Below, piece after piece: positions 1 to 64,000 of a stretch of DNA of 64,000 nt. This stretch comes from Blasia pusilla. Its lineage: Eukaryota. The stretch spans positions 36,704,001-36,768,000 of the forward strand of contig CM114271.1 of the NCBI GenBank assembly GCA_050084515.1. Direction: 5' to 3'. The notes beneath the pieces were generated by a model. It was not told where the DNA came from. It was given only the letters and a program-made list of their open reading frames with translations, and ran no database searches. Made by a program: the position numbers and the translations under genes. Position 1 is the stretch's first letter, and each line of letters opens with the position of its first letter.

Positions 1-538
1 CCAATCGAAAGAAAAAATCTTTAAAACATCCTTGCCTAGTACTCAAGGTTGAGATTCTATTATGAAGTCAGAATCCCATACTTGTAAGAATTACGTTGCT
101 GATTTTTGTATGTGCAGAAAACTTGAAGAAGTAAAAAAAGGTGTACCTTCAATGTACAAAGGTTGTTCACTTGATTCAAATTTGATTACAAGGCCTTTAG
201 AATGATTTTTAAGTAAGTAGCTTTCACACTATGAGTATATGCTAAAAAAGAGTACTTCCAAAGTGAAAATTGGACCATGAAAAAAGAAGCCCCCAACATG
301 ATTCTTAATGATCTCGTCTAACCACTCAAAAATCTCAAACTAGATCTCAGATCAAATCTCAACAATAATTTATGAAAATAATATAAGTAGGATCCCACCC
401 TCTCTACCTCTTCTCTTGAGAGACCCATGCGATAACATTTATCTCATTGATGAAATTTCAAGCATATTGACATGAAAAACTCTTTCAAGGCTATGGATTC
501 ATAAGGACACCAAACCACAATAACAAAAGATGAGGGTG

Positions 539-541
<3 letters not shown>

Positions 542-614
<73 letters not shown>
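542..614. repeat. (TC)n microsatellite, about 36 units
   Basis: Uninterrupted TC run; it explains the spurious RERE ORF at 444-632. Confidence 0.98.
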
Positions 615-621
<7 letters not shown>

Positions 622-1615
622 ACTAGTCCCATGGCCCTGTGGGATCCCCATGGACAATAAATCTATTCATTCATTCATTCTCTCTCTCTCTCTCTCAAAT
701 GATGTCATTATCACATATGTGGAAGGGGTCTCATAGGCCAGTTAGGCTTCTCGTGGACTAAAAATCAACTCACTCACTCTCTCACAACCAAAGTTACCAA
801 ACCCACTCATGATGAGAGGATGAGGTTATTCACAAGACAAGGAGCACCATAACAAGGTTCAATCAAAGAGAGAATGAGCTCCCAAAATCTCTCTCCCCAT
901 TCCCTCTCCTTGGTGACTTTCACTCATATATCACCACATTGATCCTTTATCTAAAATAGTAGGTCAAAGGTCAATTTTGCATGATATGGGATGACGAGAC
1001 CTGAGCTTTGGAGAAGCTCTTTGGTGATGAGCAAGAGCAAGCAATGGGTTTTTCCATGCATGGCTACAAGCTTACAAGAGTATTGCCACAAGTGTTAGAG
1101 GCATCATTGAGACATGTGTTGGGGTAGGGGATGGACCCAGACTATTTCATATGGATGGTCAGCCTAGGTTTGGGTAAGAAGCAATAAATACAAGTGTCAT
1201 CCACTAGTCAGCACATTGTCTACAAAATCGAAGGGGCATTGATTGGGGGCGAGATAGGGAGAGATAGGCATTCATAGACTTCTTGGAATGTTGATTGAGT
1301 TACGGGTGTGATGGCGTCTCCTAGCATCATATATCAATGATGTTCTCTATATCTATACAAACCCATTTATTATAATAGATCCAGAATGGATAACCTGAAA
1401 TAAATGTCGATGTAGCTCCTGATCAACTACAACCTTGATGAAACTCCTTCATGAAAAAAACTTCTCTAGTCAACAATCTATACTCTCAAGTGTTGACCGT
1501 CCTCAAACCTCCTTGATGTGTAGTGTAGTTACAGTGGTACAATGTGGCAATGACAACACATAACGGCTACAAACGGCACAACAATCAATGATAAGATGCA
1601 ACAAGAAATGAAATG

Positions 1616-1917
1616 CAAGGTGACATATGAAAAACATTCCTTTCCGTGGACTTACGTTCGTCTTATAGAAGGACTTATTCATATGGGCCCCATATTCCCC
1701 CTTCTTTCTCATCCCCCCTACTTTCCTTCGTGATCCCACATTCTCGTTTCTTCCTCCTCCCACCTTCACTCCCTCCCCCCTTATTTCCATGCCCATCCTT
1801 GCCTTGCCTTCCACAATAAACTATAAGTGTGGATCCCATCGTTTGCAATCCATGTCCACAAATAAGGCCGACCATGTCCATCCTAAGGACAGATTTATCT
1901 ATTTTTATGCAACCATG
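1616..1917. mobile_element. Non-autonomous TIR element (hAT-like MITE family A)
   Basis: Termini CAAGGTGACA...TGCAACCATG; flanks ATGAAATG/ATGACATC (6/8 TSD). The internal sequence resembles the reverse complement of 60946-61279. Confidence 0.65.
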
Positions 1918-2559
1918 ATGACATCCCTTTTTCTATTAAGAAAAAAACAAATGCTCTACATATTAATGCTAATGTAGCTCCATAAACATAGTGTGGTGCA
2001 GCCATGGGTGGTACGATGCGGCAATTGCTGACGTGATGCGGATACAGGAGTCACAAGACGATACTCAATCAATGTTGAGCAACTACCAATCACTAGGCAT
2101 AGTAGAAATAAATTCAAAAACTTGACCTCATGGTCCCCATCAATCAAAAGTTCATCGAACATGGCTAGTTGTTGAATAGATTGATGACAACACGGCTGCA
2201 ATGATCTTGTTAATGTCGACAACAATGGTCTTGTCAATGATAGGGGTATCATAACATGAGCTCATGGAGGATATTGAGAACATGTGTCATAATGAGCTAT
2301 GCCATCATATACGGGTGAGTAGAAAATAGGTTTTTTTATTTTTTGGACATGTTTGGAGCACATCATGAGCAGGATTGCACCCATTAGGATAGTGGGCACG
2401 TGCTCTAGCTCGCGGGTGTAGCTAGGACCCCACCAAGAGTATCCCAATGTGAATATTATCAGTAGTATGGACATACACGCACTACATATTTTAGCCTAGA
2501 TCCTAAGCTTTATGTGGATTGACTGCAAGAGGGGGCATTAGAGCGAGTTGGCTATTGAA

Positions 2560-5434
2560 TTAGGGCCATAGGTGATGCACTAGGTTGTACCGTAGGAGGA
2601 GGAAGATGAAGGTGTATTTCCTTCGTGATAAGGCAATTGCTTTTGGAAAATTTAAAGTATGGCACAAGCTGGTTGAGAATGAGATAGGAAAGAAGCTTCG
2701 CACCAATTGAGAAGGAGAATTCTTGTAAAAAGAATTTAACAAATATATGGGGGAGCATGGAATCAAGCGACAGTCACCACGAAAAATACACCACATCAAA
2801 ATGGAATTGTTGAGCGTCAAAACCGTATAGTGGTGGAGATGGCAAGATGTATGATGAAAGCAAAAGGTTTGAAAAAAGGATTTTTGGCTGAAGCTATTGA
2901 TACTACCGTTTACATTCTAAATAGAAGTGCTACCAAGTCAATGCAAGGCATGACTCCTCAACGAGCATACTTAGATAAGGTACCATCAGTCCAACACTTC
3001 AAGACTTTTGGTAGCGAGTGCTAGTACATATTTGTGATGCATCAAAGACCAAGCTTGAGTCCAAGAGCAGGAAGTGCATCTTTTTGGCATACATTGATGA
3101 GTCTAAAGCTTATGATGTCATGAGGCAAAGAAGATATTTGTGAGTCAAAGTTTGGTCTTCCAAGAATAGCCTTGTCAAGTGGTGGATATCAGTGGTCTGT
3201 CTACATTATCCTCAAACGAAGACATAATCCATTAAAGCACATCATCAATGTTTACACAGGCTTACCAAGAAGAAGAATTTGGTGATGATTACAAAAAGAA
3301 GCCTGCTCTTCCATTACGATTTTCATACTCTAAGTGAATAAAGCAGCTTTTGGATGGTAGGGATCTACTAGTAATTGATGAAGTAACTCCATATTCACGG
3401 AGATCCATGATAGGATCCAAGATACTAGAGGACTAGAATATAGCACAACTTATCAATATGACCTTGGCGACAGAGGCCTTGGAGATAGAAGAGATATTAT
3501 GCTTCGATAAGGCCCTTGCTTATCCTCAATGGAAAGAAGCCATACAGATGGAGATGGACACCATTCAAAGAAATCAAACTTGGACTTTGGTTGAGAAACC
3601 AAAGGACAGTAAGATTACATGCATATTTGATTACTATGAGACTTTTTCTTCTACTGCAAGCATGACAACCATTCGCATTGTTCTAGTGATGGCGGGAACA
3701 AGGCGTTGGCTTGTATACCAATACAATGTGGAGTCTGAAGGAGGATGTTTATGTATCTCAACCATGAGGTTTTGAGCTACCTGGATCACAAGAGAAAGTG
3801 TATTTGCCTCATCAAGCATTGTATGGGTTGAAACAAGCCCCCAAGTATGATATCAACGAATAGTTACATTCTTTTGAGAGAGAGGTCTCATCAAGAGTCC
3901 TTAAGAAGAAAATTTGTATGTGTTTTGCGAAGATGGGATGTATATGTTGATAGTCCTTTATGTGGATGATCATATCATCGGAGGAGACCACAATAAGAAA
4001 ATAGAGGAAATGAAGGAAGTGTTGAAATCTGAATTTGAAACGTCAGATTTAGACAAAATTTTCGAACGTATATTGAATCAGCCAAGTCAAGATGATTCCC
4101 GAATTAAAATGCCAGATCTACCCGCGACGGTAGCCTTTTGCATTACTTCTTAGGCTTGGAAATTTGGCAACAATTAGATTCTATTTTTCTCTCTCAACAA
4201 AAATATGCTAGAGAAATCTTGAAGGCATTTTGGATGACGGAGTGTAAGGAAGTGGTCTCGCGAATGGAGATAGAGTTCAAACTCTCAATCCAGGATATTT
4301 GACCATTGGTAGATGAAAAGTTTAGGGTAATTTGAAATTTTTTTCTAACACAAGATCAGACATTAGCTTCGCTGTAGGAGTGTTGAGTAGGTTCTCAACT
4401 AAGCCTTGTGAGAATCATTGGAAGGCAGGGATGGGTGTGTTGAAGTATATCAAAGGCACTATCGAGTACCGCATCATCTACGGAGCAGGGATGAAAATGG
4501 GAGTCTTTTGTGACTCGGATTGGGCAAGTGACTCAAATTCTGAGAGGTCTCTTTGGGTTATTGTTTCTTGATAGGATCAGGTGTGGTTTCATGGGTCAGA
4601 AAGAAGAAACCTAAAGTGGATCTTTCTTCTACTGAGGCAAAATACAAGGTGGTCTGTTATGCTTCTTAATTATGAAGAAGTATGATTGAGATGGATATTG
4701 GAGGATATAGGAGAAGCACCATAAAGTGCTATTTTAATATGGTGTGACAATCAGAGTTGCATTGCCATAGCACATAATCCTATGTTTCATGCTTGTACAA
4801 AGTACAAAGAGATTCAATGTCATTTTTTTTGTGAGTTGATTAAGAGAGAGGTTTTAAAGTTAGTCGATTGTCCAACAAAGGATAATCGTGCCAACATCTT
4901 CACCAAAGCTTTGAGCGAATATCAGCTTCAACAACATCAGATGTTGTCTTGGCATCAATCTAAGATAGTAGTTCACATGAGAGTGGATATTGAGGGGGAG
5001 TGTTGGATTCCCAACATCCACTTCTCTCAATACTATTAATCTGATCGTCCCCTTATATAATGGTAAGCCTAGATTTATGGTTTCGACTTAGACGATGAAG
5101 GAGTCATAGTAATATGACGTAGATGGTTTGTGGAGTAGCATTACTAGGATTATCTAACCCTATATTTCATTATTGTGCGGGGTACCTTGATGCATTGCGG
5201 GGATCTCTGATTTTTTTTTATAAATAGAAATAAAGAAAAATAGGTAAAAAAAACCCTAGTTTTCGAAGTAGTTGAATAGTTCTGAGCCGTAGCGGATGTC
5301 AAGTTATCTCCATGTTCAAGTTCCATCAAAGCTCTTCTGTGAGCATATGGACGTACTAGGCACTCTAGGCCACTTTGTATCTCCAAGTTTTGTAACACAT
5401 TTTAGTGATTTCCTCGCATTTTTATTTTCTCGCA
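2560..5434 (+). mobile_element. Decayed 5'-truncated Ty1/copia element (integrase-RT-RNase H, PPT, 3' LTR); same family as 14505-19444
   Basis: Fragments [23 protein letters not shown] and RANIFTKAL with many stops and frameshifts. PPT GAGGGGGAG at 4992-5000 is followed by TGTTGG. Confidence 0.95.
5001..5434 (+). repeat. 3' LTR of copia family 1 (diverged copy)
   Basis: Starts TGTTGGATT right after the PPT, ends TCGCA, and aligns by eye to the reverse complement of 14505-14901. Confidence 0.9.
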
Positions 5435-6699
5435 AGTTTATGACATAAATGCAGTAGATGCCTCATGTTGAATCACCATCAATTCACTCGGATAATAATA
5501 CTGGAGTACCACATGCAACTCGTGACTTCAACATAACATCATTGAACGCATATATTGGTTCATCCAATACTTGGGATTTATTACATTTCATTTCTCAAAT
5601 GTTTCCACACGTATGTTTGACAACCTCATAGGTACTAGCCACTTACATGGACTTCACCTCAATAATATTGAGAACATTCTAGAGGCCTACACACCAAATT
5701 TTGTGCCGCCTACAGAAAACCAAATGCGCTTTTGTGACAATCTAGGCCTAGTTCCCACATTATGGGAAAAAGATGTTACTAGCCTCCAAATTCAAGCTAT
5801 TATCACACAACAAAGATGGGGATCAGATCTGCCTTCACAACAAATTCTCGCTAGCAATGGGTTAGTCCAACCTACGTTACTACTCTATTACTTTCTCTAC
5901 CAATCTGCAGTTAGCCTCACTTATGTTCTCTCTTACCACTATACATCAACTTATGTGTACATTGTTTTTCAAGAATACAGAAGGAGTCACTTCCTCACAA
6001 ATAAGTTGAACTCAAAGAGACAACATTCACTCGTGTACAGGGAAATAGAATTTTCAGCATAGCCTTTGGCTAGATAAGGCTAGACCAACTCCGTACCCTT
6101 TGTTATGAGTTCCTCCTTCCCCTTTATATGGTCATAGATCTCACGTCTACTAAAGCAAGTCACCTTATTTCAAGAATAAAGCTTGCATACAACAATGTTG
6201 TACTTCCATATTTCAAGCCCTCAACATCAAATAAGCCCCACTTAGTACCTATCCTACCAAACTTTGACACAATCAAGTGCGAGGTCACATCCGCTGATAT
6301 TGTGATAGATCTTGGTACATTTCAGCCAAGTGTCCTTGCAAGTTCACCATGAAAGAGGAAGTGCGCATAAAGGTTTCATTAAGGCATGTCATCATTTTTA
6401 TTAAACTAGCTCTTCAATTTGAAAATTTTACTTGTCAATTACATTCTTATTAAATCCATAAACCAACAAATTCATTCTTCTACATTTGATGTGCATGTCC
6501 ATAAAAGACATTAGCACATTTCACGTTTCACATAAGTTTTTTACTAGGCATAACCTTGCATAAGGCAATCCAAACCACTTCATACCTTCATAGCTCCTCT
6601 TTGTGCGTATATGTGTTCAATAATTTTTTGTCTTGAAGATGTAGATGATGTACCAAATGAAACTTTTTAAAGTTTATGCACTCTCATCTTCTCGGAATA

Positions 6700-7300
6700 T
6701 TTTTCAGTTGAATGTCTCCTTTCGCATTCATTTCTCTATTTATCATTCAGTTGAGAAAATTCAATTGTAAAGCTTCATCTATTTTTAATACTTGGCGTGA
6801 ATTTCATTTCATCTACGTGCTACTTCATATCATTTCAGTACCATCTATCTTCTGTTCACCATTATCTGACATTAGATTTATTTCACTAAACATGTGATTT
6901 TCTGATTACTTACATTCAATTTTTTTCACATTTTGCTTGATTCATTACCATTTTATGGAATTTGCAGTTTGCTCTTTTGAGTTCATTTTGCAATCTACCA
7001 CCTCAGTACTTTTCAGAGATTCCTTCATGTGTTGCTATTCAACGTAGGTACGCACAAGGATTACATCGAAGAGGCCTAATTACAACCATCACCACGGTGC
7101 ACAAGTTACCACTCCATATTAGAGTTCTACACCACATCTTGCATTATTTGCAAACCCATGGGGTTCATCAATAAGTTTGCAAGTGTACAAGAATTTACTT
7201 TCCAAATCGGACGGCCTCCAAGATCAGAATCACTCATTGAAAGTATATATGTCCAAGCTTTCAACAGATGTAAGATCTCTCACAAACAAAAGTTCCATAT
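6700..7300 (+). pseudogene. Possible very decayed LINE RT remnant
   Basis: Only a weak resemblance: FN...W...PLSDIRFISL looks like the LINE RT FN..W..RPISL block. Confidence 0.25.
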
Positions 7301-9170
7301 TTTAAGTTGAGAATTCAATGCAAGGACAATCTAGATGAAGTAATTTCACTCTTTATAGACTTCATTAAGGATACTAGATGCGCTATCTATAGTAATCCAA
7401 ATCTACAACTCCAATTGGCTCTCATTGAGTCCCTTCTTCGTAAATTCACATAGTATTGTTGACATCATAATGTTAAGGCATTTCTCATTTTGCTTTCTAG
7501 ACTTTCAGAATTTTGACTTTATGGGTTTGGCCCCACCACTTATGACATTGTGAGGACTGAATGCAATAATATATTTTTCTTCACGTGTTGCTTATTGCTA
7601 ATTATGTTAAACCATTGGTCTGCTTGTCAGCATGCCCACAATTATATCTGATTACAAATCACATGCACTTCCACAACTTAGATGATGAGGTTCCAAAATG
7701 CATTTTTTGACGGTCTCCTTTATTTTGTTTCCCTTCATACCATTTTAGAATACGCTTCATGAATTGGAATGCCTAGTTTCAAATTTCAACTTCTTCACCT
7801 CACTATTCATGTTGTGGTATCATTTTAGAATAGGCACCTTGTTAGCTTTGTACACATACCTACAATCCTTTCTAGTTGTAAGAACTTTTAACCCTAATAC
7901 AATTCTATCTACTCATATATTCACTTTCTGCACAATCAAACTAGACCTCAAGTTAGGCAATCTTCCACAACTATAATTCACACATTTAAGGTTCTCGTCT
8001 CCTCCAACATAGCCTACAAATAACATCCAACACACAATACCAAATGAAGCACACTGGATTCATCACTCAACATAACTCATTCCACAATACCAAATTTCCA
8101 TTTTGCATTCCTCGCACACATTCAATAAAGGTTAACGTAAATTTTAGCTAAGGCCAAATTTTGTATAATTCAAACCCATTTAACACTCTTTATGTCACAT
8201 AGACCTCATATCAAACTTTTGCGCTTTTTACTGTAATCCGCCACTTCACTATTTTTCGGCCAGACTTTCGACTACTTTCGTTTAGGTCCTTCCGCTTTCA
8301 AACTGTGTAATGGCCGCACACTTTCAGTTTCCTTCGCACGGAATTCACTCATATTTCTATGGACTGACCACTTGTCATTTCTCTGCGGTCGTAGGCCAGG
8401 CCAGACCGACCGATCGATCGATCGCGCGCGCTAGAAGCATGGGACGGGAACAGTAGTACGGTAGGGCGTAGGAATGACACGTAGGAAGACGCCGCGAAGC
8501 GTGGTACGGGAGAGCGGACGCAGGACACGTGTATACGACGTCACGACTCGTACTGAATTGTGTTCAGGAAAGACAGACAGCGTCACATGTGTAGTACCGA
8601 ATGTTTTCCCTCGTACGCTTTGGAAGGGAATGTTAGGGAGGTACACCTCTTATTACATGTACCAGTGTAATGGAATGCATGTCTGATGGGCGTCTTTCAC
8701 ATCCGCCTCCATGTGTCACTAGGGCAGAGGCCAAGCATAATTTACCCACTACCACCGCATCGCGGGCAGCGCCGTCCGATTCGGATGTTGGAGCATACTC
8801 TTTTCGCATTCATTCCCGTTTCATCTCAGATATTCATACATACGATATATCCATCTGGATATGGATCCATTAATATTTGTATTGTCACCCTGGCATCTAT
8901 ACTATCAACCGGGGTTACTAAAATGGGAAAAGAAAAGTGAAGTGAGGAATCTATAAGAAGTGAAGCTTATGAGGGTGTTGATTTTTTTTGTGGTTTCCAA
9001 TATGCTTTGCAATATTCGATCTCGGCTTTTTTTTATCAAAATCAAATTTCGCACTTTGATCTAATCGTGCCTTGGTTGGCATATATGTCACATAAGTATT
9101 GGAGGCTCTGGACATACATAGAAAGTACCTGGAGACATTCAAATTTTTGAATGGAGATAAGTATTTGCTG

Positions 9171-9429
9171 AGAGGCGCACAAAGTAGGAAGGAGCCGGGA
9201 GGAAGATCCCAGCAAGAAGCGGGGAGAACGATCTGAACATCGAGTGTCTGAATCTGCACCCGGTCAATTTGCTTCCGTTTTGAAATTTCACCCTTTCTTC
9301 TCCAAAGAGGCGCGCAAAGTAGGAAGGAGCCGGGAGGAAGATTCCAGCAAGAAGCGGGGAGAACGATCTGAGCATCGAGTGTCTGAATCTGCACCCGGTC
9401 AATTTGCTTCCGTTTTGAAATTTCACCCT
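9171..9429. repeat. Tandem duplication, 135-bp period, 2 copies
   Basis: AGAGGCGC(A/G)CAAAGTAGGAAGGAGCC...TTTCACCCT starts at 9171 and 9306 with few mismatches. Confidence 0.95.
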
Positions 9430-9454
9430 ATCAAATTTCCCCTCCAATCTGCAA

Positions 9455-9530
9455 CACGTCCGCTTCAAATCACGTCTGCTTCAAATCTGCTGCACGTCTG
9501 TTTCAAATATGCAACACGTCCGCTTCAAAT
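9455..9530. repeat. Four short direct repeats CACGTCYGYTTCAAAT
   Basis: The motif is seen four times with variable spacers. Confidence 0.85.
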
Positions 9531-10194
9531 CTGAATCTGCTCTAGCATTCATCATAGTATTGATAGTATTGTGATCACGGTAAGAAGGATTTGGTCCCCC
9601 CCACCTCTCTCTTTCTCTCTCTGCATTTTGTCGCCTCGCAATGGTTCAAGTCCACTTTAACAGCCTCGACTCACCACGAGATTCAAATCGTTAGCATCAA
9701 TCGGCTACTTGAGTGCCTCAAATTCCTCAAACGTCTTTGAAAGTGTCTATTACTTGCTTTCCGCTCGGTGTGGAAAATGATCCAGTTGAGCTCCACCTAC
9801 GTTTCCAATTCGGGATTTAGCTTGAATGCCTCGACAAGGGCGTGCGCGCCCTTCTTGCCCACTGTGTTTCAAGTACTCTCTCGGAGGATGGCCGCTCTAT
9901 AGCACGATGGGCATTCTCATTTATAAACTTTTTCGGAAGCCCAGGAGCTTCGCTATCAGATCTCTCTCTTCGACAATAGGAGATTCCTGCAGCTCTTCTG
10001 TCACCTCGAGCTCCATTTCTGCTTTTGGAACCGACATTGGGAATTTTTCAACTCCACACAAATTTCTTCCTCAATTAGTCGTTGTGATCCCTATCACAAC
10101 TCGAATCATTCACAATCATTACTCGAATTGCAACTTGATCGGCTCCCATCCTTGGAGCCATTTTCCTTGTGGATCTACATGAACACAGTTGATC

Positions 10195-10341
10195 AGTAAG
10201 TTCACATGTGTTTGTGAGCAGATAAGTGTCCGTGTTCCAACGTTGGAGATGAAATTGGACCGCCAAATAGTAAGTTCACCTATTTTTTTGAGCAAATAAG
10301 TGTCCCTATCCTTGCGTTGGAGATGAAATTGGGCCGCCAAA
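10195..10341. repeat. Diverged tandem duplication, ~73-bp period
   Basis: AGTAAGTTCAC...ATAAGTGTCC...CGTTGGAGATGAAATTGG(A/G)CCGCCAAA occurs twice. Confidence 0.85.
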
Positions 10342-11620
10342 CCTATAAAGATTTCATTAGTACTACTCGCAGCGTCCATCATTTTGCAGAGTAGCGGTGG
10401 GTCCGATCAATCAATCACTAAACAAGTGGGGCGGAGATTGCACGACACTCTGTTTTCTCCCTCACTCCCGAGTCTCGACTACCGAACCCACACACTCGGG
10501 TGAAATCAGATGGTTACTTTTCTTTTTAGCCTTTGAAGACACAGAGAGAGAGAGAGATTGGTTCAATTTATTCTTCGGGATGGCGATGGTGATGGCGACA
10601 CTCTAGGTGCACTCCAGGTTCATGCTATGAAACAGGTGATGGATCCAAATTCGGTTTGATAATTCATGCCATGTCTTTAACAACTGACTGGTGGGGATTT
10701 AAGTCCCTTTTAATGCATTAAACTAAATCAGTGCACGGTGGACACAAAGGTACTCGAGAATTCTCTTTCTCTCTTTCTCAGGCTGATTCTGACACTACAA
10801 TGATGGAACCGAAACTCGGTGGTACTCCAAGAAATTGTGATCCTAAATAATCGAGGAGCCGCTACCGGACACCTCCCCCACTGGGGTAGGTGGCCGGGAG
10901 CCATTCTGGGCGGCTACAGGTTCTACCCTAGCTGAGTGGTGTGGAGATGGGATGCGTTGGGCCGGTTCTTGCAATTTTCTCTATGCTCGGGCCTGCATGA
11001 GGCTTTCGTGCGCACCCCTATGATTTTGCGTGAGGAGTGGAGGAAAGAAGCGGCAACAACATGACAAGTCTTGTCATGCCTACGGGTTCTCACTTCCACA
11101 CAAATGCCCCATCACATGCGAAAAAGTTAGGGGTTTTTTAATTGCGTCCCTCGGAAAACTTATTAAATTTTGTGGAAGAACCATAGGGCATAATTTATTA
11201 CATCAAACTCTTATAAGAACAATATGGTATTTTTTATTAATCTTCTTTCCACAAAAGATGTTAAGATAAAATAGGTTTTTACATGTCACTTCTATATATA
11301 ATTAATTATTTTTTTACAAAAATTAGCTTCCCTAGCTAAAGAAATCAATTTTTTGGAAAAGTTTTAGAGGGAAGAAACGAACATCTAGCAAACGTCGTAC
11401 AATGTTTGAGATGTCCAAGGACATGGCATTTAGGTTGCTTGGCAGCGAGCAAGGAGGAAGGTTTTCCACCTGGCAGAGAATCATGGCGTCATGTTGCACA
11501 TAATGAGATCAGATGGATGATCTATTGCCGTGATCATCCAATTGTCCCCACACAAGGCACTGCAGATTATCAACATATCTCTTGGGTGTAATTAATGAAT
11601 ACGATAGAGAAATTTTTTAG

Positions 11621-11898
11621 GTAAGCACAATGGGACTATAGTCTTATTACATACTTCACGTGTAAGATTTTGCACAAATTACCTTGATGTTTTCAAGAGT
11701 TTTGCATCTTCAGACTCAAAAGCATCTGCACTCATATTGAATGGACGTTTTGGTTGGGTTGTAATGAATTAAATGGATTAAGTCTTGAAGTTGGAATGAG
11801 GATAGTTATTTGATGTTATGTATGGCTATCAATTGTTGTAGAAGCATAACAAACCTTAATTTGTGACCTCTTTTGTTTATTGTTGTGGTTCATGACAG
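11621..11898 (+). other. Probable 5' intron of the transposase transcript
   Basis: Donor AG|GTAAGC at 11621; T-rich tract and acceptor CATGACAG at 11898, 48 nt upstream of the ATG at 11947. Confidence 0.5.
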
Positions 11899-14490
11899 GT
11901 TGAACTACATATATGACAGTTTGAATGCATGTGACACCTTGTACAAATGGCAAACCCTAGTTCCAACTCAGTGAGACTAGTAGAAAAGAACGCGGAAGGG
12001 AAGGATGATGTACCAATTTATGTGTTGTCCTTCAAAGAAGGACAAACACTGGCCGACTTTCGCACTCGATGTGCTAGGGCAATTGACTTTGAATTTGATT
12101 TTTGGGATGATAGGCTACCAGGTAGAGTTAGACATCCTATTGAGAACCTCATTGAGATTAGTGAACTTGAAGGGAGTGTTTTTGTGATTGCACAATAAGC
12201 CTCTGGATGTATTGGGAGGGTTGCAATTGTGTCCTCGCATTCATCTGCTGCTACTGTGTCTATCATAGAGGACACAAATGTTGGGTCTCAATCACATACA
12301 GAAACCACAACCCAACAACAAGTAGTCAATACATTGCCACATCACGGGTTCATTTGAGTCGTGCTTATGTCTGAGGTGGCAGCAAAGAGTTGGAATGAGG
12401 AGTGGAGCAAGCTTAAAGATTGGGTAAAGCGACAAGGATATGATGAGCATAAGTGGAGAGTGCGAACGTGGGGTGAGGGGCAAGATGTCCGAGGGCACCT
12501 AGAGTGCTTAGAGTGTCGGGAGACTTATGGGAATGCAGCTAATTCCCAAGTTTTAAAATCAATTGCAAATTGCTTCAGCAATTTCCAAGACTAATCATCT
12601 CAACAACCCTAAGCATAAGGACAATTTTTGTAAGAGACGGGGTCTGCCTAGTACATTGATTTCTCCTAGTGACATTATACAACAACCTCAATGGGATCAT
12701 GAACATCAGATCACCGTAGGTTTAGGAATAGTTGAGAAAATGAATGTAGAGGTTGGGGGTGAGACAATAGTGTTCTCTGTGATGCCATCTGTTGCTAATA
12801 CGTAGTTTGCACACAAGTCACACATGTTCAAGGTACCATGTATAATCTGTGGCAAGTTGCACACACACATGTGCCCAAGAAAGGCAAATTTGGAGCATAA
12901 TCTACGACAACACTTGGTTAGTCGTGATCACTTGGATGCTCTTGACACTAGAGAGGTCACTGCCCAACTTGTCTTGAGGTTTGGGAAGAAGGGAAGACCA
13001 AAGAAGCCAGATCCTAGGGACTTATTTCCATCTCAAAATTCCATTACCAAATTCTTTAACCCTGATGCCTTCAAGGAAGGAAGCAGTTCAGGAAAAGGTG
13101 GGTTTGCTTCCTCCATTGATTTTGGACTAAGTTTGCTTTGTTGGGGCTTCTGGGAGTCAAACGTCCAATGGAGAGGAGAGTTGATGGATGAGAAGGCCAT
13201 ACTAGATGATCAGACAGGAGGAACTATTTGGGATTGTGAGCTTATCACTTCAGCGCAAGTGTTCAACCCAAGTAAGTAGGTCAATTGTATGTATACAAGG
13301 TTGTTTTAGGCATAAGCTTTGCTCTAGATTGTCAAGTAATGGGGAAGGGTTTGAGAACCTCACTTGTAGTCATTGTGACTCCATTAAGCGGGAGGATGAT
13401 TTTCGTGGTCGAGTGCAGAGGGAAGCGGAAGCTTTAGTGCATAGAGGAGGCAGGACAACTCAAAGAGGGATGGCCATGAAGTACTTGACCAAGACAGAGT
13501 TGAGGGAGCATATGGGAAAATTTAACACTCAATTTAGGAGATAACATTGGCTTTTGGCACAACAATCACAAAGAATTTGTGCCTTGAGTATTAGGCGAAA
13601 GAATCTAGAAGACATGTTAGGAGTAGCTACAGATAGGAAAGATTTGAGACTATTTCTTAGGAACGTAGTAAATGGACATAGGGATGGGGCATTTGGTGGT
13701 AAGGAGGAGTTGTGGGATTTCCTGAAAGATGTGGCTAAGAATTTTCAGAGAGTGGCCAATGGTTATCGTTACAGTAAGAGAACCACAGCTTTTTCCCAAG
13801 CCATGTTCCAATTTGGTGGTCGACAAGTTGCCCACCGCTTTCAGGAAAACTTGGGAGGGCCAGGTATGAAGACCTTGAAACTACCACCCTTTAGAGCTGG
13901 GCTACAAAAAGAGATATTTCAAGAGGTCTCCCGAGTACTATTTGCATCAAAACAACTACTTGGAATTGAGGGAGATGTGCCTCTAATGTTCGTTGAGGAT
14001 GAAACAAGGATAAAAGAAAGGCCAAGGTGTGTTTGAATCTTTGGAGAAAGTTGGCCTTGATATATGTATGGGTATGCTCTAACATAATGATTATATTACT
14101 TTGCACATTTATATGTCATGTTCATTTTTTTCTATTGGGCTTATGTTCTAACTTGATACTTCTGTTGTGATAGATGGGAGGCTAAATATGACACGCTTAT
14201 CGGTTTTTTTGGTCCCTTGGAAGAACATACATGCTCTTTTGGCTTGGAAGTACTTTCTGGGGAAGGCAATGAAGGGTATGATAAAATTGTGAGTACTTTT
14301 GAGAAATATGCGAAAGGTATGTATACTAGAGTAGTAATTGTGAATCCTTTGCATGAGAAAATGCCACAATTGGCGCTCTGTGCCACCCCAACTTGTAATC
14401 GATTCGAAGCAGATTGGGTGAGGAGACATTGGGTGCAGCTGAAATCCATGTGGGATGAATATTGCAGAGCCAGTGTTGGTCCTTTATTGG

Positions 14491-14503
14491 GGCTCTGATA
14501 CCA
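14491..14503 (-). other. Extra tRNA-iMet PBS copy outside the 3' LTR
   Basis: Minus strand reads TGGTATCAGAGCC, one base after the 3' LTR end. Confidence 0.9.
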
Positions 14504-14504
14504 T

Positions 14505-14901
14505 TGTGATAAAACAGAAAGTGACAAAATCACTAAAATCTTTACAAAACTTAGAGATACAAAGTGGCCTAGTGCGTCCGTGCGCTCACAGAAGAGCTTC
14601 GATGGAACCTGAATTGGGAGATAACTCGACATACGAGAATACGCTACCGCTGCGGCTCCCGACTATTTGACTTCTCGGGAAAACTAGGGTTTTTATCTAT
14701 TTTTCTTTGTTTCTATTAATAGAAATGAAGAAAATATATAGGGTTAGATAAACCTAATAACGCTACTCCGTTAACCACCTACGTCATATTACTATGACTC
14801 CTTCGACGTCTAAGTCGGAACCATCGATCCAGGCTTCTCCTCATAAAAGGGGGCCGATCAGATCAATAGTGCTCAGAGAAGTGGATGTTGAGAATCCAAC
14901 A
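14505..14901 (-). repeat. 3' LTR (397 bp)
   Basis: TGTGATA...CCAACA on the plus strand; adjacent to the PPT. Confidence 0.95.
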
Positions 14902-14930
14902 CCCCCCCTCAATATCCACTCTCATGTGGA

Positions 14931-17900
14931 CTACTGTCTTGGACCTATGCCAAGACCCTTCAAATGTCGGTGAAGCTGATCTCCGCTCAAGGCTTTCGTG
15001 AAGATGTCTGCACGGTTATCCTCTGTTGGATAGTAGACTAATTTCAAAACCTCTCTAGATCAATTCACGAAAAAAGTGGTACTGGATCTCTATGTGCTTC
15101 GTATGAGCATGAAACACAGGATTATGTGCTATGGAAATGAAACTCTGATTGTCACAACACATTACAGTAGCACTTTCTGGTGCTTCTCCTATGTCCTCCA
15201 ATATCCATCTCAACCATACTGCTTCACAAGAAGCATAACAAGCCGTCTTGTACTCTACCTCGGTAGAAGAAAGGGCCACTGTAGGTTGCTTCTTGCTGAC
15301 CCATGACACCACACCTGATCCTACCAAGAAGCAATAACCAAACCGATCTTGAGAATCAATCTCCGCCCAATCCGAGTCACAAAAACCTGTCATTTCCGTC
15401 CTTGCTCCATAGGTGATGCCGTACTTGATAGTGCCTTTGATGTACTTCAACACACGCATCCCTGCCTTCCAATGGTTCTCACAAGGCTTAGTTGAGAACC
15501 TACTCAACACTCCCACAGCGAAGCTAATGTCTGGTCTACTGTTACACAAAAATATCAAATTGCCTACAAGCTTTCTGTACAACTTTTCATCTACCAATGG
15601 TGAAACATCCTCCATCGAGAGTTCCAACTCTACCTCCATTGGCGAGACCACTACCTTACACTCGGTCATCCCGAATGCCTTCAAGATTTCTCTAGCATAC
15701 TTCTGCTGAGAGAGAAAAATAGAATCTGACTGTTGCTAAATTTCCAATCCTATAAAATAGTGCAAAAGACCTAAATCTGACATTTCAAACTAAGATTTTA
15801 ACACTCCCTTCATTTTCTCTATTTTCTTAATGTGGTCTCCTGTGATGATCAGATCATCCACATACAATACTATCAACATATACATCCCATCTTCGCAAAA
15901 CACATACAAATTTGCTTCTGAAGGACTCTTGATGAGACCCTTCTCTCGAAAGAATGAATCTGTTCGTCGATACCATATCCTTGGGGCTTGCTTCAACCCA
16001 TACAATGCTCGATGAAGTAAACAAACTTTCTCTTCTGATCCGGGTGTCTCAAAACCTGGTGGTTGAGAAACATATACCTCCTCCTTGAGACTCCCGTTCA
16101 GAAAATCAGACTTCACATCGTATTGGTATACAGGCCAACGTCTTGTTCTTGCAACCGCTAGAACAATTCGAATGGCTGTCATCCTTGCAGTGGGGGCAAA
16201 AGTCTCATAGTAGTCAAAACCTTCGATTTGTGAGCATCCTTGTGCGACCAACCTCGCTTTGAATTTATCCAATGTACCGTCCGACTTGTACTTGGTCTTG
16301 TACACCCACTTGGTGCCTATTATCTTCATGTCCTTTGGCTTTTCAACCAAAGTCCAAGTTTCATTTCTCTGAATAGCGTCCATCTCCATCTGCATGGCCT
16401 CTCTCCATTGAGGATGAGCCAGGGCCTCATCCAAGCATGATGGCTCTTCCACCTTCAAGACCTTTGTCATCAGAGCCATGTTGACGAGATGTGCGGAAGC
16501 TCTATTCTGCTCCTCAAGTCTCTTGGATCTCCTTGGATGTGTAAGAACTTCATCAGTTGCTGGTGGATCCTTACCATCCAAGAGCTGCTCTATCCACTTA
16601 GGGTATGACGACCGTAGTGGAAGAGCAGGTTGCTCTTTGTAATCATCACCAAATTCTTCTTCTTGATGATCTGGTGTAAACATTTGTGGTGTGCTCTGGT
16701 GGATTATCTCTTCGTTTGATGATAATGTGGACGGACCACTGATATCCACCACTTGACGAGGCTGTTCCTGGAACACCACATCATGACTCACAAGCATCTT
16801 CTTTTCCTCAGGACACCAAAGGCGATAAGCTTTAGACTCATCACTGTATCCCATAAAGATGCACTTCATGCTCTTGGACTCCAGCTTGGTCTTGGATGCT
16901 TCAGGAATATGTAAAAAACACTCACCACCAAAAGTCCTGAAATGTTGGACTGATGGTATCTTACTTGAGTATGATTGATGAGGAGTCATGCCTTGCACTG
17001 TATTAGTAGCACTTCTATTTAGAATGTATACTGGCAAAGATAACAACTTCACCCAAAATCCTTTCATCAAACCTTTTGCTTTCATCATACATCTTGCCAT
17101 CTCCACCATCATGCACGGTTTTGACGCTCAACAACTCCATTTTTTGTGGTGTATGTGCCGTGGTTAACTGTCGCTTGATTCCATGCTCTCCCAAATATTT
17201 GTTGAATTCTGTTGATAAGAATTCTCCTCCTCGATCGGTGCGAAGCTTTTGTACCTTCTTTCCTGTCTCATTCTCAACCAGCTTGTGCCATACTTTAAAT
17301 TTTCCCAAAGCACTTGCCTTATCACGAAGGAAATACACCCACATCTTCCTACTATAATCGTCGGCAACTAAAAAGAAGTAGGAAGAACCACCTAATGCCA
17401 CTGTTCTCATTTTACCACAAAGGTCAGCATGTATCAACTCTAGAGGAGCCTTTGCCCTATTGTTGGACTCATTTGGAAATGGTTGTCGGTGTTGCTTGCC
17501 CATCATACAAGCTTCACAAGTATCCGACATGCCAGAAATTGTTGGTAAATCAGCAACCATGCCAGATTTCTGCATCTGACTTAGTAAAGGAAAGCTTAGG
17601 TGACCAAATCTTTCATGCCACAACTTACTGCTACTAAGATCTGTACCTACACTTGTCGTGAAAGCATACAACTCGTAGATATTTCCACGTCGTATACCTT
17701 CACCCACTACTTTCCCATTGGCATCCTCAATGATCGCTCCGATTTTCTTGAAACGAACTTCTAGGTCACGATCACATATCGCCATCGAAATCAAATTTCG
17801 CTTCAACTCTGGTACGTACAGTACATCAGTTAACTTCTTTTCATCTCCTTTTTGTGAGACTAAAGAAATTTTGCCTTTCCCTTGTACAGGGCATTTTGCA

Positions 17901-18941
17901 TTATTCCCAACAAGAATAACGATGGGCTCAGAGAGGTCATGAAGAGCTATACCAATCCTTATGATTGGTCATATGCCTTGATGCTCCACTATTGAGCACC
18001 CATGCATCTTCACTCTTTGTCTTAGTGGAATGTTCTGCCTGTGTGCAAAACTCTTCTATTGCTACCCAAGCATCTACTTCATGTTCTCCCAATTCTACAA
18101 AATTTCCAGACTCCTTCTTAGGTCTTAAACAACCGTTCTTCTCATCCTGACTCCTCTTTCTACAATCTTTCATAAGATGACCTAGCTTACCACAATAAAA
18201 GCATTTGAAGGTTTTTCTTGGAAATTTCTTCTTGACATTTGAACTGTAATCCTGATTTCTACCTCTCTGTACGTTGGCAGTAAATGCTGCATCACTTCCC
18301 TCTCTTGCTTTGAAGCGCATTTCCTCTTCTACCAACATTGCACTAAATTGTTCAAAAGCAAGAGGCGTGGGTCTTACTTGAGTATTTAGTGTAGTGACCA
18401 AACTGTCATACCTTGGAGGCAAAATCCTTATGCACCGACGTGCCAAATCTTCGCTAGATTTTGAAATTCCTACGGACGCCATCTGATCTTGAAGATTCTT
18501 GATCCTTGTCAAAAATTGCTCCGCACTTTCTCCTTTTGAAAATTTCTCGGACGTAAGCTGATTCTCCAGATTCTGAATCCGAGTCTCATTCCTCGTTTCA
18601 TACTGATTCTTCAAAATGTTCCATGCCTCAGCAGTAGTGGTTGTATGTTGAATGAGAGTCATGACAGAATCAGTTACATTCGTGACAATCGCATATAGAG
18701 CATCAGCGTTTCTGCGTCTCCATGCCAACAATACAACAGGATCGATATCCCCAGATGAAGATGAACATGCAAAACTCAAACTAGCTTGTGGATTTGAATC
18801 GACCCCTATGGCCGTTTCCCATATCTCAAATGATTCGAGAACAGTTCTGATTTTGAACTTCCACAACGTATAGTTAGACCCATCTAACTTCCCTTCACCC
18901 AGCGGAGGAGGGCGGGCACGAACTGACGAAGAAGTAGCCAT
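14931..18941 (-). pseudogene. Copia gag-pol polyprotein, disabled
   Basis: Gag LDGSNYTLWK, zinc knuckle CFYCGKLGHLMKDC, protease WVLNSGAS (catalytic D read as N), integrase WHERFGH and [19 protein letters not shown] and LYVDD, RNase H FCDSDW and TKHIEI. Broken by stops and frameshifts. Confidence 0.95.
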
Positions 18942-19001
18942 CTCTCAAGATTTTGTGCAAACACACTAGATTTCCAAATACAAAATACTGGAAAACCCAC
19001 T

Positions 19002-19013
19002 GCTCTGATACCA
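19002..19013 (-). promoter_or_regulatory. Primer-binding site, tRNA-iMet
   Basis: Minus strand reads TGGTATCAGAGC immediately after the 5' LTR. Confidence 0.97.
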
Positions 19014-19444
19014 TGTGATAAAACACAAAGTGACGAAATCACTGAAATCTTTACAAAACTTAGAGATCCAAAGTGGCCTAGTCCGTCCGTGCGCTCACAG
19101 AAGAGCTTTGATGGAACCTGAACTGGGAGATAACTCGACATACGAGAATACACTACCGTTGCGGCTCCCGACTATTTGACTACTCGGGAAAACTAAGGTT
19201 TTTACCTATTTTTCTTCGTTTCTATTAATAGAAATTTTTTGCCGATATTGCATCAGGGTGCCCCGCACCCTGATGCAATATAGGGTTAGATAAACCTAAT
19301 AACGCTACTCCGTAAACCACCTACGTCATATTACTATGACTCCTTCGACATCTAAGTCGGAACCATCGATCCAGGCTTTCTCCTCATAAAAGGGGGCCGA
19401 TCAGATCAATAGTGCTCAGAGGAGTGGATGTTGAGAATCCAACA
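19014..19444 (-). repeat. 5' LTR (431 bp)
   Basis: TGTGATA...CCAACA on the plus strand; adjacent to the PBS. Confidence 0.95.
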
Positions 19445-22400
19445 CCTAGTGATGGTGATGCTCGTCGTAGGAAATTAATGATGGAAGATTATACTGGTAT
19501 GAATGGTTCTTTTCGAAGGTATAAAGTAGGTTGGGAAGGGTGGCAATATTCTATGTCCATTCTTCCAAATGGAGACTTGTATGGATTTGGAGACCAAGAT
19601 CCACCCCACAATGGGAAAAAGGCTATTAACCCATTGGACCGATGTGCTGCCATGCTAGTGCTTGGTGACCAACATGCATCGTTGTCCTATGTGACGTCAA
19701 TTTATAACCATTGTAAAATTGAGGAGCATGGCTTGAATTGGGATGATGTAAATAGGACCGACAGAGAGAATTGGGCTGGCCCACAACGGATAGCATCTAG
19801 GAGAGTCCAAGCCTGCCTACACCACATGTTTGAGCGGCAAGATGTTCGACATGATAGAAGTTTTGGGACTAAGTTGTACCTTGAGATTTGTGCAGATTAC
19901 ATCGATATTTTCTTCTCTGTGAAGCATGACTTGAGGACTCGTATAGTATTGACATCTAAGGTATCTTGGTTTCTCCGTTTGTTGAGGCTATGGTTGAGGC
20001 ACGGTGACCATTCTATGACAGGGAATACAGGATGTGTCACAGAAAAAAATATGATCTCTATTCAAGCTTTCCATGATATCAACATGTCTTGCCATTTCAT
20101 TTTACTCTTAGTTTGTGCATTTTGAGACAATTTTCCATATCTTCAAGTTCCATTTCACTTGCTAGGATCTGATTGTTGTGAGATTTTTTTCAACAAGGTA
20201 GGTGGCATGAGTGGTTATGAAAGAAACTGTGACTTTGGATCTTTATTAGATAGTGCAGTAGGAGTGAATCGACTGGCTGGCCTAGAGTATGGACCAGAAG
20301 GATTAAAGATACGTCGTTCATATCATAAGCAAGATCATATTTGGGCAAAACTGCACCCCCTTGGTGAAGGAGACCAGGATCCGAATCTATTTGATTATTC
20401 ATTGGTTGGGAATAATGAGTTGGTTGTTGATGCTCTTAAAGAAGGGTTGGATGCAGCAAAAGAGCTTTTGAGGTTGTTGAACATGTCTCCAAGGAGTTCC
20501 TTGCCAATTGCAAAGAAAAGGTGGTGGATTCATCCATGGGATGTGGAGGCCGAGACATGGCCTCATTCAACTTCAATAAGGGAAGTAGTGTCATGTGATG
20601 ATGTTGAAGAACATGAAGATAACCGATCCACAATAGTGTCTCCAATATATGAGCAGCCAACTGGGGAGTCTTTAGAGTTTGAGGACCCTGAGGAAGATTT
20701 GAACCATATTGATTCTTGGGTTGTAGAGGAAAGTTGTGATATCAATGTAGCTTTCATAATAGATAACGAATAGATAGATATTGACATTGATCCGAAATCC
20801 ATTGAAATGGAGGTATTAGGACATGAAGTAAGGCATGTGTTTGCATCTGTTCAAGCAGAACTGACTAATGTGGCAATTCCCCATGCAATAGTGCCTACTG
20901 TAACTTATGAGGGCAAGATTATCTATAAATCCATCCTTGTAAGTTAATTGTCTTGCAATCCTTTCATGTCAAAGGATAGACTAACTCGAATAGCCCAAAA
21001 GACTTATTACACTATTGGTAAGGGAAAGGAACGTGATCCTAATTGCCCAACTTGTTTGGTTGATGTTGGTAGTGATATTGCAGTTTTGTTTGAATCTACA
21101 GCAAATGTTGGCCCTTCCACAAGATCAACAAAGTCAAAGAAAAGGAAGGGAAAAGAGACACAACTTGCAGTGGAGGCAGAAGTTGCAAAAAAAGAGTATT
21201 GGTTGGGGCGTATTGTATTTATGATTCAAAAGAATGGTTCACATTGGTCAAGACGTCGTACGGCCTTGGACTTGTTAAATAGGCTTGTACCTCCTCTTGG
21301 ACAAAAGGGAAGCGTTTGTCGTATTATGTGTAAGTCTTTCGGCCATGGTAACACCAAAACCTTGTTCAGTTATGATGCAATAGATGTGCAATGGATTGAT
21401 ATTGAAATGGTGATCTCCAATGTGAATTTGACAATGAAATCAGGGATACTAGATAGAATATATACACTTTATTCAGTTGACTTACATGCTTTGACTACAT
21501 ATATTCACAGTGTGAGTTGATCTTGGTGAGTTTTTTTTATGTTTGAGATATGTTAAATTAAATATTTTTATGGAGTGTGCTTAGAGTGTACTTGACACTC
21601 TTGAATTGTGAGTAGGATAATGGGAGGGAGTAGGCTAGGGGGATGACAGATTGGCTGATTGAGCCTCTTGCTCAATTAGGGGTTCAATTCCCCTCTGTCA
21701 TGGTGTAAGGATAACATGTTGGATGTTAACTTAACTTGGTACTTTTCTTTTCTTTGAAGGTCTTATTTATTTCAAGTTATTGCTTTACTTAAAGAATTTG
21801 AGGGGTACCAAAAATGAAAATTGATTCCTTTAAAATACATAACGGTGAGAAAGAATTATTTTTTCACTTATGAGTTAGAGGGTCTAGACCCTAAAACGTC
21901 GCAGGTGATGTAGAGCCCTCCATATAGTGACCCCCCCCCCCCGAGATGCCTACGTGCGGGCACTCTCGCATCCGCGCTCGAAGACGGATGGATCCGGATT
22001 CCGAAATCGTAGTTGCGTAGTGGAACTAGGAAGATCTTCGTGGAAGAGAATACTAGCGCCATGGGAAAAAATGCAAGTCGACCAAATTAATTATATTTCA
22101 CTGGCTGTCAAACTGGGATCGCTGGCAAGACCGGGTTGGCCAGTTGCGATGTGTCAAGTCTGCCTGTTTGCCTCGCCAAGAGGTTTTAGTGATAGAACTT
22201 GGTTATTTAAGCTCTCACTATTGGGCGTTGCCTTCGGATACGCGACGCGAAGAGGCATTTAAAAACTGTTTGAGGACATCGGCGCTCCAATCACTTATGC
22301 GTAAGTATTAGTAGTGTGTACTTGGCATGGCTAACGGTTAGTTCTACCACCCCCTCCTCTTCCCTATGTCTCCCGTACATATACATTATTCCATCCTGCG

Positions 22401-22534
22401 CTATAGTTTACACGGCATTGCATCAAACCCGATCGGTTCAAGTCTATCCAAGGTCATCGGAAATTGCTCGGATCTGTCCGAGGTCATACTCTACAGTAAG
22501 GGCAATCGAGTCTAGATTGTTGGATTTGGTCGAC

Positions 22535-22966
22535 ATGTTATAGATGTTGTAATTATGATGGGAAAAAATATTGGAGCTCGAGTGTTTATTCCACACATCT
22601 GATTCAGGGTTACCTTTTGATTTACGAAGATTCAATTTCCTCTTTGGCCAGCCTTTGCTATGACAATTCATAAGCTTGAAGGTCAAGCGTTAGATAGAGT
22701 TAGTATTTACTTGCCAAAATCCTGTATTGTCTCACGGAAAATTGGATGTTGTCTTATCTAGTGTAGGTTCTAGCAAGTCAATTCATATGATGATTGATAA
22801 TCAAAATCCACCAAACGAAGATGATGTTTGCACTAGAAATATTGTATATTATGAAATGTTACATTAATAAAATAATAGTAAGGATTTTCATCTTTTCATT
22901 TTCTTATGCAATATTCTTTATCATTATAAAATTTGACATCGGTGCATCGCACACAATTCTTACTAG
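22535..22966 (+). mobile_element. Helitron 3' fragment (PIF1-type helicase C-terminus plus 3' terminus)
   Basis: Decayed VFIP..LPFDLRR..QFPLWPAFAMTIHKLEGQALDRVSIYLP; terminal hairpin GTGC-ATC-GCAC followed by CTAG|T at 22963-22967. Confidence 0.85.
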
Positions 22967-23399
22967 TGTGTCATAAAATAGAATAGTAATAATTTTTATT
23001 ATATGCCTCACTATTCCTTTGAGAAAGAGAAATAAAAATTGTTAGAAAGGTAATGAAATTATTTAAGATTAGAGAGTGGAGAAATAAAGTATATATTAAA
23101 AGTACTACTTAGTTTGGCTATGCTTACCCTTGAAAGTGATTCTTTACAAATAATCATATTTTTCATTTCAAAATTAAAAAAAATTTCCCCGTTCTTAAAT
23201 CTTATGGGGAATAAGAGCATTCCAATCTTCAAAAAACCCCACTTCCCTAAATAATTCCACCCTTCCATTATTCCTCCCACCAAAACAATACACCTCAACT
23301 AAATTATGAGTTAATTTTAATTAATAAAATAATTTTCTCTTCCTTTAAACTCATTTTCCTTTCCAAAATATCAAGTGTGAATTAAAGGACAAGATTGGA

Positions 23400-26231
23400 A
23401 GCTTGTTATTATTCATCAGGGTCATCAAGGTTCAACACCTCACCAACATTCCAACGAATGGCCGCAGATAAATCTGGCTCTCGGCCATATGAAAGCAAGT
23501 ACGATGAGAAAGACGCTAAGGATGCCTGCCTGCTGAATCTGTATCCCATCACCAACCACGGCAACGAGAGGTCCCAATCTCCTAGGTGACGTTCCTGCAA
23601 GCCATACTTGCGTAGTCTTCTCTTCATCGTTTGCACAACCTGCTCTGCTTGTCCATCCGCCTCAAGATGATCTTGCGAAGTAGTGCGGTGGTCGATCAGT
23701 GATTGATCACACAAGGCCTAAAACTCCCCGAGGAGCTCTATACCCTGGTTTGTCAACACCTCAGCTGGTGCGCCGTAATGACTCAATACTCAATCTAGGA
23801 AGGTATACGCTACTCCCTCACTCGCTTTGTCAGGCAATGCAACCAACTCTATCCACTTCGAGAAGTGCTCGACCATCATCAACACATAACGACTATGGCG
23901 CTCCGTCAAAGGCAAAGGTCCTACAAAATCCAAACTCCATCTATAACCTAAACCCATGATCGTAAGTGGATGCAATTGTGGAGTTGGAGCATTGAACGAT
24001 GCTCAAACTCAATCACAAACCATGCCTCTGGCAACAAATTGTTGAATGTCAGTCTGCATGGCTCGCCACCAATACTGAATGTGGAGCAAGTTGTACGTCC
24101 GCTTCATTCCAAAATGACCCAACTCCTCGTGGGCATGATGCACTAAACGTGCTCTCTGCAAAAGATGAGGCACTATACGCACTCTACCATCCTCACACTC
24201 TCGTAACATATGTGTCCCCTCCCACCAGAATCGTCTGGCTCGCTGTAGGATCCGATCCCACTCTCTAGCAGCCACTGTGCTCGCGACACTGCCAGTACGC
24301 AGGTACTCCAAGACCACCCATCGTCCTGAATATCTCAATCACCTGTCGTCTCCTCACCGGCCTCTGAATCTAAGGACTCTCCATCAGACCATGCCATCGA
24401 AGTCTCAGCAATCTGGCTCTCCATTGCCAACAAGCCCAAATAGGCTAATGCATGTCATCCTCGTACCAACTCCTCATCACTCTCACTATGCCAACGAGCT
24501 CCAATCACATCTCTCTCACTCGGGCATGGGTTACGGTTCAAACCATCTGCATCCTGGTTGAACATCCCGGATCTATGCACCACTTGGAAGTCATACTCTT
24601 GCAACAAAAGAGCCCACCTTGCAAGCTTCACTGTAAGCTTGTTGGAATCCATCAACCACTTAAGTGACAGGTGATAAGTAATGATGGTAAAGGGATTGCC
24701 GAATAGACAACATCTGAAATAGAAACCCCAGACTATAGCCAAGCACTCACCCTCATACGAGCTATACTTTGCCTCTACAACGTTGTTTGAGCAACTACTG
24801 TAAGCCACCACGAACTCTCTACCATCATCGTCATATTGGGTGAGCTCGGCTCCAAGCCCCAACATGCTCCAATCAGTATGCAATTGGAAAGGATGCCCCC
24901 TGATTGGTCTCCTGAATATGGGCGCGGAGGTCACTGTCCTTGAGCATCTGAAATACTCTCTCCTGCTCACCCCCCAATGCTACTCCTGATCCATCTTGGT
25001 CAGCAAGGTCAGTGGCTTCGCAATCAAGCTAAAACCCTTGACGTACCGTTGATAGAAGTTCGCCAATCCCATGAATGCACGAACTCGATTCACATCTGTA
25101 GGGCATGGAATGCATGAAATAGCCTCTACCTTTGTCTACTGCATACCAAGGCCACATGGGTATATCATATGACCCAAGTGCTCAATCTGGTCATAGAAGA
25201 ACTTGCACTTGCCTGGATGTAGCTTTAGCCCATGTAATTGCAATCGTCGAAACACCTCCTCTAGATGTCGCTCATGCTCCTCAATGCAACATATCAATGC
25301 GGATCCCTGGACCCTTTAGCGTACCCAAATCCTGCATGCTAAATGCAAAACAGCTCCTATAACTCCTGAGGAAATGATGTATCCGTTGCCGCTCTCCTCC
25401 TGTCATCTTAGGGCCCATATCTGGCTCCCAAGTCTCCATTGTGACAACGGTAGGACTCTCCGGCGTGGGTTTAGGTGGTTGCTATGGTGCAACCCCTTCT
25501 CGCACAACAAAACTTGATTGCTCCCCTACAGCCAACTGCAAAACCGGATCTCCATGTGTAGTACATGGAACCACGCTCCATGTTGTGGCTACCATCTCTT
25601 GGCGTACCTACAAAACATCCCAAGAAGTCCAAAGGTGTCTCTTCCGATCATCCTTGGTGTGTCGATCTCCTTGGGTCTCGTCCCCAGCTAGTGTCTCAAC
25701 CGTCTCGATAGGCATGGGGCTTACAAACGCAATTGCTGTGATCTATCGCATCCTCAAACGACATTGCTCAGTGACTCCTAAAAAATGGTACTGACCTAAA
25801 ATAGTAAGTTCCTGAATATGGCTCCAAATGAGCCGAAACGAAGGGGAAACTTGATCTCTCATGTTTCTCGGGGCCTCAACATGTTATCCTGGACCTCTTG
25901 AGCATGTCCTCCACTACTTGAGAAGGCGCTCTACTAGATCTCATTGATCTATCCTAAAAAAACATGACACCTTGCTCGGATAGCCCACACCTCGTTTGAG
26001 AAATGAACTGATGCCCATTTTTGTCGCCCGATTTATATCCCACGTCGGGCTCACTAGATCTTGCGCGGCAGACAAGTCCACATACGTTCAACGCACGCCT
26101 CCACGCGTCACATCCAATCTACATCGAACCCGCTAGAGGCCTGCACATAGCCCGCGCACGGGTCAAGATCCGTGATGGTGGCCTCTGCCTATCCCATATC
26201 ATAACAACCAATCATAGACCGCGATGTCACA
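23400..26231 (-). mobile_element. Internally deleted Ty3/gypsy element (RT-RH-IN remnants plus putative 5' LTR); possibly Phygy-like non-chromovirus
   Basis: RH FQLHTDWS, YSSYEGECLA and LARWALLLQEYDF; IN HEELGHFG, WSLDFVGP and DGQAEQVVQT. Block 25440-26231 is bounded by TGTGACA...TGTCACA with a TGG-starting PBS-like sequence on its internal side. Confidence 0.85.
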
Positions 26232-27539
26232 CCTTGAAACTCATCCTCCAAGCCCACACTTGGTTCGCTTTTGGCCTACGTCCCACAAACCCCACGAGGA
26301 TACATGGCGGTCGGTCATTCGTTGAGGCTAAGTGCAAACTCACCTCCCCCATTCCTAACTCCAAAAATGGGTTTAAAACAAAAATCCATAAGCAAAGGCT
26401 GCACAAGTGGAGCCTAAAATGCTCATAAGTGGATGATTAGGCCCTAAAGAATCCATACTTCATATTTTCCTCCTTTTTTCTTTGAGAGCACGATTAGTTT
26501 TGGATTAGGATCCAAATTATATTAGTGTTTTGAGAGTTTAGGGCTTTCAAGGTTGCTAGGAATTTTGGGGAAATCTATTGCGTGCCTTTTGGGGATAGTT
26601 AGGTTTTGTTTGTTTGCGCTTCTTCTTATGTCTTAAATAAATTCTAATTTATTCCACATTAGGTGAGAGGTTGTGAGTGTGGAATTATCTTATGTCACTA
26701 AATTTTTTGGTATTTTTGAGATTTTTGATTCAAAATCTCGAGTTGAGATTTGTTTCATTGCCTTTCCTTAAAACATTGGGATATGGAGATTATTAAAGAA
26801 ACTTATCAAATCGTGCATATATTTCCTTTGAGTGCTAGACCCTAAACCTAGATCCCACATTCTATCATTCATGTTTATGTAGACGGATCGAGCCATTCTT
26901 GTAGCATCGCCAATTATTATCTTTTCGGTACTTCCTAATCTCCACCTTAAGTTTTCTTTCATTGATTGTGTAGGAAATCTTCCTATCTTCTCTCTCCAAG
27001 CTATATGTTTAGTGCCTTTAAGTCTTCGCGGGTGGGAGATAACCGAATGGAGTCGAGTAATTGTTTCAAGAGACAAGATTCAATTTGAGAAATAACTTCA
27101 ATAGCGTTATAAGAGAGGTATGACTAGACTTGTTTTTCCAACTTTCATTAAAGAAGTGATGATCCTACATTCCAAGGGGTATGGGACCGTATGGATGGTT
27201 TCCATGTCATTGACTACACCTTGCAAAATATTGCAAAGATTGTCTATGAGCGTTTCAAAGCCATAGAACTGGGAAGTTAATGCCAAATGGGCTGAGAGGT
27301 AAAGTGCATTTTGTGCACAACAAAGCACTAGCTTGGAGAGAGCGCATGTCGATCCCAAGACATACAAGAAGAGGAAGCCCATTGTTGCACACACAACTCT
27401 ACAAGAAAAATTATTTGTAGAGTTAAAAAAAATACTCAACGTCTTTTTAAGGGATGTAACAATTTGATGGGGAAGGTATTAGTAGTTTCACCTAGATGTA
27501 TGTGGATTTTTAACAAGGATGTAGCAGTAGGATCCTAAG

Positions 27540-28700
27540 GATACTTTGGGCTCAGGTTTATATATTATCATGTATCATTGTAAAATAAACCAAACCCTTG
27601 GCTTTAGTGAAAATATTTACTATTACATGAAGATGTTTAAGGAAGTATCTTGCTTATATTCAATACAATAAGTGATGCATGAGGATATGTTTGTGAGAAA
27701 ACACAATGTGATAAAATCACTGAAATATGTTACAAATCTTTGAGATACAAAGTGGCCTAGTCCGTCCGTGCGCTCAAAGAAGAGATTGGATGGAATTTGA
27801 ACATGGAGATAACTCGACATACAAGAATGTGCTACTGCCGCGGCTTCCGACTATTTCACCACTTTAGAAACTTAGGTTTTTTACGTATTTTTCTTCGTTT
27901 CTATTAATAGAAAATTTATGCATGAGGGTGTGAGGCACTCTGCTATAATATAGGGTTAGATAAACCTAGTAATGCTACTCCATAAATCACCTACGTCATA
28001 TTCCTACGACTCTTTCGACGTCTAAGTCGGAACCATCAATCTAGGCTTCTCTTCATATAAGGGTTCCGATCAGATTAATAATGTTAGGAGGAGTAGATTT
28101 TGAGAATCCAACAATGTTTGCTACTATTTTATATTGAGGAATGGTTTCTATGACGGGAAGGTTGATCAAGGATCTATTACGTGCCATCTTTCCATATCGG
28201 AATGGTGGGCACCTTAAAAATTGAATGCGGGCATGTTGTAACTTGAAGAACAAAGGGGCGAGTTTAGGAAAGTTTCAAAAGATTAGATATCTTGCAATGG
28301 CATCAAATGTCATCCATCTTGTGGTTGCCGTGCTTGTTATCATAGAGACTGTCCAAAAGTGTGGAGTTTTTCATACTGACCTTCATGCTGGGAACATTTT
28401 CATCCATTTTGGATCCAACTCTAAGCCATCCATTGGGGTTGAAGATTGGGGAAATGCTTTATGAGATGATCAGTGCTTAGTCTTACCTCAAAGATGGTGG
28501 CCCCATGAACAAGAAAAGCATGTTGGGCACATAGCACCAGAGTTAATACTAGGGCCTAAGAATCTTCCTTTGAGCATTACCATATAAATCTACGCAATAG
28601 GAATGATTGTAAAATTTTTGAACTATATAACATACAACCTTGCTATCGGGAATGCCGTCTGCGGATGTTAGATGGACTTATTTGGAAATTATTAAAAAGT
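27540..28700 (+). pseudogene. Divergent protein kinase pseudogene split by a solo LTR
   Basis: Motifs in order: LGSGLY (G-loop), YYMK, [solo LTR], FPYRNGG, HTDLHAGNI, DWG, HIAPE, IYAIG. Contains stops. Confidence 0.7.
27692..28113 (-). mobile_element. Solo LTR, copia family 1
   Basis: TGTGAG...CCAACA with perfect 5-bp TSD ATGTT (27687-27691 and 28114-28118). Confidence 0.96.
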
Positions 28701-28819
28701 GGATATAAGCTTCAAACTCCTCTAATCGCAAAATCGCAAAAAGCCTAGAGTTCATTATTGCTAACTAGTTGGTGCCCTTATTATGCCCATATGTATAATT
28801 TTGAATTACCCATACTAAG

Positions 28820-29084
28820 GCTCGTGCCTATTCATCCTCGGATTAGGTCATGGAGGGTGAGAATTGAGTTAAGCAGGGAGGGAAACTTGGGCAAAAGTGA
28901 GCATCCACATCCGGATTGAAACACATGAGATGCTATTTTGGAGGGAAAGAGTTGGCCATTGTGCAACAATCTACACTCATGAGAAAAAAAAGTATTCTTG
29001 TTCTACATGAGAATTTTGGAGCGGGATCATGGTTAACTAACCCAACATCAGGTTAGAAAACCCTGAGGATGAATAGGCGTGAGG
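28820..29084. mobile_element. 265-bp MITE (family B) with ~20-bp TIRs and 8-bp TSD
   Basis: GCTCGTGCCTATTCATCCTC...GAGGATGAATAGGCGTGAGG; flanks ATACTAAG/ATACTAAG. Confidence 0.85.
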
Positions 29085-31394
29085 ATACTAAGTGTAAAAT
29101 TGAATTTAAGCGATCCTATTGGCTAAAATAGACAATAGAATAGTGTCAAAAGAAGAGGTGATCTCAAAATAAGGAGGCACTCTCCAATATTAATATAGAT
29201 ATAAGAGTAAGTGAAAAAATATTAGATGTAGATAATAAAGATTTGGAATTAAGATCATGTACATATGCTCATTTAGTGTATGGTAATGGGATTTTTGTTA
29301 GCGTGATAAGGTGACTAATAGTCATTATGCTTTGCAATCCATTCCTCACTTCGTTCAATTTTTGTTTCAATTGAAGCTTTCTAGCTTTTGTAGATGCAAA
29401 ATCATTGGCAAACTGATTGTTATTTAAATATATTGGATTACTTGCCTTGCGCATTTGTTCCAAGCACCAACATTCAAGTCTTTTGATTGACCTTTTGGTC
29501 TGGCCTCATTTCCTAGAACAAACTCTCATAGTTCTTGACTAATAAGAAATTATTTCTTGCGAAACTTCTAGACATTGTCATTTTGCTTATCTAACTTCTT
29601 GCCTTTGATTGTTGTTGAGGAATATTCCATTAAGAATGATATTACTCACAAAACGTAATTTGATGCTCTCACTTCTCTAATTGAAGCACAGATCATCCTT
29701 ACACAGAAATTGACCTTAAATTTTCCGTACCGAAGAACCGTATCAAAATTGGCTTATAAAGAGCAATTTGCACAACTTTCCTTTACTAATTGCAATTTCT
29801 TACACTAAGTTTGCTATTGTAGGAGCTCCGAATGTCAGAATCAAACAATTTTGGATACGTACAAAAGATTTAGATGAGCTCTACTAAGAAAACATAATTG
29901 ATTGGATACGACTCTCACATTCACACGCCACCATGGAGAACAAAATTTTGCAATGAGAGGACGAGTGGAGGCTGGCTTCCTTTCAAAATAAAATTTTGGC
30001 GTTGGAGGTAGCTCATCATTTCTCTGACAATATTTTCAGACATTGGGATTTGCCAAGTGTGTTAATATGTCCCTTGAGATTTTTTTGAGCTTGGTTTGAT
30101 CTCAATTTTTATGGAAAAATTGTAAGGAGATTACATATAAGTGTAACAGGTTTCATTTCAACATCATCTTCTTGGATAACATGAAACATGGCCATTTCTT
30201 TCTTCAAAAGGAGATTTTTTAATTCAAAATCCGCCAATATTGGGATGAAGAAAATTCAAGAAAATAAAACAAATAAAATTTTTGAATAAGGTATAAATTT
30301 TTCATTTCATACTTTATTATGATTCCAATTCTCTTACTTGATAATACAATCCTTTTCCTAAATAGTTTTTTTCCCCTTTTATGTAAGGAGATATAAGAAG
30401 TTGAGATGGTTAAATTTAATAATAATAATAATAATTTATATACTTCTCTTGGTTTTATAATTTCAAAAAACACTTGGGATTTTTTTAATTCCAAAATTTA
30501 TGTTTATTCTAGATATGCCCTTAAGTTTGAGAGCTAAAAGAGTTAATTAGTGTTAGGGTATTATGTTTTTTGTCATTTCAATTTAAAATTCTTTAGTCTC
30601 AAATGAGAAAATTTCTTTACATGCCAAAGGTTTGTCTAAAGTGAATTTCGATGCTGAAAAAGATGGAATATTAAAAAATGATTTGTTGAGCAAAAGAAGG
30701 ATTAATTGGAGATTGAAACTCATATTCAAACACAAGTTGACCCTCTTTAGCCTTTTGTTCCTACACATGTATATGCACAAAATAAGTTGATAGGAACTTC
30801 TTAGATAGTTTAGAGGTGGAAGTAAAAGATGAAAACATCTACCTCGAATATTGTAAAGAGACCTTTGGAAATTCATGGCCGGGTTCCATCGATTTTTGAG
30901 ATATTTTTTGTAATTAAGATATGATAGATTAGATAGTGTTGATGTTCACCGGGGACGGCTCACAATTTAGGCGGGGGGTATATGTGATACCTACCTTTAC
31001 AAGAATTTTGAGAATTTTGGAGATTTCACAAATAAACTAGAATTTTTTTTACTTTCATACATCATAGAAGTAAAGAGGAATTAGATGTGACGAATGAAGA
31101 GGATTATTCATAGAGGATGACTTCCAAGGACAGGATGAAGATGTACGAAAAGACAAGGACTCATGTTAGAGGAAGAATCAAGGAAGAAGAAAAGGACTTT
31201 GGGAAAGAGAAGGAAAACAAAGACTTGAAATGTGAGGATGCTTCAAGAAGAAGATTTAAATTTTGTGAAACCTTTGAGAAGACTGGATTGGGTGTGTGAA
31301 ATGAAGAACTTAAAGAAAGACTCGAGAAGATCTTCACAAAGACTATAGAGTACTCACAAAGAAAGTAATAAAATAACAACAACATTTTAAAGAG

Positions 31395-33018
31395 GAAAAA
31401 ATTCAAAGAAATCAAACTTGGACTTTGGTTGAGAAGTCCAAGAACAAGAAGGTAATTCACACCAAGAGGATGTTCAAGACCAAGTGCAAGTTGGACAATA
31501 CATTGGATAAAATCAAAGCAAGGTTGGTTGCACAAGGTTGTTCATAGACAGAAGGTTTTGATTACCACAAGCCTTTTGCTCTTGCTATAAGGATGACAAA
31601 AATTTGAAAAACTCTAGTTGTGGCGAGAACAAGAATGTGGTTTGTATATCAATACGTTATGAAGTTTGCATTTCAAAATCAGAGTCTCAAGGAGGAGGTG
31701 TATGTATCTCAAGGTTTCATGGAAATGAACAAGTCCGTGCATGGGATGGACTTGTCCAAGGATAGGCTGCTCGGGTACCTGCGGCCTGCATTTGAGCTTG
31801 CCCGCCAAGCTTATTAATCTCGTAGCGGGTACCCGGGCTGTCTGAGTGTGTATGGCGGGCCTTGTATGTATGGATGAGCTTGCCATGCGAGCTCAACCAC
31901 GGACTTGGGCCCGTCCAATGGGAGCCTAGCCCGCCGTGGGCTTTTTCAAGGTGTGCATGTGGCACAAAATTGTTGCAGGCTCGGACAACTCGGGTGCCCG
32001 CTACACGCTCAGTGGACTGAGGGGTGGGGCATTCGGGGCTGGGTGTGGGCCTTGGGTGCCCAAGATGGCACAAACACGGACATGTTCACGGACATATATT
32101 TTGTCTGTGTGCAACCTTGATGTATCTCAACCACCAGGTTTTGAGACACTCAGATTAGAAGAGACAATATTTATACTTCATCAAGCATTTTCTAGGTTGG
32201 AAAAATCCCCTAGGATATGGTATCAACTAATGGACATTCCTTAGAGAACTGGGCCTCACTAAGAGTCCCTCAAAAGCAAATCTATATATGTTTTGCAAAG
32301 ATGGGATGTATGTGATAATCATCCTTCATGTGAAGGAATTGTTGAAGTTTGAGTTTGAAATGTTTGATTTAGATCTTTTGCATTACTTTATTAACCTTGA
32401 GATGTGATTTGGAAAAATTCGGGATCTTTTTGTTTTCTTAGCAAAAGTACACTAGAGAAATTTTGTAGGCATTTGGGATGATCGAGTGTAAGGAAGATGT
32501 ATAGAAGTCTAGTGGAAAGTTTGTTACTTTTGTGTAGCACAAGACAAGACATCAATTTTGATGTGAGCGTGTTGAGTAGGTTCTCAATTAAGCCTCGTGA
32601 GAACCATTGGAAGGCATGGATGCGTGTATATATCAAAGGCATTATCGACTATGGCATCACCTATGAATCAGGGATGAAGATTAGAGGCTTTTGTGCCTCG
32701 AATTGGGTAGGAGATTCAAATTCTAGGAGATATATTTTGGGTTATTGCTTTTTGATAAGATCAAGTGTGGTATCATGGATGAGCAAGAAGAAATCTATAG
32801 TGAAAAAAAATGAAGAAAATAGGTTAGAAACCATAGTTTCTCGAGTTGTTAAATAGTTGGGGAGTCGTAGCGGTAGCGTATTCTTGTATGTCAAGTTATC
32901 TCAATGTTTAGGTTCCATCAAAGCTTTGCATTGTGCACATAGACTAACTAGGAAACTTTTTTTTATTTTAAAGATTTATTATGTACTTCAGTGATTCATT
33001 CATATTTTATTTTCTCAG
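31395..33018 (+). mobile_element. Heavily decayed copia family 1 fragment (RT, part of RH, distal half of LTR)
   Basis: [16 protein letters not shown] interrupted by a MITE; RQDINFDVSVLSRFS; LTR-like sequence at ~32820-33018. Confidence 0.85.
31710..32119. mobile_element. hAT-like MITE family A
   Basis: TIRs CAAGGTTTCA...TGCAACCTTG; perfect 8-bp TSD ATGTATCT. Removing it restores the copia RT frame VYVSQPPG. Confidence 0.95.
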
Positions 33019-34699
33019 AGTTGGTCCAATGTTGAGACATGAGGTAGAGTTATATTTTCTCACTCGGTGAATGTTATACATGCATGGTTTCTTTCCCTAC
33101 ATCATGTTTTGGGCACTTTGTAATGCATTTTCTTGTGTTAATATCTGTGTGTTTAGTGAAAGGTCAGTCTAGTTTTACTTCATGAATCGAGAATCTGTCC
33201 TCAATCAAGATGTCGGACATATCTTAGCCTCTAAGGTCTGAAAGGAAGATGAAATGAATTATCGAGGTAGCCGAGGATTTTGCTTGATCTTTGTAATCAC
33301 CGTGGTGTTGCCGATTTTAGTGACATTCGATATCTAGGTGGCTTGAGGGGATTGGTGGCCAATATGGAAGAATTCTAAAGAGACTATGACGTTATGATCC
33401 CATTGTAGAGCAACTTCATTCAATGGCTCTTCCATATTATGAACGTAGTTTCTCTCTTTTGAATCAGAATTCAAATCGTACTTACACTCCATAGCGTATT
33501 TCTCATTTCAAACCCAATTCATAAGGCAAAGAAGATTATAGCTCACTCATTTCGTGGAATGAGGCTCAGAGAAAAGAAAATGAGTTTTGTAAGTCTCTCC
33601 TTGAGACGTACCTTCTCTAGCTTACCCTCCTTCCCAACCATAGTATAGGAAAGGACGTCGGAGGGTACCTTCCAAATGAAAAAGTCAATGGTGCCCAAAT
33701 TAAGGGACTTAGAGGAAAGAGCAAGTTCATCTTTATAGCCGCAAATACTTAAGGGTAACTCACGCACATAGGTTCCTCTCCTTCCCATAAACAACACTCA
33801 ATCAATCTAGGAGGATCTATACATGTATTTGCTAGGTATGCAGGTATGTTGCACAAATCTATATTATTATTGGAGAGGACCTTCTTGATTTGCAAACACT
33901 TGTCTATTCGACACGTGACGATTGATCAGCAAGAAAATGTTTCTCATACTATGGGCGATAAGAAAGAAAATTTGGATTTGTGTGCAATATAGTTTCCTTC
34001 ACTCGTGTGCATGGCACGGATTGTACACTGGTATTGTTTAGTTGGCATTAATACGTCGTGTGGAGGTGGTGGGGGTTCGTTGGCCTCCTCGTCCGTTCAC
34101 GTCCGACCAACCACTTGTGATCTTGTCAAATTTGTTTCAGGCTATCAATTGTGTGGCTCGTTGAGTTGATGTTTGGGTTAGCTAGTTGCCATTTTCTTTT
34201 TGCATTCTATTTTACATTTTTTTACTCCTATTTTGAGATGTTATTACCTTTCTTTGTCCTCTTTTGAAGTTTATTTTATAGAAAGTGGATATGAAATATA
34301 ATACAATACAAATGATATGAGTTTATGACAATCATAGAAAGGCGGGCTTTTCAAAGCTGGAAATACAAACAAGTAAGATAAAACTAAACCAAACTATTTG
34401 TAGAAAATTGATTTCCATTGCTTATACTTTCAAAGCGGGTGGAAAAAAAAGGGGGGGGGATTACGCTAGTTGTGGAGAAAAGCACAAGTGGCACAAGTGG
34501 TGGGGTCAACTCTAAGAAACGATGATTAACTCTAAAAAGGATTAAAGTAGTCACATGGTTACGATCGAAATCTGAAGCCGATCGATTCGGAAAAGCAAAG
34601 AAGTTGTGGGGTCAACTCTAATAATTTGACGATGGACTCGCGTGGAAATTCTGTCGATTGTACACGACTCAAATAGTTACCCAAAAGGCGATCGACGCG

Positions 34700-36080
34700 T
34701 TGTCTTTCGCTCCGTTAATGCCACCGTGCGATTCTATCACACGAATCAATCGATTACACTCTTAGAAGAGGCAGATCGACGGGTTGTTTAGGGCCAGGTA
34801 AAGGCAATCGGACCCAGCGTTTCCATCATGTACGCACTCGCGCTCAAACACAGCTATCTGTAAGCCTAGTCCTGACTTAGAATGTGCCAAGAATGTGCAC
34901 CAAACAACCTACATTCCCTCCATCCCTACGAGGTCTACGGAATCCACCCTCGTCACTGCCCAATCGTCGAGCAGGAAAAAGGGCCGACGCACATCCTGTG
35001 AAAATGAAAAGAGAGAGGGGAGACAGCCGCCTCTTGAGTCTTGAATGTTCATATCTCGATGGCGTTCCTCCCGTCCCCGTAGACGGCTCTGAAAAGCTCC
35101 TGCCGTCCATGTAAGGATGATGATGATGGATGGTCCCGTCCCCTAATTAGAGGACGTCAGAATCTGAGCCAGCAAAAGATCTGTTCTCCAGGTCTGGCTG
35201 CGGACAAGGCTGGCGGTCAAAGTTTAGCTGTGGCGTCGGCTTGGTGCTGTGGATCAGACACTCGCGGACGAGGAAGGTGCAACTGCCAGACCGGGACCTC
35301 GGTATCATGCAGATGACTGACAGTCTCGGTCCTATTTGGCACGTGTGTAGAGGCGTAAGTGGTCAAAGAAGGAGCGGGAGAAGGAGCATGGAGGTTATTT
35401 GTTGTTGTTTTCCGGTTCGTAGGAGGTGCTCGATGGAGAAGTAAATATTAGAGGCGTGGGCGGACGGGGTGTTACCTAAAGCATCGTCGTAGAGGTTCCG
35501 TAGATGTACAGACGAGGCCCATGAGTGTATGACAGTCTGACTGACCGATCAAAGTGGTGGTTTCTGTCCGGTTTCGGAGTGTTTACGAGACCGACAAGAG
35601 AGATCGACAGTGGAGACTATTGGGAGAGATCCGATTTTGCGAAGAAGTAGAGAGAGAACAACAACGGGACACGGAATGAGTAGGTTGGGAATGTAGCAGG
35701 TACCACTACTGTAGTGCGTGCCTCGGTTAGATGCAATCTAGTACTAGAGACGTCCATTGAACGGAAATACTCGTCTCGAGTCCAGGGTTTGAATTGTTCC
35801 GGTGATGGGCGCAAGAGAACCTATACAGGACAAGGACTACGCACGCTCGGTGGTGATGAGGACAAACTAGAACCAGAAATAGACGAGCATCCGTTCGAGT
35901 GGGCAGAATAACAGTACTGCAAACTGACAGCAAGCAGGACAGGAGGAGAGAGTAGAGCGAGGAGAGAGGAAGATGCCAACCAAGTGGGACCGCCGGGCAG
36001 CAGCTAAGCGGCACGACCACGGGGATGATAGCGGACAAGGCGCACTCGCACATTCGCTCGTTCGTCGTTATAGAGAGTGA
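34700..36080 (-). ncRNA. Candidate spliced non-coding (pri-miRNA-like) transcript; ends approximate
   Basis: Minus-strand TATAAAG at 36115-36109 and a CT-rich leader; fold-back at 35740-35918; donor AG|GTAAC at 35475; polypyrimidine-CAG acceptor at 34996; no convincing ORF. Confidence 0.4.
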
Positions 36081-38872
36081 AGAAGGAGGTCAGGTAATGT
36101 GTGTTTGTCTTTATAGAGAGAGAGAGAGGACTCAGAAGAGGGAGGTCAGGCGATGTGTGTGTGTGTGTGTACCTCAGACAGACCGACAGACGGCGGATCA
36201 CAGCAGAGCAGGCCGGCGTGAGAGGTGGGTGCAGTAGGCAGTACTAGGCACCCGTGATGATCCGACACTGCGAATGTTTAGCGCGCTCCAAGCATCGGGC
36301 ACGTGGGGCGGTTTGGACAGGCGATTCGCCTGTTGCCTTGAAACCAGAGCTTCTCTCGGCCAACTATTGCTAGCCGGTCTGTCAGTTTAGTGCAGAATGT
36401 AGATGCAGATTCTTTCGCAAGATCTCACCTAAGAGGCGGCGAGGCCAGCGTCGTGTCAATGCGCTGAATTGAAGTCTCCACCCCTGGCCCCGGGTGTTTA
36501 CAATGTTACCGCCTTCTTGGAAACCGAGATATGGCACGGGGATAACAAATAACAAAAAAGGTGTAATCAAATACAGCGAGGAATTCCGAAATTTTGGACA
36601 GCTAGGGGCACTTGGCAAGTTGGCCAGGCTTGGTATAACGCAGATTGCAACTGACCTGAACTCAACGAGAATTCGTACCAGCAGATTGACCACACAGAGG
36701 ATATTTGATTCTAATTGGACCAGTAGCGACATTTCCCGCATTGTTGTTTCCAGAGGTTCGATGGCACCGTACGAGCGCCGAAGATTTAGCCGGGATGGAT
36801 TTCTCCATATCGGGACCTGAAGGATTGGATTGAGACGCGCTTTCGAATCTGGCATCTGATTGTGCGTTTCAGTTTCCACTTTAATTTGAAGTGGTTGAAT
36901 AATATGGGAGATTTCAGTTGAGTCTCGTTTCATTTCGCACCTCACGTCTGTGGCTGATAAGGTTTACATACATACAGTTTAGCCTGTCCAACCAGGGTTT
37001 GGTATCTTCACCGTTACAACCGAAATATTTTACGAGTTGCTTTGCATCGTCAGCTGAGACGAGTCTCACTCCAACCCCTCCGGAATACACAAGAACTGGA
37101 TATAATCAATCGATAGGGAATGAAACGTCAAACTCTGTCACAGAAGCGATTGTTGCGATTCGTCCTTTCGGAGCACAAATCGGAGGTAAAAAGTAGCCGG
37201 GGCTAAAAGAGGATGCGACTGATCCTCCCGGTCGATCCATTTCAACATGAATCTGGCGGCGTAGTGTGCTAAGGAATTAGTGTATTTCTAGAGTTCCATT
37301 CGTTTCCATCCTGAACATTGCATTCACGTCCTTGACTTTCGTCGCGGGTGCAAGGAACAGCCTTCGCATTTTAGCTGCAGCTCATGACTCACCGACCAGG
37401 ATACCAGTCGGTGTTACGTAAACTCATCACGGATGCTATCAGAATTCTGTCGATAGTAGCCCGCTGCACCTCCAAGAGTCCAGAGAGCACATCCCCTCCG
37501 CTATCCCAGACTGTGAAACCATCGATCACTCTGGCAAACTGACAAGATGGCGAAGTCTCACGCCGCATCAGAACAAACTTCTTACACCTTATTAGGTTAT
37601 CTATGGAGAACCTTCCTGGGAGGAGGGGCACCTGCACATTCACAAGCGTTACGATTCTGGAAGATTCGGTCTAACTATCGAAGGTAACATGTTCCCGTTC
37701 GGTTTTCCCCTGGAGTCATATTACAAACTTTGACTTCAAAGAGTTTCTTTAATCTAAGACCCGACTGGCAGGGTCTGTGCGTCCCGGTAATTAAGTTAGG
37801 AATGAAAGGTAGTAAGGAAAACCCTGACTGGTGGAACAAAATCGGTCCCAGTTCCTCCAATTTCCCTGGCACCAAGACGGAGGTCGCGGAAGAGGAGTAT
37901 ACTCATGCCGAAAATTGTCGAAAGTTTTCAACAAGATCCTCATGAGATCTTCAGAGAGCGACGCGGGGGAGTTAGCCATTTAATGCTAAAAGCAGGTCTA
38001 GTCAGCGATCTTGATGGATGAGAGAGAGGAAGACCCCTATGATCATAATGAACAGCACAGAGAGAGTCATTTGCAGCACATGCGATTCGACCAAGCCGAA
38101 TACGAGGCGCCCTGAATGATGGCGAGGAGGATTATACTAAGATTATTTGGAGAGGAGCAGACTTTATGGTGGGTTCGGGTCGGGCCGCTCTGGCAGAGAT
38201 AGAGAGAGAGATGTGTGCTCTAAAGTACTTTTGTCTCTCAAGGTTTCTCAACGTCGATATACCACTGCGACACCAGACAGTGCACCAGACGAAGCATCTT
38301 CTTAAGCTGGCAAGCATGAGGCACGTGAACATCTCAAGCAGTCTATTCAGGTGTTGTTCCTTCATGCACTGCGTTAACATCGTTCTCTGACGAGACGAAA
38401 TATTCACAATGTTAATTATTAGTTATACCAACCCAGATTTGATTACGCTTAAGAAAACGGGTCCATCCACATCAGATGACGAGGACGAAATTCATAAAAT
38501 AACTGAGCACATTCGCATTATCACGCTTAACGTTAGGGGCGACAGTGCAACATCCGTAGACAGAGATGATGAAGAAGATAAGAATGGGAGGCGAACCAAG
38601 ACATGCGGTGCGTCTTTCACGAGGGCTAGGTGGCCCTTTGCCCAACTCTCTCAAGTGTCAATGTGTGTATGATGATTCCTTCCGCCGCTGCTACCTGTTC
38701 TCTGCGCTGTGCTGTTTTAGTCCCAGAACTCCCCCTCCCCGCCACCCGACTCTATTTGTCCATCACTCTGTGATTCTCGCTTTCGGCGCGGCTCGTAGCC
38801 CCTCCTCATCATTGTCTCAGCTCCCACCAAGAGCCAAAAACGCTCCAGAAAAGCGTGCGCGAAAGACATTCA

Positions 38873-39086
38873 GGAGTACACCCCTACATCGGCGTATATG
38901 ACTGCGCTTCCAAGTGGTCTGTGTGCGCGTCTTACATGGTAGGGCTCAACGAACGCCGAGTACCCCAAAGCCACAGTACTCCGGGAGTACACACCTACAT
39001 CGACGTATATGACTGCGTTTTCAAGTAGTCTGTGTGCGCGTCTTACATGGTAGGGCTCAACGAACGCCGAGTACACCAAAGGCCAC
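38873..39086. repeat. Tandem duplication, 111-bp period, 2 copies
   Basis: GGAGTACAC(C/A)CCTACATCG... starts at 38873 and 38984; CpGs retained. Confidence 0.95.
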
Positions 39087-42000
39087 CCTATACCGCTTAT
39101 CGCCATTGCGCAGGGTGATCTCGGACAAAGTACCGCATGACATCTCACCTCCTGCGACGGATGTCGTGAGGCACAGCTGTCCGTCCGTTTCGCAACTTCC
39201 CCTGGATGCCATCTGCCGCCCTTACTAACGACGATCGATGGTCTTCACAGTCAGGGATTTGGGTTTCGTGACCCTCCAGGCCCTACGTTGAAGGAGCCGC
39301 CACAGAGCCACGTACTAACGGGTCTGGTCAACACTCCACAACCCCTCACAGTCGAACCTTCGAAGTTCGCACTGTATCACTTCCGAGGCTATGAGTCTAA
39401 ATACCAACGACGGTAGCTCGCTACTGGGTCACTTCATTGACTTCCGTAGCACCCCAGAACCAAGTATGTGGACAGAATTCTCTTCTCTGGCGAGTTTGGG
39501 GGAAGATGAGTTTTGAATGCGTAAAATGGTAATGGCACCAAAATGCTCACGGGTAGAGCGGCTGCATGTGTTTGGAAAATTTATCCACGACCTCCCAAAT
39601 GCCTCGGTGCTCGCGCGGAAAGCATCGTTTCTTTTTAATGCGACGAGCATTTTCCGTATACCACCACACAGGTCCAGGTCCAGAGACACACGATGGCCGC
39701 TTAGAATTAGAGAGGTGCGAGATGATGTGGTGAGAATTTTGGTAAGGTGGATCTGGGATCGATGTAACCAAATCTTGATGCCGTAGAACTTGGAGACACG
39801 GAAGGAATCAGGCTTAACGAGTCACTTTCTTATGGCTTCTTGCGGTGAAAGCAAGTGCTTCCAAGCTTTCGAGACAAAAATCCTGGAGGGTTCACGAGCG
39901 TGAGAGAACAGTCAACTCCATAGCCGAGCACTCTTCCATAAGGTTTTGGTATGGGCGATCCATGGATATACGGCAAATGGTGGTAGGTGACTTTTGTTTC
40001 TAATCACTACTCACTTGGGAACAGCGTCTGCTTAGTCATGGGGTCTTTACTCCTAGTTAGTTCAGGGGAATTTTGAGTCTTCAATCCCCCACTATCCTTT
40101 ACATTCATTATCTTCAACACCCGGATTGATATTCCATCAACTCTATGCGCAAGTCCGACGGACCTTGTCGAGTTTCCCTACGGAGGGTGACCCAATCAGC
40201 AAGTGGGCTAAGATTAATCGAACGAGGTCAATTTTACAGTAGGGGTATCGCTATGACGAAGCGCTTCTGGATAGGAAATAAGATACTTTGGGACGTTCAA
40301 TACTGGAACAAGTCTACGTCCTCATCCTATCTGCCAAATGAGTGATGGTCTTTTCTTTTTCTTCTCTCGGAAGGGGCTAACTAAAATATTGAGGAAACTG
40401 TAGTGTGAGGATAAAGGGGTCAAGGCAGAGAGAGTCGAGGCATTTTTGGCGATATTCAGATTAGAGAATTGTCGCGTAAGTAGCGCTTGGTGAAGGTCTT
40501 AAAATCATTTTGAATTCAAGACTTGCGTTTGACGTGCAATTACAATTTCAAAATACGTCATGTGATTCCGTTGGCTTTGAGGATCCTAGAGGAATCATGC
40601 GAAGAGTAGGACCTGCAATATCTAGCTCATCTTGTTGCTAGCAAGGTTCGCGTAGATGTTTTCATATGGTAGATCATGTGTGGCTACATACGCAGGTATC
40701 AGTTTAAGCGCACGTTTCATAGAGAAATGGGAATCAATTCAAATCTAAAATTTGACTAATAGGAGTTAACATTTTAGTCAAATTATATCATTTTTAAAAC
40801 ATAAAAAATAGTAATATGAATAATGTAATTTTATTTCTAGTTCTATAGTAGTAGTGGGGAAAAAGGTGATTGTACATCTTCTTTTGAATGTTATAAAATT
40901 CATAGTAAGGAATAAATTGAAAATGAAAAAGAGGATGTTTCTAGAATTTATGCAAGTCTTTAATCATTTTGATCTACTCGTAGGATTGAAACGTATTTAT
41001 AAATATACATAAGTTATAATAATCCATCCCAGTTGTTCTCAAGTTGTATGTAATAATATTGCTACGCAATGTTGCATCGGGTCCCAATGTTTCGAACAAT
41101 CAAGTTATTTTCTAGCATTGACATTTTGATTTCTTAGTAAAGATGTATGGAGAAAACATTATGGTGAAAAAATGAGAAACAGGAACTCCAATGATTCAAA
41201 AAATAGACTAGGCGCTCTAGCCAAAAAAAAAAAAACTTTAGGATAATTTTTTTGAATTCTAGGATTTAGGAAAAAAATTGAAGAGAAGATGGAAAAAATA
41301 GAAATTGAAAATTACCCAAAATAAACATCAAATCTTCATAAGAAAACATATAAAAAAATTTGGGAGAAATTCAAGCAAAGATTTACAGTGAAAAAAGTGG
41401 ATAGGAAATTAAGGCATTGAACCATAGATGTAAGAAAAATTAAGAGACGTTTTGGAGAAAAGTTAATACAAGATTTTGATTCCACTAAATTTTTTTCACA
41501 ATGGATCATACCTAAAAAAAAATTCAAATAAATTTTGATGACCCTATTGGCTATCCAATAAGAATTCATAAGTATGGAGCCAATATACACTTAGTGAAAA
41601 CTGGGAGTTTAGTGTGGAGAGGTCATGCATTCAAACGACCATAGTTTTTCCAATGTCATTAAGCACTTAGCAATAGATGATAGAAAGTGTAGAAGTTGGA
41701 TTGATGGTAGATGGTAGAAGTTGGATTGATTATTTAGACTCTGCATGCTAGAGTATTTGTGTGTGGTCTTCTTATTCAATTGAGCTTATCCTACCTCAAC
41801 ATTATAATGTTTTTCTCAGCCACTGCTGTTTGCAACTTACTCATTATTGTATGTCATTTACACATAACAAGTTATCAAACTCAGTTGAGAGATACTCTTC
41901 TCCTTCATCAAAATATATTTGAAGAATATGATGCCCAATCTACTTCTCTACAATGTTTTTCAATGTTTAGAAAATTGAGAATATCAATAAGTTTCATAAA

Positions 42001-42468
42001 GTACATCCATATATATCTAGAGAAATCATCAATAAATAATCATAACCATTTAGGCTATACGGTGATATTTTCCAAACATCATTTTTGAAATTTGAATCAA
42101 CTCCAATATTTTGGATGATCTTCTATCTTGCTTTGAAAATAGAAATTTAGAATTTTTCATTTATAACTCAACAACTTGGATATACCACTAACATAGTACA
42201 ATAAGATAATTAAAATCTGTGCAAGACTTTGTATAAATTAAATATTAAATCTATTTTTTACTTCATATTTTTTATTTGTTAACTTCATGAAGATTTAATC
42301 TCGAAATTTCCAATGGATCACCCATTATTGATAGTGAGTACTCCATAAGTACTCCTAAAAAAAAAGCAGTAGAAAATTGAGTAGTGATGAGTAACAGTTA
42401 ACAATTGTCAAATAGACCACGGTGGTTAAACAGTAGGGTTGATAACAATCAATGGTAATTACATCATA

Positions 42469-42923
42469 TCATACATATGTAAATATGATTCTATTTCAAC
42501 CTTATTCAAAATTCAATGTCTTTAGTTGTATTTTCCCACTCCAATAACCCCTTAAAACATGGATCAACTCATTACAATTATCTTAAATTTGACTCATATT
42601 CCACTAAGCCCCATAAATCTTGGATCAATACCTTTTAAATAAATGTTTCATCGCTTACCTCAAAATAACAAGTTCACCATAATATAATTACCATTAATGA
42701 TAATCTATGAAAATTATGTCACGTCATACATAGATAAATATGGTTCTATTTCAACCTTATTCAAAAGTCATTGTCTATTTTTTTCCATTCCACTTACCCC
42801 TTAAAAAAATGGTTAATTCTCTAAAATTATCTCAAATTTACCTCATACTCCATTAAGCCTCACAAATCTTAGATCAACATCCAATAAATAAAATTTTCAT
42901 CACTTGCCTCAAAATAACAAGTT
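42469..42923. repeat. Diverged AT-rich tandem duplication, ~250-bp period
   Basis: TTCTATTTCAACCTTATTCAAAA and CCTCAAAATAACAAGTT each occur twice, collinearly. Confidence 0.85.
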
Positions 42924-44697
42924 TAACTTGAGTATCCACTAAAAATATGAAGTTAATACTTTTCTACACTCCTTCTAAAGAATTACCCCCAAATTCAAAA
43001 TTACTCTCATATGGTGTCTATGGTAGCCCCACATAAATGGTCACAATTTCATTCTCAAAGATCAAAGTTGTGCACCATTTTCTTGACATGTTTTTTTACT
43101 TCCTCACCTATGATGTTGTCAAATCAGATCCTTTATCTAACCTTCAATCTGAAACTAGTCCCAATCGTCGTGCAACCCACAGCCTTAATTCCAATGAAAA
43201 AGTTGGCAACACTTCCGCGTTGATTTCACCCACAAAAAATTGAAAATATATGCAAATGAAATCCAAAAAGCTTAATGGTGCTCTTGCATAGAAAATCCTA
43301 TCTCCATAATCAATTTCTATCCAAAATCCGATAGCATTTTTGTATGTCACTCTCTCATATAAAATTTGCACAAAAAACAACAAAAACAAGTGTTTCCCAT
43401 TGAATGGGAAACACCGTTCCTAACCTGCAAAAACAAGGAGATATCAACCAGCTCTCATTCTCTCTTTGTAAATCACAAGCACTCAAATGTCTCTTAGGCA
43501 AATCATCTCTCTCTCTCTCATGTCAAACCATTTACACGATAGGTAAATCAAGTGGCTACAACATAAATAACTCAAGATGAGGATTCTAACAAGAAAATTT
43601 ATAGACGAAGAAAGAAAGGAAGACTCAATAAATATTCACTACAGCAATGGAAAACGTCATAATGAGTGGGTGATTTTTAAGACAATGAGAACAACTTGGA
43701 TTTCTAATTCTCCCATAAAGATCCTTGTTAGACTCTCCATCTTCAATCATTTCTCTCGCAACAATCCCACATTATTCCTATTCCTACTTCCATTTGAGCA
43801 TGAAGTAAGAATATTGGTATTACAATGGATACCAAGAAGAAAATCCTTGAAAAAATATTGCTTCTTGCCTTAACGCGAGACTTTGGCCAAAAAAAGGGAC
43901 CATAATCAATTATAGCAAGCCTGACTCATCAACCAAGGGAGAAGTATAATTTAACAAGATAAGGTGGCATATAAGATTAAGGGCATCCCTCACTTCCATT
44001 GTATCCAAATCAAGCTCATCTCAACATAAGGGATCTCGAAAACTATTTGGGATTCATTATTTTGAAAATTTTATTTCCAAAAAGTAGGTAAGGCCTTTAT
44101 GCATATCTATGAAGTGGATAAGCCATTAACACGATATGTGTTTGGATAAGCTTGGTCAATCTTCCTTTGGGGAGGCATCATATTTGCATTTAAATCCAAC
44201 TTATGAATGATCTTATTTTCTTGGAAGTTGGATCAAGGACCTCAATGGGCCAAGCTATGTATTAGTCTAAGCTTTCCATATGACTCCTTGTAAGATCATG
44301 GTGGGATATTTGAATCAGGTGCATAAGATAGAATAACACACATTTGATAAATTCTAATAGACAAATGCTTTTGCAAGTTGGCTACTTGTGGGATAAGAAA
44401 ATGGCATTCGAGAGATAATTAGGATGCCAATAAAAAGTTTTACATTGATAGGGAAAATGCAATTGGTGCTTTCCAATTGGGTAGAAGTAAATTTTACACC
44501 TTAAATGGACATGTTTTGGAACGAGTATCTTTCCTTCTTCCACGACCCTAGCCCTCAACCAATTTGATGGTCTTAGAGGTTGGGATTAAGTGAAATCGGA
44601 AACAACATCATCTTAGCATATTTCATGGCATTGGAATCAACTACATTTTCCCATGCAATTCATATATTAGGCAATCATAATTGCCCAATTGGTTGCA

Positions 44698-45720
44698 AGT
44701 CGTAAATAGCTAAGTCTATGGGGCTAACACTGTGAGAAAACAGAAAGTGACTAAATCACTGAAATCTTTACAAAAACTTAGAGATACAAAGTGGCCTTGT
44801 CCGTCCGTGCGCTCACAGAAGAGCTTCGATGGAACCTGAACTGGGAGATAACTCGACATACGAGAATGCGCTACCGCTGCGGCTCCCGACTATTTGACTA
44901 CTCGGGAAAACTAGGGTTTTTACCTATTTTTCTTCGTTTCTATTAATAGAAAAATATAGGTTTATCTAACCCTATATTGCATCAGGGTGCCCCGTACCCT
45001 GATGCAATATAGGGTTAGATAAACCTAGTAACGCTACTCCGTAAACCACCTACGTCATATTACTATGACTCCTTCGATGTCTAAGTCGGAACCATCGATC
45101 TAGGCTTCTCCTCATACAAGGGGGCCGATCAAATCAATGGTGCTCAGAGGAGTGGATGTTGAGAATCCAATAAACACTAGCAGGGATATAGAAAGCGAGT
45201 TATAATCGTAGATCCAAGGATAAAAGACCTTGGCGTGACCCACCAAAGTCAAAACCTAGACTGGCCACTGACGATACTAGGAATGTCAATGGAACATTGT
45301 GAACTAACGAGAGGCGAGATGGTTATGCGCCTTGTGATATGCCTTTGGTGAAAAAGGGACATAGATACTCCTGTGGGTAAGGGCAAGGAAATAAAAGTGC
45401 GAGACCCTTGAGCAAAGCTCCAAATAAAGGATGAGAAGCAAGATAAATGATAGTAGTCAAGGCGGGCAAGACAACATGAGACTAGTCATGAAACACGAAG
45501 GGCGGCATTGTTGTCAAACTGCGAGGGTTGAGACACATGCTACCATGCCTCAGGAATTGGCATGTATAGAATCTAGAGGAAGACTCTGCCATGCCATCTT
45601 GGGGGTAATTAATCAAACGTGAGCCCACGGATTGCAAACCATGTTTGGATTGTGGGCCAAAATAAAGGGCTTAGAGTGGAAAATGGGGAAGGTAGGATTC
45701 CCATGGAGAACCCCCAAAGT
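44698..45720. repeat. Decayed LTR-like repeat (family 2) interrupted by the copia solo LTR
   Basis: Collinear similarity with the reverse complement of ~58800-59436 (AATAGCYAAGTCTATG, GTGACCCAYCAAAGT, ACTAGTCAYGAAA). Confidence 0.65.
44731..45172 (-). mobile_element. Solo LTR, copia family 1
   Basis: TGTGAG...CCAATA (terminal CA mutated to TA) with perfect TSD AACAC (44726-44730 and 45173-45177). Confidence 0.96.
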
Positions 45721-47395
45721 TAGTATAGGAAGATACTCTCTCCCCACCTGTTTAAGTCCATGAACAAGGGATTCATCATGATGCATGTTTAACTAGCCAC
45801 CTTTCAAAATTATGCCAAGGAACCATTGAGAATACACCTTGAGGAAATAAAAAATTTGCTCTGATATAGGCAGGAAACTTGGGGAGGCTTCCCAGGGAGA
45901 TAGTTCAAACTTGGAGAGACTAGTAGTTGAAGCCCACACGTTGCCAACCCACAGACCCATTAGCGCTTGGCGGATTCTCAGATACATTTGGAATACACAA
46001 CCAATTGAGTTTTTGAGACTCAACCCAAAACTTCCACTTCAATTGAGTTTTGAAAGCATACATCAATTTTTTTAAGTCGTTTTTTTTAGTTAGCTCTAAT
46101 ATATTTGAGACACAACTTTATTAAATAATTCTAGAGGGGATATATACATCAAGGGTTTTTTACCAAGAAGAGAAAATAGGGGATTTAGAGATCACTTCTT
46201 CTTTCTGCTCTCATAACACTAACTATAACAAGTCTATTTGGGATATCCTCTAGTCCTTTCTATGAAATGTTTCCTTTCAATCAAGATGACCATACGTCAA
46301 AAAGTCAAAAAATCTTACTCGAGAATTTTCCGCTTGAACAATATCACCAATAATCATTTGAACTTAGACTTTCCATGGTACTATTTTTTTATATAATTCT
46401 ACTGAAGTTTCACACAAGATCACCATATTGAACAAAGTCTAAAAGTTCCAAGATCAATTAGAGGACATGCACATAAATATTCTAATAAACATTGAAACTA
46501 GGAATAGTTTTCCCTCAAACCAAGAACATTCATTCAAGTCAAAACTTATTATATTACTCTCTTCTCATGGACTTCTACTGTTCCCTTAAGTGTCATAAGA
46601 GATGACAATGATGAGCAAAGTCTAAAAATCCCAAGGTCAATTGGAAGGTGTACAAATAAATTTTCCAATGAATAGATTAGGAATTTTCCACTTGAACCAA
46701 AATGATTAATTTGGGCTAAAATTGGTCTAATTATTCCATGTATGAAATTTTGTATGCCATCATTATTTATTAGTATTACCATACTCACCAAAATTCCAAG
46801 GATTTGTGTTAGGAGGTGCAACAATACCTTCTTCTCTTCCAGATTTTCCACTTGAACAAAAGTGGATGTTTGGACTAAAACTTGGTTAACTACTCCTTTT
46901 TAAGAAATAGCAGCCTTTCCCAAAGTTTCATGCAATGTTATCTTCCATTCCAAAGTCTAAAAATATTAAGGTTAATGGGAGGATGCTTACTCAAAGCTGG
47001 GCCTATTAATGGAAATTAATGATGATAGTTTTGTTTTTCCATAAGGATGAATTGAATCCATTTTGGCTGAAACTTGGTTCACATATCATTTATATAGAAT
47101 CTTTATATACCAATAAGTTTTGTAGAATATTTTGATATGTCCCAAAGTCCTCAATTTCCAAGTTGATTTGTAGAATATACCATTAAACACTTCACACCCT
47201 TTATTGAAAATTGGAGTTGGAAGTTTTCTATTGAAACCAACAAGTCTAAAATTCATAGAATTTTCCTCCTTATGAAATCCTACAACACCCCAAACTTTTA
47301 TAGAGGATGAAAATTCTTCCCAAAGTGCAAAATTCCCATTTATGGAAATAGTCTAATATTTTCGTGCGCCTACTCTGCTTGAACGTCAATCTTAG

Positions 47396-48381
47396 TGTTG
47401 TGGAAGCGTATGTTCAGTAGGACACGCTCTCATCGCCAACTTGCACCCAAACGCACTCACGTTAGTCTCGCTTTGGTTCAAGCATCTTTCCAACCCACCG
47501 AGTCCTCAACTCGGCATCTCATCAAGCTCAACCTTCCCTCATTCCTAAGTTCCTAAACGGGCAAGCCTTCTGAGACTTGGGACAGACTTTCTTGTTAGTC
47601 CAGGCATCTGAAACAGCATTTGCGCGCCTAGCGGTCCCAAGTGTCCAAAGGACCTCGCATGAGTCCCTAACCGAGACTCAACAATATGAGTTGCAAGTTG
47701 GAATCCAATAGGGATCTCCAAAATCCCTCTATTGAACTTTGTTTGGGTTTTGAAGCCCAACACTAATCTCAAGATCCGTTCTGTGCCCTTGGGTCGCACC
47801 GCAGTGCCCAAAGTGGGGTTCGAGTCCCAAGCTTTCTTGGAGACCTTCCCCCTTACTAGAACTTATGGAAAACTCTCGGGTCCCCCTACCTTTGGGAAAG
47901 CTAGGGGAAACACAAGGGCGAGACACAAGAGCCCCTCTTTTTGGCCCTCAACCTGACTCCTCTTACAGTCGATTTTGGCCCATATCTCAACCTCTGCATA
48001 GGTGTTTGCAAAGGTCTTTGGTGCATTGGTACCGGCTTGACATAAGCTTTCCAACGCTACCTTACTTGTCCCAAACGTCTTGGGACTACAAATTATGGTC
48101 AAAAGTACAGTCAGAAACTCCCAAGCGCTGCCGCGTCTCAAGTTTGGTTTTCACCCCTTGGCCGCGTCTCATCCAAGACTTGACTTCTCTCAAGTCTGAG
48201 TACCACGTTTGGTTCCGGTTTCCTGGTCACGACCACTACACATGAAACACTTGAAACGCTCGCCTTGCTCGCGTCTCGCCCTTGTGTTTCCTTAACTCCC
48301 AAAGCGCAAACCATCCTAGCATGAGCTCGCTGAAGTTGGGATGTTTCGCTTGGCGCTTGTTTGGTTATGAGGGTTGTGAAA
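47396..48381. repeat. LTR-like repeat (family 3), copy 1
   Basis: Collinear with 61649-62572 from TGTTG..GAAGCGTA to TTTGGTTATGAGGGT. Confidence 0.7.
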
Positions 48382-49299
48382 AATATGGAGTCCACATCAA
48401 GGTTAAGTTGAATTTTTTTCACATTTTCTGAAATTTTGAGCATATGGTCCCAACGAGAGCATTAAAGAAAACCGTGGATTGGACAAGGTGAAGGATGGAA
48501 GGCGCATGGCGCCATACAATGAGAGCACTGGTAAGGTCACCGAGCGTTGAACGTCGATAGCGAGCCTTAGGCACCAGAAAAAGGTCTCCGGATCGGGAAG
48601 TGGGCGCCTCTTGGGATTAAGCCAAAATAAACAAACAAGGATGCCAACACCTCATCACGCTAGGGTTGATTTAGAAAAAAATTCCATAAATTTGTCCAAT
48701 TTAGTTGGGTTATGACTAAGTTCCAACATAAATCATAAAATTACACAAATGCACATAGCATAGTGGGAGTAGGTGATAAGAGGGGTGGGGCTTACTTTAG
48801 TATATAAGTATGGTGAAGGAAGTTGAATCTCTAATTTTTCTTTTTACCAAGAGTAAGAGCAGCGCATCGTTGCTTATTGTAGTGGACAACGATCTCTAAC
48901 TAGCCTTAGATAAGAAACACTTTTCTGGTTTGGAGGTGGGGAGGAAATGGATGTTTTGTAGACTATGATGTGTTGGATATTTTTGGAAACATACTCACTA
49001 CGAATGTGGATTGAGATGTATGCCCTCCTGAGGCACAAAATGGTTTGAATTCCTTTGCTTAAGAGCAACTCAGATTCTTTCAAAGATGTGTAGGAATTAG
49101 GAAGAAGGATACTACCATTTGCAATTGGATTTAAGGCCAATTCATATTTAATCTTACCAATTTATGGCAACATATGATTGGGTAGTCTCTTAGGAAACAA
49201 TTGAAGAGAAGCAAGAATCCCACATTAAAAAATGCTTGAATTTTTCTTATCCCTTGGAGACATTGGTTGGTATGTGGAAAGAAAATAAAGGTGGTAGGA

Positions 49300-51064
49300 C
49301 TAACATTCCTCCACCTGTAAGGCGATAAAATGAATACATAGGGCAATTGCATAAATCTACAAGTTCCATACCTGAGGCTCCTATGAGACTAGATTATAAT
49401 CTTATCATTGATTGTAGTACTCCTAGTATGTCGTTGGTCAATCCTAGAGGCAATGATTCAGTTACAACCACTATGGACCTATTGTCACAGAACAAAGTGA
49501 GAAACTTAGTGTTAAAGGAAGAGATGGTTGGCTCTAATTCGGTTTATGTGAGGGGTCTATTAGCTTCATTATAGAAGAATCAAACCCACAAGGATATCCA
49601 TTGGAATTTTGTGCTCTCCTTTATAACCTCTGGATGGTTTTTCAACTTTACAAATAATTCTCATTTCTAAAAGGGCTTAACGACAGTTGCTAGATTAGGG
49701 ATTGCATATTGTGGACCCAAACCACATTGGATGCAAAAAAAGGATCCAATTTGGTACAAAGCTCGTATTGAAAAAATTATGAAAATGATGGTGAAACAAG
49801 GGAAGAAATCTAAATATATGATTTATACCAACAAATGGACCAAATGCCAAGGAATCTTTTGGTGATATTCATGGGAGGTGAATGTTTCATGGAGGCCATC
49901 AATGCCTTAGGCGTGATAAATAATACAAGATGGATTGCGAGAATCATTCTTGGACATATCGATAAATTGGACCCAAAGACTTTAATTTATTTAGTGACAT
50001 ATAATGTCATAATTTGTATGTTCGCAAGTTCCCTACAAAAGCTTATCCTGATATTTTATAGGCTAGTTATGTCGCGCCCTAGATTGGATTTTTTTTTGCA
50101 AAGATTCAAGTAGAATCGGTAGAATAGTATTATGATATTCATTAAGAATTATCTTGCTACACATAGTATGTTTTTGGACCTTTTCTCTTATGGGTTGACA
50201 ATGCTTCTACCCATAGAGAAAATATTTGCGATAAATTACATCTGTTTGTATCGAGTTTTTGAGCTTTGATTATGTTTAAAGCATGTGATGATTAGTGATG
50301 ATTTTGAGACTTTCATTAGTGGTGCAAATGGGAAAATAAGGTTGGAGGCACAAAGTCTCTGAAAAATAGTATTGGATACTTTATTCAAGGCTAAAGTGCA
50401 TGATATTCAGGAGGTCATTTTGGAACTCTATATCTTGATAAGATTAGTCAATGCTAAATGAAACAACCATTTGAATTATGGCTCTTTCCGTAAGGGTGAG
50501 GATGACGAGATCTACCTTAGATACCGTCTAGCCACTCTAAGGCAAAGTAACACGCCCTCATTGGATAGTGCAATTAGAAGATGCATGGGGTGCATCCTTA
50601 TATTAGTAGGCATTACCACTCAGGATCAATATGACATTTCACGAGGTTGAATTGGACCTTCTACAACTCTATTAGTCTAGTATGCCCCACGTGCATGACA
50701 TATTAGGTGCTTGTAATGGCATAGGTAGGATTTGAGACATGAGAGTTGATGGCACCGCATTGCGGGTGCTATCATCCATATGTATATATACCATTATCCA
50801 TATGTATATATACCTTTTTTTGTTTCTCCACCATTTATCTTGTGTGATTGGAATGAAAAATCTATTGAATCAATTTTGTGTGTGTATATATGAAATTAAA
50901 TGAAGAATTTATTGAAAAGGAACATTTTGAGTTTTTTGCAAGTCAAACTTAAAAATTGCATTGCACCTCAATTGCAAGTTACACTTCCAATTATGCTCCA
51001 ATATTCAATTGCAAGTGTATCACACTCAAACCTGCAATTACATTGGGGCCCCAATACAACTATG
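49300..51064 (+). mobile_element. Decayed hAT transposase (DUF659-type) with possible right end near 51064
   Basis: FMEAINALGV..WIARII..HIDKLDPKTLIYLVTYN..LDFFL matches the FLKAVD..IGP.NVVQVVTDN..HxLDL pattern. Subterminal CAATTGCA repeats are followed by ACAACTATG. Confidence 0.6.
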
Positions 51065-51339
51065 GTATGACTCTTGGGACTAGCAAAGTTGTTGCGAATA
51101 CGGTAGTGAGGGACCCAAGAAGCAAGTCATGATTGCAAGTAAGAGGAGGATCAATTTTGGTATGAAAAAACAAGGCAAAACTTAGGCTAACTTAAAACTA
51201 TAGAAGATGGCGGATCCTAACATGAGAATAACACTAGTCAAGATGGTTGAGTGCTCAAGACTAGCATTAGAAGAACGAGACATAGTCACTTCAGTGGTTA
51301 TAAGATAAGGCAAGATAGATCAAAGGTCTTGAACTCTAA

Positions 51340-51670
51340 CTCCTATTTGAGGGTGAGTAGCATCAAAGGGTGGTTATGCATGGATTACATATTTACATGG
51401 CATTGAAAAAATAGAACATCAAGAATAAGTATACATTGCCCATATCGGTTGACTTGTTCATGTGGTGGAGAGCATCAAATGCTTTTCCAAGAGGAAGAAA
51501 TTTACAAAACATGATGAACTTAAGCTTCTGATGAGGATGAGATTTGGATCTTTTAAGTTCCTAGTGATATCTTTTAGATTAAGCAACGCACCAAATGTAT
51601 TCATAAGTCATGACTCTTATGAATGTATCTATCAAGATCTCCTAGATAGGGGTTAGTAATTTATTTATAC
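51340..51670 (+). pseudogene. Ty3/gypsy (chromovirus-type) RT fragment
   Basis: Decayed LCMDY..IKNKYTLPI..DLF and RMRFGSFKFLVISFRLSNAP. Confidence 0.7.
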
Positions 51671-51909
51671 ATTTAGCTTGTATCTTCATCTTGCTTAAAG
51701 GAAGTTTGAATCCTAAACTCCTACTTTACAATCTGATAAAACTCTCTGCAAGGCACACACTTAGTTATCTACTTCCAAGGATGGTAAATAATATTTTATG
51801 GTTTTACCACTTGTTATAAATATTCCGATTTCCATTGAATTCAAGAGTGTCCAATACGTCATGTTCATGACAAAGATTTAGGTTTGAAGGCATAACTACC
51901 TCTCAATGA

Positions 51910-52536
51910 TGTCGTGCGCATACACATCGCTACACAACCCACATCTCTGGTCACATCTATATACCACACAACAACGATCTTCCCCAACATACGGGTAGAT
52001 CCACACATAAACAAAATATACTCACGCATATACAAAAGAACCCCCCAACAAAATCAAGAGTAGTAAAAACGGCTCACCTAGCCTAAAACTCCACTCATGA
52101 ATCTACATCGGCATATCGAACCACATCCACCCTCTACTATGAGGGAATCCGGATGCTAGCACCCTAATTCCTACACACCCACACACGTCTATGCAAGAGA
52201 GGCACTCCTAAGGCTCAACATGAGAAAGATGGCTTGTGAAAGCCATCTTCCTCACTCTTATACCCTTGAGAAGAGCCAAAAGGCTCTTTCCCCAAAATAG
52301 CCCTAACAAGAGTAACCTGCGTGCACAGGTTACCGGGTGACCGTTGACTCGGTCAAGAGGTCACCTAACAGACTAAAACCAAAACAGGGGAATCTCCATA
52401 AACAACGATCTCGACACAACTGACATGTCGCCAACCTCATCTGACATCTCGCGACAAAGTTACACCCGACCAACCCGCTGACTGTCTATGCCGCCGACGC
52501 AATAGAACTCTACCTACGTCGAAATAAGATGTAACA
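51910..52536. repeat. Possible solo LTR (family 4)
   Basis: TG...CA ends with 4-bp flanks ATGA/ATGA. Its first ~22 bp recur at 63389. Confidence 0.4.
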
Positions 52537-52789
52537 ATGATCCTTACTTCTCTTTGAGGCTTGATTTTGGTTTGGTCAATAAAATATTCAATTCTTGTTA
52601 TTAAATGGAAATATTTTCTTGGGTATAGCGTCGAATGAGTGAACCTCTATAACCAATATTTCTTTGATATTCATATCCCATCCACATTATTTTTTATGAT
52701 AATGTAATCTAATGATGTAGTTTTATGATAGAATATGACCCCCCAAGCCCATTTGAATGTAACTAATAAATAGAGAGACTGTACTCATT

Positions 52790-55700
52790 AAGTAGTCCAT
52801 GTCGTAGCCTTGCGACCATAGACCCTACACCCTGGTTGGATTGTGCTTGAGACTGGGATGGGTGTAGAGAGAGAAGCGAGTGAAGAAGGTACCATATGAG
52901 AGGAGGGAGACACTCTCATATAGTGTGAGTGCTGACCAAACAACGTGTTTGTGCGGAGCTTCCAAGTATCAACCAAGAAACTCTTCACCACACAATCTAC
53001 TTTACTGATTGGGATCCCCAATAGACATTACTTACGGTCAAAGGCAAAGACTTTGGGCAATGAATCAAGGCTATTGAATGTGTTGAACAATTCTGGTGCT
53101 ACCAAATTTTTAGCAATATCAAAGATATGCTCTTGCTCTGTGTGTTGTGAATTTTGGCGCAGAGACCAAGTAATGACAAGAGGTTTCGTCCCCATCGTCA
53201 CACAAGGCGCAAGAGTTTAGTTGTGTTCCCATCCCGCTTTTCTTATGGTTCAAGGGGATTGCCCCGTCGTGAACTTGAACTTGAGCCGGGTTCCCAAGCA
53301 AGGGTTCCCGCAAATAGTTCTTCAGTTCGCCCTCTCGGGATATACCGTCAAAAGAGAGAGGTCGACATCTTCTTCATGGCTTCCTCCATGCTTCGCTGTG
53401 AGCGTTTGCCCACCGCTTTGGTTATGGTATCCACGAATGCTTTCTCATCTTGCTCCCACAGTCAGGAGCCTGCTGGAGCTTGGATGCTTGCACAATCTCT
53501 TGAACCTTTTTCGCCCAAGATTTGGGCCTTTTTACGGGTCTTCTTTGGGTCCTGTGGTTTTCCCCATCACCTCTTTAGGATAGCGATGGGAGTCCATTGT
53601 CTCCAGCTGCCTCCGCCATTTCAACTTGGCAATGTCACGTCTATCCTCCAAGGGTTCCACACCTAGTTCTCGATCTCACACCAACATGGGGTCGCTCGTG
53701 ATGAAGTTGACATCATACCCAAACGCCTTCACCGCACGACTTCAAGCCTATCCCTTTGTTTGGTGTTGGCATCCCACACCGCTGCCCCATATTCTAGCGA
53801 GGACAAATGGTATGCAAAATGACACACGCTTTACTTCGATGTGATGTCTCGCATCAGAGGAATCTGGACAAACCGTTTACCTTCTTGTGGCCTTTCTCAG
53901 TAGTCTTCTTGATGTGTGCATCCCACATGCAATCTTCCGAGAATTCTATGCCCAGATAGGTATAGGTAGCCACACGGAGGATCTCTTGGTCACCCAAGTA
54001 CCACTGTTGGTCTTGGTCCTCCTCCTTGCCATTGAAAATCATCACACCGCACTTCAGTACATTTGCCTCCATGCCTCACATGTCACACCAGATTTTGGTC
54101 AGGGAGATCATCTCTTGGAGTTTCTCTCATGTTTCCTCGAGGCCACCAAAGTCATCAGCAAACATGAGGGAAAAAATAGTGTTGTTGCCCACCCGTATGC
54201 CTAGTCCACTATCCTCCATTTCTTCCAATAGGGAATTCACGAAAATGTTGAAGAGGGTGGGGGAGAGCGGGCATCCTTGAGCCACTCCTTACTTGATGTC
54301 GAATGTCCCACTCTTTTGGCCATTCACCAGAACTCTACTCCTTGTGTTCTGGTACATCTTCTCCACCACCCTCCACATTTTCCCTCTCAGCCCCGCCTTC
54401 CACAGGCTGTAAGAAAGCCCGTCACGCCATACAGTGTCGTATGCCTTCTTGAGGTCCAAGAAGAAGCAATAGGTGGGTTTTCCCTCTTTTTTCCTACCTT
54501 GGATGATCTAACTGAAGGTGAAGATGTGGTCCACGCATCCTCGGGCTTGCCGGAAGCCGCCTTGGCCTTCCTGATGATGACAATTCTCCTCCGGTACATA
54601 GAGATCCTATTGTTGAGTATATGGCAGAGGAGCTTCTCGACTACACTCAAGAATGTAATACCCTCAGTAGTTTCCAGGGTCTTCTCGCTCATCCTTCTTG
54701 AAGATGTTCATGATGACTCCCATCCGCCATCTTTGTGGGATGACTTCTACCCGCTGAGACCAGGTTGAAGAGACTCACTAGAGAACGAGCCATAGCAAAG
54801 ATCGCCATACTTCAACACTCATTCACAAGCTCATCACCACCTCCCGCTTTGTGGTTCACAAGTTCTTTGATCGCTGCTCCCACCTCAGCCAGGGAGAACC
54901 AATCATTATATGGGTTGCCCAGCTCAACCTCATCATCCGCCTTCTCCCGTTGTATCTTAACAAAATCCTCCACCACCCTCTCAAGTTCTCGCTCTTCAAG
55001 GGATGTCCGAGCGGGCTTCCAGCCTAACTCCTTGTAATGGCCTTCCAACACATGTCGGATCTGTTTTTTGTGGTCACCATTCCACCGTCTTTTCTCTTCA
55101 AGGCCTTTACGCTCGTTTTTGTCCCTGGCCTTGCTCAATTTCTGCACTTCCATCCGAACTTTTTCTCGATTCTCGGTGAAATTTTCATTGATGGATGAGT
55201 ATGTGGCTTGGTCCATTTTCTTCTTGTGCATGCGCACGAGAAGACGGGTTTCTTGCGAGGGCCACATACTCGCCCACAAGGATGCATCGCCCCCGGCTTT
55301 GGTACTTGTGACATACGCTTCCCTTCGTTTGGCAATGGTCGCCTTGAGTTCCAAGGACCACCATTTGACGGCTCGCCGATATTATCAATTTCTGCCGCCG
55401 ACAAAGAATCTCGGCGGCATCTGTCACTCCACGCCCCACCATGGCAAAGATCATGTCTCTGATTGTTCTTGTGAACCCAAAGGTCTTGACGGTAGATTCA
55501 ATGAAAGTGTCAAATGCCAAGAGATTTTCTTCCACTTGCCAATGTACACCTTCTTGTTGCCCTCATCTTGAAGTCCTCTATCCTCCATTTCTTGATCACC
55601 CTCTTCACTGGTTTGGTCGAGCATTTTAGCCTTTGCTGCAACTCTGTCCATACCAATGAATGATCTGATCTTCCAATGTCTCTCGCATCTACTGTGATCT

Positions 55701-57310
55701 TCCCACTGCGTGTGTAGAGTTCTTCATCCACAGCTATGTAGTCCACAATGGAGCTCTCATTCTCCTTGAAGTTGACCCTAGTCTAAGTCGGGGATCCCAC
55801 CTTGTGCCTATCATTAAGTGCCATCAGTTGAAGTTCACTCAACATCGTGATCAGCCGTGTGCCATTGCCATTCACTCTCACATCTCCAAACATCCCGATC
55901 TCCGCTTGGGGATCAGTGCCTTGCCCCACCCAGTTGTTGAAGTCTCCTTGTAAGACTATGTTCCCCTTTGTCTGGAACCCAAGGCCATCAGTTTTCACAC
56001 TATCAAACGCTGCCTCTATCACAGCAGCAGATTCACTGTTTGTAGGCATGTAAATACACCCGATATACATATCCCGCGAGTTGCACTCAGCTCGGACTTT
56101 GACCCATATCGTGTTCATACTCGAGCCCCTGTCCGATGATCTCACACGTGTCCACCATGAAGTCTCTGATGAAGAACCCGACACCCTTCATACCTCTATT
56201 GTTGTTCGCCTAGGTGCTGCACATCTTTCCAAACCATGCATAGTGTGGTACATGGGGTATCTCCATTAACTTAGTTTCCCAAGTTTCCTGACCCCCGCAT
56301 ATATATATTTGATTTTTCAGCAAAACTTCAGCAACCTCCAACTGCTTCATTGCATGGGTCAGTCCACAGAAGTTCCAAGTACCCAAACGGAGACCTGTCA
56401 CTAAGTGGGTTAGGGATCGGCGGGCACGCTTTTGGCGTCGGTGTGGCTGCTTGCGACATGGAACCTCTTCATGTGCAGGCTCTTCATTGCTGGTCCCTTG
56501 GAGAACACTTAAGATATTAGGTGTGTAGATCACCAATGGTTTTGTGGAGATGGGCCTTTCCTTCAAGCTGGAACCACCCTCGACTACCATAGCCCTCCAG
56601 TTGTAGGCACGTCTCATATCTTGAGACACCTGGTTTTTGTGGCAAGCCAAGTATTGGCCTCCTCTGCCCTTGATAGACGCCTTGAAGATTCATTGATTGC
56701 CGTTCATCATCCGAGTAACCCCAAGCAAAGAGCTGTGAATTCAAAGCCCAAAGTTGTGCACATGATCTTAAATGAGACAAAGTCTATTGTGGGACGTACA
56801 CCGAAAATGCTCATGTGGAACCGTGGTCTCCTCCTGTAGACCAGATTGAACTCGCTGCCCAGGTCCGAACTCCGGGGGGCCTTTGAGCGTCTCACATAAA
56901 CATGCCGGTATTCCCCACCCCGCTTGGGGATGGTGGGCTTTGGTATGCGCCTTTGATAGGTGAAGTGATACTCCTGACAAGCTTGGGAGGACTGAGATAT
57001 ATTGGGCTCAAGGCCGCTGATTATATGTAGAGGTTTGGCAAACAACTGATTTAGGATCTGGGGAGAATGTTTAAGCTCCCAGCCCGAGAGTCCAGACAGG
57101 GACTCGCTCTCCTATTTGTGCGGAGGGGCTGCCTCCAAGCGGTAGGGTGCCCAAAGAGAGCCCGCTTGTTAACCCCAGAGATCAACACTACCTCCCAAGG
57201 TGAACAGCCCTGGCATTAAGCTGCAGAGGAGGGCCCATGAATCCAGCTTCAAAACAAGGAGAGGTCTCCATTTCTCCAACTAAGTCCACTGGACACCTGA
57301 GAAGGAGCCC
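52790..57310 (-). mobile_element. Non-LTR retrotransposon (LINE) with a single APE-RT ORF, disabled; 5' end approximate
   Basis: APE LRLGTWNF, GGQETW, QGDFN and IVDYI; RT QGGFR..CVDHIF, FLDLKKAYDTVWR, QGCPLSPTLFNIF and FADD; C-terminal CALC..ET..H. Many frameshifts. Confidence 0.92.
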
Positions 57311-57429
57311 CACATACTTTAGAATGGCACAAAAGAAAAATGATAATAAATAAATCCAACTTGATATGTGAGATTTTCATGGGCCAAAATTTACAGGTGT
57401 CGGAAAGTGGAGGAGGTCGGAATCAAGAT

Positions 57430-57745
57430 GGGGTTCCCCAATAATAATATAGATTTTTATTTCATTAAGATATTTTTATTCTAATGAAAATAATAATTTA
57501 TTTTTGAAAATTCTTCCACAACTAGTGCGGATGATAATTAATTTCTCTCCACCACTTTAAGAGGGGTGGGGAGAAATTAATTATCACTCGTGTGTCCATG
57601 GGGGATTGACTAGATGGAGATAAAAAGAAAAAAGAAAAAGGGAAGAACTTGTAGGGATAGGAAAAAATAATAAATTAAAATTTTAAAAATGATAAAATCT
57701 TATTTTTTACATACTTTAACCTCTAAAATAAAACCCACATTATTT
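57430..57745. repeat. AT-rich fold-back element with central 21-bp stem (57532-57585)
   Basis: GATAATTAATTTCTCTCCACC...GGTGGGGAGAAATTAATTATC; flanking arms are loosely inverted. Confidence 0.6.
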
Positions 57746-58438
57746 TAAAGAGTTCTCAATTGGGAAAAAGAAATGTAATAATATCCCAAGACGAGAAGCA
57801 GGTAAGAAATACAGAAAGAAAATGACAATAAGCTAAGACTTAAGCCAACTTAGTGACCTAGGCAATCAATAACTTGAAATAAATCTAATACAAACACTAG
57901 TGGTTGGTCATAATTGAATGGATGACAAAGTGAGTGGCCCCCAACCACTTTCGTTTGACGTATCAACGCCAACACTCGTGCACATTGTAACACTATTGAG
58001 GTACATTTCTGAATAATAGTTGAGACAACAAAGAGAGAAGGACTATGAGAAGGAGTGTACGTACACAACATCTTGCACATACAGGTCGCTACACAATATA
58101 CATCGTTGTCACTACCTATGAACACATAAATACAAGATACTATACTCACTTATAGCATGTGAATATCGAGACGATCATGTCCCAAATAATCTCCAATCAC
58201 CTCCCTAATTGATGGTTGGATCTCTTTAACTCTAGATAGCCATATATTCCTACCTACCATAACACACATCTTTATGATGCTTAGAGCCAAAAGGCCGAAT
58301 GCTCATATGACCCTTTCATGAGTTACCTTCTTATCATCCATGTCACTAATAGATGTTTAGATCTATGACTATCTAGTACATTCTCTATGTACATCTTGGG
58401 TACATCCATCATCCCCGAGGAACCCTAGTGAGAGGTGG

Positions 58439-59436
58439 TGTCAGACATGCCATGTGCCATCCCATCAAAGAGTTCGTCCTCTACTTCACTTAGCTTCACC
58501 TCAAAGCACACTTGACCATGATCTTTACAAGGAGAAGACTTAGATTGAGTCCCAAAGACTCAGCTCTTTGCATGATTCGTAGATAGTCGAGAAACCGTTG
58601 AGCGCTAATTTGGGTTGAGTCTCCTAGAGTGCATAACGTCTCCCTAGGAAGCATCGACCAATGTCCCCAAGTCACTCACATAAAGTGGAGAGCGTTGGTT
58701 AATTCCTCAAGGTGCGTCCCTTAGCTCAAACTTGAGACATGACCAAACACAAATTACGGCTAGTTTGTGCTTCAAGGGCTTGAGAGGATAAAGAGGGAGA
58801 CTCCCCCTGGCTGCTTCTGGGGTTATTTGGGGGAACCTACCTTCCCCATTTTCCCCCTAGGGTCCTTGATTTTGGACCTCGATCCAAACATGGTTCACGA
58901 CCTGTAGACCAACGTTTGACTAGTTATCCATTAAGAAGGTTTGGAGGAAGCTTCTTGCAGCGTATGCAGCTCTTGGCTCCCCAAATGCATCTTGGAAATC
59001 GGACCTGCGTTTCATATGTCTAATGGCTAGCGCCCATCTTTGCTCCCCATTTGGTGTCTTATGGTTGTCTTGCCTCCCTTTGCATTTCGTGACTAGTTTG
59101 ATGGCGTCTCGCCCATCTTGACTATTCATGTGTTTGTTGGTTCTCGCCCTCGACTTGGTACTTGGCTCTAGAGTCTCAAACCTTGCTTTCCTTTACTTTG
59201 TCCCTGCAAGCAACTACCCTTATTTCTCACCTAAGGCTAGTCACAAGACATGTGTGCATCTTGCCTTGTATTAGTCCTGCGTCTATTTCAGCGGCCCTTC
59301 CTAGTCTCACGACTAGCTAGTCTAGGTTGTAACTTTGATGGGTCACATTGAGTTCTTTCCTCCTTAGACATGCGATCATGACTCGCTTCCTAAGTCTTTG
59401 CTAATATGGGCGTCATAGACTTGGCTATTCGTGACA
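58439..59436. repeat. LTR-like repeat (family 2), ~1 kb
   Basis: TGTCA...TGACA ends; homologous in inverted orientation to 44698-45720. Confidence 0.6.
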
Positions 59437-59879
59437 CACCCTCTCAAACATCCATAACAAACTAGCATGGTGGCTACAATATGGGAAAATCTACACAACA
59501 TATAGCACAAGCCTACAAGAATATTAGTAAGCTTGGATTTGTTGTATCATTGATGTTAGGAAGATAACATGTTGCATAGTTACACATATGGTCTTTCTAA
59601 ACTATACCATCACGTACCTCCAATAAGATAACACTAGATGACAACTCACACACTCTTAAGATAGTGCATCTTGTTGTAACATCCAATATCGTTGATGTCA
59701 TTTATTGCAAGTGGTCATAGTCTCCATGATAAAATCTCCAAATCTTTGGTCGATTACCTCCTCTCTCAATAGTCGAATACCTCAACGTATCTCGATGTTG
59801 CACAATAGCCGAGTTATTAAATGCTATGAGCATAACTCTCCACAATAATTCAGGTCGTTGAGAATATATTTGCATCTAT

Positions 59880-60477
59880 GCATTAGGCTCATCGAGGTTC
59901 AACACCTCACTAACATCACAACAAAAAGCCGTAGGTAAATTAAGTTCTCGGCCATAAAGCAAAAAAATAAGGCAAGAAGTATACTAAGGATGCCTACATA
60001 TAGAAATCCTACACTACCAAATATGAAAAATGTAAGCCCCAATCTCCTAGGTAATCTCTTTCAATTTGCATGCCTCGCCACCTATATTGTATCTGGAGCA
60101 AGTTGTATGTCAACTTCACTCCAAAGTTTCACAACTCCTTGAGGGCATGTTGTACTTATTATGCTCTCTTTGAAGATGAGGCATCTAGATCAAAGGACTC
60201 TCCATTGGACCGCGCCATGGAAGTTCCAACACTTTGGCTCTCCATAGCCAACAAACCCAAATTAGCTTATGTGTGACAACCTGACACTATATCCTCATCA
60301 CTCTCTCCATGCCAACAAGCTCTAGTTGCATCTCGCTAACTCTCACATGGGTTACCACTCAACTCATCTACATCTTGGTTGAGCGTCCAAGGTTGATATA
60401 CCACAAGAAAATCATACTCCTACAACAATAGAGCCTACATAACAAGCTTCCATGTAACCTTGTCAAACTCCATCAAC
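59880..60477 (-). pseudogene. Decayed gypsy RH/IN fragments, same family as 23400-25300
   Basis: Shares AGGTTCAACACCTCAC, CCCAATCTCCTAGGT and TCCATCAACCA blocks. Confidence 0.75.
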
Positions 60478-60653
60478 CATGGTTGCATGGAAACAGACTT
60501 GTCCGCCCATGGGACAGACATGTCTAGATAAGTTTGGACATATCCACCAATATACCCAATAGGTATCCTGCCATTTTTTTTTTTGTTCCCCAATCGCCCA
60601 CATAGGGTCGAGACATGGAAACACGTGTGGGCTTGTATTAAGGAAGGAAAGCA

Positions 60654-61524
60654 CAAAGTTGCATGAGGAAAAAGTCTATTTTTGTGGACTTAGTCCGTCC
60701 TAAGCATAGACATATCCCTGTGGGCTCGAGTTTCCATGATCTGCACTTGAACTTGCCCCACCCACAATGTAGACTCGAGCTTGAATAGCCCGCATCGAGT
60801 CCAATGATCCATTGCACATTTTTGCTACCAATTCTATAGCCCGTGGAGGCCCACATCAAGCTTGCAAGGCCTACAAAGGGCGGGCTATGATCTTGGCCTT
60901 TATGGGCTAGAGCATGCCCTACGTGTGCCTAGTGTAGGCTGTGAGCATTGTTGCACAAAAACTTACAAGTCCTTTTCTAAGGCGGACATGGATAGACAAG
61001 TGTGGACATGTCCACAGACATGGATTGCAAGAGGTGGGGACCATACTTATAGCTTGTGGTGGGAGGCAAGGCAAGGCAAGGGTGGGCGGGACAATAAGAG
61101 GGGAGGGAGTAGAGGTGGGTAAAGGAAGAAACGGGAAAGTGCCGAACATGCAGGCAAGTGGGGCGATTGAGAAAAAAAGGGAGGTGGGGCCCACATGGAT
61201 GAGTCCTTCCATAGGAGGGATGTAAGTCCATGGATGTGGATATGTCTGCAGACATGGAATTAGTCCACATGCAACCTTAACCGTGAGCTTGGCCTTTACG
61301 GGCTAGTGCAAGCCCTACGGGTGCCTGATGTGGGCCAAGAGGGCTTAATGTGGGCCTTGCGAGGGCTTATAGCTTGCACATACATTTGATCCATGCCTGC
61401 ATTTGTTCCCACATGGATGACAAGGATACCTAAAAAACCTAGCCTCGAATCCCATTGGGTATGTCCGGACTTATTCGGACATGTACATCCCACGGACGGA
61501 CAAGTGTGTTTCTGTGCAACCTTG
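60654..61524. mobile_element. hAT-like MITE family A containing a nested copy
   Basis: CAAAGTTGCA...TGCAACCTTG; TSD GGAAAGCA/GGCAAGCA (7/8). A further left end CATGGTTGCA starts at 60478. Confidence 0.8.
60946..61279. mobile_element. Nested hAT-like MITE family A
   Basis: CATTGTTGCA...TGCAACCTTA; TSD GCTGTGAG/ACCGTGAG (6/8). Confidence 0.7.
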
Positions 61525-61648
61525 GGCAAGCAGGCATCAAACAAGTGTGCGTACCATGAGCCCTTGCTTGGCCCACATCAAGCTTGTGTGTGGCCTACAC
61601 CAAGCCCACCTTTTTGTGTGCCTAATCCTTTGGAACATCAATCTCATA

Positions 61649-62572
61649 TGTTGCAGAAGCGTACGTTTAGTATGTCACACTCACTCTACTGATCTCTACC
61701 CAAACATACTCTCATTAGTCTTGGTTTGAGTCTACTAGCCTTCCAACTCGTTCAGTTCTCAACTCAACCATACATCAAGCTCAATAGGTCCTAACTCCTC
61801 ACTTACCAATACGCGCAAGTCTTCATATATTTGGGATAGACTTTTTGGATAATCCAAACACCTAAAATGGCACTCACAAGCCTAGCCGTCCCAACTTTGC
61901 AATGAGCCTCATATAATTAAGTTCCTAACCAAGATGCAAGAATGGAGTAACGGATTGGAGTCCAAGGGTGACTTCTGAAATTCACTCCCTTGGACTTGGC
62001 TTGGTGTTCACAACCCAACGCCAACCTCCCAATCCATTCCGTACCCTTGGTTCACTCCATGGCTTCCTAAAGTGGAGCTCGAGTCCCAAGCATCCTTGGA
62101 GACCCTCTCCCTACCTTTGGGAAATTACTCTTGAGTTGCTCCTTTTGGCGCTCAACCCAACTGTACTTCCTAAAGTTTTTGGGCAATTTTTCAGTCTCTG
62201 TTTATGCCTTTGTCAAGATCTCTGGTGCATTGGAATTGGATTTGCATAAGCTTTACAATTCCATCTTACTTTTCCCAAATACATCCTAAATCTGACCGTT
62301 ACAACCTAAAAAAAGTAAAACCACAAATGCTAGTCAAGTTCCAATCCCAATTCTTATCCTCTTTGGCAACCCACTTGGCTTAGACTCGATTTTTCTCAAG
62401 TCTTGGGTTGTATTTGGCCAAGTTTCCCAAGTCGCGACTGTCAACACATGAAACACTCAACCTGACTTGTGTCTTACATCTCATTTCTCCTTCAAGAGAC
62501 TCTCTAATGTGTGAGCCTACTAGAGTCCCGATGTTTCGCATCGATGCATGTTTGGTTATGAGGGTCGCAACA
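61649..62572. repeat. LTR-like repeat (family 3), copy 2
   Basis: TGTTGC...GCAACA termini; collinear with 47396-48381; no TSD seen. Confidence 0.7.
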
Positions 62573-64000
62573 TGCCTAGCCTATATCAACCCATAGCATG
62601 CCCAAAATAGCACGTACAGAGCCTGAAGCAAGTCCGTATAGGGCGTCTAAGTGGGCTAGTCACGGCCTCCACATCGCCATAGGGCTTAATGAGACTCAAT
62701 GTGTGATCTTATCTCTCTCTATATAGAGGTACCGATACACTTGCATGGCTGCCCGCAATATTGCAACTAATCTTGCGTTGATCCCTCCGAATAAATTTGA
62801 CACTCTCACATCCTCCTCTAGACAGTGCCATAGAATGGATGTGGTATCCAATGGTATCAATATCTCTACTCCAAAAGCTTGACCATTACTCAACTCTATC
62901 TACTCCGAGATAAAGGCATGACTCCATGCCTGCCTCACGAGCTCATCTGTGACATACCCCACAATGATGAAAAGATCTCAATACCATAGGAAGAGACACC
63001 CACCGTGGCATGTCTCTCCATGGGACTATCTGCTATTAGGATGTCCTCTACATGTGCGTTCCCCTTCAATTACTCTCCTAGCTAGCTAACACCACCCATG
63101 AATGCTACATATGTGGTTATTGTATCATCACGTGGTGAACCACCTGGTTCCCCAAACCGCAAGTGTAACCGAATCATCTGGCCATCACATGATCGCCACC
63201 CTCACGAATAGGAAATGGTCTCCTCATAAACATCAAGGATGAATCTTAGGGGTTATAACATCATACTCCCTACCAACACATCATATGATTGTGTTAGTAT
63301 CTTAATCAGATGTGTGTGCATCATAACACTATTTGTAGCATGGATAGATGATGTTTTGGCTAGACGTTAATAATTATCTCCTATCGAGTGTTGTGCGCAT
63401 ACACATCGCTGCAAAACTCAATGTGTTGCATCCCACAAGCAAGTGTTATGTCATTTGTAACCGTTTGGTGCCTCCATTTTTGCATCGTACAGCCGTACCC
63501 GCATCGCACATCAAGGAAATTTGAGTATGGTGAGTTGACAGTAGGAGTTTGTCTTCACAATCGAATATGTCGTACATAGGGAGTATGACTTGCTGACTAT
63601 AGGATTTTGTCTTCACTTATGAGTTGGGGTCGAGGTTTGTAGTTTCTTTTTTGAACAACACCCATATTGTTCGGGTTATTATTCATGTCTTTTGCCTCGC
63701 TTATGAGAGGGAATTATGGATATTCGGTAGTTATTGGGATATTGGAATTTTTGCAAATCATTGATCTATGTGGTTATGGGACATAGACCTATGTCGGATG
63801 TCCAGAGTTATGGGGATGCTGTGTCAATGAGACAATAGTTGATTTACCGCACAACGTTGCTTAACGTCGCACATTCCACATCTTAGTGAGAGGGAGTGTA
63901 GATTAAGTGCCACACAGGTTAGTTCCAAGGGATTGAGAGATTAAGTGCAAGATCGAGAGTTATCGTGTGAGGGAGCGTGAGGGTCATCACAACGTCCTTT

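Follow-up and report, generated by a model that had tools for sequence, protein, structure and literature searches.

A decayed, THAP-less transposon gene in Blasia pusilla, probably a remote relative of the P element

Does the genome of Blasia pusilla harbor a DNA transposon related to the P element? A 2022 review, in the portion available, counts six superfamilies with terminal inverted repeats (TIRs) in land plants and does not include P (PMC9033089). The question is raised by a locus within a stretch of 64,000 nucleotides (the window), where 12 stop-free pieces on the forward strand (11935-21520) make up one interrupted gene (11947-21520; 4,473 nt, about 1,490 codons). A sequence-only reading had joined "about ten" short ORFs here into a protein of some 1,500 amino acids. 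The joined reading and its length both hold, intact relatives being of similar length, though the pieces number 12. The parts are as follows.

11947-14026, forward strand: transposase coding part 1, from the start ATG at 11947 to the first catalytic Asp, as judged by ORF pieces and by tblastn with relatives P0193 and P0194
14027-14173, forward strand: putative GT-AG intron of 147 nt, containing stops; splicing it out restores collinearity with relatives
14174-14496, forward strand: coding part 2, encoding the RNase H strands and helices that separate the two catalytic Asp residues
about 14497-19446, reverse strand: Ty1/copia LTR retrotransposon, recognized by its LTR pair and Pfam domains
19448-21520, forward strand: coding part 3, in a single frame, from the second catalytic Asp to the stop at 21518-21520
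21521-21945, forward strand: 3' non-coding part of the repeat, with read depth at the level of the family, falling to the single-copy level within bin 21814-21982

The motifs named at the outset are all present along the forward strand and in the order claimed: EDETRI, W..DTLIGF, SDGD, QDPPHNGK, DRENW, and SDCCEIFF. Coding part 1 specifies a small N-terminal domain, two C2H2-like zinc modules, a Cys-cluster domain, and a helical coiled-coil and HTH-like region, and the first catalytic Asp follows at 13998-14000, within EDET. The intron had been placed to the nucleotide: GT stands at 14027-14028 and AG at 14172-14173, and its removal joins ...DETRIKERPR to WEAKYDTLIGF..., collinear without gaps with proteins from Riccia (P0003: DETRIKPRVRWESRRDTLIGF). 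Coding part 2 carries a zinc-type site, C-H-C-C, in which the window copy has Phe for the first Cys (GFFG). Coding part 3 runs from the second Asp (19451-19453, SDGD) and D-x-x-H (19598-19609, DPPH) through a helical insertion domain to the catalytic Glu (20180-20182, GSDCCE), an acidic linker, and a predicted BAH/Tudor-like barrel (about 21050-21505). The intact 1,513-aa protein P0193 aligns by tblastn to the window over its residues 169-1508, and P0194 is covered over residues 32-1489. The estimate of some 1,500 amino acids (about 1,490 codons) is therefore right.

The insertion that splits the gene had been called a copia element, and it is one. It lies on the reverse strand, with LTRs (about 14497/14505-14903 and 19006/19014-19446) that are 94-99% alike and with the Pfam domains gag, zf-CCHC, rve, and RVT_2. 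Positions 19003-19014 are presumably its primer binding site, of the tRNA-iMet type. The element entered two codons ahead of the second catalytic Asp, and the transposase reading picks up again at 19448. Its flanks show no clean target duplication of 5 bp.

It is too much to suppose that the joined reading arose by chance, because a 441-aa query drew, from 3,969 candidates, 10 proteins at E<=1e-3, the best of them 68% identical over 97% of the query (E 9.6e-201). Relatives are encoded by 77 loci among 459 pattern matches, two with intact ORFs of 1,513 and 1,492 aa; P0193, P0194, and P0205 of Calypogeia fissa are intact relatives of about 1,500 aa. A profile search of 1.84 billion sequences returned 3,905 cluster representatives at E<=1e-3, 2,180 at <=1e-10, and 613 at <=1e-30. 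Those relatives whose hosts are named come from liverworts (Riccia, Calypogeia) and a fern, in keeping with the plant-type host supposed earlier, and the family also extends to some animals and many environmental sequences. Neighbors in the ESM Atlas carry TNP-like families (scores 0.87-0.94), which may serve as a lead.

The predicted fold can be compared with solved structures. An AlphaFold model of the relative P0005 (pLDDT 83.4, pTM 0.84) has only two Foldseek matches at E<=0.001, both to P element transposase (1.9e-8, 4.1e-8); the next match is RAG1, at 8.8e-3. VIA superimposes model residues 1-470 on residues 168-569 of the Drosophila P element transposase (6p5a_A) with Z 24.8 and rmsd 3.4 A over 374 aligned residues, and ranks Transib (Z 11.8), RAG1 (10.4), and Hermes (8.1) below it. 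When 48,161 chains were aligned without Foldseek, 6p5a_A again came first, the second chain reached Z 9.2, and only five attained Z>=8. The superposition extends from the HTH end across the RNase H core, the helical insertion domain included, at about 13% sequence identity to the solved P structure. The insertion (model residues 238-415, all helical, between D190 and E432) occupies the place of P's GTP-binding domain, and ahead of the core HTH-like helices come after a long helix, in the manner of P's zipper and HTH. In this N-terminal part, modeled residues 610-682 match 6p5a_A weakly (Z 5.2). The comparison by AlphaFold and Foldseek that had been recommended thus gives a DDE RNase H fold with P transposase on top by a wide margin, and it bears out the supposition of a divergent P-related enzyme much longer than that of Drosophila. 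The model makes P transposase the closest fold only among solved structures, a set outside of which lie Kolobok, Dada, and MuDR.

As for the hAT superfamily, Hermes reaches Z 7.5-8.1 at an rmsd of about 8 A, far under P's 24.8, and no hAT dimerization domain is among the matches listed in the Pfam scans.

The catalytic residues hardly vary across the family. Counted in 62 members (P0005 numbering), the DDE triad is conserved at D71 (55 of 56), D190 (61 of 61), and E432 (62 of 62), and the D-x-x-H at D237 (60 of 61) and H240 (61 of 61). All of these residues are retained in the window copy. The C-H-C-C set after the first Asp is conserved as well: C92 in 55/57, H98 in 54/57, C100 in 55/57, and C154 in 57/60.

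I propose that what stands here is a defunct copy of an autonomous DNA transposon of the cut-and-paste kind (class II), whose single protein of about 1,500 aa is remotely homologous to P element transposase (the "TNP-like" kind of P and THAP9). This I regard as probable. The core of the family, as the model shows it, is P-transposase-like: an HTH end and an RNase H-like domain with D-D-E and D-x-x-H, split by a large all-helical insertion, the features shared with P/THAP9 (PF12017, PF21787, PF21788, PF21789). The interval from the second D to E is also similar, 242 residues against 228 in P. The first and second D, however, are 119 residues apart (giving D-119-D-242-E) where P has 73, and it is here that the C-H-C-C site is inserted. 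P transposase has 751 aa, about half the length of the family protein, which has a long C-terminal extension with the predicted BAH/Tudor-like barrel. In P itself, according to the sections at hand of PMC7776569, the triad is D230, D303, and E531, the GTP-binding domain falls between beta5 and alpha4, THAP is confined to animals, and insertion duplicates 8 bp.

In place of THAP, the N-terminus of the family has the two C2H2-like zinc modules and the Cys-cluster domain. The sequence-only reading had the protein "without THAP", and no Pfam match to THAP appears in any N-terminus scanned: P0193 and P0194 have none at E<=10, and neither have 13 further homologues. Fold searches with a model of the N-terminus gave nothing above Z 5.6. 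Having no THAP, one more zinc-type site within its RNase H domain, and double P's length, the family is probably a distinct deep branch, within P or beside it, and not an ordinary P element. Its hosts, unlike those known for P/THAP9, include liverworts and ferns, and a P-like transposon lineage without THAP in land plants appears to be real.

At the other end, model residues 701-853 give middling matches to EBS and AIPP3 (Z 7.3 each), Rsc2 and the first BAH domain of DNMT1 (6.9 each), and ORC1 and MTA1 (6.5 each), and also to chromo-barrel and Tudor domains (Z 6.0-6.6). The C-terminus of the transposase therefore looks, in the model, like a BAH/Tudor-like barrel. The barrel has no Pfam match, and an Atlas search with it gave nothing. 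Other family members end in Tudor, SAP, or C1 domains.

How visible is the relationship to sequence profiles? In a scan of 45 members, for which 25 of the 37 matched families are listed, PF12017 (the HTH of P transposase) matches three (best E 6.4e-5), PF21787 one (E 2.6e-4), and PF21788 one (E 0.13); 42 members go without a match to PF12017 and 44 without one to PF21787. P0054 scores 23.7 bits against the PF12017 cutoff of 23, at residues 135-188, just ahead of its core. None of 10 pieces of the window matches any transposase family at E<=1. P-related Pfam families are not among the matches listed for six homologues at E<=1, for seven at E<=0.1, and for two at E<=10, and a search of PDB sequences with a nine-sequence profile did not bring up P transposase at E<=10. 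By these measures HMMER-level similarity to P is almost absent, and the few weak Pfam matches, such as they are, point the same way as the fold.

Raw genomic reads from the host species (X9 and X10) speak to whether this is a repeat. Over 19448-21982 their depth is about 31-119 (mean about 64, orientations summed), and over 21983-22489 it is 0.24-1.7, a ratio of about 75-fold between the element and its single-copy flank. Of the reads that align along the whole stretch, most are less than 90% alike. The drop occurs near 21,920-21,950, and the 3' end of the repeat is likely to be the motif TATAGTG with its run of C (21923-21945). The depth and its fall therefore indicate a repeat and not the single-copy conserved host gene that the earlier reading had named as an alternative. 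A DDE RNase H fold, a best match outside the six superfamilies described from land plants, and repetition all agree with that reading. Neither TIRs nor a target duplication turned up in the window or at related loci, so that the argument for cut-and-paste mobility is one of protein and copy number.

It might be objected that P wins the comparison of structures for want of a nearer competitor. Kolobok is a P-related superfamily with a DDE transposase of the C/DxxH type, lacking a Pfam model or solved structure, and P could well be its best structural match too. Its RNase H domains, in the passages at hand of PMC5751038, have no Pfam similarity, like those of the window family, and its hosts are as varied: chlorophytes, rhodophytes, fungi, animals, and protists. 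Some Kolobok lineages, by the description in the relevant part of PMC9587614, have a zinc finger right after the first catalytic D, where the window family has its conserved C-H-C-C. But the stretch from C/DxxH to E holds a zinc finger in nearly all Kolobok, and the family's C/H columns there are only moderately kept (H280 in 49/62, C309 in 37/62, C402 in 51/62, H403 in 48/62). Kolobok transposases often carry THAP, which also counts against the idea. Then there is the matter of TTAA, which Kolobok duplicates. The right-hand flanks of three near-identical relatives (L008, L009, and L010) begin CGAG, GTGG, and CAGT, if the boundaries are true termini; and if the fall in depth at about 21,920-21,950 marks a terminus in the window, there is no TTAA at it, the nearest lying some 90 bp within the repeat and some 140 bp beyond it. 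Finally, the weak Pfam matches of the family are to P models. Membership in Kolobok is unlikely.

An alternative view is that the locus is a pseudogene of a domesticated, transposase-derived family of host genes, no longer mobile. The want of inverted repeats and target duplications would fit, as would C-termini with BAH-like, Tudor, or SAP domains of the sort typically seen in a host's chromatin proteins, and annotations treat the relatives in Riccia and Calypogeia as ordinary genes. It is difficult to reconcile this with the read depth and the divergence among reads, with at least six diverged paralogues in Riccia sorocarpa, with nine diverged loci in records sharing a name prefix, or with a window copy that is decayed and struck by copia while the triad persists in 55-62 of 56-62 members. 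I consider a host gene family very improbable.

The Dada superfamily (transposases of about 1,400 aa with DxxH and an N-terminal Cys cluster, no TIRs, and insertion into small-RNA genes, as described in the part available of PMC3706591) resembles the family in its length, motif, Cys cluster, and lack of evident TIRs, but scarcely deserves credence: there is no snRNA or tRNA gene target (Rfam, no matches at E<=1 in 9000-25000; ARAGORN, no genes in 8000-26000), the C-terminal CCHC finger is missing (past residue 431 column 804 alone is C/H-rich, with C in 23/46), Dada-U6_DR is spaced D-68-D-176-E, and the superfamily's Table 1 gives Chlorella as the sole green host, with no named relative of the family coming from a Dada host species.

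Returning to a P-related transposon, one may ask how intact copies would work. The N-terminal zinc modules and HTH would bind the element's ends in place of THAP, the long helix (P0193 residues 542-575) would dimerize the protein as does P's leucine zipper, and the DDE site would excise and reinsert the element. The C-terminal barrel, whose binding to histones is a prediction, may tether the enzyme to marked chromatin and so bias integration. Chromovirus integrases offer an analogy in mechanism, not homology: there too a DDE enzyme with a C-terminal barrel of the chromatin-reader type could steer integration (PMC9033089, in the section at hand), although they belong to another class of element and the family's barrel, itself predicted, resembles BAH, chromo-barrel, and Tudor domains at only Z 6-7.3. 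Going further, it is possible, though I put it forward tentatively, that the family is an undescribed, eukaryote-wide sister of P at the level of a superfamily, without THAP and perhaps without TIRs, that recognizes its ends with its own zinc modules, aims integration at marked chromatin with interchangeable C-terminal readers (BAH-like, Tudor, SAP), and has survived in bryophytes and ferns, groups for which P-type elements go unlisted.

The land-plant list would gain a superfamily from a P-like lineage that is present in some tens of copies in a plant genome and has kin among liverworts and in a fern. For all its size (3,905 cluster representatives), the family is all but invisible to Pfam, so it probably goes unclassified in many genome annotations. 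Sharing P's core but having another DNA-binding head and one more zinc-type site, it is a natural comparison for learning the essentials of P-type transposition; and if, as may be, a chromatin-reader-like domain has here been joined to a DNA transposase, targeted integration can be tested directly.

The copy in the window is itself inactivated by the copia insertion, by seven premature stops (12196, 12355, 12803, 13542, TGA at 20123, TAG at 20771, and TAA at 20945), and by two changes of frame (near 12588 and near 13231-13257). The stops and frame changes are damage that the sequence-only reading did not mention. At 20771, where the window copy has the T of a stop, reads have G in 22 of 22 cases in X9 and in 29 of 32 in X10.

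The proposal, made from sequence, that this transposase is related to that of the P element is borne out by the predicted fold of a relative. An AlphaFold2 model of the related protein P0005 (865 aa, 62-sequence alignment, pLDDT 83.4, pTM 0.84) reaches E<=0.001 in Foldseek with two matches only, both the Drosophila P element transposase (1.9e-8 and 4.1e-8); the runners-up are RAG1 (8.8e-3), Transib (6e-2) and Hermes (0.11). By VIA-align, residues 1-470 of the model fit residues 168-569 of the P transposase chain 6p5a_A over 374 residues, with a Z of 24.8 and an rmsd of 3.4 A, as against a Z of 11.8 for Transib, 10.4 for RAG1 and 8.1 for Hermes. The same order emerges from aligning the model directly with all 48,161 representative chains, Foldseek left aside: P transposase comes first, the second stands at Z 9.2, and only five attain Z>=8. 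The accessible text of PMC7776569 gives D230, D303 and E531 as the catalytic residues of P transposase, all within the matched range, which on its description would be expected to take in the last part of the HTH domain plus an RNase H domain divided by the GTP-binding insertion domain.

Weak sequence links appear to agree with a P-like fold. Among 45 diverse members scanned against Pfam at E<=10, PF12017 (the P transposase HTH) is found in three and is the commonest among the matches listed, while PF21787 (2.6e-4) and PF21788 (0.13) are each found in one. In the relative P0054 the PF12017 match, at 23.7 bits, just exceeds the cutoff of 23; it covers residues 135-188, right before the catalytic core. 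Those language-model neighbours of P0005 that carry any Pfam family are all TNP-like, which is a lead towards P kinship, not proof of it. Ten pieces from the window gave no transposase family match in Pfam at E<=1, and no P-related family appeared in homologues scanned at E<=1 (six), E<=0.1 (seven) or E<=10 (two), where the sole real matches were accessory C-terminal domains of single members: SAP, C1_2 and a PTM/DIR17-type Tudor. A nine-sequence profile found nothing relevant among PDB sequences at E<=10.

A candidate catalytic triad can be read from the 62-member alignment, in P0005 numbering D71 (55 of 56), D190 (61 of 61) and E432 (62 of 62), together with a D-x-x-H formed by D237 (60 of 61) and H240 (61 of 61). 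The window copy keeps the triad (13998, 19451 and 20180) and the D-x-x-H (19598-19609) in a gene now spread over 12 stop-free pieces of the + strand, 11935-21520, consecutive across three frames. Its features are these:

11947, + strand: start ATG of the transposase, in a single frame until about 12588
About 12588 and 13231-13257, + strand: frame changes, at which the reading shifts
14027 (GT) to 14173 (AG), + strand: putative intron of 147 nt, interrupting the reading
About 14497: reading broken by a copia element on the - strand, resuming at 19448 with SDGD
19448 to the stop codon at 21518-21520, + strand: last coding part, in one frame throughout
12196, 12355, 12803, 13542, 20123, 20771 and 20945, + strand: seven premature stops

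The sequence-only reading had called both the intron and a gene of about 1,500 aa, and both calls hold. The 147-nt stretch has the GT and AG borders of what would be a spliceosomal intron, and its excision, joining DETRIKERPR to WEAKYDTLIGF, restores collinearity with Riccia proteins in a gapless residue-for-residue match. By tblastn the relatives P0193 (residues 169-1508) and P0194 (residues 32-1489) align along the window, and the gene is therefore nearly complete, at the size estimated. At the stops at 20123 (TGA) and 20945 (TAA) the aligned relative has R and Q, and either stop would follow from an Arg or Gln codon by a single C-to-T substitution. At 20771 the window copy has T where the host species' raw reads have G, in 22 of 22 reads of run X9 and 29 of 32 of run X10, so this stop is private to the window copy. 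A short ORF (11340-11588, +), some 350 bp upstream of where the transposase begins, weakly resembles an NSD-type variant PHD finger (E 1.6e-5, under the Pfam cutoff) and may be part of the element or derive from a host gene. At 10195-10341, upstream of the element, a 73-nt unit stands twice in tandem, 84% alike.

P transposase is about half the length of the family protein. In keeping with the claim of a transposase without THAP, the Pfam scans of homologues gave no THAP match; unlike in P, the N-terminal 650 residues carry two C-x2-C...H...H modules and a beta-rich domain in which C485, C500 and C503 are invariant. A predicted long helix (542-575) followed by a helical region resembles the order of zipper and HTH in P. 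The model of the N-terminal 700 residues is of moderate quality (pLDDT 67.6, pTM 0.27), and fold searches with it found nothing above noise (maximum Z 5.6; 6p5a_A at Z 5.2 over 610-682). Also unlike P, a C-H-C-C set (C92 55 of 57, H98 54 of 57, C100 55 of 57, C154 57 of 60) stands between the first and second catalytic Asp, which are 119 residues apart in the family and 73 in P.

At the other end, an acidic linker is followed by about 150 C-terminal residues that form a barrel in the P0005 model. Its scores against BAH domains (Z 7.3 for EBS and AIPP3, 6.9 for Rsc2 and DNMT1, 6.5 for ORC1 and MTA1) and against chromo-barrel and Tudor domains (6.0-6.6) are mutually consistent and make a middling case for a likeness of the modelled barrel to this group; nothing usable came of an Atlas search with the C-terminal 224 residues. 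The BAH-like barrel is the C-terminus of plant-type members. In three other relatives that place is taken by a PTM/DIR17-type Tudor (P0019, 1066-1119), a SAP (P0044, 1288-1323) or a C1_2 domain (P0060, 1385-1434), and such differing accessory domains suggest C-terminal module swapping.

The serious rival to P kinship is membership in Kolobok, a related C/DxxH superfamily that, in the accessible text of PMC5751038 and PMC9587614, has neither a Pfam model nor a solved structure, and from which the family is set apart on the published description. Against Kolobok, no TTAA was seen at the boundaries that could be placed, the zinc finger after DxxH is not well conserved in the family, and the weak Pfam matches go to P models. 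Dada, compared through the accessible part of its published description (PMC3706591), is an improbable assignment: small-RNA genes are missing from the vicinity, the family has no C-terminal CCHC, and the catalytic spacing of Dada differs from the family's. We rate the family as a deep P-type branch with a zinc site and a reader domain and without THAP, and see a fair, though less than even, chance that it merits superfamily rank. A 2022 review, in its accessible text, names six TIR superfamilies of land plants, Tc1-Mariner, hAT, Sola, MuDR, PIF-Harbinger and CACTA (PMC9033089), and a literature search, with Repbase and Dfam outside its scope, found nothing on a P-type element of bryophytes or ferns or on the present family.

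Relatives are numerous. With the 441-aa stretch after copia as query, 3,969 candidates yielded 10 longer proteins, of which the best has 68% identity; in Riccia sorocarpa and R. fluitans, both liverworts, hypothetical proteins are 47-58% identical to it. A profile of nine relatives run against 1.84 billion representatives returned 3,905 at E<=1e-3 and 613 at E<=1e-30. Further searches named relatives in Calypogeia fissa (1,529 aa), in the fern Adiantum nelumboides (two proteins) and, outside plants, in the brittle star Amphiura filiformis and the hydrozoan Clytia hemisphaerica, besides three EukProt entries; cluster names were obtained for 4 of 20 clusters (Amphiura, Clytia, one EukProt entry and one 'hypothetical protein'). 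Metagenomes yielded 77 loci with relatives among 459 pattern matches, two of them (L001 and L003) with uninterrupted ORFs of 1,513 and 1,492 aa.

In raw whole-genome reads of the host species (at least 80% likeness, about 1 in 100 reads per run, both orientations summed), depth is about 31-119 in each bin of 19448-21813, with a mean of about 64, and about 43 in the bin 21814-21982, against 0.24-1.7 in the three bins that follow; measured by the adjacent single-copy DNA, this makes the family roughly 75-fold repeated. Reads are mostly less than 90% alike over the whole stretch mapped, including the far more abundant repeat from 23,414. This copy number and the decay count against a domesticated host gene, an unlikely reading.

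Read depth places the right end of the P-like repeat about 400 bp past the stop codon, near 21,920-21,950. TATAGTG with a C-run stands at this boundary (21923-21945) and at the right boundary of four metagenome loci whose proteins are about 40% identical to the window's: L007 (5634-5652), L008 (6411-6429), L009 (6262-6279) and L010 (5749-5767). It is possibly a conserved end sequence, but since none of the other 73 loci has the motif, the agreement may be fortuitous. L008, L009 and L010, which are near-identical, have a common sharp right end with three different flanks, and their target duplication is unreadable because the left boundary falls just before the ORF or within a simple ACACA-type repeat. 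No convincing pair of TIRs was found in the flanks of the window copy (exact-seed and blastn-short) or within L001, L013, L049 and L068, no partner to the reverse complement of the L009 right end in L007-L010, and no inverted pair to the 3' boundary motif across the window. Comparisons of L031 with L042 and of L049 with L068 gave no clean ends, and no target duplication was found in the window copy or the related loci examined. Because neither an inverted repeat partner nor a target duplication was found, we infer cut-and-paste mobility from the enzyme and the copy number. More than 10 kb surrounding decayed family members is common to L049 (2230-14114) and L068 (93-12138), with an identity of about 89-92%; 3.9 kb of it lies upstream of the gene, and a 1.2-kb segment of it is inverted. 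Either an element of far greater size or a segmental duplication could explain this.

The copia insertion reported inside the gene is evident from its LTR pair, 94-99% alike, and from Pfam gag, zf-CCHC, rve and RVT_2 domains that mark it as Ty1/copia on the - strand. Its flanks show no clean or matching 5-bp target duplication, and the 13 bases before its outer LTR end (14497-14510) equal the primer-binding-site bases beside the other LTR (19003-19016), where 19003-19014 is presumably a primer binding site of the tRNA-iMet type. This oddity may stem from later mutation or from two copia copies having recombined.

Beyond the P-like element, 23414 marks the abrupt start of a repeat of very high copy number, which continues through 24500 and beyond, at a depth of about 2,600-3,700 as against about 0.8 for single-copy DNA, with some 1,300 reads per run having an identical loose end at 23414. 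It holds an ORF (24455-24976, -) with an RT_RNaseH domain, and so is a Ty3/gypsy-type retroelement. Between the single-copy flank and this retroelement, 22490-22827 has a moderate depth of about 15-30 and is probably a fragment of another repeat.
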